NCBI GenBank assembly: GCA_007694025.1
Contig: RECL01000266.1
Span: 1-37,619 of the forward strand
DNA: 37,619 nucleotides
DNA from: Spirochaetaceae bacterium
Lineage (GTDB): Bacteria > Spirochaetota > Spirochaetia > DSM-27196 > SLST01
Direction: 5' to 3'
The notes beneath the pieces were generated by a model. The model did no database searches and had not been told where the DNA came from. It saw only the letters and a list, made by a program, of their open reading frames with translations. This document shows positions 1-37,619 of the stretch, piece by piece. Made by a program: the position numbers and the translations under genes. Numbering within the stretch: the first letter of the stretch is position 1; each line of letters opens with the position of its first letter.

Positions 1-758
1 CGCTCGCCCTTGTGGTAGCCGATCGGGTACGCGGTGTCGTCGCCGACTTCGCTGTACAGCAGATCGAGCAGCCCGTTCTTGCTCTCGAACTTCTGCTTGC
101 CCAGGTAGAGCGACAGACCGCTGTTGAGGTACGCGTAGTTCCACAGCCGCTGCTCGATGAACTCGTGGTTGAACGTGAACTCACCGAAGATCTGTTCGTC
201 GGGCTCGAACTCGACGTACGTACCGTTCTTCTCGCTGCTCTTGCCCTTCTTCTCCGACACGAGCACGCCGCGCTCGAACCGCGCTTCGGCGTACCGGCCG
301 TCGCGGATCGCGACAACCCTGAACGCGCTCGACAGCGCGTTGACGGCCTTCGTTCCTACACCGTTGAGACCGACCGAGAACTGAAACACGTCGTCGTTGT
401 ACTTCGCGCCGGTGTTGATGATGCTGACGCATTCGACGACCTTGCCGAGCGGGATTCCGCGTCCGAAGTCGCGCACCTTCACCGTGCTCCCCGAGATGTC
501 GATCCGGATCGTCGATCCGGCGCCCATGATGTACTCGTCGACGCTGTTGTCGATCACTTCCTTCAGCAGGATATAGATCCCGTCGTCAAGGTTCGATCCA
601 TCACCAAGCCGACCGATGTACATCCCGGTACGCAGCCGGATGTGCTCGAGCGAACTGAGCGTCTTGATCTTGCTTTCGTCGTACGTTGCGGCGGCTGTGG
701 ATGACGCCGTATCCTGGACCTTACGGCGCGGTGCCGCGGCGGTTGCTCCCCTTCCCAT
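1..758 (-). CDS. parE: DNA topoisomerase IV subunit B (GyrB/ParE family), 3' end outside window
   Basis: Not in the ORF track; read by hand from ATG 758 (GAGG upstream): MGRGAT...YDESKIKTLSSLEHIRLRTGMYIGRLGDGSNLDDGIYILLKEVIDNSVDEYIMG, with later DFGRGIP and VGLNGVGTKAVNALS GHKL motifs. The RLGDGS..DDGIY form fits the spirochaete/Bacteroidota-type ParE. Confidence 0.88.
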   Translation of the reverse strand, partial: MGRGATAAAPRRKVQDTASSTAAATYDESKIKTLSSLEHIRLRTGMYIGRLGDGSNLDDGIYILLKEVIDNSVDEYIMGAGSTIRIDISGSTVKVRDFGRGIPLGKVVECVSIINTGAKYNDDVFQFSVGLNGVGTKAVNALSSAFRVVAIRDGRYAEARFERGVLVSEKKGKSSEKNGTYVEFEPDEQIFGEFTFNHEFIEQRLWNYAYLNSGLSLYLGKQKFESKNGLLDLLYSEVGDDTAYPIGYHKGE

Positions 759-807
759 TACAACCTCACCGTGACCTGCCTGCGAGAGGCGGGCTTTTGT
801 AAGCTAG

Positions 808-836
808 AGAGTACCACAGCGCACGGGCTTGATCAA
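808..836 (-). promoter_or_regulatory. Putative sigma70 promoter for parE
   Basis: TTGATC (836-831), 17 nt, TACTCT (813-808), with a TG extended -10. Confidence 0.55.
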
Positions 837-857
837 ATTGCCGCGGTAACCGACAAT
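829..857 (+). promoter_or_regulatory. Putative sigma70 promoter for the lipoprotein gene
   Basis: TTGATC (829-834), 17 nt, GACAAT (852-857), then 5 nt to ATG 863. Confidence 0.45.
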
Positions 858-862
858 CAGGC

Positions 863-1855
863 ATGGCAAGATCGTGCCGCGCGCGCGCGGCGGTATCGAT
901 GACGCGTCTCCTGGTTGCGGTTGTACTCGTCGTGGTCGCCGGCTGCGCGACGGTACCGCAGGCGCAGTTCGACGCGGCCGAGCAGCGGATCGCAGAACTC
1001 GAGGCGGAGAATACCGACCTGCGGGCGCGTCTGGCCGCCAACGAGCGCGCCCGCGACGCGCTCGTCGTCGATCTCAACCGGGCGAACAGCACGATCGCCG
1101 GCCTCCAGTCAGAACTGGAAGCGCTTGGTGCCGACCGTGCGCTCGCACTCGCGCAGCTTGGCAGCCTGCGCGAGGAACGCATCGAACTGATCGAACGGAT
1201 CGGATTGCTCGAGGACGAGGCAGTCGCGCTGCGCCTTGCCGCCGAGATAGAGAGCCCCCCGGAGGATTCGGCGAGCATCGCCCGATCACCCCAGGAACGC
1301 CTTACCGAAGCGCTCTCCGGGGGCGACGGGTTCAGACGCGTCGACCGGATCGGCCTTCAGAACGATCCGCGACTCGCGGCTCGCTTCGCGAATGCCGCGC
1401 CGGGAATAGCGGCCGACACGGCCGAAGACACGCCGCTGCTGTTCGACATAAGGCTCGACTACCGTCAGACCATTGTCTTCCTGACCATCCACGACCCGGC
1501 CGGCCGCGCACCGGAGCTTCGCGTCAACGTTCAGTACGTGTCGGATCGGGAACCGCTGCACATCCGCGCGGCGGTCCTGACTATCGAGGGGATCGACCCG
1601 GTCGCGCCGATCGAGCCGATCGTGCTATCTGAGCGAGTGATCCGAGAAACCGACGGGACGATTCTGCGCGAAGGTTTCGTCCTGCCGGCCGACCGGTCGA
1701 TCGTCGACCGGCTCGCGACGATCCTCACGGGTGGCCGATTCACGGTGACGATGCTCGGCACCACGCGCCAGGTCCAGCACCGACCGTCGACCGCCGAACG
1801 CGCAGCGATGTCGAACATCCTGTTCGCGTACCTCGACATCGGCGGCCTGCGTTAG
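863..1855 (+). CDS. Hypothetical lipoprotein with N-terminal coiled coil
   Basis: Hydrophobic stretch ending in lipobox LVVVAG-C, then about 100 aa of heptad-like sequence and a globular C-terminal domain. Start is 863 or 899. Confidence 0.75.
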   Translation: MARSCRARAAVSMTRLLVAVVLVVVAGCATVPQAQFDAAEQRIAELEAENTDLRARLAANERARDALVVDLNRANSTIAGLQSELEALGADRALALAQLGSLREERIELIERIGLLEDEAVALRLAAEIESPPEDSASIARSPQERLTEALSGGDGFRRVDRIGLQNDPRLAARFANAAPGIAADTAEDTPLLFDIRLDYRQTIVFLTIHDPAGRAPELRVNVQYVSDREPLHIRAAVLTIEGIDPVAPIEPIVLSERVIRETDGTILREGFVLPADRSIVDRLATILTGGRFTVTMLGTTRQVQHRPSTAERAAMSNILFAYLDIGGLR

Positions 1856-1869
1856 CCGGGCGGTTTGCG

Positions 1870-4380
1870 TTAGCCGGCTGCGACCGGCTCTTCCTGCTTC
1901 GCTTCGACGCGGCGCTTCTCACGGAAGCCGATCTTGCCGCTTCGCAACGTGACGACGATGTGACTACCCTCGCCGAATCGGGTGCGTAGCAGCTCCATCG
2001 CGAGCGGATCCTCGATCTCGCGCTGAATCGTCCGGCGAAGCGGTCGGGCGCCGAACTTCACGTCGTAGCCGACGTCGATCAGATGCTGCTTCGCCTTGCT
2101 CGTGACCTCGAGCACGATCTGCTTCTCCATCAACCTCTTCTGCACGTCCTCAAGCTCGATATCGAAGATCGACTCGACCTGGACGCGATTGAGGCTGTGA
2201 AACACGACGATCTCGTCGACGCGGTTGATGAACTCGGGACGGAAGAGTCGCTTCAGTTCGTTCATCGCGCTCGACTTGATGTCGCGGTAGTCCATGAGCC
2301 CTTCGAGCGTCTTGAACCCGACCGCCGAGTCCTGCGTGATCTCTCGCGCACCGGCGTTGCTCGTCATGATCAGAACCGTGTTGCGGAAACTCACCGTGTG
2401 GCCCAGGCTGTCCTGAAGCTGTCCTTCTTCAAGAACCTGCAGCAGGATGTTGAACACGTCGGGGTGCGCCTTTTCGATCTCATCGAACAGGACGACACTG
2501 TAGGGCTTGCGCCGGATTTTTTCGGTCAGCAAACCGCCCTCGTCGTAGCCGATGTAGCCCGGAGGTGCCCCGACGAGCCGGCTCACGTTGTGCTTCTCCA
2601 TGAAGTCCGACATGTCGATGCGAATCAGCGCGTCGTCGCTGCCGAACAGGAAGCGTGCGAGCGTCTTCGCGAGCAGTGTCTTGCCGACACCCGTCGGTCC
2701 AAGGAAGATGAACGACCCCATCGGGCGCTTCGGCGAAGAGAGTCCGGTGCGGCTGCGCCGGATCGAAGAGGAGATCGCCTCGATCGCCGGATCCTGTCCG
2801 ATCACGGTGCGGTGCAGTTCGTCCTCTATCTGGAGCAGCTTCTCGCTCTCGCTCTGCGCGATCCTTGACAACGGTATTCCGGTGATGTCTGAGAGCACGT
2901 ACTGGATGTCGTCGGAGTCGACGATGTTCTGCTCGGTCTTGAGCGTCACCTTCCACTCGCTCTTCATTTCTTCGACCTTGGTCTTCAGCTGCCGGACCTG
3001 GTCGCGAACAGCCGCTGCGCGCTCGTAGTTCTGCCCGTTGACCAGGCTGAGTTTTTCGGCGTTCAACCGCTCGATCTCCCGCTCGAGCTCGGCGAGTTCG
3101 GTAGGACGGACCGAGTTGTGGATCCGCTTGCGACTGCCGGCCTCGTCCATCAGATCGATCGCCTTGTCGGGAAGGAATCGGTCGGGCATGTAGCGCCTGG
3201 CGAGCGTCGCCGATACTTCGAGCGCACCCGGCGTGTACGAGACGTTGTGGTGCTCTTCGTAGCGCTCCTTGATCCCCTTGAGGATCTCAAGCGTCTGCTC
3301 GACCGTCGGCTCGTCGACGTAGATCGTCTGGAAGCGTCGTTCGAGCGCGGCGTCCTTTTCGACGTACTTCTTGTACTCGTTGAGCGTCGTCGCGCCGATG
3401 CACTGGATTTCGCCACGCGACAGCGCGGGCTTGAGCATGTTGCTCGCGTCGATCGCACCCTCGGCACCACCGGCGCCAATGATCGTGTGCAGCTCGTCTA
3501 TGAACAGTACGATGTTTCCGGCGGTGATGATCTCCTTCATCACGCGCTTGAGGCGCTCCTCGAACTCGCCGCGGTACTTCGTGCCGGCGATCAGCGATGC
3601 CAGGTCGAGCGTCATCACGCGCTTGCCGATCAGAACCTCCGGCGCGGTGCCGTCGACGATGCTCTGCGCGAGACCTTCGACGATCGCGGTCTTGCCTACT
3701 CCGGGCTCACCGATGAGAACCGGGTTGTTCTTGGTACGTCGCGCAAGGATCTGGATTACGCGCTGGATCTCTTTCGCGCGCCCGACAACGGGGTCGAGCT
3801 TGTCCTCGCGCGCGTACTGCGTCAGATCGCGGGAGAACTCATCGAGCGTCGGCGTCGTCTTCTTGTTCGCACCGACCGTCGTGGACGCCTTGCGCTTGGC
3901 CTGCGCGGTTCGCGTGGCTGGAGCGGTGGCGGTCGTCTGCGTCGAACCGCTGAGATCGGAGATCAGCTCGCGGAGCGTTTCCACGGTGCACCCGTGTTCC
4001 CCAAGAAACCGGGCGGTCACGCTGTCGGCTTCGCGCGAGCACGCGAGCAGAAGGTGTTCGGTGCCGATGTACTCGTGGCCCAGGTTGCGGGCCTCTTCGG
4101 CGCTGTCTTCCAGAACCTTCTTGCCGCGCGAACTAGGCGGTACGTCGCCCAGGATGAACCCGCCGCGCTTGCGTGGAATCTCCTTCTCGATGTCGATCTG
4201 CATCCGTGCGGGGTCGATCCCGGCCCGCTCGAGCGCCTTGTACCCGAGCCCACCGCCCTCCTTCAGGAGGGCAAGCATGATGTGCTCCGGAAGCAGCTGA
4301 TCGGAGTGGAAGCGCTTGGCCTCATCCTGCGCGAGTATCGTCAGAACCTTTTGAGCGCGTTGTGTCAAACCCTTGAACAT
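1870..4380 (-). CDS. clpC: ATP-dependent Clp protease ATP-binding subunit ClpC
   Basis: Start [10 protein letters not shown] at 4380 with GGGAGG SD. Double Clp-N repeat, Walker A GEPGVGKT and [11 protein letters not shown] middle domain ([10 protein letters not shown]), VGF ClpP-docking loop, GARPLRR. Confidence 0.97.
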
Positions 4381-4393
4381 AAACCCTCCCAGC

Positions 4394-5461
4394 TCAATGA
4401 GCGTGGCAGTCGGCGAGCAGCTCGCGAACGACGCTCGCACGGACCTCGTCGGTGTCTGTATCGTCCTCTCCCGATTCCGGTCGACGCGGTCCCCGACTAC
4501 CACTAATATGGCTATCCTTGCCCAGAAAAAAAAGGGTTGCCAAAAGAGCAGGAGAATAGCCGCCGAAGAGTCCGGCGACGGAAGCGAAGCGCAGGTCGCT
4601 CGCAAGGAGCGCGGTCTGCTCGCGCGAGAGCGTTTCGCTGGTCTGCAGTTCATGGTGCGCGCGTTCGGCGCGCTCGCGGATCTCATCGGCCTGCGTTGCG
4701 GCAATCTGGTCGCGCGCGCGGCGTTCGAGCGCGACGAGCCGCCGGGCGCACGCGTCGACACGCTCGACGATCGCCGATTCGTCGAGCCCGAAGGTGATCC
4801 GGTTACGAAGCACGAACAGGCCGCTACGCGGAGCAGCCATGCTCGGCATTTCGCAGCCGATACGGCCGAGTCGACCGAGAATCCGGCCGATCCGTTTCCG
4901 ACTCAGAAGCCCGGGGAGGTGCAGCACGACCGACGCACGAAGCGCGGTACCGACTTCGGCGATTCGCGACGACAGATACCCGAGGTCCATCGAAACCGCG
5001 TAGTGGAGCGACTCTTCGAGCCGGATATCCGCATCGACCACGCGCTGCACGCAGGCGGTTACCGCGCGTCCCGGCGCGGTACACAGCAGTCGCAGGTGGT
5101 CTTCTCCGCCGACCACCGCGACGAACCGCTCGTCTGACGACAGGAAGACCGAATCGGCCTGCGTACCGTCGACGATTCCTCGCTCCGCGAGCCTGATTCG
5201 ATCGCTGTCGCAGATCGATCGGTCGGTCAGCAGGGTGTACGGCTCCCCGAAAAGCTCTGTTGCGGTCGCGCGAAGCACGGTGTCGACCGTCTCAAGCGCG
5301 TCGCGATACCCGCAGGTCGGCTCGGCGTCGAGAAAAGGATACCCCGACAGGTTGCGCGCGACCTGCACCCGCGACGCGATCGCGACGTCGGAGTCGGTCG
5401 CATCGTCACAGACCCACGGTACGGCCGGCGGAAGCGGCGTACTTCGCGTAGTCACGGTCAC
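4394..5461 (-). CDS. mcsB: McsB-family ATP:guanido phosphotransferase (protein-arginine kinase homologue, degenerate motifs)
   Basis: SRVQVARN, EDHLR and GYL...VGTALRASVVLHLP motifs; lies between mcsA and clpC; GTG start overlaps the mcsA TGA. Confidence 0.85.
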   Translation of the reverse strand: MTVTTRSTPLPPAVPWVCDDATDSDVAIASRVQVARNLSGYPFLDAEPTCGYRDALETVDTVLRATATELFGEPYTLLTDRSICDSDRIRLAERGIVDGTQADSVFLSSDERFVAVVGGEDHLRLLCTAPGRAVTACVQRVVDADIRLEESLHYAVSMDLGYLSSRIAEVGTALRASVVLHLPGLLSRKRIGRILGRLGRIGCEMPSMAAPRSGLFVLRNRITFGLDESAIVERVDACARRLVALERRARDQIAATQADEIRERAERAHHELQTSETLSREQTALLASDLRFASVAGLFGGYSPALLATLFFLGKDSHISGSRGPRRPESGEDDTDTDEVRASVVRELLADCHAH

Positions 5462-5958
5462 CGCTCTCCCGGGTCGGTCAGACGATCGCGAATCCGGGCG
5501 GCGCGCTCGTAGTCTTCGTGGTCGACGGCGTCGCGCAGCTCCTCGAGTCGGGTTTCACGGTCGATCAGCAGACCGCGGTACACCTCGACACGCCGCGGCA
5601 GACGCCCGCGGTGCACGATCTGGGGCTCTCCACCCGAGTGCGCGCCGCAGCTGTGCGTCAGCAGCTCGTAGATCTGGCTCCGGTACGTGTGGTAGCAATC
5701 GGGGCAGCCGACGGCGCCTCGCTCGCGAATCTGTCGGAACGACGTGCCGCAGCTGCAGCTCGTGGCCGCCTGCGTCGCGATGAGACCGCTCAGGAGCTCG
5801 CGAACGGTCGGCCCGTAGGTCGGATCTCCCGGTGTCACGCCGAGCGCCTCCGCACAACGCGCGCACAGCCACAGCTCATCGTATTCGCTTCCCCGCGTCT
5901 GGTAGGTCTGGACCCAACCGGGTCCTTCCCCACAGACGTCGCACTGCCTGCCACTCAT
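5458..5958 (-). CDS. mcsA: McsA zinc-finger/UVR-domain protein
   Basis: CDVC, CARC, CSCG and GCPDCY motifs, HRGRLP, C-terminal UVR (AVDHEDYERAARIRDRL). Start placed at ATG 5958. Confidence 0.9.
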   Translation of the reverse strand: MSGRQCDVCGEGPGWVQTYQTRGSEYDELWLCARCAEALGVTPGDPTYGPTVRELLSGLIATQAATSCSCGTSFRQIRERGAVGCPDCYHTYRSQIYELLTHSCGAHSGGEPQIVHRGRLPRRVEVYRGLLIDRETRLEELRDAVDHEDYERAARIRDRLTDPGER

Positions 5959-5965
5959 CGACTCT

Positions 5966-5974
5966 ATAGTAGCA
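5966..5974 (-). promoter_or_regulatory. Extended -10 element for mcsA-mcsB-clpC
   Basis: TG-C-TACTAT, 7 nt upstream of ATG 5958; no SD visible. Confidence 0.5.
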
Positions 5975-6029
5975 AAAAGCCGAACTCTCTGCTCGCGCTT
6001 TCCCACGGGCTCGCAGAAAAAGGGGCAGA

Positions 6030-7325
6030 TCAGCTCCCGCCGGCCGGCTCCCCCGGTTCGAGCCGCGCGACTCCGAGTCGGTCGGCGAGCACGCGTGGCA
6101 GCACGACCGATCCATCGGACTGCTGCCCCTGCTCGACAATAGCGGGCAGGATGCGGCTGGTCGCAAGACCGCTCGCGTTCAGCGAGTGAACGTACTCGAT
6201 CCGGCGATCGCCCCGTCTGAACCGGATATTGCCGCGTCGAGCCTGGTAATCAGCGGCGTTCGACGCCGAACTGACCTCTTTGTACTCGCCCATGCTCGGT
6301 ATCCAGACTTCGATGTCGTACGTCTTGGCCATCGCCGCCGAAGCGTCGCCGGCGGCAAGCCTGCTGACGCGATAGTGAAGACCAAGCCCCTGCACGAGCG
6401 CCTCTGCCTTCGCGATCAGCTCGTCGAGCGCGGTCTCTGAGGTTTCGGGCGTCGTGAACTGGAACATCTCGACCTTGTTGAACTGGTGTCCGCGGATCAT
6501 CCCGCGCTCCTGCGCGCGGTAGCTGCCGGCCTCCTTGCGATAGCACGGCGTGTAGGCGAAGTACTTGCTCGGCAGCTCGTCCTCTGAAAGGATCTCGTCG
6601 CGGTGGAAGTTGATCAGAGCGGTCTCCGCGGTCGGAAGGATGAAGTGCGTGAACGAATCGTCGTCACCGCGTAGCTGAAAGACGTCGTCCTCGAACTTCG
6701 GGAACTGGCCCGCGGTGAACCCGCACTGGTACGTGAGCAGGTGCGGGGGGAGGATGAACTCGTATCCATCGGCCAGGTGCGTATCGATGAAATAGCTCAG
6801 AAGCGCCCACTCCAGCCGCGACCCGATCCCGCGGTAGAGCCAGAAGCCGTTTCCGCCCATCTTGACGCCGCGCTCGTAGTCGACAAGGCCAAGCGACGTG
6901 ACGAGCGACACGTGATCGAGCGGTTCGAACGCAAACGACGGCTTGTCGCCCCACGTCCGGAGCACTTCGTTCGCCTCCTTGCCGCCGGCAGGGACGTCGT
7001 CGGAGGGAAGGTTCGGCAGCCGGGCAAGCTCGTCGTGTATCGCGTCGTCCAGAACCCGGATCTCGGCGTCCATCGACTTGATCGTCGCGGATACCTCCTT
7101 CATCTCGGCGAGCAGACCGTCGACGTCTTCGCCCGCCTTCTTGAGGACGGGTATATCTGCGGAGACCTGATTCCGTCGAGCCTTCAGGGCTTCGACCGAC
7201 GTTACAAACTCGCGGCGCTTTGCGTCGTTGGCAACCAGCCGGGACAGGTCGACGTGCTCCATGCGCTTGCGAAGCGCCGCTTCCACGGCTGGCCGGTTGG
7301 TTCGGATCAGGTTCAGGTCAAGCAT
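6030..7325 (-). CDS. serS: Serine--tRNA ligase
   Basis: MLDLNLIR start, N-terminal coiled arm, LPTAET, YRKEAGS, RGHQFNKVEMF, EVSSASN, LNASGLATSR. Confidence 0.97.
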   Translation of the reverse strand: MLDLNLIRTNRPAVEAALRKRMEHVDLSRLVANDAKRREFVTSVEALKARRNQVSADIPVLKKAGEDVDGLLAEMKEVSATIKSMDAEIRVLDDAIHDELARLPNLPSDDVPAGGKEANEVLRTWGDKPSFAFEPLDHVSLVTSLGLVDYERGVKMGGNGFWLYRGIGSRLEWALLSYFIDTHLADGYEFILPPHLLTYQCGFTAGQFPKFEDDVFQLRGDDDSFTHFILPTAETALINFHRDEILSEDELPSKYFAYTPCYRKEAGSYRAQERGMIRGHQFNKVEMFQFTTPETSETALDELIAKAEALVQGLGLHYRVSRLAAGDASAAMAKTYDIEVWIPSMGEYKEVSSASNAADYQARRGNIRFRRGDRRIEYVHSLNASGLATSRILPAIVEQGQQSDGSVVLPRVLADRLGVARLEPGEPAGGS

Positions 7326-7373
7326 TGGTACTCCGGCCCACAGCATATCGAAGCGCAGCGCGGCCGTCCATGC

Positions 7374-8729
7374 TCAGTGCTTGCGCAACACCTCCAGCGG
7401 CCGGATCCGCGACGCGCGCTGCGCGGGAAACCACGCGGCAGCGGTCGACAGCAGGATCGTAAGGAACGCGACGAGCAGCACGTCGGCAAACCGGATCGCG
7501 ATCGGAATGTGCTCGATGTAGAACTCGGGCGACAGGAGTTCGATCGTACCGCCGGGCAGGTCGACGAGCGGAGCGATAATCCATCGGGCAGCCGACGCCG
7601 ACGCGTTCAGCACCCACTCGATCCCGTAGAGCACTTCGTTGATGTTCACCGCGACCAACAGGCCGACCGACAGACCAACGGCCGCGCCGAGCGTCCCGAG
7701 CACGAAGCCGCAGACGATGAACACGCGCCGGATCGCCCCGGGGGAGGCACCCATGCTCTTGAGAACCGCGATCTCCTCCTGCTTCTCGAGTACGAGCATC
7801 ACAAGCGTCGACGAGATGTTGACCGCGGCGACCACGACGATCAGAACCATGATGAACACGAGAAGATCCTTCGTGGTCTTGAAGCTCATGAACTGCGCGC
7901 GGTTCGACTCGAACCACGTCACGACGCGAAACCGGTCGCCGAACAGCGTGCGAAGCTCGGTGAGCGCCGCCTGCGCGCGCTCGCGGTCGGCCCGCGCTCG
8001 TGAAGAGAAGATCGGGTTCGGAAGGTCGAGCGGCGAGTCCATCTTGACGCCGACGATCAGCCGCGAGCTCTCTTCGGGCAGGATAGCCGTTCCGCGGTCG
8101 AACGGTATGAAGACCCACAGCCGATCGAGGTCCGCGTACCCGGCCGACACGATCCCCCGAACGACGAAGGAGCTGCTGCGCGGCAGGAATCTGCCCGATG
8201 CGAGCTGCCGCGCGGTCAGGATCCGCACGGTGTCACCAACCGTGACATCGAGCCGACGCGCAACGTACTCTCCCACGACGATGCTGTCCGGCGAATCGAG
8301 ATCCCACGCGCCCGACCGGACCTCCAGGTAGCGACGCAGCCCGGGATCGCGCGCGTACAGGTCGGGCTCGACCGCCCTGATCGTGACGGCGGTTCGCGTG
8401 TCGGCCCCGGCCGCCAGACCGATTCCCTGGCGTTCGGCGACGACGAGCCGTACACCATCGACCGACCGGGCTGAGGCGAGTGACGAGTCAAGCCCGTCGA
8501 AGGCGCCCGGCGACCGGGAGATACCCTGGATATGGTAGCTTCCGGTCTCCAGGTAGCGCGTCGTGATGCCGGCGATCATCCCGTCGGCCACCTGGAGCAC
8601 GACGACAAGCGGTATCAGACTGAGACCGACGCCGATCACGCCGCCGCGCGTTCGTCGCGAAAATACGCTGACTCGACGACCGCCGAACAGAAAGCGGCGT
8701 GCGAGCGCGATCGTGGCTCGTACGGTCAT
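7374..8729 (-). CDS. lolE: LolC/E-family ABC permease
   Basis: N-terminal TM, periplasmic domain and FtsX-type C-terminus (EKQEEIAVLKSMGAS, FPAQRASRIRPLEVLR). C versus E assigned by gene order only. Confidence 0.85.
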   Translation of the reverse strand: MTVRATIALARRFLFGGRRVSVFSRRTRGGVIGVGLSLIPLVVVLQVADGMIAGITTRYLETGSYHIQGISRSPGAFDGLDSSLASARSVDGVRLVVAERQGIGLAAGADTRTAVTIRAVEPDLYARDPGLRRYLEVRSGAWDLDSPDSIVVGEYVARRLDVTVGDTVRILTARQLASGRFLPRSSSFVVRGIVSAGYADLDRLWVFIPFDRGTAILPEESSRLIVGVKMDSPLDLPNPIFSSRARADRERAQAALTELRTLFGDRFRVVTWFESNRAQFMSFKTTKDLLVFIMVLIVVVAAVNISSTLVMLVLEKQEEIAVLKSMGASPGAIRRVFIVCGFVLGTLGAAVGLSVGLLVAVNINEVLYGIEWVLNASASAARWIIAPLVDLPGGTIELLSPEFYIEHIPIAIRFADVLLVAFLTILLSTAAAWFPAQRASRIRPLEVLRKH

Positions 8730-9415
8730 GCCGGCCCGGGCGCCCCTCTCCCAAGCACTCCCCGCTCGAGCACGTAGCGCGAATCGCCAAGCGCCGACAG
8801 CCGCTCATCGTGGGTTACCAGAACGAGCGTCGTCGCGTGCTCGCGAACAACCGTGAACAGAACTTCTTCGACGAGGGCGCTGTTGGCCGCGTCCAGGTTG
8901 CCCGTTGGCTCATCTGCAAGCAGCAGCCTCGGGTTGTTGATCAGCGCCCGGGCGAGCGCCGCGCGCTGGCGTTCACCGCCTGATAGCTGCGACGGAAAGT
9001 GGTGGAGCCGCTCCGACAGCCCGACTTCACCGAGCAGCTGCTCTGCGCGCTCCACTGCGTCGGCGCGCGGCTGTCCGCGCATGAACGCCGGGAGCATCAC
9101 GTTCTCAAGCGCCGTGAAGTCCTTCAGCAGGTGATGAAACTGGAAGATCAGACCCAGACTCGTGCTGCGATAGTCGGTAAGCTCGTCCTCCGACATCGCG
9201 TCCACGCGGTAGCCGCATGACTCGATCGTACCGGAGGAGACGCGGTCGAGCCCTCCAATCAGGTTCAGTAACGTGCTTTTACCGCTACCCGACGCACCGG
9301 TGACGACGTGTATACCGGCCTCGGAGAGCTCAAGATCGACGGTGTCCAGGACCCTGATCGTGGACTCCCCGCTCGCGTATTCCTTGGTGACCGACTTCAG
9401 CGCGACAATGCTCAT
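8726..9415 (-). CDS. lolD: LolD-family ABC ATP-binding protein
   Basis: GASGSGKST, FQFHHLL, LSGGERQR, LLADEPTGNLD, VTHD. Confidence 0.92.
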   Translation of the reverse strand: MSIVALKSVTKEYASGESTIRVLDTVDLELSEAGIHVVTGASGSGKSTLLNLIGGLDRVSSGTIESCGYRVDAMSEDELTDYRSTSLGLIFQFHHLLKDFTALENVMLPAFMRGQPRADAVERAEQLLGEVGLSERLHHFPSQLSGGERQRAALARALINNPRLLLADEPTGNLDAANSALVEEVLFTVVREHATTLVLVTHDERLSALGDSRYVLERGVLGRGAPGPA

Positions 9416-10707
9416 TCGTACCTCAATACTTCCGCCGGCGTGATGCGACCGGCCCGGCGCGATGCGCCGTACGCGGCGACTGTCGCCGACAGCACGGCCA
9501 CTACCGCGATGGTGACCACCTCGCCGGCTACCAGCACGGCGGGTACTTCGTCCAGGTAGAAGTACGACGGGCTGAACACCGAAAAGCCGCCGCCGTCGAC
9601 GCCCGCGCCGCTGACTGCACCGACCGCGACCGCAGCGGCGACCGACACCGCGTTGATCGCGCGTTCGACGAACGCGAAGATACGGTTGATGTTCGCGCTG
9701 ACGATCACCCCAAGGACCGTTCCGATCGTCGCCCCGGCGGCACCGATCCAGACGCCTTCGAACACGAACACGAGTTGGAGCGCAAGCGGTGACGCGCCGA
9801 GCGCTTTCAGGACGCCGATCTCCTCCGTCCGTTCCATCACGCTGCGACGAAGCGACTGGTAGATATTGACCGCAACGACCACGAAGATCAGCCCGATCAA
9901 CAGCATCATCAGCGTCTTCTCCAGACGAAGCGCGCCGAAGATCGCGCGGTTGTACTCGCGCCAGCTTTCGACAGAGGCATCGGGAAAGAGGTCGCGGATC
10001 CGCGCGGTCACAACCCGATCGGCAAAACGATCACGGAGCTTCACGCCAACGGTCCCGGCGGGCGTGCCGAGCAGCGACCGCGACGTGTCGAGCGACACGA
10101 AGCTCCACCCGGCGTCGTACTCCAGGAAGCCGGTCTTGAACACGCCAATCACGTCGAGCCGCGGAGAGACGAGCGCGGCCCCGGCCGCGGCACCCTGGAT
10201 CAGATCGAACCCGACAAGCTCAACGGTGTCACCCACGCGGGCTCCGATCCGCCGCGCGAGCTCCTCTCCGAGCACGACAGTGGACGGCTCATCGAGTGCG
10301 AACCGCCCCGAGACGATTTCGAGGCTCCGCGCGAATCCTTCGTCGTCCGAGCCGATCGTGTCGGGCACTCCCCGGACAACTGCCGCTACGGGATCGCGGA
10401 AGTACCCGGCGAGCAGGCTGTGCTGCTCGGCGAACGGTACGGCCGCACGAACTCCCGCAAGCGCGCCAATCTGGCGCGCAGCCGACACCGGATCGACGCC
10501 GGTGACCTGCACGTGGAAGCTACCTACTTCCAGGATGTCTTCGATCGTGCTGTGCTGGAAGCCGTTCATGACCGCAAGGACCGATATCAGAGTCATGACC
10601 CCTGCGGCAATTCCAAGAACCGACAGCACCCCCGCGGTGTGCCCTTTCTCCCGGCGCTTCGTGCGGAAGTGTCGTACTGAAACGAAGAGGATCCAGCGAC
10701 TCGTCAT
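9412..10707 (-). CDS. lolC: LolC/E-family ABC permease
   Basis: LSVLGIAAGV..VLAVMNGF, ERTEEIGVLKALGA, PAEVLRYE. C versus E assigned by gene order only. Confidence 0.85.
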   Translation of the reverse strand: MTSRWILFVSVRHFRTKRREKGHTAGVLSVLGIAAGVMTLISVLAVMNGFQHSTIEDILEVGSFHVQVTGVDPVSAARQIGALAGVRAAVPFAEQHSLLAGYFRDPVAAVVRGVPDTIGSDDEGFARSLEIVSGRFALDEPSTVVLGEELARRIGARVGDTVELVGFDLIQGAAAGAALVSPRLDVIGVFKTGFLEYDAGWSFVSLDTSRSLLGTPAGTVGVKLRDRFADRVVTARIRDLFPDASVESWREYNRAIFGALRLEKTLMMLLIGLIFVVVAVNIYQSLRRSVMERTEEIGVLKALGASPLALQLVFVFEGVWIGAAGATIGTVLGVIVSANINRIFAFVERAINAVSVAAAVAVGAVSGAGVDGGGFSVFSPSYFYLDEVPAVLVAGEVVTIAVVAVLSATVAAYGASRRAGRITPAEVLRYE

Positions 10708-11684
10708 GACTGTCCGTCCGGGGTCGCGAACTCGCGCGTTCGAATCGCCTCCCCATCGCGGAGTACCGACTCGCGGATTCTGACCTGCCCCCGGAAGTAG
10801 ACGCGAAGCAGCGCCTCGTCACCGCGATGGATCGTCTCGGTACGCGTATAGTCGGCTCCGGGTTCGTGATCGACGACCAGAGTCAGCGCTCCGTCGCGGA
10901 ACACGCGCTCGGCGATCAGCACACCGGCCTCGTAGAAGAACCGGCGCACCAGAAGCCCGGCATCGGTTTCGCTGCGCTCTTCGACCAGCAGGTCGCCGTC
11001 AAAGACCCTGACAAGGGCCGACCTGACAGCCTCGGCCGCGCGGCTGGTGACCCCGACCAGGACACCTCGCTCGTTGTACTGCTCGACGGTGACCTCCCCG
11101 TCTCGGGTACGCGTGACGCTTCGAAGCGGTGAACCAGCGCCGTCGGCCCAGTAGTCGCGCTCCTCCTGCTCAAGGATCGCATCTGAGACGCGAACGCGGC
11201 GCAGCACCAGCCGACCAGCCCGGTCGAACCGGCTCTCCTCGATCGATCTGCCGGTATCGTGCCACTCCAGCACCATCCGCCCCGCCTCGTACCGGTAGGT
11301 GATCGTATCCCCGGAGCCGTCGTGGACGACCGACCGCAACGACCCGTCGGCCCAGTAGGAGTAACGCTCGGTGTACCGGATGGTTCCATCGGGCAACCCG
11401 ACGCGGCGCTCGGCAAGCACTCCATCCACAACGACGAAGTCGGTTCTCTCGATCTCGACTCCATCGCGAAACAGCACGTGCGTTTCACCGACTGCGCTCG
11501 CGTCGACGCGGATGATCCACTCGTGCGCGTCGATCTCGTCGGCGGCAATCGCGTCGCGCACAACGCCCATCGCGTTCGACGCGTAGAAGCTGCCTTCGTC
11601 GGCGATCAAGCCGCGCGCGAACAGCGCGACCAGCGCCAGGGCGCAGACGCCGCGGGTGGGGCCCGGACGGCGGAAACAGTTCAT
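10704..11684 (-). CDS. Hypothetical secreted beta-repeat protein (YD/MORN-like)
   Basis: Signal-peptide-like N-terminus; repeated Y/F-x-x-x-G-x-L units (YWADGSL, YEAGRM, FDRAGRL, YNERGVL). Overlaps both neighbours by 4 nt. Confidence 0.7.
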   Translation of the reverse strand: MNCFRRPGPTRGVCALALVALFARGLIADEGSFYASNAMGVVRDAIAADEIDAHEWIIRVDASAVGETHVLFRDGVEIERTDFVVVDGVLAERRVGLPDGTIRYTERYSYWADGSLRSVVHDGSGDTITYRYEAGRMVLEWHDTGRSIEESRFDRAGRLVLRRVRVSDAILEQEERDYWADGAGSPLRSVTRTRDGEVTVEQYNERGVLVGVTSRAAEAVRSALVRVFDGDLLVEERSETDAGLLVRRFFYEAGVLIAERVFRDGALTLVVDHEPGADYTRTETIHRGDEALLRVYFRGQVRIRESVLRDGEAIRTREFATPDGQS

Positions 11685-12559
11685 GAAGGCGACACCAACT
11701 CCATCGCGTAATCTCCGGCGCGAAAGGGTCTGATATCGGTGTACGACTCACCGGTGCCCAGGAACACCGCGGGGATCCCGAGCTTTTCGGCTATCGGCAC
11801 CAGTATGCCACCGCGCGCAGTCGCGTCGTACTTCGCGAGCACGATCCCGTCGATCTTGACCGCGCCACTGAAGACCTCCGCCTGCTGAAGTCCGTTCTGA
11901 CCCGTCGTAGCGTCGATGACGAGCAGCTTGCGGTAGACTGCGTCGGGCGCCCGCGTCGCGACGATCCGGTCTATCTTGGCAAGCTCTTCCACCAGGTTCT
12001 TCTTCGTGTGCATCCGCCCCGCGGTGTCGGCCAGTACCAGCTGCTCCCCACGGTTGCGCGCGCTCTCGATCGCGTCGTAAATCACGGCCCCGGAGTCGGC
12101 TCCGGTCGCCTGTTTCACGATCCGGACACCGAGCCGGTCGGCGTGAATCGACAGCTGGTCGACTGCCGCCGCGCGAAAGGTATCTCCGGCGGCAAGACAG
12201 ATCCGGTCGGCCTGTCCCGACCGACGGAAGTGGTCGGCGAGCTTCGCGATCGTCGTCGTCTTGCCCACACCGTTGACACCGAGCACGAGCACCACGTTCA
12301 ACGCGTCGGGGGTCAGCACGAACGGATGCTCGATGACGGTCGACTCGATCCTGCGGCGTAGAATCGCGACCAGATCGCGATGATCCGACGCGGCCTCGAC
12401 CCGGCTCGCATCGCGGACCTCGTCGACCAGGCGCATCGCCATCGCCGCGCCCAGATCCGCCTCGATCAGCAACTCTTCGAGTTCCTCGTACGATTCCTCG
12501 GTTCCAAACCGCCCGCCGAACAGCTCGCGCAGACGGCTTGCGAGCCCACGCTTCTTCAT
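11681..12559 (-). CDS. ftsY: SRP receptor FtsY (NG domain only)
   Basis: GVNGVGKTTT, DTFRAAA, DTAGR, DATTGQN, KYDATARGG. Confidence 0.96.
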   Translation of the reverse strand: MKKRGLASRLRELFGGRFGTEESYEELEELLIEADLGAAMAMRLVDEVRDASRVEAASDHRDLVAILRRRIESTVIEHPFVLTPDALNVVLVLGVNGVGKTTTIAKLADHFRRSGQADRICLAAGDTFRAAAVDQLSIHADRLGVRIVKQATGADSGAVIYDAIESARNRGEQLVLADTAGRMHTKKNLVEELAKIDRIVATRAPDAVYRKLLVIDATTGQNGLQQAEVFSGAVKIDGIVLAKYDATARGGILVPIAEKLGIPAVFLGTGESYTDIRPFRAGDYAMELVSPS

Positions 12560-12580
12560 CGTTTCGCTCCCTGGACAATC

Positions 12581-14071
12581 TTACTGATTGTGGAACCCCT
12601 CTCCCACCGCGACGTAGTCGACGATGGTGAGCACCACGTTCGCGAGCAGCGCCGCATTGACCATCACGCCGCCGAGTGCCGACCAGTAGAGGATGTTGCC
12701 GGTCCGCACCATCCGCTGGTCCTCCTCAAACGACAGCCTCAGGATATCGGGTCCCGAGCGTACGCCAAGAATACTCTGGTACCCGCCCCAGAGCACGAGC
12801 GTGGCCGGCACGCTCACGACGAACCAGGTCAGCGACCGATAGAAGTCCGCACGCGTGCGGCGGATCTCCTGTCCCCAGTCGATCGAGTCGGGCAGCAGCG
12901 CGCGCGACACCACCGACGCGGTCGTCTGATCCACGACAAAGCGCGACTCCAGATACCCGTCGCGCGTCATGCGCACGGTGGAACTCCCCGGCGCAAACCG
13001 GTGGGTCACGGGAGTCGATCCGACCCAGACCGAATCGACGTAGACGTTCGCGCCCGACGGAGAGCTTTGAAGCCGGACCGGTCGCGCGGTCGACTCGGTC
13101 AGATCGATCCGCAGCGACGCCGCCTCGCCGGCTTCGAGCGTGATGCGTTGGACGACCGGGGCCCGTCCCGACGCAGACACGTGAAGCTCGTAGTCGCCCG
13201 GACGTGCGAACGGAATCCGCGCCGAACCGAGCCCGATCAGCGCCGAATCGACGCGGATCGCAGCGGATGATGGCGTGGCGATCACGTCGATCGCCCCCCA
13301 CGGCCGGCCGAGCAGGCTCGAAGCCACGGCGTCGGCCACATCGGCCGCGTCGGCGGCGATCTCCTCTGCCAGTCGCGTAACAACCGCGATCCGCTCGATC
13401 GTAGCAAGAAACGCGTGATACAGGTAGATGTCGATCACAACGTACCCGGCGATCTGTTCGGCGTATCCAAACACAAGCGCGTCAAGGTCGTCGCGCGCGG
13501 CCGCGTCGCGCAGCGGCCGGTCGTCGGCAAGCAGACTGTCGATGCCGGCGGGAATCGCGGGCAGGAGCCGCCCCGCCTCAAGCGCAGCGACGAACCCGAC
13601 CGGGCGCTCGCGCTCGATCGCAAGCGTGGGCTCCATCGACGCGAGCGTGTCGAACCGAAGGCGTGCGGCAGCCACCGCGTCGCGCGCCGCGCCGATCGCT
13701 GTCGCCGACGGGTTACGCTCGAAGGCGAGCCGGTCGCGACGCTCAACGGCGGCGCTCAACGTTCGTGCCGCGTCGCGGCGTGCCGCCTCGAGCCGCCGCG
13801 TACCGTACGCGACGACCTCCTGATCGGTCAGGGTGCGGGCATCGACCGCCCGGATCGACTCGTACAGAAGCAGGGGAAAGGTCGCTGCGACGAAGCGTCG
13901 CTCAACGGCAACACGGTCGGCCGACAGCGCAGCAACACCGACGCGGAAGACCGGGCGCTGCGGCGGCAGACCCGGATCGGGCTCTTTCGCGACGGCACCG
14001 ATCGCGAGCGCTCCAACGAGTGCGGCTACGCACGCGAACCGATTGAGGCTACGCAGGCACGCGTAGTGCAT
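12581..14071 (-). CDS. PEGA-domain envelope protein
   Basis: Signal peptide, two PEGA-like repeats (TPSSAAIRVD, SSPSGANVYVD..VGSTP) and two C-terminal hydrophobic segments. Start is ATG 14071 or GTG 14074. Confidence 0.78.
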   Translation of the reverse strand: MHYACLRSLNRFACVAALVGALAIGAVAKEPDPGLPPQRPVFRVGVAALSADRVAVERRFVAATFPLLLYESIRAVDARTLTDQEVVAYGTRRLEAARRDAARTLSAAVERRDRLAFERNPSATAIGAARDAVAAARLRFDTLASMEPTLAIERERPVGFVAALEAGRLLPAIPAGIDSLLADDRPLRDAAARDDLDALVFGYAEQIAGYVVIDIYLYHAFLATIERIAVVTRLAEEIAADAADVADAVASSLLGRPWGAIDVIATPSSAAIRVDSALIGLGSARIPFARPGDYELHVSASGRAPVVQRITLEAGEAASLRIDLTESTARPVRLQSSPSGANVYVDSVWVGSTPVTHRFAPGSSTVRMTRDGYLESRFVVDQTTASVVSRALLPDSIDWGQEIRRTRADFYRSLTWFVVSVPATLVLWGGYQSILGVRSGPDILRLSFEEDQRMVRTGNILYWSALGGVMVNAALLANVVLTIVDYVAVGEGFHNQ

Positions 14072-14450
14072 CACGCTCCACCCTGTCGGCCGCGAGTACC
14101 TTCGATATCGCGCTGACGACGCGCTGCGGCGTGAACGGCTTCACGACGAAGTCGCGCGCACCGAGCTGGATCGCGCGAACGATCAGCTGCTGCTCGCCGA
14201 GCGCGCTGCACATGATCACCCGCGCGCGCGGTTCGAGCATCCTTATCTTGCGGAGCGTCGTTATCCCGTCCATCACGGGCATCGCTATGTCGAGCAGAAC
14301 CACGTCGGGTTCATGCACCAGGAAGCGGCGCAGCGCCGCACGGCCATCTTCGGCCTCCGCAACCACGTCGGCGCCGGCATCGCTCAGGATACCGCAGAGC
14401 AGTTCTCGCATGAACTGCAGGTCGTCGACGACGAGTACGCGGACCCTCAT
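14049..14450 (-). CDS. Single-domain CheY-like response regulator
   Basis: VLVVDD, LLDIAMP (phospho-Asp), MCSA, VVKPF. ATG overlaps the prfB TGA. Confidence 0.9.
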   Translation of the reverse strand: MRVRVLVVDDLQFMRELLCGILSDAGADVVAEAEDGRAALRRFLVHEPDVVLLDIAMPVMDGITTLRKIRMLEPRARVIMCSALGEQQLIVRAIQLGARDFVVKPFTPQRVVSAISKVLAADRVERDALRVPA

Positions 14451-15551
14451 GCGCTCCCGTTCCACGAGAAGCGCAGGTATTCCTCGATAAACGGATCAAG
14501 GTCACCGTCCATGACCGCCTGGACGTTGCTGGTCTCGTGCTTGGTGCGGTGGTCCTTGACCATCGTGTACGGCTGAAACACGTACGACCGAATCTGATTG
14601 CCCCAGGAGATATCCTTCTTCTCGGCAGCGTCGGCGGCGTGCTCTGCATCCTGCTTCGCGCGGTAGAACTCGTAGAGTCGGCTCTTCAGCACCTTCATCG
14701 CGGTCGCCCGGTTCTTGTGCTGACTCCGCTCGTTCTGGCACTGGACGACGATACCCGAGTCGAAGTGCGTGATCCGCACAGCGCTGTCGGTCTTGTTGAC
14801 GTGCTGACCGCCGGCGCCGCTTGCGCGGTACGTGTCCACGCGAATGTCGTCGGGCTTGATATCGACCTCGATGTCGTCATCGATTACCGGGCTCACGTAG
14901 ACCGACGCAAACGACGTGTGTCGCCGACCGCTCGAGTCGAACGGACTGATGCGAACGAGCCGATGGATACCGGTCTCGCCCTTGAGATAGCCGTACGCGT
15001 AGTCGCCGTCGAGCTGGATCGTAACGCTCTTGATCCCGCCCTCTGCCTCCTGGATGTCGAGTAGCTCGTAGCGCATCGCGTTGCGGTCGGCCCAGCGTGT
15101 GTACGCGCGATAGAGCATGCTCACCCAGTCGCACGCCTCGGTGCCGCCGGCACCCGAGTGTATCGTGAAGAACGCGTTCGACGCGTCGAATCGATCAGAC
15201 AGCAGTTCCAGGACTTCGAGCCGGTCGAAGACGCGCTGCTGCTCGGCAAGGCCATCGCGGATTTCCCGCTCCAGGTCACCACTCTTTTCGGCGATCGCAA
15301 GCTCCAGGAGTTCGGCGAGCTCGTCGGTCTCAGAGACAAGCCGCTCCCACGGTTCGAGGCGATCCTTCGTGCGCTTCAGTTGCGTCATCACCCGCTCGGC
15401 TTCCTCACGGTTATCCCAGAGGCTCGGGTCAGCGGTGCGATGTTCAAGGTCGGCGATCTCGGACTTCAACCTATCCGAGTCAAAGATGCCTCCAGGTGTC
15501 CAAAACTCGCTTTCTGAGGTCCCGAATCGGCGTGACAAGTTCTTCGAGCAT
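14447..15551 (-). CDS. prfB: Peptide chain release factor 2, +1 programmed frameshift
   Basis: ATG 15551 with GGAGG SD gives MLEELVTPIRDLRKRVLDTWRHL then CTT TGA C. The +1 frame continues DSDRLK... with GAGGTEA, RISPF and GAGGQHVN. Confidence 0.96.
15479..15493 (-). other. prfB programmed ribosomal frameshift site
   Basis: GGAGG-CAT-CTT-TGA-C: internal SD, 3-nt spacer, slippery CUU and UGA stop. Confidence 0.95.
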
Positions 15552-15571
15552 ATTGCCTCCGGTCTTCCGGG

Positions 15572-15600
15572 AGTATAGTGAATGGGGCGCGCCGAGTCAC
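15572..15600 (-). promoter_or_regulatory. Putative promoter of the prfB operon
   Basis: GTGACT (15600-15595), 17 nt, TATACT (15577-15572). Confidence 0.5.
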
Positions 15601-15616
15601 CCCGCGGGGAGTACTG

Positions 15617-15646
15617 TTGCGGGCGACCCGATGTACCGATTATTAT
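15617..15646 (+). promoter_or_regulatory. Putative promoter for the 15653 gene
   Basis: TTGCGG, 18 nt, TATTAT, then 6 nt to ATG 15653. Confidence 0.5.
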
Positions 15647-15652
15647 GAGTGA

Positions 15653-17071
15653 ATGGTGAACCGCCGGCTCTCCACGACCCGTCAACTCCTCTTTCTTGCG
15701 CTCATCGCAGCACTGACGGGCATCGTATCAGCGCAGACCTCCGGCACAGCGGATCAGAGCCGGTCGACGATGGTCGCGCGACTGCGCGTTTCTATTCGAG
15801 AGCCGCAGATACGGCTCTCATGGGTGCCCGCCGACACCGCGGGCAACACGATCGTGTACCGCTCGACCACCGAGTTCGCAGACGACTCGTTCGAGCACGC
15901 GGAAGTCGTCGGTATAGTGGCAGCGGACGTATCGTCGTTCATCGACGTACCGCCGCAGGCGGGGTCGTATCACTACGCGGTCGTCGCGACCGACGCCGAC
16001 GGAACGCCCTTCCGGTCGATTGTTCCGGGGCGCAACTCAACACTGCGTCCGGTCGAGATCGCCGGACCGCCCGAGCTCGACGGTCCGGCGCGGATCACGT
16101 CGATCGCCGCAATAGCAACGCCTGAGGGCGCGGTCACCATCGCGATCGGCGCCGACCGGACCGACCGGATGATCGCGGTGTACCGGTCGACATCGCCGAT
16201 TCGGGTCGCGACAGACCTGGCCGGGGCGTCTATGTTCCGGCGTATCGACTCGCGGCTGGGGTCGATCGACGACCTGCCGGTACCCGGGATCGGGTACTAC
16301 TACGCGGCATTCGATGCGCAAGAGGTTCTCGACGGCACCGTGACGGTACGACCCGGAGAAAACGCGACGGTTCAGTCGGTTACGATCCCTCTGCCGGAGT
16401 CGGCTCGTCCGCCGACGCCGCGACCGGCCCCGGCGCGCGTAGCCGAACCGGCGGCGCCCGATAGCGACGTTGACGCCGACGGACGGCTCGCACCCGAACC
16501 TGACGCCGCACCCGAACCTGGAGTCGCGCCCCAACCGGAGGTCGACGCCGTGCAGCCGCCGACGGTCGTGACGCGGGGTATTCCACTGCCGTTCCTGCGG
16601 CCGCAGGCGGGCTTCACGACGGGAACCGCGCTGAGCGACCCGCGGCGGTTCCTGCCGGAGCCGGTTGCGGTTAGTGTCGATACCGAGCGCGCGATCGGCC
16701 GACTGATGGAACGAAGCGTGCCGGTCACGATACCCGAGGGCCCCCCGATTCTGCGCGAAGACCGTCTGGCCGATCCACAGGGCATCGAGTACAGGTTGCG
16801 AACGATCATCGACGGCCCGATCAGGCTCTTCGCGTGGGAAGAGGCGATCGAACAGATCGACGCGCTCGCGTCGCTACCGCTGCCGTCTGATCTGCGCGCG
16901 CGGACGCATTACTATCGGGGCCGGGCGCTGCATGCGATCGGCGAGCGGCGTGAGGCTCTGCTGGAGTTCCTGGTAGCCAGGGAGTACCACTACGCGGAGT
17001 CGCAGGCATGGATCCGCGTCATTCTGGCCGAACTCGCCGGTTCGGCTACAGCTTCTCAAACCGGATTCTGA
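15653..17071 (+). CDS. Hypothetical secreted protein: two FN3-like repeats, Pro-rich linker, TPR-like tail
   Basis: Signal peptide (..GIVSA-Q); duplicated VYRST...D.P...Y.Y....PG.N.T unit; APEP-rich linker; C-terminal HYYRGRAL...EALLEFL. Confidence 0.75.
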   Translation: MVNRRLSTTRQLLFLALIAALTGIVSAQTSGTADQSRSTMVARLRVSIREPQIRLSWVPADTAGNTIVYRSTTEFADDSFEHAEVVGIVAADVSSFIDVPPQAGSYHYAVVATDADGTPFRSIVPGRNSTLRPVEIAGPPELDGPARITSIAAIATPEGAVTIAIGADRTDRMIAVYRSTSPIRVATDLAGASMFRRIDSRLGSIDDLPVPGIGYYYAAFDAQEVLDGTVTVRPGENATVQSVTIPLPESARPPTPRPAPARVAEPAAPDSDVDADGRLAPEPDAAPEPGVAPQPEVDAVQPPTVVTRGIPLPFLRPQAGFTTGTALSDPRRFLPEPVAVSVDTERAIGRLMERSVPVTIPEGPPILREDRLADPQGIEYRLRTIIDGPIRLFAWEEAIEQIDALASLPLPSDLRARTHYYRGRALHAIGERREALLEFLVAREYHYAESQAWIRVILAELAGSATASQTGF

Positions 17072-19073
17072 TCGCCGCCTGCACGCGCGCGCCCGGGTCG
17101 ACGCTGAGCGCGAACCGCGGCACGATGCATGTACTCTGATACTCGACTATCCGGCCCTCCGTTCCGTTTTCGCCGGTTCGTCGGACGGTACGGACCGGAA
17201 AGCACCACGGGTCGCACTCGGGGAACGTCACGGTGATCGCAGTGTGATTCGCCAGATCCTCGATGCGAATCTCCGACACGGTCTCGTGCCGGTTGTCATC
17301 GGGGGCAACCTCCTGGAGCCGCCGGCGTCCACCGCGGACGAAGATCCGCTGACTGTCCGGATCGGCCGACTCGAACGCGAGGTTGATCTCCGGAGCAAAC
17401 AGACCCTCGAGTCTCGAGTCCCCGGTGCATCTGATCGTGTACTCCAGGTCGATGATACCGCGCTTGAACTCGTACCGCTTATCGAGCTCGACCGGCAGTC
17501 GGGCCTTGCCGTTCGCCCGCACGGAACCGGCGGCGGACAGATCGAGTCGCTGGGTGTCGCGCTTGCCGACCGACCGCGCGTACAGCGCGTCGGTGAAGTT
17601 ACCGAGCTCGGATGCGGTCCCCGCGATGAACTGCTCTACGGTCGTGTCCGACGAAAGGAAGTGGTCGACAAAGCCCCTGCGAGGATACCGGTCGTAGCCG
17701 AGCGCCTGGTCGTCGGTCGAGTGATAGCTCTCGCGTTGCCGTGAAAAGGTGTCGAGGTAGTTCCAGCTCGTCGGGAGGTAGTCGAGTTCGAACAGCATAC
17801 CGCCGACCTGATGGACGTACGCGTTGAGATCGGTACCCTGATAGAGGTACTCGTCGAGCCCGTCCATATCGAAGTCGACGGCTACGATCGACGGGCTGAA
17901 TATGCCACGCTCGCGGGTCTTCTTCTCCGCCTCGATCAGCGCGCGGTAGACCTGTTTGCGCAGGTGCCCCTGGTAGATCCCGCCGTGCTGTCCGTGCCAG
18001 TACGCGTTGTGGCACTGCCCGCGCCATAGCTCCTCGCGGGCGGCCTGCTTTCGGTACTTGTCGCCGCGGATCTGATTCACGAGCACGTGCGTATACTGCA
18101 TCTTCGCGTACATCTGGTTGCTTTCGGCGTACCTCGTGAGAAACTGCCGGAAGTGGCCGCCGATCATGTATCCGTTGCGGCCGTTGGACGCGTTGTCGCG
18201 TACGCTCGAGTAGGAGTCCTGCTGGTCGGGCGTCATCGACCAGTAGAGCAACTCCTCAGACCCCGCGGAGTGGAAGTAGGCGCGCCGACGCGGCCGACTC
18301 TCCTTCACGTACTGCGATGGGAGCCCGACCTCGATCCATTCCCGGTTCTCCTTGAGCAGCTCGACGAACTGCTCGAGCCATGGACTCGGTGGCGAAGGTC
18401 GCTCAGGCAGTCGTCGGCCCCCGTCGTCGATCAGGACGTGCACGCGCGACCCGTCATCGTCGCTTTGATCGCGCAGGTAATCGACGATACGCTCGGGCGG
18501 TTCGGTTCGTGCGAGGAGTTTGAGGTCGTGACAGACCGGGAACACAACGATGGTCTTGCCCTGATCCTCGGTGAGGCACGGACGACACAGGTCTTCGTCG
18601 CGCATCCCGGCGGTCAGGAAGTGGTAATCGTCAAGGAAGACGTATTCCATCCCGCTTGAGCGCAGCGTGCTCGCAAGACTCGGCTCCCATACATGCTCGG
18701 TTATCCACGTGCCACGAGGCCTGCGTCCGAACCGCTTGCGGAGATAGGTCGTGAGGCTTTCGATCTGTCCAAGCCGGTCGAGCCGTGGTATCAGGCTCAG
18801 AACCGGGTCGTAGAAGCCGCCGCCGAGGATCTCGCACTGCTTGCGGGTGATCATCTCCGACAGGACGTCGGTGTACTCGGAGTGGTGCTTCTCGAGCCAC
18901 TGCAGCAGCTGTCCGGAATAGTGCAGCGTCACAGGAATCTGGGGTGCATGGTAGAGCACGCGCAGGTAGGGCTTGAGCGAGGTCTGGTATACGTGTTCTA
19001 TCTCGTCATCGCTGGCTCCGACGGGCAGACTGTTCGTCGAACCAAGGATGAGCCTGGCCTTCTTCATCGCCAT
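17046..19073 (-). CDS. GH57 alpha-amylase/4-alpha-glucanotransferase-like protein
   Basis: LHYSGQLLQWL, EILGGGFYDPVL, GTWITEHVWEP, YVFLDDYHF, YWHGQHGGIY, DFDMDG. Start is 19073 or 19067. Confidence 0.88.
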   Translation of the reverse strand: MAMKKARLILGSTNSLPVGASDDEIEHVYQTSLKPYLRVLYHAPQIPVTLHYSGQLLQWLEKHHSEYTDVLSEMITRKQCEILGGGFYDPVLSLIPRLDRLGQIESLTTYLRKRFGRRPRGTWITEHVWEPSLASTLRSSGMEYVFLDDYHFLTAGMRDEDLCRPCLTEDQGKTIVVFPVCHDLKLLARTEPPERIVDYLRDQSDDDGSRVHVLIDDGGRRLPERPSPPSPWLEQFVELLKENREWIEVGLPSQYVKESRPRRRAYFHSAGSEELLYWSMTPDQQDSYSSVRDNASNGRNGYMIGGHFRQFLTRYAESNQMYAKMQYTHVLVNQIRGDKYRKQAAREELWRGQCHNAYWHGQHGGIYQGHLRKQVYRALIEAEKKTRERGIFSPSIVAVDFDMDGLDEYLYQGTDLNAYVHQVGGMLFELDYLPTSWNYLDTFSRQRESYHSTDDQALGYDRYPRRGFVDHFLSSDTTVEQFIAGTASELGNFTDALYARSVGKRDTQRLDLSAAGSVRANGKARLPVELDKRYEFKRGIIDLEYTIRCTGDSRLEGLFAPEINLAFESADPDSQRIFVRGGRRRLQEVAPDDNRHETVSEIRIEDLANHTAITVTFPECDPWCFPVRTVRRTGENGTEGRIVEYQSTCIVPRFALSVDPGARVQAAIRIRFEKL

Positions 19074-19134
19074 CCCACTGGTATCGCGCGGCTTGGCCGG
19101 TGGCACGGAGAGCCGTTGACCCGCCAGTGTAGCG

Positions 19135-19163
19135 ATTCTACCGCCCCGCCGACCGCTTGTAAA
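19135..19163 (-). promoter_or_regulatory. Putative sigma70 promoter for the GH57 gene
   Basis: TTTACA (19163-19158), 17 nt, TAGAAT (19140-19135). Confidence 0.6.
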
Positions 19164-19174
19164 TGGGCCAAGGA

Positions 19175-19765
19175 CTACTGGAGCAGGTTCGACAGGAATC
19201 CCTGGTCGAACGCCGCGAACGCGAGCGCGACGAGCCCGAGCGTGACGAACGTGATCGGCTTTCCGCGCAGACGAGCGGGCACCCACTCGGACTCGATCTG
19301 CGCGACGATCGACGCGACGATCGTCGCGACGAGCACGAAACCCACCCCGGCCGCGACCGCGGCAGCGATGCTGTGGGCGAACCCGAGTCCGACCTCGGCG
19401 ACGATCAGAGAGACCCCGAGCACCGCGCTGTTCACTGCCACAACCATCAGGTCATCCGATACAACCGCGTATACCGACGGCAGCGCTACACGCAACCCGT
19501 GATCGATTGCCGAGACGAGTCCATAGACCGTGAAGACGTAGACGAGAGTCCGGAGAAACCAGAGGCCGAGCGGACCGAGGATCAGGCTGCCCACCAGCCA
19601 CGTCGCGGCGGTCGTCACCGGCATCAGCACCGTCATGATCGCACCGACCCGCACTATGCGCCCCAGCGAGGCCTCGCCGTCGACGATCAGGCAGAAGCCC
19701 AGGAACCGGTCGAGCACGATGTTCGACGCCAGAACGAAGGTCAATACGACAGCGATCGTGCTCAC
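19175..19765 (-). CDS. rnfA: Rnf subunit A (divergent)
   Basis: NIVLDRFLGFC, FLRTLVY, NSAVLG, VPARLRGKPITFVTLGLVALAF. Confidence 0.85.
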   Translation of the reverse strand: MSTIAVVLTFVLASNIVLDRFLGFCLIVDGEASLGRIVRVGAIMTVLMPVTTAATWLVGSLILGPLGLWFLRTLVYVFTVYGLVSAIDHGLRVALPSVYAVVSDDLMVVAVNSAVLGVSLIVAEVGLGFAHSIAAAVAAGVGFVLVATIVASIVAQIESEWVPARLRGKPITFVTLGLVALAFAAFDQGFLSNLLQ

Positions 19766-20466
19766 ATGCGCTCCAGGGACTCAGAGTCGAGCTGGGGGTC
19801 GGGACCAGGCTGGGGGTCGGGATCGGGCGCGTCGGCCGGGCGGGTCGCGCGAAGCACCCTTCGCGCATCGATCCACGCGTGAAGCGCCATGATGTATCCG
19901 ACCACAAGAAAAGCGCCGGCCGGAAGCGCGAACGCGGCGACACCGGATGGTTCGGCCGCGAATCGTATCACGCCGTCGAACGATCCGATCGCAAAGAGCG
20001 TCAGCGTGGCGCTTCCGATGATCTCGCGAACGGTGCCGATGAGGGTCAGGCCGAGCAGGAACCCTATGCCCGTCCCGACCGCATCGCGGACGATGTCACC
20101 GGCAGGCTCCCCGTCGGACCGGACGGCCGAGAACCCGCCGGTGAGGATGAGCGAGTTGATCGCAAGAAGCGGTACGTAGATGCCAAGCGCCGCGGAAAGG
20201 TCAGGAGCGTACGCCCGGACGATGAGATCGGCGATCGACACGAAACCGGCGACAACGGCAAGGACCACCGGAAAGCGGATACGCCGGTCGATCAACTCGC
20301 GCAGCAAAACAAGCGTGCCAGCGCTCAGGACCAGTACCAGCGTGAGCACGACGCCCAGGACCAGCGGGTAGATCGCGTGCGTCGCAACCGCGAGCGACGG
20401 ACACAGCCCCACCGTGAGTACGATAACGGGGTTCTCGCGGAAGACGCCGCGCGGCATGCCGGTCAA
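19762..20466 (-). CDS. rnfE: Rnf subunit E (divergent)
   Basis: ENPVIVLTVGLCPSLAV, LGIYVPLL, VREIIGS, LPAGAFLVVG. Start is TTG 20466 (GGAGG upstream) or ATG 20457. Confidence 0.87.
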   Translation of the reverse strand: MTGMPRGVFRENPVIVLTVGLCPSLAVATHAIYPLVLGVVLTLVLVLSAGTLVLLRELIDRRIRFPVVLAVVAGFVSIADLIVRAYAPDLSAALGIYVPLLAINSLILTGGFSAVRSDGEPAGDIVRDAVGTGIGFLLGLTLIGTVREIIGSATLTLFAIGSFDGVIRFAAEPSGVAAFALPAGAFLVVGYIMALHAWIDARRVLRATRPADAPDPDPQPGPDPQLDSESLERM

Positions 20467-20615
20467 CGGGCCCTCCACGCGACACGCGCAGCAGCTTCCA
20501 GTTCGGCCGTCGACTCCAGGCGCCCCGACAGCAGAAGCGCGACCAGCGAGATGATCAGCGCTACAATCACGACCACAAGGGTTACGGTACCGACCCTTTG
20601 AACGCTTTCGTTCAC
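20463..20615 (-). CDS. 50-aa single-TM peptide at the rnfG position (mini-RnfG, no FMN-binding domain)
   Basis: Below the ORF-track cutoff; read by hand. GGGAGG SD; GTG overlaps the rnfD TGA; MNESVQRVGTVTLVVVIVALIISLVALLLSGRLESTAELEAAARVAWRAR; its TGA overlaps the rnfE TTG. Confidence 0.75.
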   Translation of the reverse strand: MNESVQRVGTVTLVVVIVALIISLVALLLSGRLESTAELEAAARVAWRAR

Positions 20616-21715
20616 GGTTTCCTCCCGGCGCCGGCAATCGCACGCACACGGCCTCCGGGGTCGCGGCGACGGCGAGTCCCGAATCGGCGCGGCCGCAACC
20701 CGCGGTTCAGAAGCGGCACAACGGTGTTCATGACCAGCACCGCAAACGCTCCGCTACCGGGGTACGCACCGTAGAAGCGGAACAGAAACGTGAGCGCGCC
20801 GGCTCCCGCTCCGTAGACTAGCATCCCCGTCCGGTTGGTCGGAGCGCTGCTCAGGTCGGGGGCCAGGTAGAACATCGCGAACACCACGCCGCCGGAAAGC
20901 GTATGGAACAGCACATCGCCGGCCATGTACCCGTCGCCGAACACCAACCCGCCGAAGACGCGTGTCACGATCGCGTACGACGCGAAGTAGGCGGCGGGGA
21001 TCTCCCAACGAATAACCCGCGTCGCGACCAGCGCGATAGTGCCGATCAGAAGCAGCGCGACCGCCCCCTCACCGATCGCGCCATCGACGTACCCCAGGAA
21101 GAGGTCGACATAGCCGCCCGGCAGGTTCGCGCCCACAACGGTCAGAACGCGTGCGTTCAACCAATCGGTCACCGACGCATCGACGCTCGAAACGGGGTAA
21201 CCGACCGCGCGCAACAGACCGACGGGTCCACCGACGGGGCCGGATGCGGTCTCGAGCGCGCCGCGCACGGTGGCAAGAACGGTGGCCGACGACTCCCCAT
21301 CGACTCCGGGTCCGATCATCTGACGATTCCAGGAGTAGAACGCAAAGACAAGCCCGCCGGCGGCGGCATTCATCCAGTTTCCGCCAAGGCCACCGAAGCT
21401 CCACTTGACGACGAGCATCGCGAAAATCGCGGCGGTCGCCGGCACGTGCAGACCGACCCAGGGCGGCATCGCCATCCCGATCAGCAACCCGACAAGCACG
21501 GCGCTACCGTCGCGTAGCGTCGGTCGACGCCGGATCAGGCCGATCACGCCTTCGCTGATGACAGCGGCACCGACCGCAACCATGATGATAAACAGCGCGG
21601 GTGTCCCGTACCGGTAGACTCCCCAGCCGGCTGCCGGCAGGAGCGACAGCGCGATTGCCCACATCATGCGGCCGGTCGTTGCCCGATCGTGAAACTGCGG
21701 CGGATTCGCCGACAT
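20612..21715 (-). CDS. rnfD: Rnf subunit D
   Basis: MMWAIALSLLPA, DGSAVLVGLL, FGGLGGNWMN, DGESSAT flavinylation-like motif, GAIGE. Start is 21715 (GAGG SD) or 21730. Confidence 0.9.
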   Translation of the reverse strand: MSANPPQFHDRATTGRMMWAIALSLLPAAGWGVYRYGTPALFIIMVAVGAAVISEGVIGLIRRRPTLRDGSAVLVGLLIGMAMPPWVGLHVPATAAIFAMLVVKWSFGGLGGNWMNAAAGGLVFAFYSWNRQMIGPGVDGESSATVLATVRGALETASGPVGGPVGLLRAVGYPVSSVDASVTDWLNARVLTVVGANLPGGYVDLFLGYVDGAIGEGAVALLLIGTIALVATRVIRWEIPAAYFASYAIVTRVFGGLVFGDGYMAGDVLFHTLSGGVVFAMFYLAPDLSSAPTNRTGMLVYGAGAGALTFLFRFYGAYPGSGAFAVLVMNTVVPLLNRGLRPRRFGTRRRRDPGGRVRAIAGAGRKP

Positions 21716-21726
21716 GACCGTACCTC

Positions 21727-23034
21727 TCATCGGTTCGCCTTACCGTTGCGTAACCCGTCGACGAGCGGGATCCGCGACGGGCAGACGTACCCGCACCCGC
21801 CGCACTCGGTACAATCGAAGAGCCCGTAGTCGACCGCATCGCCCGAGCGACCGTGAGCCACCAGCTTGTAGAGCTGCGCGGGATCGAGCCCCATCGGGCA
21901 CGCCTCGGCGCACCGACCGCACCGGATGCATCCAACGATCGGCGCCGCGTTCACTTCGGCCGCGGTCAGCACAAGGACGGCCGTCGTGTACTTGAGTACG
22001 GGAGTCGTCAGGTCCGTTGTGGCGTAGCCGCGTAACGGTCCACCGATGACGATCCGGGCGACCGGGTCGGTCACGCCGCCACATTCGGCAAGCAGGCCCC
22101 CGATCGGGGTCCCGATACGCACCTTGATGTTCCCCGGCCGGGCGACGCCTCTCCCGGCCACGGTGACGACCCGCTCGTAGAGCGGCTTGCGGGTGACGAC
22201 GGCCTCCCAGATCGCGTAGAGCGTCGCGGCCGAAATCGTTACGCAGCCGACATCAATCGCGTGCCCATCAGACGGCACTTCCAGACCCGTGACCGCGCGG
22301 ATGAGCTGCCGTTCGTCACCCTGCGGGTACTTGACCGACAGCCGCACGTAGTCGCGTCGGCGACCGTCGTTGTCGTGTGCCCGCATGCGTCGCATAGCAT
22401 CCCGCTTGTCCGCGCCGATTCCGACCGCGACGCGGTCGGGTGCGAGCAGTCGCTCGACGATCTGAAGCCCCTCGAAGATCTCGGCAGGGTGCTCGACCAT
22501 CAGCCGGTGATCGGCACAGACGTACGGCTCGCTCTCTGCACCGTTGACGATCAGCCACCGGCACGAAGCAGCCGCCGTGGCGTCGATCGCCGCGTGCGTC
22601 GGCTGTGATACGCCCGACATACCAACCACGCCTGCGTCCTCTATGAGCCGAAGGAGCGTACCCGGGCGTAACGTCTTCCATTCATGCCTCGCAAGGACCT
22701 TTCCCAGGCGGTCAAAGGAACCGGCAAGGTCGATGACTGCCGCCGTGGAGATGACGCCGTCGGGAAGCGTCACGGGGCGAATCTCACGGACCAGCCCGGG
22801 AATCGGGCTGTGCACGTGAGCGCAGAGGTCGCCGACCGCCCGACCGATTCGCGTGCCCTCGCCGACCCTGTCGCCGGGAGCCACGCACAGTTCGGCGTCG
22901 GGACCGTGCGACTGCCGTAGCGGGACGATCGAGACCGCCGGAAGGATCGCGTTCCTGATCGCGCGCCGGTGCGCCGCGTGCTTGTGGTGGACCGGATAGA
23001 GACCCCCGACCGGAAAGGTTGCCGTACGCATCAT
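21727..23034 (-). CDS. rnfC: Rnf subunit C
   Basis: VHSPIPG, NGAESEPY..ADHRLM, KYPQGDE, and two ferredoxin motifs CIRCGRCAEACP and CTECGGCGYVCP. Confidence 0.93.
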   Translation of the reverse strand: MMRTATFPVGGLYPVHHKHAAHRRAIRNAILPAVSIVPLRQSHGPDAELCVAPGDRVGEGTRIGRAVGDLCAHVHSPIPGLVREIRPVTLPDGVISTAAVIDLAGSFDRLGKVLARHEWKTLRPGTLLRLIEDAGVVGMSGVSQPTHAAIDATAAASCRWLIVNGAESEPYVCADHRLMVEHPAEIFEGLQIVERLLAPDRVAVGIGADKRDAMRRMRAHDNDGRRRDYVRLSVKYPQGDERQLIRAVTGLEVPSDGHAIDVGCVTISAATLYAIWEAVVTRKPLYERVVTVAGRGVARPGNIKVRIGTPIGGLLAECGGVTDPVARIVIGGPLRGYATTDLTTPVLKYTTAVLVLTAAEVNAAPIVGCIRCGRCAEACPMGLDPAQLYKLVAHGRSGDAVDYGLFDCTECGGCGYVCPSRIPLVDGLRNGKANR

Positions 23035-24548
23035 GCCACGAGCCTTCGACGGCGCAGAGCATCAAGAAGGCTCGAATGGAACCTGTATCGCAACGGTCGG
23101 ATTGGTGCGAGTATCAGGAGTGGCAGCGACGTCAGGAGAATGTACATAGCGTGAAGCACGATGTGCGGGTACCGCGAGTATAGTGCGTCGGTCGGTGTCA
23201 GAACAACCCCCACGGGTCGCCCGAACGACGCGAGCATCGAAACGATCCCGCCAGGAGCCGAGCCGATCGCGTGATCGATCCAGCTCTGATCGAACGTCGC
23301 GACGGTCTCGCGAAAGCTCGAGTACGACCCGTCCGCCTCTTCGCGAAACCGGTTCAGCGTGACCACCGTCCCGGGCGCCGGGAAAGCATACGCGTAACCG
23401 TACGCGAGTGCCTCCTGGTACGCGCGGTGCGCGATGTAGTCGGCGATGCTCGGTAACTCGAAGCGGGCATCCGACCAGAGACGCAGCAGGTCCTCATGGT
23501 CGAATCCAGCCGCGCCAGCCGCCTCGACAACGGGTCGACGGACCGGGGCATCGGGCATGAGTCGATCGACGATCGGCGGCAGTACGAGCAACAGGGTCCA
23601 CAGCGCGGGCAACCAGCGCTCGAGGCCTCCGAGACCACGGTGTGAGCGCAGGATTGACACGGGCACGAACGGCCGATGCCCGTCGTCATGGCGCCGTGCC
23701 GCAGCGATCAAATGCGCCACAGAGCGGGCAAGAACGAGCACCGCGCCGGCTCCGCTCGTACCAATCAGGTACGCAACAAGCGCGCGCCCACCCGCCACGG
23801 CGACCACGTAGACGCCCGACAGGCCGACCACCGCGGCGACCATCGCGACCGCGCGCACCGACACGAGCGCGACCACGTCGGACCTTCGGGCGCGCTCGTC
23901 CCGATCGATTCTGTGCCCGACGGCCGTCGATGCAAACGTGACGGCCGCGGCAACCGCGGCGGCGAGCGACCCGGTAGCGATCACCGGTACGAGCGGAACG
24001 GCCAGCGCGAGAACCACCACTCGGCCGCGTCCGTAGAGCACGGCGGTGCCTCCGACGACGAGCGCGAACAGTGCGACCGACAACGCGTACGGAACAGCGT
24101 ACCATTCGGCGACCCGGCTTCCCGAACCAAGCACATCGCGCACAAACCGGTTCGCGTTCCACAAGGTTCCGGGAATCCGCGCGTAGAGCGCGTTCGCGCC
24201 ATCGATCACGAAGTACAGACCAAGGGCCGTGATGAACGGATCGCGACGCGGATCGAGCGGATCGAGCCGGGTCAGCGCCGCCGGAAGCGACACCGCGTCG
24301 ACCCCGTCGAACCTGCTCACAAGCACCTTCGTCGTGTGCGGTGCGACGATGTGGTCGACTCCGGCGGCGGCCAGGAGCGCAGCGGCTTCGTCGTGACTCA
24401 GCGGCGTCACCACCGTGAGGTACGGATCGAGCGGCTGCGAGCGCCGGTACAGCGATGGAACGATAGCGACCGCGGTCACCGCGAACAGCAGGACGACCGA
24501 AGAGAGGCACACGATGAGTGTCTGGAGCGCAGGGAACCGGTCGATCAC
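23031..24548 (-). CDS. Hypothetical polytopic membrane protein coupled to rnfC
   Basis: Several hydrophobic segments flanking two soluble regions; 4-nt start/stop overlaps with both neighbours. Confidence 0.75.
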   Translation of the reverse strand: MIDRFPALQTLIVCLSSVVLLFAVTAVAIVPSLYRRSQPLDPYLTVVTPLSHDEAAALLAAAGVDHIVAPHTTKVLVSRFDGVDAVSLPAALTRLDPLDPRRDPFITALGLYFVIDGANALYARIPGTLWNANRFVRDVLGSGSRVAEWYAVPYALSVALFALVVGGTAVLYGRGRVVVLALAVPLVPVIATGSLAAAVAAAVTFASTAVGHRIDRDERARRSDVVALVSVRAVAMVAAVVGLSGVYVVAVAGGRALVAYLIGTSGAGAVLVLARSVAHLIAAARRHDDGHRPFVPVSILRSHRGLGGLERWLPALWTLLLVLPPIVDRLMPDAPVRRPVVEAAGAAGFDHEDLLRLWSDARFELPSIADYIAHRAYQEALAYGYAYAFPAPGTVVTLNRFREEADGSYSSFRETVATFDQSWIDHAIGSAPGGIVSMLASFGRPVGVVLTPTDALYSRYPHIVLHAMYILLTSLPLLILAPIRPLRYRFHSSLLDALRRRRLVA

Positions 24549-25024
24549 AACAGCGAGAACGCGAGCGCTATGAAGAAGCCCAGGATGACGCCAACTGTTA
24601 CCTCGGTGGGAGTATGGCCATTGACCTCCTTGACGGGTTCATACGCGTAGCCGGTGAGTTCGCGCATTCGTGCGCCAAGCTCATTGAGCGCGCGGGCCTG
24701 CATGCCGGCGCTCCTGCGGACACCGAGCGCATCACGGATAACGAGTACGCCATAGAAGACGCTGAGCGCGAAGATCGGCGAGTTGGTCCCGTTCGCGAAG
24801 CCGATCGACGTCGCAAGCGACGTCACCAGCGAGCTATGGCTGCTCGGCATGCCGCCGGTCTTCCAGAACATCGTCGACACGACCTCCCCGGATGTCCGTG
24901 AGCGCTGCCGCGTGATGTCGATAATCGTCTTCAGCAGCTGCGCGATGAACCAGGAGAAGAAAGCCGATAGGAACACCGGCCCCGACACCAGACCGTACAG
25001 GGCGGTGACGCGATGCGCGTCCAT
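24545..25024 (-). CDS. Divergent PAP2 family (DUF212) membrane protein
   Basis: AQLLK, TGGMPSSHSS, DALGVRRSAGMQA, KEVNGHTPTEV. Start at ATG 25024. Confidence 0.92.
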   Translation of the reverse strand: MDAHRVTALYGLVSGPVFLSAFFSWFIAQLLKTIIDITRQRSRTSGEVVSTMFWKTGGMPSSHSSLVTSLATSIGFANGTNSPIFALSVFYGVLVIRDALGVRRSAGMQARALNELGARMRELTGYAYEPVKEVNGHTPTEVTVGVILGFFIALAFSLL

Positions 25025-25031
25025 GCATCGT

Positions 25032-25060
25032 AGAGTGTCGGCACGCAATGGCTTTGTCAA
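25032..25060 (-). promoter_or_regulatory. Putative promoter of the PAP2-rnf operon
   Basis: Perfect TTGACA (25060-25055), 17 nt, weak -10 CACTCT, then 7 nt to ATG. Confidence 0.45.
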
Positions 25061-25098
25061 GCAAAGCCACCGGGTGGTGACGACGGACCCTCGGCGCG

Positions 25099-25107
25099 TG
25101 GTATGCT
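25099..25107 (+). promoter_or_regulatory. Extended -10 for the pseudouridine synthase gene
   Basis: TG-G-TATGCT, 8 nt before ATG 25116. Confidence 0.5.
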
Positions 25108-25115
25108 CAGAGGCG

Positions 25116-26162
25116 ATGCCAGACGCACCAGTAGTCCGGATTGGAGACGACGACAGCGGCCGCAGGCTCGACCGCGTACTCAGAAAGGCATTCCCGGCGG
25201 TTCCGGTCGGCAGGATCTTTCGCGCGATCCGATCGGGAGAGGTCCGAATCAATGGTCACCGCGTACCGGGCAGCCACCGGGTCGCAAGCGGCGACGAGCT
25301 GCGGATCCCCCCGGCGTTCTCCGGCGAGCAGTCGCTCACCGCCGAGCACTCCCCCTCCCCCGACCTTCCGATCGAGCAGCGCGACCGGATCGTCTTCGCG
25401 AACCACGACATCGTCGTCGTGAACAAACTCGCCGGAGAGCTCACGCACGGCGAGCAATCGCTCGAAACGCTCGTTCGGCGGTGGGCGCCTGCGCCGTCGG
25501 GGATCAGCTTCCGGATCGGCCCCGCGCATCGGCTCGACCGCAACACCAGCGGGCTGATCGTCTTCGGGATCACTCGAAGCGGTGCCGAAGAGGCTGCGGC
25601 GGTCTTTGCGAGCGGATCGGTCGTGAAACGGTACGTTGCGCTGCTCGGCGGGCGGATCGAAACGAGCGCGGTGTGGGACGAGCCGCTCGAACGCGACGGC
25701 TCGTCGATGATCACCCGGGTCCATGGGCGAGAGTACTCGCCCCAGCGAGAGTACTCGCCCCAGCGAGAGTACTCGCCCCAGCGAGAGCACTCGCGGGCGA
25801 TGGCGGTCACCCGCGTCGACCCGATCGCTACCACCGAAACGCGGACGCTCGCGATCGTGACGATCGAAACGGGCCGGACGCACCAGATCCGGGCGCACGC
25901 CGCGTACCACGGGCACGCGCTGTGCGCCGACGTCAAGTACGGCGGAACCGGATCGGGCGTGCCCGCGCGGATGGCGAACGGAAAGCCGTTTCGCCGCTAC
26001 CTGCTGCACGCGGCATCGCTGACGCTTCGTCGACCGTCGCAGATCCTTGGGTTCGACCACCTGTGGGCCCCGCCGCCTCCCGACTCGCTGCGCGCGATCG
26101 AAGCGCTCTTCGGCCGTCGCGTGCTAGAGACTCTCATCGAAACGGTGGCAGCGCACCGGTAG
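25116..26162 (+). CDS. RluA family (RluC/D-like) pseudouridine synthase with S4 domain
   Basis: RRLDRVLRK S4 domain, VNKLAG, catalytic HRLDRNTSG, TGRTHQIRAH, LHA. Confidence 0.93.
   Translation: MPDAPVVRIGDDDSGRRLDRVLRKAFPAVPVGRIFRAIRSGEVRINGHRVPGSHRVASGDELRIPPAFSGEQSLTAEHSPSPDLPIEQRDRIVFANHDIVVVNKLAGELTHGEQSLETLVRRWAPAPSGISFRIGPAHRLDRNTSGLIVFGITRSGAEEAAAVFASGSVVKRYVALLGGRIETSAVWDEPLERDGSSMITRVHGREYSPQREYSPQREYSPQREHSRAMAVTRVDPIATTETRTLAIVTIETGRTHQIRAHAAYHGHALCADVKYGGTGSGVPARMANGKPFRRYLLHAASLTLRRPSQILGFDHLWAPPPPDSLRAIEALFGRRVLETLIETVAAHR
25727..25794 (+). repeat. 18-bp in-frame tandem repeat, 3 copies plus a partial
   Basis: GCGAGAGTACTCGCCCCA x3 then GCGAGAGCACTCGC; encodes REYSPQ x3 REHS. 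Confidence 0.97.
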
Positions 26163-26183
26163 CAGACCGCAGAGCCGACGGGA

Positions 26184-26212
26184 TTGGTAGTCGGCGTCGT
26201 GCGGTCTATACT
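26184..26212 (+). promoter_or_regulatory. Putative promoter for the 26218 gene
   Basis: TTGGTA, 17 nt, TATACT, then 5 nt to ATG. Confidence 0.55.
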
Positions 26213-26217
26213 GAAGC

Positions 26218-27081
26218 ATGGCCAAAATGCTCGAACGCCTGCTGTTCCGGCTGCGCGGTATCAAGGTGTACGCGCTCGTCGGCAAGAGCGGCTCCGGAAA
26301 GAGCTTTCGCGCGCAGCTCCTCGTCGAGAAGTACGGTATCGATCTGATGATCGATGACGGGCTGTTGATCAAGGATCGCAGGATCGTCGCGGGCCGTTCG
26401 GCGAAACGCGAAAAGAACTACCTCGCCGCGGTGAAGACCGCGCTGTTCAACGACCGTCAGCACCGGAACGAAGTCCTCAGCGCGCTCGAATCGATCAAGT
26501 TCAAGCGAGTACTGATCCTCGGAACAAGCGAGCGGATGGTCATCAAGATCGGCAGGGTGCTGAAGCTGCCACCGATCCACAAGGTCGTGCAGATCGAAGA
26601 CATCGCCACCGCGGAGGAGATCAACACCGCGATTCACTATCGCAGCGTCCAGGGGCGACACGTCATCCCGGTTCCGTCGGTAGAAGTGAAGCGCAACTAT
26701 CCGCGAATCATGGCCGACTCGGTTCGCTTCTTCTTCCGCAAGGGGTGGCGCAGACGAAACACGCTCTTCGAGAAGACGGTCGTACGCCCCGAGTTCAGCC
26801 GCAAGGGTGAAGTGAGCATCTCAAAAGGAGCGCTCACGCAGATGATCCTGCACTGCGTCGACGAGTACGGCAACGGCATCGGGATCAAGCGGCTCTCGAT
26901 ATCCAAGGATCGCGAGGGATACCACATAGATCTCTATCTCAACGTGCCGTTCGGAGTACAGCTTGCAGGCACGATCCACGAGCTGCAGCGCTACATCGTA
27001 GAGCAGATCGAACGCTACACCGGCATCATCATCGACGAGCTGAACGTGACAATCGAGAATCTAGAACGACCGGAGCCGTGA
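26218..27081 (+). CDS. P-loop protein with C-terminal Asp23/Gls24-like domain
   Basis: GKSGSGKS, IDDGLLI..GRSAKRE; C-terminal G.V.IS...LQRYIVEQIERYTGIIIDELNVTI. Confidence 0.8.
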   Translation: MAKMLERLLFRLRGIKVYALVGKSGSGKSFRAQLLVEKYGIDLMIDDGLLIKDRRIVAGRSAKREKNYLAAVKTALFNDRQHRNEVLSALESIKFKRVLILGTSERMVIKIGRVLKLPPIHKVVQIEDIATAEEINTAIHYRSVQGRHVIPVPSVEVKRNYPRIMADSVRFFFRKGWRRRNTLFEKTVVRPEFSRKGEVSISKGALTQMILHCVDEYGNGIGIKRLSISKDREGYHIDLYLNVPFGVQLAGTIHELQRYIVEQIERYTGIIIDELNVTIENLERPEP

Positions 27082-27088
27082 AAAACGT

Positions 27089-27131
27089 TTGACAGCGTAA
27101 TCGGCGAGCGACTACTATTCGAGTCAGGAGG
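27089..27131 (+). promoter_or_regulatory. Sigma70 promoter and SD for the 27139 gene
   Basis: TTGACA, 18 nt, TACTAT; AGGAGG at 27126-27131. Confidence 0.7.
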
Positions 27132-27138
27132 CTCCGGA

Positions 27139-28326
27139 ATGCGTAGAATCGCCATTCTCCTCATGCTTGTCGTCGTCGTGGCGGCGATGCCGGCGCAGAC
27201 ATCGACGTTCGCCGAGTACGAGACGCGTCACTACAGGGTTCTTTCGGAACTCGGTGAGGAGCATGCCCGCGCGACCGCGGAGAAGCTCGAGTCTCTGCTG
27301 GTCGTATTCAACGACTACTTCCACTTTGATCTGGACGAGCTTCCGGTGCGGATGCGCGCACGCTTCTTCAGCTCCAGATCACGGTTCGACACCTACCTTG
27401 ATCGAGTCATCAACGATCGCCGCGACGACTTCGTCTACCTGCACTACACCGATCTGGCACGCAGCGAGCTTGTCGGCTTCCGGACCGACGACGATGCGTT
27501 CGATGTTTCGCTCAAGCATCAGGGGTTCATCCAGTTTCTGCGCGCCTTCGTCCCTCACCCGCCGTTGTGGCTCCGCGAAGGGTTCGCGGTCTACTTCGAG
27601 CAGGTCGCCTTCGATCCGGACCTCGGCGTCGCGCTCTACCGGGAGAACCTTGCGTGGCTGGAGACGCTGCAGTCGATCCTCGACGGCACCGCCGGGCTCG
27701 AACCGATCGGGCTCGCCGAGATGGTCCGCATGACGGTGGAGCAGGCACGGTCGCGGATCGATGTCTTCTACCCGCAGGCGTGGGGTATGGTGAACTTCCT
27801 GCTGAACAGCCCGAATCGCGACCACAACCGCATCATCTGGGACTCGATCAGCGCGCTCGATCCGCAGTCGGGGCTCGCACAGAACTCTGAACGCGTGTAT
27901 CAGCGCGCGTTCCGATGGGTACCCGAGTCGATCCTGGTGGAGGCGTACGTCGACTACGTCGCCGGCCGGCGAAGCTTCCGGACCCTCGTGCAGGACGGTG
28001 TCCGCCAGTACGCGGCAGGCGAACTCGCGGCAGCCGAGGAGAGCTTCGTCACCGGGCTGAAACTGCGTGAGGACAACTTCATCCCGTTCTACTACATGGG
28101 GCTGATCAACTACGATCGCGGGAACCACGCGCTCGCCGACTTCTACTACCAGGAAGCACTCAGCCGCGGCGCGAATGAGGCGCTGACGCTCTACGCGCTT
28201 GGAGTGAACGCGTTCGCCGACAACCGGTTCGACGACGCGGTTGCCTACCTTGAGAGAACCGTCGAGATCGATCCGGATGCGTTCCGCGACAAGGCGGGAC
28301 AGCTGATAGCGCGGATACAGGGCTGA
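27139..28326 (+). CDS. Secreted protein with zincin-like domain and C-terminal TPRs
   Basis: Signal peptide; ETRHYRVLS, PLWLREGFAVYFE and FYPQAWGMVNFL motifs; TPR-like tail. Confidence 0.8.
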   Translation: MRRIAILLMLVVVVAAMPAQTSTFAEYETRHYRVLSELGEEHARATAEKLESLLVVFNDYFHFDLDELPVRMRARFFSSRSRFDTYLDRVINDRRDDFVYLHYTDLARSELVGFRTDDDAFDVSLKHQGFIQFLRAFVPHPPLWLREGFAVYFEQVAFDPDLGVALYRENLAWLETLQSILDGTAGLEPIGLAEMVRMTVEQARSRIDVFYPQAWGMVNFLLNSPNRDHNRIIWDSISALDPQSGLAQNSERVYQRAFRWVPESILVEAYVDYVAGRRSFRTLVQDGVRQYAAGELAAAEESFVTGLKLREDNFIPFYYMGLINYDRGNHALADFYYQEALSRGANEALTLYALGVNAFADNRFDDAVAYLERTVEIDPDAFRDKAGQLIARIQG

Positions 28327-28374
28327 TCGCAGAGCGCATCGGTGACGCGCCCGCTGCGGGTGACGCGCGCCTGC

Positions 28375-29565
28375 CTACTCTTTGGATGAGTCGGTGCGCG
28401 GCCGCCGTGGGCGTCGGCGCCGTCTGCGCGCCGGACGCGGCGACGCGTCAGGATCGGTCTCGTGCCGGTACGGTTCGTCCTCCTGCCGGACGCGTTCGGT
28501 CGCGGGCGTGAGCTCGAGCTCGCCCGCCTTGACGTAGTTCTTCCGCCTTCGGATCAGGTATACAAGCGCGAGTTCGATATCCTTGTTAGCCGGGACGATC
28601 GGTTTCAGGACCGATTTGAGCGCGGAAAACGCGTCGGCAAATGCGATGCGCGGCTCGGCGCCAGCCGCCGTGTGTTCGAACAGGTAGTCGGCGCAGAGGT
28701 AGGCGACGCCGCGCGACCTGCGATCCTCAAGCCCGTCGCGCACCTCGCAATCGAGCGCGGACAGCCGGTGCAGCAGCTTCGAGCGGAACCCCTTGTCGGC
28801 AGCGAGCTTTGCGAACTCGGGCAGCATGTGCTCGAACAGACGGTATCTGATGCACTCCTCGACTATCTTTGACGACGCGCCCGACAGCAGGATCTTGAAG
28901 ACCTCTTCGGTCATCCGTGAGTACGGCGTGTCGGCAAGGAGCGCGCTCGAACGCTTGATCGCCCGTCGCACCGGCGCTACGAGCTTGAAGCCGGTGGTCG
29001 ACGCGTACTTGAGCGCGCGGATCATCCGGACCGGGTCCTCGGTGAAGATACGCTCGATCGGAATCAGGTTTCGCACCCTGCGGTGGCGGATATCGTCAAC
29101 GCCGCCGACGTAGTCGATGATCGTGTTGTCGGCCGGGCAGTAGAACAGCGCGTTCATCGTGAAGTCGCGCCGGAACACGTCCTCCTCGATATCACCGTAC
29201 TCGTTCTGAAACCCGACCGAGTTTTCGCTGCGAAACGTCGAGACTTCGACAATCTTGGTCCCGAAGAAGACGTGGACAAGCCGAAACCGTCGCCCGATGA
29301 CGCGCGAGTTGCGGAACAGACGCCGGATCCGGTTCGGTTGCGCGTCGGTCGCGATGTCGAAGTCCTTCGGGCGCTTGCCGATCAACAGGTCCCTGACCGC
29401 GCCTCCGACGATGTACGCGCGGTGACCGGAGCCCTGGAGACGCTTGGCGATGCGAACCGCGTCGGGATCGAGCGCGTCTGGATCGATGCGGTGCTCCTGG
29501 GGGGTGTAGATGACGGCCTGGCGCACCGCGCGGCCATCTCGGTTTTTCGTGTAACGAACGAGCAA
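28375..29565 (-). CDS. pcnB: Poly(A) polymerase I
   Basis: VGGAVRDLL, KDFDIAT, PAP-specific IGRRFRLVHV, RRDFTMNA, EDPVRMIRA, Arg-rich tail. TTG start at 29565 with GAGG SD. Confidence 0.93.
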   Translation of the reverse strand: MLVRYTKNRDGRAVRQAVIYTPQEHRIDPDALDPDAVRIAKRLQGSGHRAYIVGGAVRDLLIGKRPKDFDIATDAQPNRIRRLFRNSRVIGRRFRLVHVFFGTKIVEVSTFRSENSVGFQNEYGDIEEDVFRRDFTMNALFYCPADNTIIDYVGGVDDIRHRRVRNLIPIERIFTEDPVRMIRALKYASTTGFKLVAPVRRAIKRSSALLADTPYSRMTEEVFKILLSGASSKIVEECIRYRLFEHMLPEFAKLAADKGFRSKLLHRLSALDCEVRDGLEDRRSRGVAYLCADYLFEHTAAGAEPRIAFADAFSALKSVLKPIVPANKDIELALVYLIRRRKNYVKAGELELTPATERVRQEDEPYRHETDPDASPRPARRRRRRPRRPRTDSSKE

Positions 29566-29586
29566 AAAAGTACCTCTGGAACCGCA

Positions 29587-29616
29587 AGTATGGAGACAGA
29601 GAAACGACAGGGTCAA
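29587..29616 (-). promoter_or_regulatory. Putative pcnB promoter
   Basis: TTGACC, 18 nt, CATACT. Confidence 0.5.
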
Positions 29617-29682
29617 GCCCTTGCTTCAAAAGGGGCGGCCGGTCCGATGGGCAAACGGATATGGCGTCGGTATGTTAGGGGT

Positions 29683-31623
29683 GTGAAGGTCGTGGCTGCG
29701 CTGCTGGTGCTTGTCGCTGCGTACGGGGTGTTTGTCACCACGGACGGGTCAGCCGATGATCGCGGGTCGATCTCCTCCGCGGTGGAGATCGATGCGATTG
29801 TCGGTACAGGAGGACTCGTGGTACCGGGCACCTGGGTCCCGGTACTCGTAACCGCACGTGCAACCGCATCCGACGTTCGTGGTACCATCACGGTTCTGGT
29901 CGAAAGGGCCGGACGGACGGCCGAACGCGCCGCATCCCGCGTCGTGGAGCTTCCCGCGGGGACGACCAAGTCGTTCCGATTCGCGATCCCGCTCGTTTCC
30001 ACCGCCGAACCGGTCACGGTCGCCGTCGAGCGCGACGGGCGTACCCTCGCGTCAACACGCGTGTCCGTTGCCGGCAGAGGCGCGGCCGACAGCGTCATCG
30101 TCGCGCTGTCACGACAGCCGGCGCTCGACGCGCTGCTGGCGGCGGCGTCCTCAGCGAGGTCACCGTCGGTGCGCACGCCTGCCGTCCGCCCGATACCCGT
30201 CGCGTATCCGCTCCTTGATACGCTACCCGACGTCTGGTACGCCTACGACGGGGTCACGGCGGTCGTGATCCACGATGCGCGCATCCGGAGTCTCGAGACG
30301 AGTCAGATCGAGGCGCTGCGCGACTGGGTCGCAGCGGGGGGCAGGGCGATCGTATCGATCGGAGTGGAGTCGAGCCCGGCAGACCTGCGCGCGCTCGAAC
30401 CGATCCTTGCGCCGTTGCGCCGGACTGCACAAGCGTCCGCACCGCCGGCGGTCCGCCCGGTAGTCGCGACGGTAGCCGATGCCGGGCTCGAAGCGCTCGG
30501 CGTGGGCGTCCCGGCGACCGAGGCCGGCGGGCCGCTCGTGATCGTCGATGTCGCCGGATTCGGCCCGAGGGCGGCACGGTTCGCGCTCGGGCTTGGATCG
30601 GTCACGATCCTGCCGTTCGACGCTATCAACCTGGCGCGGGTCGCGCCGGTGACGAGCGTCGATACATGGCGTGTGCTGCTCGCGTCGGGGTCGACCGTGT
30701 CGGCGCCGTCGGTGACAAGGCGGCGACTTCTGGAGACTGAACTGATCGCAAATCAGCTTGGCGAGCTCGGCGGGGCGTTTGCACCACGTTGGCTCGTCGC
30801 TACCGGGCTGCTGCTCTACGCGGCTGTATGGGTGGCGGGCCTGTCGCTGATCGGTGCCCACCGGGGAGCCTCACGGCGAGTGATCGGCGCGACGATCGTG
30901 ATCGCCGCTACTGTGACTGCCGTCGCGCTGATCAGCGCGCTCGTCCGCCTGCAGCCCGACACACACGCGGTATCGGTCGAGCTCGCGGTCGCCGATTCGG
31001 CAAAGCGCTTTGCGATCGTTGAGCGGGATACCGCGGTGTTCAGCCGTTCGGCGTCGGAGTACTCGGTAGCGTATCAGGGCCGGCCGCTCGTTCCGACCGT
31101 CGGAACGGCCGCGCCTGCGGTCACTGACGACGAAGCCCGTCGGACCGTGACGCTGCCGCTGCGGCGATGGGGCTCGGACCTGTCGTACGCGCTCGACGTC
31201 GTCCCGCTCAACGTGATCGCGACGATCAGCGCGGCCGCGTCGTCGGGACGAACAGTTCGTGTGATCAACGAATCGGGGATGCTCCTCCGCGACGCCGTGG
31301 TAGTCGCCGATGGCGAGCTTCACCGGCTTGGCGACATTGCGGCCGGTGAACAACTCGAACGGCCGATCGGTAGCGGAGAGCGGGTCGACTCGATTCGTGA
31401 CTGGACGCGGTTCGTCGCGGGAAGCATCGATGCCGCACACCGCGCGCGCCTCCTCGGCGATATTGCTCGCGCTCCGGGATTCCACACGCGGAGTGACGGA
31501 CCGATCGCGATCGCGTGGCCGCAGACGCCGCTCCTGCCGGTCGATCTCGACAGCCGGTTTGACGACGCGGTCTCGATACACGTGATAGTGATCCGCCTGT
31601 CGGATCCGGAGACGCAACGATGA
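29683..31623 (+). CDS. Membrane-anchored protein with Ig-like and GATase-like domains (first gene of the MoxR operon)
   Basis: GTG 29683 begins a signal/TM segment; PGTWVPV..VELPAG; YDGVTAVVI...QIEALRDWVAAGG; two central TMs. The ORF-track extension to 29083 is antisense to pcnB. Confidence 0.72.
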   Translation: MKVVAALLVLVAAYGVFVTTDGSADDRGSISSAVEIDAIVGTGGLVVPGTWVPVLVTARATASDVRGTITVLVERAGRTAERAASRVVELPAGTTKSFRFAIPLVSTAEPVTVAVERDGRTLASTRVSVAGRGAADSVIVALSRQPALDALLAAASSARSPSVRTPAVRPIPVAYPLLDTLPDVWYAYDGVTAVVIHDARIRSLETSQIEALRDWVAAGGRAIVSIGVESSPADLRALEPILAPLRRTAQASAPPAVRPVVATVADAGLEALGVGVPATEAGGPLVIVDVAGFGPRAARFALGLGSVTILPFDAINLARVAPVTSVDTWRVLLASGSTVSAPSVTRRRLLETELIANQLGELGGAFAPRWLVATGLLLYAAVWVAGLSLIGAHRGASRRVIGATIVIAATVTAVALISALVRLQPDTHAVSVELAVADSAKRFAIVERDTAVFSRSASEYSVAYQGRPLVPTVGTAAPAVTDDEARRTVTLPLRRWGSDLSYALDVVPLNVIATISAAASSGRTVRVINESGMLLRDAVVVADGELHRLGDIAAGEQLERPIGSGERVDSIRDWTRFVAGSIDAAHRARLLGDIARAPGFHTRSDGPIAIAWPQTPLLPVDLDSRFDDAVSIHVIVIRLSDPETQR

Positions 31624-32399
31624 AACGGCGCCGAACAACCCACCCCATTGTAGCCGAAGCGATATCGCTCTACGTCGAGTCACGGCCGTTCCGGTCGCTC
31701 CATGGCCTCTACGTAGCCGCGCTCGCGATCGTCGTGGTGGTGGCGTGGCCTGGGCGATCGCCGATCTACTTCTACCGCGGCGGTTTCGTGCCACCGGTCT
31801 TTCTGACGGTGATCATCGCGCAGACGGTGCTCATAGGCGCGTTCAGCACGCTGTTCGGACTCGGGCGGCCCGCATCGCGACGAACCACCGGATTCGTTGA
31901 ATGGATTGAGGGTTCACCGCTGCCGACCCGCGAGATTCTTGGCTTCAAGCACGCGATCGGCCTGATCCATACGCTTGTGCTCGTCACGATAGCTACGCCA
32001 ATCGCCGTCGTCGCGGCCGTTCCGGTCGGCGTCCCACCGGTGACGATCGCGTCATCGATCGCCGTAGTAGCGCTGACCGGCATCGTGTGTCGCTCGGCCG
32101 GGCTCCTGATCGGATCGGTCGGTGAGCTCTCCTACGTCGTGCTTGTCGTCGGTCCGTGGGTGTTCGCGGCCGCGCTGTTTATCGGTACGATCGTCGTGTA
32201 TCCCCCGCTGAACCCGATCGCCGCGGTTTCCACGGTCGTGAACGCCGAGTCTGCGAGCGTGATCGCGCGCCAGATCCGCACAACCTTCGTGTCGGCTGTT
32301 CCGCTCTCCGCGCTGATCATCGCGGTGCACGGACGGGTGCTCGCTCGTATCCGAAGGCTCCATCGTGAGCGTACCGGACGCCACGCGGAGGACCGCTGA
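31620..32399 (+). CDS. Polytopic membrane protein, ABC-2 permease-like
   Basis: About 6 hydrophobic segments; SPLPTREILGFK and LNP motifs; overlaps both neighbours. Confidence 0.65.
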   Translation: MKRRRTTHPIVAEAISLYVESRPFRSLHGLYVAALAIVVVVAWPGRSPIYFYRGGFVPPVFLTVIIAQTVLIGAFSTLFGLGRPASRRTTGFVEWIEGSPLPTREILGFKHAIGLIHTLVLVTIATPIAVVAAVPVGVPPVTIASSIAVVALTGIVCRSAGLLIGSVGELSYVVLVVGPWVFAAALFIGTIVVYPPLNPIAAVSTVVNAESASVIARQIRTTFVSAVPLSALIIAVHGRVLARIRRLHRERTGRHAEDR

Positions 32400-33937
32400 T
32401 GCCGCGTCGTGACCGGCCAGACCGCGCGATGGAGAGCCTTGTGCGTCGCCTCGACGCGCGAGCAAAGCTGCTCGGCGCGCTGCGCACGGTTCCGATGGCC
32501 GTCGGGGCGTGTACCGCCGTATCGGCGCTGGCCGGACTCGCGCTCCTGATCACCACCTTGGGCGCGCCGTCTCCAGTGCGCGTGGAGTTCTGGCGCATTG
32601 TCGCGCTGGCCAACATCGGCGTGGCGGTCGTCGCGGCGCTTGCTGTTGCGTTGCGACCGGTTCGTCCGCTCGTCCTGCTTCGCGACGCCGACCATGCCTG
32701 CCACCTCCGGTCGCTGCTGGTAACCGGGTACGCGCTTGGGGAGCAGCCCACCGCTGAAGCCGATGCAGCCACCGGCTTCAACGAATCGGTTCTCCGTAGC
32801 GCGGTGTCCGCATCACGATCGGTCGACCCCGCCCGGGTCTACCCGGTCCCCCGGACGCGGGTGACCGCGATCACGGCGCTCCTGGTCGTGATGCTGGTGT
32901 CGATCGCAATCGTCGATCTGTCGCGGCCCGAGCCGCCTCCGCCGACCGACGGATACGGCACGATGCTCGCCGACCGGGGCCGGCGGCTCGCCGAGCGCGC
33001 GGGCACCGACCAGCAGCTCGTCGACCTTGCGGAGCGGATGCAGCGGCTCGGCGACGACCTTGACGACGGACGGATCGGAGTCGGGGAGGCGCGAGACCGG
33101 CTGCTTGAGATCGAATCCGCGATCGAACGGCAGCTCGCGAATATCCCGCGCGCGCAACCGTTCGCATCCGATGGTGCCGGATTGCCCGATGGCCTGGAGG
33201 CCGACATCCGCGCGGCGCTTGAGGCGGGGATGAGCGATGCAGAGGTCATCGACTTCGTGGCCCGGATGGGACGCGACGGATCGATGCTTCCCGACGAGGT
33301 CCGGGCACTCGAAGAGGCGGGCGAAGGCGTCGAAGCAGACGCGGTCGTCGGCTTTGACGAGCAGATGCGCCGACTGATCGATCAGCTGAACATCGCACGA
33401 TCCGACGACAGCGAAACCGGGCTGCTGAACGAGCTCACCGAAAGCCGCCGCGTCGTCGAGCAGGCGGGCGCAGGGCTCGCCGAGCTGACCGAAGGCGACG
33501 ACGACCCGATCGGGACGAGCGACGACAGCGGCGCGGGACGACCGGTGCGGGCCGGGCGCGACGATGCCGGCGCCGCGGACACCGACGGGCAGGCCCCCGG
33601 CGGCGCGCAGGGCGGGTCGGCCGCCGTTCTTGACGGACGCGACGGGTCGTTCGCACGGCTCGACGAGCGTTCGCAGGTCTTGCGACGCATACCGGGCGTT
33701 GTAACCGAAGGGTCGATTGTCGACCTGATCATCAGGCAGGCGCCGACCGAAGCGATCGCGCGACTGCCCGAAGTCGACCGGATGGGGCAGTACGAGCGGG
33801 TAGTCGAGTCGGCGATGGCCGGTGAGTCGGTGCCACAGGAACTCGAGCGGATCGTTCGCGACTACTTCCTGCGCATCGCTTTTGCAGACGTCGCGCCGCG
33901 TGACGGCAATGGAAGCGAAGGAGAGACCAATGAGTGA
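32399..33937 (+). CDS. Membrane-anchored coiled-coil protein
   Basis: Three N-terminal TMs, acidic helical region, Gly-rich linker, C-terminal VPQELERIVRDYF, a type of tail seen in MoxR-associated proteins. Confidence 0.72.
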   Translation: MPRRDRPDRAMESLVRRLDARAKLLGALRTVPMAVGACTAVSALAGLALLITTLGAPSPVRVEFWRIVALANIGVAVVAALAVALRPVRPLVLLRDADHACHLRSLLVTGYALGEQPTAEADAATGFNESVLRSAVSASRSVDPARVYPVPRTRVTAITALLVVMLVSIAIVDLSRPEPPPPTDGYGTMLADRGRRLAERAGTDQQLVDLAERMQRLGDDLDDGRIGVGEARDRLLEIESAIERQLANIPRAQPFASDGAGLPDGLEADIRAALEAGMSDAEVIDFVARMGRDGSMLPDEVRALEEAGEGVEADAVVGFDEQMRRLIDQLNIARSDDSETGLLNELTESRRVVEQAGAGLAELTEGDDDPIGTSDDSGAGRPVRAGRDDAGAADTDGQAPGGAQGGSAAVLDGRDGSFARLDERSQVLRRIPGVVTEGSIVDLIIRQAPTEAIARLPEVDRMGQYERVVESAMAGESVPQELERIVRDYFLRIAFADVAPRDGNGSEGETNE

Positions 33938-34934
33938 TGCCACTGGCAGTAGCATGAATCACGCGATCACGGACGCGGTCGATCGACTGACCCGCGCGCG
34001 CGAGGAGATCTCCTCGCGGATAGTCGGGCACGGTGAGCTTATCGACGAGCTGTTCGTCTGCCTGCTCTGCCGCGGACACGCGCTGATCGAAGGAGCCCCG
34101 GGACTCGGGAAGACCTATCTGATCAAGACCTTCGGCAACGTCCTTGCGCTGACTACGACGCGGATCCAGTTCACTCCCGATCTTATGCCGGCCGACATCG
34201 TCGGCACGAACGTGCTGATCCGCGACGAAACCGGCGACCAGGTGATCCGGTTCCAGAAGGGGCCGCTGTTCTCGCGGATCGTGCTCGCCGATGAGATCAA
34301 CCGCGCCACGCCGAAGACACAGTCGGCGATGCTCGAAGCCATGCAGGAGCAGGCGATCACGTACGCCGGCACGACCTACCCGCTGTCACACCCCTTCATC
34401 GTACTCGCGACGCAGAACCCGATCGAGATGGAAGGCACCTATCCGCTGCCGGAGGCGCAGCTTGACCGCTTCTTCTTCAAGATCAGCGTCGGGTACCCGA
34501 GCGCGGACGAACTGCTCGCTATCGTCGACCGGACGACGGGGCCGGCGCCATCGGCCGTCGGCCATGTTCTTGACGGAGCTCAGATCGTAGCGTTCCAGGA
34601 ACTCGTTCGCGCGATCGTCGTCGCGCGCCCGATCGCGGAGTACGCGGTCAGACTGGTCACGGCGACGCACCCGGGCTTGCCCGGCGCGCTCGAGGTCGTA
34701 CGGCGCGCGGTTCGTTACGGGTCGAGCCCGCGCGGCGCGCAGGGGCTGGTGCTCGCGGCGAAGGCGTTCGCGTTGATGGATGGTCGCGAACACGCGGGCT
34801 TCGAAGACATCCGCCGCGCGGCGCTGCCGGTGCTGCGCCATCGCCTGATCCCGAGCTTCCAGGGCGAGGCCGAAGGAGTCGATCCGGACACGATCGTGTC
34901 CGCGGTGGTCGACGCGGTTGCGGAGGTCGAGTGA
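33930..34934 (+). CDS. moxR: MoxR family AAA+ ATPase
   Basis: EGAPGLGKT, RIQFTPDLMPADI, ADEINRATPKTQSAMLEAMQE, ATQNPIEMEGTYPLPEAQLDRF. Start 33930 with AAGGAG SD. Confidence 0.96.
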   Translation: MSDATGSSMNHAITDAVDRLTRAREEISSRIVGHGELIDELFVCLLCRGHALIEGAPGLGKTYLIKTFGNVLALTTTRIQFTPDLMPADIVGTNVLIRDETGDQVIRFQKGPLFSRIVLADEINRATPKTQSAMLEAMQEQAITYAGTTYPLSHPFIVLATQNPIEMEGTYPLPEAQLDRFFFKISVGYPSADELLAIVDRTTGPAPSAVGHVLDGAQIVAFQELVRAIVVARPIAEYAVRLVTATHPGLPGALEVVRRAVRYGSSPRGAQGLVLAAKAFALMDGREHAGFEDIRRAALPVLRHRLIPSFQGEAEGVDPDTIVSAVVDAVAEVE

Positions 34935-35815
34935 CGGGGACGCGGATGCTCGACGAGTCTTTTCTGCGCGCGCTCGAGCAGCTGTCGTTCGTATCGCGAA
35001 GGGTTCGCCGCCGAGCCGTTCGGGGCGAGCGCGCGACCGTCAGACACGGAGCGTCACTCGAGTTCTCCGATCACCGCGCGTACCAGCCGGGTGACGACTT
35101 CCGATACCTCGACTGGAACATCTACATGCGACTGCAACGCCTGTTCGTGAAGGTGTTCACCGCAGAGGAAAACCTGACCGTCCACATCCTGATCGACACG
35201 AGCCGCTCGATGTCCTTCGGCGATCCGCCGAAGTTGTGGTACGCGGGTCGGCTGGCGGCGGCGCTTGGGTACCTGGCCGCGGTTGACCTTGACCGGGTCG
35301 GGGTCTGCGCGTTTGCCGACGGGATCGAAAGGTCGATGCCCCCGATCAGGACACGCGCGCAGATCACGTCGCTGTTCGGTTACATCGAGTCGCTGACTGC
35401 CCGCGGCGCGACCGACTTCAACGCAGCGCTCACCGACTACTCGCTCGCCGCGCGCCGGCCCGGACTCGCGATTGTGATCACCGATCTGCTCGATCCTGGA
35501 GGATACGAGCAAGGGCTCGGCGCGCTCCTCTACCGCGCATTTGACGTCGTTCTCCTTCACGTCCTGTCGACGGAGGAAGTCACCCCGTCAGTAAACGGTC
35601 TTGTCCGGCTGGTGGACTCGGAGACCGGCGAACAGACGTCGATAACCGCGGGCGCGGGCCTCACGCGCGAATACTCGGCGCGGCTTTCGAGCTTCCTGGA
35701 GCGCGTCGAGCGGTTCTGCGGAGATCGCGCGATCGATTACGTCCGCGCGACCACCGACATACCGTTCGAGCGGGTCATCCTGGATTCGATGCGCCGGGGG
35801 GCGTTCGTGCGATGA
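34931..35815 (+). CDS. DUF58 (vWA-like) protein
   Basis: EFSDHRAYQPGDDFRYLDWN, IDTSRSM, VITDL, LVDSETG. Confidence 0.93.
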   Translation: MTGTRMLDESFLRALEQLSFVSRRVRRRAVRGERATVRHGASLEFSDHRAYQPGDDFRYLDWNIYMRLQRLFVKVFTAEENLTVHILIDTSRSMSFGDPPKLWYAGRLAAALGYLAAVDLDRVGVCAFADGIERSMPPIRTRAQITSLFGYIESLTARGATDFNAALTDYSLAARRPGLAIVITDLLDPGGYEQGLGALLYRAFDVVLLHVLSTEEVTPSVNGLVRLVDSETGEQTSITAGAGLTREYSARLSSFLERVERFCGDRAIDYVRATTDIPFERVILDSMRRGAFVR

Positions 35816-37619
35816 CCTTCGCGTACCCTCTCGGGCTGTGGCTGTTGCTCGTACTACCGCTGATCGTCGTTGTCTACCTGCTGCGACAGGAGCGACGGCG
35901 AGTGGAGGTATCATCGCTCTATCTATGGACAGACCTGCTCGCGACGCGCAGCCGTCGCCCCCGACTCGCATCGCTACGAAACCTGAGTCTATTACTGACG
36001 CTGATCGCGGCGGCTCTGATCGCGGCGGCGTCCGCCGGGATCGCGGTCGAGCTATCGGGCGCGAGGGGCTCCGAACACCTTGTCGTCGTGATCGACACGA
36101 GCACGAGCATGTCGGCGGTGGTCAACGGCGTGTCGCAGATCGAACGCGCGCGTAACCGCGCGCGCGAGCGTATCGGCCGAGCGCGGCCGGAGTCGATCAC
36201 GCTTGTCACGATCGGAGCGAACCCGGCGGTAGTTCGGTCGAAAGGAGCCGCCATCGGCGAGATCGCTACCGCAGTCGGTGCGATCAGCGCGGATGGCGGG
36301 GTCCTTGATCCCGACATCTCGATGCAGGTCATCGAACAGCTCGTGGCCGACGATGCGTCGGTAGTCGTGTTCACCGACCTGGCCGGCTACCGGGCACTGA
36401 CGGCGCGTCGGCCGACGGTCCCGCTTGATATCGAGATCGTCGGCCCGATCGCGTCGAACGCGGCGATCACCGCGTTCACGCTTCGACCGTCGCCAGACGG
36501 AACGCCTGACACGTACGCGTCACACGCGTACGCGTCACACGCGTACGCGTACGTGGAGGTGTCGAACTTCGGGGAGGAGCGGCTCGCGACGGCACTCGAG
36601 CTTCACGCCGACACCAACCGCATCGCCACGTTCCCTATCGCGCTCGATCCGGGAGAACGACGGCGTGTCGTGACGACGGTACCCGCGCAGGCGGGTGTAT
36701 ACCACGCAAAGTTCGTCGGCCACACCGACGCGCTCGCCGCCGACGACGCGGCGTGGATCGTCCCGGTGCGAACGTCGGCGGTCGTGCAGCTTGTGACACC
36801 GGGGAACCTCTTCCTGGAGACCTTTCTGTCGATCTACCCCGGACTGACCGTGGTCACCAGAGAGCAGTACGACCAATCGGTCCGGTACGACATCCTTGTG
36901 ATCGACCGGGTCCCTGCGCCCGTCGGAGTGCGAGGCCGCGCGATCGCGATCGCAACGGCGTTCCCCGACGGCCCGTTCATCCCGGATTCAAGAATCGAGC
37001 TGTCGCAGCCGCTCGCGATGTCGGACGACCACCCGCTCGGCAGGGGAATCGTCTCCGGACGCACGACTGTTCGCCACGCACTGTCTGGTCGGCTTGACCC
37101 GCGCGCGACGGTCGTGGCGCGCTCGGGTTCGGTGCCGCTTATCTACGAGTATCGGAGCGGGAACCGTGCGATAGTCGGGCTGACGTTCGCGCTCGACGAC
37201 ACCGATATCGGAGTCCAGACCGCATTCCCGGTGCTGATGAGCAACGCGATTTCGCGACTCATCCCGACGTCGACGACCGACACGGTCCGGCTGTATCGCA
37301 CCGGCGACACGGTAGAGATTCCGGTGCGCCCGGGCGAAGAAGTGGTTGTGATCGCACCGGACGGGACGCCGACCCGGATCAGGCCGCGGACGAACGTCGC
37401 TTCGTTCGACCGTACAGGACAGGTCGGCGTATACCAGGTCCGCGGTGAGTCGTTCACGAGTCGATTCGCCGTGTCGGTCGTATCGGCGTCTGAGTCTGAT
37501 ATCGCCGGCCTTGAGATGGTTCACACCGGGAGCGTGCCGCAAGGGTCGCTCTCCGGCAGGCTCCCGGCCGCCGGGGATCCAACAGAGCGCTACCCGATCT
37601 GGCACCTGGTAGCGGTGCT
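35812..37619 (+). CDS. BatA N-terminal plus vWA domain protein, 3' end outside window
   Basis: Not in the ORF track (no stop in window). ATG overlaps the DUF58 TGA: MTFAYPLGLWLLLVLPLIVVVYLLRQERRRVEVSSLYLW; MIDAS VIDTSTSM, VFTD; ends ..ERYPIWHLVAV. Confidence 0.88.
   Translation, partial: MTFAYPLGLWLLLVLPLIVVVYLLRQERRRVEVSSLYLWTDLLATRSRRPRLASLRNLSLLLTLIAAALIAAASAGIAVELSGARGSEHLVVVIDTSTSMSAVVNGVSQIERARNRARERIGRARPESITLVTIGANPAVVRSKGAAIGEIATAVGAISADGGVLDPDISMQVIEQLVADDASVVVFTDLAGYRALTARRPTVPLDIEIVGPIASNAAITAFTLRPSPDGTPDTYASHAYASHAYAYVEVSNFGEERLATALELHADTNRIATFPIALDPGERRRVVTTVPAQAGVYHAKFVGHTDALAADDAAWIVPVRTSAVVQLVTPGNLFLETFLSIYPGLTVVTREQYDQSVRYDILVIDRVPAPVGVRGRAIAIATAFPDGPFIPDSRIELSQPLAMSDDHPLGRGIVSGRTTVRHALSGRLDPRATVVARSGSVPLIYEYRSGNRAIVGLTFALDDTDIGVQTAFPVLMSNAISRLIPTSTTDTVRLYRTGDTVEIPVRPGEEVVVIAPDGTPTRIRPRTNVASFDRTGQVGVYQVRGESFTSRFAVSVVSASESDIAGLEMVHTGSVPQGSLSGRLPAAGDPTERYPIWHLVAV
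36512..36550 (+). repeat. 15-bp in-frame tandem repeat, 2.6 copies
   Basis: CGTACGCGTCACACG x2 then CGTACGCGT; encodes YASHA YASHA YA. Confidence 0.92.

Follow-up and report, generated by a model that had tools for sequence, protein, structure and literature searches.

A reduced Rnf cluster of a soda-lake spirochaete, derived from a canonical rnfCDGEAB operon by loss of rnfG and rnfB

The window analysed in this study is a 37,619-nucleotide stretch of DNA from a soda-lake spirochaete (Spirochaetaceae bacterium, contig RECL01000266.1). Seven intact open reading frames, all on the minus strand, occupy positions 19175-25024 of the window (ORF check). They are listed below in their order in the chain, followed by two downstream features.

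24545-25024, minus strand: DUF212/divergent PAP2 family membrane protein, 159 aa, first in the chain (PF02681, 145.4 bits)
23031-24548, minus strand: HYP, 505-aa polytopic membrane protein with two periplasmic alpha/beta domains
21727-23034, minus strand: rnfC, 435 aa (TIGR01945, 408.9 bits)
20612-21730, minus strand: rnfD, 372 aa (PF03116, 271 bits)
20463-20615, minus strand: mini-G, 50 aa, the leftover N-terminal membrane helix (stub) of rnfG, recognised by position and helix alignment
19762-20457, minus strand: rnfE, 231 aa from ATG 20457, alternative start GTG 20478 (PF02508, 131 bits)
19175-19765, minus strand: rnfA, 196 aa (PF02508, 80.6 bits)
19135-19163, minus strand: sigma-70-like promoter match TTTACA-17-TAGAAT in the rnfA-GH57 spacer, a consensus match only (10 of 12 positions)
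17046-19073, minus strand: GH57 family glucanotransferase/amylase-like protein, 675 aa, conserved downstream flank (PF03065, PF09094, PF09095)

The genes are joined by 4-nt start/stop overlaps at five of the six junctions; between mini-G and rnfE there is either a 5-nt gap (rnfE starting at ATG 20457) or a 16-nt overlap (GTG 20478). The start of the first gene was set at ATG 25024, since all DUF212/PAP2 homologues are approximately 159 aa long. Judged against the curated NCBIfam cut-offs, RnfC scores well above its threshold (408.9 versus 245.95 for TIGR01945), whereas RnfD (TIGR01946; 194.8 versus 207.05), RnfE (TIGR01948; 139.2 versus 213.4) and RnfA (TIGR01943; 102.8 versus 229.3) fall below theirs. 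The same architecture is present in an independent genome (G010), whose four Rnf proteins are 91-96% identical to those of the window, and both rnfG and rnfB are absent from the locus in eight further species of the window's genus; the cluster is therefore neither a chance arrangement nor an assembly artefact. The original prediction of seven chained genes with intact frames and without rnfB was thus borne out. In full operons rnfB sits between rnfA and GH57, and the corresponding spacer of the window is merely 101 bp long.

That prediction had also counted PAP2 and HYP into the Rnf-like operon, but both persist beside GH57 in four loci without any rnf gene and are therefore not Rnf parts. DUF212/PAP2, which lies upstream of HYP in related loci (rnf-less ones included) and has a dN/dS of 0 versus G010, is a conserved flank and no Rnf subunit. 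HYP gave zero matches in Pfam and NCBIfam. It is a conserved partner of the locus: a homologue is present in 35 of 41 related genomes, and it still adjoins GH57 where rnf has been lost. The AF2 model of HYP (pLDDT 85.7, pTM 0.80) found SecDF/MmpL3 as its best Foldseek matches (E 5e-3, TM 0.28), and comparison by VIA gave Z scores of 7.5-8.9 to NPC1-related, MmpL, Patched and SecDF proteins, with about 200 residues aligned; the model thus hints, weakly, at a resemblance to the RND/SSD fold. The promoter match in the spacer suggests that GH57 may be transcribed separately.

Both 4Fe-4S motifs (CxxCxxCxxxCP) of RnfC are intact (CIRCGRCAEACP and CTECGGCGYVCP). They are kept in all 51 RnfC sequences, as well as in five of five Treponema- and S. 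thermophila-like sequences. The NuoF-like domain is still recognised (PF01512, E 7.8e-35) and the ESEPY and KYPQGDE(R/K)QL motifs are retained. The Gly-rich loop of this domain, which we take by analogy with NuoF/Nqo1 to be an FMN/NADH-binding element, is degenerate: comparison with 34 other loci and three solved RnfC chains revealed GMSGVSQPTHAA where GMGGATFPTHVK is expected, so that the window lacks the GxGGAxFP..VK signature of a NuoF-like FMN/NADH site. The solved chains read GMGGATFPTHVK, GLGGAIFPAAVK and GLGGATFPTHVK, i.e. the loop is invariant or nearly so in these and in full-operon loci. It is unconserved over all nine RnfC sequences read from the window's genus, with the columns that lost constraint clustering at residues 138-155, and it is intact or nearly so in two loci with only rnfC and rnfD. 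No residues of this loop are named in the main texts of the Rnf papers.

RnfD matches PF03116 alone, without a fused PF00175 domain. Its T150, within DGESSAT, lines up with T156 of Acetobacterium woodii RnfD (9ERI_D), which carries the covalent FMN, and both riboflavin-ligand positions are kept (N121 corresponding to N123, D292 to D249); the A. woodii residues N123, T156 and D249 are named in the accessible text of PMC11889175. In alignments to 9ERI_A and 7ZC6_A, RnfA keeps C25, while C113 is replaced by Ser, Y105 by Asp and T111 by Val. RnfE keeps its first cluster cysteine (GLCP) and has lost the second (NC to NS). Two of the four RnfA/RnfE cysteines, which are named as ligands of the membrane [2Fe-2S] cluster (PMC9588780, PMC11889175; accessible text), are thus serines in the window. 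According to the accessible parts of Kumar et al. 2025 (PMC11889175), mutation of the AE1 cysteines abolishes Fd-dependent NAD+ reduction, and Y105A and T111G strains do not grow at low Na+. Lost from the sub-lineage of the window are two of the four RnfA/E [2Fe-2S] ligands, RnfA Y105 and T111, which are reported to be required for Na+ coupling, and the RnfC Gly-rich loop. The cofactor sites were for the most part correctly foreseen, namely both 4Fe-4S motifs of RnfC, the flavinylation-type Thr of RnfD and the exchange of one of two cysteines in each of RnfA and RnfE; the claim that change is limited to the B-AE-G half fails, because the RnfC loop is altered too.

Mini-G occupies the position that rnfG has in full operons, and in an alignment with 11 full RnfG proteins it falls in register with their N-terminal helix. 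This 50-aa stub has no Pfam or other family match and no FMN_bind domain, in agreement with the predicted absence of the RnfG flavin domain. Apart from the window, it occurs in G010 alone (42 of 49 residues identical, helix unchanged; dN/dS 0.59, from few sites), and in the other seven species of the genus with both genes read rnfD abuts rnfE. No FMN_bind gene was found inside the cluster, nor did tblastn of the genome find a locus-type rnfG or rnfB relocated elsewhere.

The comparison covered 58 spirochaete loci, across which the order PAP2-HYP-C-D-(G)-E-A-(B)-GH57 is conserved, the window included. Among the 47 loci spanning HYP to GH57 there are 21 of type CDGEAB, ten CD-EA-, two CDgEA- (the window and G010), five with a short G and without B, two CDGEA-, one CDgEAB, two with C and D only, and four without rnf genes; none keeps any of the other four rnf genes when C and D are gone. 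The total losses indicate that some lineages can do without rnf at this locus. Within the same family, sister genera retain G and B at the locus, and in trees of the flanking genes the window's genus forms a clade (99) whose sister group consists of full-operon loci (support 100). These data show that the window cluster is the local ortholog of the canonical spirochaete rnfCDGEAB operon at the PAP2-HYP-GH57 locus, and that the absence of rnfG and rnfB from the window's genus represents derived losses. The RnfC+RnfD gene tree is at odds with the flank trees in that it clusters the reduced forms. We read this as long-branch attraction, although transfer of a reduced operon between lineages could also have produced such a grouping.

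It had been proposed that the missing parts are real losses and that the cluster belongs to a spirochaete-wide family, and both proposals hold, the locus being found class-wide. The idea of one coordinated loss does not: some lineages lack just G or just B, and of the 12 loci that lack both, 8 retain all four A/E cysteines. Comparable reductions occurred several times, and the loss was stepwise and repeated.

Versus G010, dN/dS is 0.10 for RnfC, 0.14 for RnfD, 0.25 for RnfE and 0.24 for RnfA, and other reduced pairs gave 0.11-0.34; within the genus, values of 0.10-0.34 are maintained at synonymous distances of 0.6 to >1. Decay would have been indicated by a dN/dS near 1, so the view that the cluster is not decaying holds. 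Full-operon pairs gave 0.05-0.15 for RnfC and RnfD, 0.04-0.09 for RnfE and 0.00-0.07 for RnfA; by this measure the rates of RnfA and RnfE are 3- to 6-fold above those of their full-operon counterparts. For a relative-rate control, sequences of the sister genus and of the window's genus (its two sub-lineages taken separately) were scored by their identity to 11 outgroups with full operons. The flanks stay level (PAP2 0.59/0.59/0.58; HYP 0.24/0.24/0.24), while RnfA falls from 0.83 to 0.54 to 0.34 and RnfE from 0.72 to 0.51 to 0.37. In the genus, 119/163 of the RnfC columns that are conserved among 12 full-operon sequences are retained, as are 106/142 for RnfD but only 57/101 for RnfE and 58/125 for RnfA. 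The remaining rnf genes are thus held by purifying but relaxed selection, without any speed-up of the flanks. The reduced clusters that were read showed no frameshift or stop; four stops that had seemed to be present were rejected as artefacts of tblastn overrun.

The genome containing the window (94% complete) was searched for rnfB, FMN_bind and apbE genes and a second rnf operon. It carries a complete second rnfCDGEAB on contig C242, with an FMN_bind RnfG and the sole RnfB of the genome over the cut-off, and also an Nqr-like set and ApbE. Having a complete second Rnf, the cell does not depend on the window cluster for ferredoxin:NAD+ coupling. With locus-type G and B, the C242 RnfG and RnfB share only 30-42% identity. 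Wherever RnfB was found in a genome of the genus, such a complete paralog is present, and other Rnf or Nqr sets occur in all 41 related genomes. In G024 (98% complete), whose cluster lacks G and B, there is no RnfB over the cut-off with PF04060 or TIGR01944. In the window's genome no menA over the cut-off was found (best menA-like match 89.8 bits versus 102), and there was no match for a MqnA/D-type gene.

Among known systems, the closest are the canonical Rnf complexes solved for Clostridium tetanomorphum (7ZC6), Azotobacter vinelandii (8AHX) and A. woodii (9ERI). Phmmer E values to the solved chains are 3.7e-87 (C), 4.7e-40 (D) and 1.5e-24 (A), and the window shares with these complexes the C-D-(G)-E-A order, the RnfC 4Fe-4S motifs, and the Thr and riboflavin-ligand positions of RnfD. 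It differs in lacking RnfB, in an RnfG cut to a membrane helix, in two of four [2Fe-2S] cysteines being Ser, in RnfA Y105/T111 and in the RnfC loop. Na+-NQR (NqrA-F) has the same membrane core, but the window has neither NqrF nor NqrC, and retains the RnfC Fe-S motifs. NqrA is a relative of RnfC that has lost its cofactors, which means that RnfC-type subunits can be remodelled. Partial two-subunit NQR/RNF-like systems are likewise derivatives of the Nqr/Rnf core; the accessible text of Meheust et al. 2021 (PMC8238504) and of a 2024 mSystems paper (PMC11334425) describes an NqrB/RnfD-like domain fused to an NqrF-type NAD-binding domain (PF00175), with an FMN_bind partner and without the RnfD flavinylation site, and proposes that they act as one-way, flavin-based transmembrane electron carriers. 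Unlike these systems as there described, the window has a separate Fe-S RnfC, the RnfD site, RnfE and RnfA, and no FMN_bind partner.

Taking these data together, the most likely explanation, in which we place moderate confidence, is that the cluster encodes a maintained RnfC-RnfD Fe-S/flavin wire that has lost pumping and would pass electrons one way across the membrane. The complex would no longer be a ferredoxin:NAD+ ion pump. A cytoplasmic low-potential partner may dock on the remodelled RnfC, from which electrons would run through the two 4Fe-4S clusters to the riboflavin of RnfD and on to its covalent FMN (T150, attached by ApbE) at the periplasmic face, where another acceptor would stand in for RnfG; RnfE, RnfA and the mini-G stub would serve as scaffold. 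Bearing on such a wire, two loci keep only C and D, and the RnfC cysteines and RnfD flavin residues are fixed. Should FMN binding depend on the RnfC loop, the wire would have no defined point of entry on the cytoplasmic side. Moreover, since all four A/E cysteines persist in 8 of the 12 loci lacking G and B, the A/E cluster may still work there, and a scaffold-only role may not hold genus-wide. The original inference of a different activity from the loss of the B-AE-G half is thus upheld as regards true losses under selection (dN/dS 0.10-0.25), but not as regards a single coordinated event or an unaltered RnfC. The relaxed constraint on all four rnf genes also fits a fading function.

Three other explanations were weighed. 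NADH oxidised by RnfC could feed electrons via RnfD to a periplasmic flavoprotein or quinone, as would fit the recognised PF01512 domain, the retained ESEPY and KYPQGDE(R/K)QL motifs, the loop surviving in the two CD-only loci, and the partial NQR/RNF-like systems proposed to use NAD(P)H in the accessible text of PMC8238504 and PMC11334425. A simple model in which NADH enters at RnfC is weakened by the degenerate loop, unconserved in all nine RnfC of the genus and lying where constraint was lost (138-155), and export to a quinone by the sub-threshold menA-like match and the lack of a MqnA/D-type match; we regard this explanation as possible, though unlikely. That the cluster is being lost slowly, i.e. 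that it has no function of its own since a second Rnf made it redundant and that selection guards only against harmful misfolded membrane proteins, appears distinctly improbable. Every stage down to total absence is seen at the locus, constraint is relaxed on all four genes, mini-G (dN/dS 0.59) resembles a deletion scar and other Rnf/Nqr sets are ubiquitous in the relatives; yet no reduced cluster read has a frameshift or stop, dN/dS stays at 0.10-0.34 over synonymous distances of 0.6 to >1, and the eight RnfC cysteines and the RnfD flavin residues stay fixed. No more probable is a cluster still pumping by ferredoxin:NAD+ coupling with RnfB and RnfG borrowed from C242. Complete paralogs accompany it wherever RnfB was found in the genus, and the A/E cysteines kept in 8 of 12 loci are easiest explained by a cluster that is fed and drained. 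Against this stand the Ser at RnfA C113 and its RnfE counterpart, the changed Y105/T111, the degenerate loop, the low identity of the C242 subunits, the 3- to 6-fold raised dN/dS of RnfA and RnfE, and G024.

The suggested similarity to a noncanonical rnf cluster of Treponema pallidum proved correct: the accessible text of Deka et al. 2015 (PMC4436053) describes it as tp0147-tp0153, with no recognisable flavinylation motif in any subunit. A Treponema-like 1.14-Mb genome (G142) has the order PAP2-rnfC-rnfD-small TM ORF-E'-A'-GH57, which matches the order given there for T. pallidum. This type of Rnf shares with the window the locus and gene order, the absence of RnfB and of an RnfG-type FMN domain, and (in Treponema-like loci) the RnfC Cys motifs. 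Unlike the window, the Treponema-like form has an RnfD without a flavinylation motif and E'/A' without Cys ligands, and G142 lacks HYP. The window, retaining the RnfD Thr and one Cys each in RnfA and RnfE, is thus intermediate to this form. It stands mid-way in a reduction series that appears to end in the Rnf of the syphilis bacterium.

The minus strand of the window carries, between positions 19175 and 25024, seven ORFs, all of which were intact on ORF reading:

24545-25024, minus strand: DUF212/divergent-PAP2 gene (PAP2; PF02681, 145 bits)
23031-24548, minus strand: HYP, a 505-aa membrane protein without a family match
21727-23034, minus strand: rnfC (TIGR01945, 408.9 bits, above the cut-off)
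20612-21730, minus strand: rnfD (Pfam family match; NCBIfam 194.8 against a cut-off of 207)
20463-20615, minus strand: mini-G, a 50-aa ORF at the position of rnfG
19762-20457, minus strand: rnfE (Pfam family match; NCBIfam 139.2 against a cut-off of 213)
19175-19765, minus strand: rnfA (Pfam family match; NCBIfam 102.8 against a cut-off of 229)

RnfD, RnfE and RnfA score below the NCBIfam cut-offs despite their Pfam matches, and are therefore diverged. Five of the six gene junctions are 4-nt overlaps, PAP2 and HYP being translationally chained to rnfC, and the choice of start codon decides whether mini-G and rnfE are separated by a 5-nt gap or share a 16-nt overlap. A 101 bp spacer, with a sigma-70-like promoter match inside it, separates rnfA from the GH57 gene; there is no rnfB in this interval, as originally predicted. 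On the plus strand, an RluA-type pseudouridine synthase gene (24783-26162) contains an 18-bp tandem repeat (25727-25794; 3.8 copies, 98% matches) encoding REYSPQ repeats. A sampled-word search of sequencing runs placed the stretch in DNA metagenomes of soda lakes and alkali sediment (two studies; at least half of the sampled words in three runs) and listed no RNA runs.

The cofactor sites of the canonical complex (operon order rnfCDGEAB) are described in sections of Vitt et al. 2022 (PMC9588780) and Kumar et al. 2025 (PMC11889175): the [2Fe-2S] cluster is held by RnfA C25 and C113 and two RnfE cysteines, whose mutation abolishes activity; RnfD binds covalent FMN at T156 and riboflavin through N123 and D249; and the RnfA substitutions Y105A and T111G cause Na+-dependent growth defects. 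In our alignments the RnfA of the window keeps C25 and has S113, D105 and V111 at the other reference positions, while RnfE retains its first cluster Cys and has Ser in place of the second. All three RnfD residues are kept (N121, T150 and D292, corresponding to reference N123, T156 and D249), and RnfC has both CxxCxxCxxxCP motifs, which are intact in all 51 RnfC sequences of our set and in all five Treponema- and S. thermophila-like loci. The alignments thus bear out the original prediction on the RnfC 4Fe-4S motifs, the RnfD flavinylation Thr and the change of half of the RnfA/RnfE ligands.

That prediction also confined the change to the RnfB, RnfA/RnfE and RnfG half of the complex. This half is indeed altered, but RnfC is affected as well. 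Its NuoF-like domain opens with a Gly-rich loop, which reads GMGGATFPTHVK, GLGGAIFPAAVK and GLGGATFPTHVK in the three solved RnfC chains and is the same or nearly the same in full-operon loci; in the window it is GMSGVSQPTHAA, and it is unconserved throughout the genus. By analogy with NuoF/Nqo1, this loop would hold FMN and NADH; the main texts of the Rnf structure papers name none of its residues. Of the alignment columns that are conserved across 12 full-operon sequences, the genus of the window keeps 119 of 163 in RnfC (the losses clustering at residues 138-155), 106 of 142 in RnfD, 57 of 101 in RnfE and 58 of 125 in RnfA.

Mini-G lies exactly where full operons have rnfG, and its sequence falls in register with the membrane helix at the N-terminus of 11 full RnfG proteins, which agrees with the predicted absence of the RnfG flavin domain. 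The window shares it with G010 alone, an independent genome with the same cluster architecture (42 of 49 residues identical, helix unchanged; dN/dS 0.59, from few sites). In the seven other species of the genus in which both genes could be read, the stop codon of rnfD overlaps the start codon of rnfE. Position, helix alignment and absence from these species together indicate that mini-G is a deletion remnant; its protein may still be made, and it is dispensable within the genus.

The cluster shows no sign of decay, which the original prediction had associated with dN/dS near 1: values obtained by the Nei-Gojobori method against G010 are 0.10-0.25 for rnfC, rnfD, rnfE and rnfA, with 0.08 for GH57. 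Across the wider set, dN/dS is 0.00-0.07 in full-operon pairs and 0.11-0.27 in reduced pairs for RnfA, 0.04-0.09 and 0.12-0.34 for RnfE, and 0.05-0.15 and 0.14-0.33 for RnfC and RnfD. As a relative-rate control, we used mean identity to 11 full-operon outgroups (seven for PAP2).

Selection and relative rates. Columns: gene; dN/dS, window vs G010; mean identity for the sister genus / the four-Cys sub-lineage of the window's genus / its Cys-lost sub-lineage
PAP2; 0; 0.59 / 0.59 / 0.58
HYP; 0.21; 0.24 / 0.24 / 0.24
RnfC; 0.10; 0.61 / 0.48 / 0.44
RnfD; 0.14; 0.63 / 0.55 / 0.44
RnfE; 0.25; 0.72 / 0.51 / 0.37
RnfA; 0.24; 0.83 / 0.54 / 0.34

This control shows that faster evolution is confined to the rnf genes, while the flanks are steady, and the figures imply that constraint dropped twice: once when G and B were lost, and again when the cluster ligands disappeared. 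In full operons no subunit is more conserved than RnfA and RnfE; in the genus of the window these two are the least conserved. Rates and dN/dS together look unlike neutral decay.

HYP, which marks the locus, occurs in 35 of 41 related genomes, and all 41 loci from a scan of genome contigs stood under spirochaete titles, including Alkalispirochaeta alkalica. We read 58 loci, of which 47 span HYP to GH57 and form the basis of the state counts.

States of the PAP2-HYP-rnf-GH57 locus (number of loci)
C-D-G-E-A-B: 21
C-D-E-A: 10
C-D, short G, diverged E and A (E', A'), without B: 5
PAP2-HYP-GH57, rnf entirely absent: 4
C-D-stub-E-A (window and G010): 2
C-D-G-E-A without B: 2
C-D only: 2
C-D-stub-E-A-B: 1

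No locus lacks C or D while retaining other rnf genes. In the family of the window, the two sister genera keep rnfG and rnfB; in its own genus, both genes are missing from all nine loci that are complete enough to show it. Apparent internal stops in rnfE (L093) and rnfA (L112, L043 and L053) were tblastn overruns beyond the true stop, not pseudogenes; at locus L077 the tblastn match likewise extends into the following gene, rnfB.

In trees of the flanking HYP and PAP2 genes, which are independent of rnf, the genus of the window forms a starred clade that is sister to full-operon loci (support 100), and a second reduced pair is placed beside a full locus. The full/reduced label requires seven changes on the 40-row flank tree, at least five changes being forced by starred branches, and six (at least four forced) on a 34-row tree from which six contig-truncated loci were dropped. 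Reduction was stepwise and repeated, contrary to the coordinated loss originally proposed. The RnfC+RnfD gene tree groups all reduced forms together, against the flank trees, and was left out of event counting; the grouping is taken to be long-branch attraction, spread of a reduced operon by transfer being a formal alternative. Ligand loss can precede the loss of G and B, as seen in locus L091: here the C-D-G-E-A-B operon is still complete, but RnfA already has Ser in place of C113 and the RnfC loop has changed (to GMGGEAVPTRLK).

Other spirochaetes have taken different routes. Five Alkalispirochaeta-type loci (L100, L104, L107 from Alkalispirochaeta alkalica, L067 and L099) encode a short protein resembling G (155-162 aa), missed by tblastn and counted as short G, which keeps a DxxSGAT-type site (FMN_bind above the cut-off in one of four tested). 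Their RnfD site is lost, and the RnfE/RnfA Cys ligands are mostly or all lost. They are thus a mirror image of the window, in which the D site is kept and G is gone. The non-canonical T. pallidum cluster, mentioned in the original prediction, is in print: excerpts of Deka et al. 2015 (PMC4436053) report tp0147-tp0153 as co-transcribed, with TP0152 as RnfC, TP0151 as RnfD and TP0149 as RnfE-like, and without an RnfG-type FMN motif being found. We identified the order PAP2-rnfC-rnfD-small TM ORF-E'-A'-GH57 in a genome of 1.14 Mb on one contig, from a Treponema-like family, two larger genomes of which also have HYP. These loci share the RnfC Cys motifs with the window, but their RnfD lacks the flavinylation motif and E'/A' lack the cluster Cys. 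The window cluster is thus an intermediate in a class-wide series.

HYP is spirochaete-specific and always paired with DUF212. Because PAP2 and HYP stay beside GH57 where rnf is absent, they are regarded as conserved neighbours and not Rnf subunits; the idea that HYP stands in for RnfG or RnfB was rejected, since HYP also occurs in full operons and rnf-free loci. Its confidently predicted structure (pLDDT 85.7) comprises TM1, a periplasmic alpha/beta domain, five TM helices, a second periplasmic domain and two TM helices, with the invariant motifs DPxDPRxDP, HRxFxP and YxxHRxxQ. The model bears only a weak, though consistent, resemblance to RND/SSD transporters; ESM Atlas offered no usable feature match, and its structural matches, to unrelated methyltransferases (TM 0.19-0.24), were rejected.

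The search for rnf paralogs, FMN_bind proteins and apbE envisaged in the original prediction was productive in the host assembly (449 contigs, 94% complete). Contig C242 carries a complete rnfCDGEAB operon, and there is one ApbE gene. Contig C89 (4690-8697; loci L018 and L026) has an NqrB-C-D-E-F-like set of a type present in most related genomes, without an adjoining NqrA/RnfC gene and mostly below equivalog cut-offs, nqrD (NF006777) being just over. Another non-canonical Rnf-like cluster (contig C311; L001:3-2593) contains a fusion of an RnfD domain with two FMN_bind domains (the contig begins inside this gene, leaving 492 aa visible), followed by two small membrane ORFs of 191 and 179 aa, the latter weakly Rnf-Nqr (21.7 bits). 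A stand-alone rnfD-like gene (contig C425, 9116-9988, L024; 290 aa, TIGR01946 238.9 bits, above the cut-off) has no adjoining rnf genes. Relocation of the locus-type rnfG or rnfB was rejected, as tblastn matches in the whole genome were confined to the C242 and C89 paralogs. Of the quinone synthesis markers, menA matched below the cut-off and MqnA/D gave no match in this 94% complete genome.

The cluster thus lacks the ferredoxin-entry subunit, the periplasmic shuttle flavoprotein, half of the RnfA/RnfE cluster ligands, two residues linked to Na+ coupling and the canonical RnfC loop. We infer from these sequences that it cannot be a ferredoxin:NAD+ pump, and that selection fixes a chain from the RnfC Fe-S clusters through RnfD riboflavin to covalent FMN. 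With the pumping parts missing and this chain fixed, we read the cluster as a putative one-way transmembrane electron wire, for which proposals on partial NQR/RNF-like systems, in the parts of PMC8238504 and PMC11334425 concerned, provide precedent. Electrons would cross the membrane from RnfC Fe-S to RnfD riboflavin and on to the covalent FMN of RnfD, the partners at both ends would have been replaced, RnfE, RnfA and the stub would act as a scaffold, and ApbE would flavinylate RnfD. We give this reading an even chance.

NADH-driven export, as originally proposed, is unlikely in view of the degenerate RnfC loop. Slow loss of a cluster without a function of its own is rather improbable, given that dN/dS is low and the cofactor residues are fixed. 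That the C242 operon lends its RnfB and RnfG to the cluster is about as improbable: cluster ligands have become Ser, RnfA and RnfE evolve fast, and the 98% complete genome G024, whose locus cluster lacks G and B but keeps all four RnfA/RnfE Cys, has no RnfB above the cut-off anywhere. G024 also has two further Nqr/Rnf-type A/E pairs, with FMN_bind genes.

Rnf is an enzyme central to energy coupling in anaerobes, and its mechanism, in which the RnfA/RnfE [2Fe-2S] cluster drives Na+ pumping, has been resolved only recently. The spirochaete loci provide a series of intact, selected stages (full, no B, no G, neither G nor B, no cluster ligands, C-D only, nothing), in which the pumping half is lost first and the RnfC-RnfD half last; this points to a separate function of C-D. 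On spirochaete non-canonical Rnf, our literature search returned Deka et al. 2015, subsequent work from that group, and nothing else; supplements of flavinylation surveys, which lay outside the search, may list such clusters, and the portions of the RNF/NQR review PMC12174285 concerned do not mention incomplete ones. What was already known is the T. pallidum oddity; the orthologous locus, its stepwise repeated reduction and the RnfC loop degeneration were not found described in the literature searched and appear to be new.

Models of energy conservation in the syphilis spirochaete lean on this non-canonical Rnf, which now gains an evolutionary context among free-living relatives that are cultivable or at least abundant; the ability of the T. 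pallidum complex to pump at all becomes testable. It is possible, though doubtful, that RnfC-RnfD is a self-sufficient wire repeatedly kept by spirochaetes after the pumping half (RnfB, RnfG and the RnfA/RnfE cluster) was discarded, and that the T. pallidum complex is where this path ends. If so, the T. pallidum 'Rnf' would not be a ferredoxin:NAD+ ion pump, contrary to current energy models for this organism, and its free-living soda-lake relatives would constitute a natural deletion series for the role of the remnant.

Follow-up and report, generated by a model that had tools for sequence, protein, structure and literature searches.

The slot between rnfD and rnfE in the Rnf operon of a Spirochaetaceae bacterium is filled by an open reading frame of 153 nt, hereafter termed the mini ORF, which most likely encodes a real, translated single-pass membrane peptide of 50 amino acids. 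Judged from its sequence, this assignment is probable, if well short of certain. The peptide is likely to be a micro-subunit, and its best-supported role, held with slightly less than even confidence, is that of a non-redox accessory or structural subunit of a reduced Rnf-like complex.

Organization of the operon

The analysis covered the window, i.e. the whole stretch of 37,619 nt presented above. The mini ORF lies in a chain of six genes, all encoded on the minus strand:

23031..24548, minus strand: unk505, 505 aa, first gene of the chain; predicted to be helix-rich, with hydrophobic stretches, one cysteine, no known family
21727..23034, minus strand: rnfC, 435 aa; Nuo51-type FMN domain, RnfC_N, SLBB and dicluster 4Fe-4S motifs
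20612..21730, minus strand: rnfD, 372 aa; PF03116 (E 1.3e-80); Thr150 (SSAT) kept
20621..20625, minus strand: GGAGG Shine-Dalgarno sequence of the mini ORF, 5 nt upstream of its GTG, within the 3' end of rnfD
20463..20615, minus strand: mini ORF, 153 nt including the stop codon, 50 aa; GTG start, TGA stop; predicted transmembrane helix at about residues 8-31, then a 19-residue hydrophilic helical tail
20472..20476, minus strand: GGAGG Shine-Dalgarno sequence of rnfE, 5 nt upstream of its TTG, within the 3' end of the mini ORF
19762..20466, minus strand: rnfE, 234 aa from the TTG at 20466; PF02508; Cys22 kept; Ser105 (20152..20154) at the second ligand position
19175..19765, minus strand: rnfA, 196 aa; PF02508; Cys25 kept; Ser113 (19427..19429) at the second ligand position

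The exact fit into the rnfD-rnfE gap described in an earlier note on this DNA was confirmed: the stop codon of rnfD and the start of the mini ORF overlap as GTGA, and the stop of the mini ORF and the TTG start of rnfE as TTGA. Overlaps of 4 nt occur at all five junctions of unk505-rnfC-rnfD-mini-rnfE-rnfA (ATGA, ATGA, GTGA, TTGA and GTGA). The strong ribosome binding site reported for the mini ORF is likewise present and, at a distance of 5 nt, represents the strongest Shine-Dalgarno sequence of the operon, matched by that of rnfE; motifs at the remaining four starts are weaker or absent. GGAGG occurs 46 times on the minus strand of the window; by our arithmetic, a copy would fall by chance within a spacing range of 6 nt upstream of a given codon in about 0.7% of cases. 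Downstream of rnfA a GH57 glycosidase gene follows, which matches tp0147 of T. pallidum, presumably an alpha-amylase gene.

The RnfC protein scores 408.9 bits against its NCBIfam model, above the cut-off of 245.95. RnfD reaches 194.8 bits, below the cut-off of 207.05, and RnfE and RnfA also remain below their own NCBIfam cut-offs. The family scan comprised 53 of the 83 ORFs of at least 150 aa (the other 30 overlie scanned genes in other frames) and all 86 ORFs of 80-149 aa. No FMN_bind/RnfG, RnfB or ApbE family was detected among the scanned ORFs. Of the canonical six-subunit set RnfABCDGE, the window contains RnfC, D, E and A only; on gene content, the operon is an apparently G-less and B-less Rnf within the window.

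The first gene, unk505, has syntenic homologues in both related loci described below (93% and 28% identical in L001 and L002, respectively). For its product the ESM Atlas returned no usable feature match, AlphaFold2 with a three-row alignment gave a mean pLDDT of 36.2, and structure comparisons starting from this poor model gave TM scores of 0.19-0.24.

A longer version of rnfE, starting at a GTG at 20649 (295 aa), was considered and rejected. The extension has a GC3 of 0.48 and a codon score of -0.646, lacks a counterpart in 16 other RnfE sequences and is absent from the deposited protein of the close relative L001, which starts at the TTG.

The mini ORF as a coding sequence

Hydrophobicity, Shine-Dalgarno sequence and codon usage of the mini ORF together exceed chance. 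For comparison, 135 ORFs of 40-80 aa were collected from all six frames of the window. In this set the mini ORF ranks first in its maximum over 19 residues on the Kyte-Doolittle scale (3.35, with the runner-up at 2.14), and a codon log-odds score trained on 22 window genes supported by a family match or by synteny places it second (+0.327 per codon; mean of the set -0.356, s.d. 0.32). This codon score corresponds to the 28th percentile of 160 windows taken from real genes and is the best among the six local frames. The GC content of the three codon positions is 0.71/0.47/0.69, with the second position lowest, a pattern also displayed by the rnf genes.

The length of the open frame does not by itself exceed what chance would give. 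The GC content of the window is 62-69% and spurious ORFs are numerous, with 102 of at least 30 aa inside 9 kb; 21.8% of shuffles of the body of the mini ORF remain open, and two further frames, that of rnfE and the antisense +0 frame, are open across the same 153 nt. An untranslated chance frame in a GC-rich intergenic spacer would fit these numbers, and would also fit an excess of synonymous changes that is not significant and short spacers that are equally conserved in the close relative (see below). Against such a frame stand the Shine-Dalgarno sequence at 5 nt, the ranks in hydrophobicity and codon score, and both 4-nt overlaps, which are unchanged in the relative; moreover, no Rfam family was found in the region 20200..20900 at E<=1. 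An untranslated frame is quite improbable.

In agreement with the single transmembrane helix proposed earlier, the AlphaFold2 model of the peptide displays one continuous helix spanning residues 3-49 with a mean pLDDT of 84.7. The amphipathic stalk that had been assigned to its second part was not borne out. The hydrophobic moment of the tail is 0.163, compared to a mean of 0.274 for shuffled tails, 77% of which have an equal or larger moment; though helical, the tail shows no amphipathicity. Lysine and arginine residues flanking the hydrophobic segment number one on the N-terminal and four on the C-terminal side. In the orthologue from the close relative the counts are two and three, which is ambiguous. 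According to the positive-inside rule, the peptide leans weakly towards an orientation with the C-terminus inside, which would be opposite to that of RnfG. Co-folding of RnfD, RnfE, RnfA and the mini ORF protein, run without controls, gave scores of 0.25 and 0.19, relative to a mark of 0.32, and is taken as evidence in neither direction.

Related loci

About 190 related RnfD proteins were found. A scan of genome contigs gave 56 pattern matches, three of which were confirmed and correspond to two loci, L001 and L002. The mini ORF is present in one of the two. The conserved small ORF that the earlier note had anticipated in the rnfD-rnfE junctions of relatives is thus found in L001 and missing from L002.

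L001 belongs to a Spirochaetaceae MAG in which RnfD is 94% identical to that of the window and the operon is unchanged. Its orthologue of the mini ORF (7116..7265) encodes 49 aa and is identical to a database protein, P0001; the known copies therefore number two, in the window and in L001. Start and stop codons and both Shine-Dalgarno sequences are retained, as are the 4-nt overlaps with rnfD and rnfE, and the stretch from the Shine-Dalgarno sequence to the start codon of the mini ORF is identical. Within the peptide residues 7-39 are identical, and both ends are variable. All four substitutions in the helix core are synonymous and fall on third positions, and the sole indel comprises 3 nt. 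Over the whole mini ORF there are five synonymous and six non-synonymous changes, too few to decide against neutrality (P=0.22). The resulting dN/dS of 0.59 exceeds the range of 0.08-0.24 observed in five neighbouring genes.

The overall divergence of the mini ORF from L001 is 7.2%; in rnfE, 38 mismatches are found in 705 nt. In two true intergenic spacers the divergence amounts to 3.1% (3/98) and 0% (0/57). Since the spacers are as conserved as the mini ORF, conservation does not single it out. For the same reason a comparison with synonymous sites of the neighbouring genes (11 changes versus about 24 expected, pS 0.162, binomial P=0.001) was dismissed.

L002, from a Spirochaetota MAG with an RnfD 49% identical to that of the window, displays the order 564-aa protein, rnfC, rnfD, rnfE, rnfA, GH57. 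At its rnfD-rnfE junction no small ORF is present, and the stop codon of rnfD directly overlaps the start of rnfE (ATGA). L002 contains the same operon minus the mini ORF, and the complex can therefore do without it.

Comparison of the two close relatives also defines the start of rnfE. An ATG at 20457 in the window is replaced by CTG in L001, so the start shared by both is the TTG that overlaps the stop codon of the mini ORF; the deposited RnfE of L001 (P0002) begins with MTGLPRGVF, i.e. at this TTG. The RnfE of a third close relative (P0003, 84% identical) starts with M-T-A-M, and any threonine codon at its second position would keep an overlapping stop.

These junctions bear on whether the peptide matters at all. 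If only translation across the 147-nt gap, ending on the TTG of rnfE, were relevant, the mini ORF would serve as a coupling spacer. Such a function would account for the retention of the TTGA overlap with its weak TTG start in L001, which lacks the nearby ATG, for the freely varying N- and C-terminal residues, and for an operon chained entirely by 4-nt overlaps. However, rnfE possesses its own GGAGG at ideal spacing and hence does not depend on the mini ORF for its supply of ribosomes, and L002 couples both genes by direct ATGA overlap, so no spacer is required. Nor would a spacer need a hydrophobic helix of 24 residues that ranks first among 135 ORFs and has undergone synonymous changes only. 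We consider this function improbable.

Homology searches and descent from RnfG

Consistent with what had been noted before, the mini ORF occupies the position of RnfG in the order rnfC-D-(G)-E-A. Yet the further proposal that it is a retained RnfG anchor found no counterpart in the databases. A word-indexed search of 5.8 billion proteins matched only P0001. A phmmer search of 1,835,955,588 representatives also yielded a single match, this same orthologue, and none was obtained among 177,635 PDB sequences at E<=10. No Pfam or NCBIfam family matched, and the ESM Atlas listed only unnamed hypothetical clusters, with a top score of 0.77. What the mini ORF shares with RnfG/NqrC is the slot between rnfD and rnfE and a transmembrane helix followed by a linker helix, the latter being a generic feature and not diagnostic. 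In 50 aa there is no room for an FMN-binding domain. Flavinylated threonines lie in motifs of the type S/T-G-A-T, which are recognised by ApbE/Ftp (PMC4436053, PMC12052999). Inspection by eye agreed with the earlier note that the peptide contains no such motif, the nearest being E-S-T-A-E. Only position and predicted shape justify the label mini-RnfG, and descent from RnfG finds no support in these searches.

Descent bears directly on the possibility that the mini ORF is a functionless relic of rnfG, left by an in-frame deletion of the FMN domain that joined the anchor to the last codons and still translated. Its signals could equally be inherited leftovers, and an inherited start, Shine-Dalgarno sequence and stop overlap would account for the exact fit to both neighbouring genes. 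The slot and the succession of transmembrane segment and helix fit the N-terminus of RnfG (PMC12174285), selection appears relaxed, as indicated by the elevated dN/dS and the variable ends, the slot can be emptied entirely, as in L002, and the cysteine losses in RnfA and RnfE described below would reflect a lineage shedding parts of a G-dependent path. Opposed to this are the absence of any RnfG/NqrC match in the phmmer searches, even among PDB chains at the permissive threshold, a helix core that is perfectly conserved with synonymous changes only, codon usage that remains gene-like, and a distribution of lysine and arginine that leans to the topology opposite to that of RnfG. Taken together, a relic is unlikely.

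It had also been expected that annotation pipelines would miss the mini ORF. For P0001 only one assembly-derived source is listed ('lgn'), whereas both ncbi and ena are given as sources for RnfE from that contig; judging by these entries, the deposited annotation of L001 probably lacks the mini ORF. On the other hand, an independent gene caller did predict the protein from L001, so that the expectation holds only in part.

Redox sites of RnfA, RnfE and RnfD

In solved complexes two cysteines each of RnfA and RnfE bind a membrane [2Fe-2S] cluster that relays electrons from RnfB to RnfG (PMC12174285, PMC9588780). Alignment of RnfE and RnfA with the chains of 9eri, 8ahx and 7zc6 revealed that the first conserved cysteine is kept in each protein. 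Ser105 of RnfE and Ser113 of RnfA align with the 'NC' cysteine present in 9eri, 8ahx and 7zc6. Among 17 RnfE sequences this second ligand position is occupied by cysteine in 14, by serine in two (window and L001) and by alanine in one (P0003); among three RnfA sequences, it is serine in the window and L001 and cysteine in L002. The replacements in RnfA and RnfE concern independent codons in two subunits. By this alignment, the lineage has lost one predicted [2Fe-2S] cysteine ligand each in RnfA and RnfE.

The flavin site of RnfD is preserved. Thr150 in the stretch DGESSATVL aligns with DGVTTATPL (7zc6) and DTVTTATPL (9eri) and is nearly invariant among 46 RnfD sequences. We take the threonine aligned with it to be the covalent FMN carrier. 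Because the FMN domain of RnfG and the whole of RnfB are missing among the genes scanned and the cysteines are replaced, the canonical electron path from RnfB via the [2Fe-2S] cluster and RnfG to RnfD is probably gone here.

Comparison with known systems

RnfG/NqrC (7zc6, 8ahx, 9eri) is the obvious reference for the mini ORF, since its gene also lies between rnfD and rnfE and its single N-terminal transmembrane helix is followed by a further helix (PMC12174285), as modelled for the mini ORF. In contrast, RnfG/NqrC comprises about 200 aa with an FMN-binding domain and a flavinylated threonine motif, neither of which is found in the 50-aa peptide, and RnfG adopts an N-in/C-out topology, the inverse of that weakly suggested by the charges of the mini ORF. 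In solved Rnf complexes, the anchors of RnfG and RnfB form part of a four-helix bundle to which RnfA and RnfE contribute one helix apiece (PMC9588780), so that a site is available for a lone helix. The anchor of RnfB resembles the mini ORF protein in being a single transmembrane helix of this bundle (PMC9588780), and RnfB is likewise missing from the cluster. Unlike the mini ORF, RnfB carries ferredoxin domains, and its gene follows rnfA or precedes rnfC rather than lying between rnfD and rnfE; phmmer detected no similarity between the two among 1.84 billion representatives or PDB chains.

Members of the NqrM family (DUF539) carry conserved cysteine residues, whereas the mini ORF encodes none. 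Like the mini ORF protein, NqrM is small, membrane-bound and encoded alongside an operon of the Rnf/Nqr type (PMC12174285). NqrM, however, serves in iron-sulfur maturation and its gene lies downstream of nqrF and apbE, and the mini ORF, without a Pfam match, occurs in a lineage that apparently loses its [2Fe-2S] ligands.

A further parallel is offered by T. pallidum, whose 'noncanonical Rnf' operon tp0153-tp0148 encodes RnfC (TP0152), RnfD (TP0151) and a putative RnfE (TP0149) (Deka et al. 2015, PMC4436053). Three unassigned proteins for which transmembrane helices are predicted (TP0150, TP0148 and TP0153) were tentatively placed on an rnfBCDGEA template, and tp0147 to tp0153 were reported to be co-transcribed (PMC4436053). 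The gene order matches that of the window, and recurs in L001 and, minus the small ORF, in L002. TP0150 falls into the same slot as the mini ORF, the gap between RnfD and RnfE; this likeness is one of gene order and published description only, and phmmer against 1.84 billion representatives gave no link between TP0150 and the mini ORF. That a transmembrane protein occupies the G slot where a spirochaete Rnf lacks RnfG has thus, tentatively, already been noted for T. pallidum. None of the T. pallidum Rnf components was reported to have an NqrC/RnfG-type FMN motif; the candidates for a flavinylation motif, TP0171 and TP0572, are both encoded outside the rnf operon, and TP0171, a periplasmic lipoprotein, was shown to be flavinylated by Ftp (PMC4436053). 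The earlier note had suggested that the flavin shuttle of the present complex is lost or encoded elsewhere. That no FMN domain occurs among the scanned ORFs of the window agrees with it, and for an origin elsewhere TP0171 and TP0572 provide a precedent.

No statement of an Rnf complex lacking RnfG was found in the literature consulted. A gene set 'rnfCDEAB' appears in print, without comment, for Limnochordia and a DTU015 genome.

A putative micro-subunit of a reduced Rnf

In the reading we prefer, with the slightly less than even confidence given at the outset, the mini ORF would be translated as part of the chained operon unk505-rnfC-rnfD-mini-rnfE-rnfA, and its lone helix would pack against the membrane core of RnfA, RnfE and RnfD, where it may fill the place of the missing anchor helix of RnfG (or RnfB). 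We infer all three steps, i.e. translation, binding to the complex and replacement of the anchor.

A more far-reaching scenario is that the lineage has remade its Rnf into a form without a described counterpart among Rnf or Nqr complexes. The flavin domain of RnfG and RnfB would be gone and the [2Fe-2S] site of RnfA and RnfE in the course of being dismantled, with RnfC and flavin-binding RnfD left intact. The mini helix would then represent a new, lineage-specific micro-subunit that takes over from the lost anchor helices and holds RnfA and RnfE to RnfD, in a complex reduced to an NADH-linked RnfC-RnfD module, with RnfA and RnfE serving only as ion path or scaffold. As a whole this scenario seems doubtful.

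Since 2015, the mechanism of the 'noncanonical' spirochaete Rnf has awaited an explanation. This complex has neither an RnfG-type flavin subunit nor a recognisable RnfB, and in T. pallidum it has been proposed to power ATP synthesis and motility (PMC4436053, PMC7512555). The window derives from a free-living relative with matching gene order. In this group, the rnfG slot holds a bare predicted membrane helix in one lineage and is empty in another, and in the helix-bearing lineage the cysteine ligands of the iron-sulfur site in RnfA and RnfE are replaced while RnfC and the flavin site of RnfD are preserved. If the mini peptide is a true subunit, it would mark the structural, non-redox part of the role of RnfG, and a genuine loss of the cysteines would mean that the textbook path of electrons is inoperative in this complex.

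Iron–sulfur ligand positions in RnfE and RnfA

In both RnfE and RnfA, a serine aligns with the second [2Fe-2S]-binding cysteine of three solved Rnf complexes (9eri, 8ahx and 7zc6):

20152..20154, minus strand, RnfE Ser105
19427..19429, minus strand, RnfA Ser113

Both serines recur in L001, a Spirochaetaceae MAG locus with a 94% identical RnfD, and a third close RnfE (P0003, 84% identical) carries alanine at this position. The cysteine is retained in RnfE of L002, a Spirochaetota MAG locus with a 49% identical RnfD, and in 13 other RnfE sequences. The two serine codons are unlike (TCG in rnfE, AGC in rnfA), so the replacements were independent events.

Divergence of the membrane subunits

Three membrane subunits score below their curated NCBIfam cut-offs:

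19175..21730, minus strand, rnfD, rnfE and rnfA, below-cut-off membrane core

The scores are 194.8 for RnfD (cut-off 207.05), 140.1 for RnfE (213.4) and 102.8 for RnfA (229.3), whereas RnfC reaches 408.9 (245.95). Judged by these profile scores, divergence is far greater in the membrane core than in the NADH module.

First gene of the operon and other genes of the window

The overlap-chained operon opens with a gene for a 505-aa protein:

23031..24548, minus strand, 505-aa protein gene

Its product contains many hydrophobic, predicted-helical stretches and a single cysteine, and gave no family match in Pfam or NCBIfam. Syntenic homologues are found in L001 (93% identical) and L002 (28%, 564 aa), and the protein may be the counterpart of the unassigned T. 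pallidum TP0153. Its AF2 model (pLDDT 36) is too poor for use.

Elsewhere in the window are:

24783..26162, plus strand, pseudouridine-synthase-like ORF (S4 and PseudoU_synth_2)
14447..15685, minus strand, release-factor gene (PCRF and RF-1 domains)
1870..6006, minus strand, clustered Clp ATPase (AAA_2, Clp_N, ClpB_D2-small), ATP:guanido phosphotransferase (McsB-like) and UVR-motif protein (McsA-like)

The first carries a short tandem peptide repeat (REYSPQ three times, then REHS) within its catalytic domain region. In the release-factor gene, the longest ORF first matches its family at residue 73, and the preceding part looks non-genic; the true start may lie at another position, or there may be a programmed frameshift like that of prfB. 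The clustered Clp ATPase, McsB-like and McsA-like genes form a stress-response trio known chiefly from Firmicutes.

The rnfD–rnfE junction

In the L002 operon, rnfD and rnfE overlap directly (ATGA, 7062..7065) and no part of the operon contains a small ORF; gene order is otherwise as in the window, and L002 keeps all four Cys ligands. In the window, the rnfE frame extends upstream:

20467..20649, minus strand, rnfE-frame extension, open across the entire mini ORF up to GTG 20649

Initiation at this GTG would give an alternative RnfE of 295 aa, and the frame is likewise open across the mini ORF in L001. A longest-ORF gene caller could absorb the mini ORF into a false N-terminal extension of RnfE.
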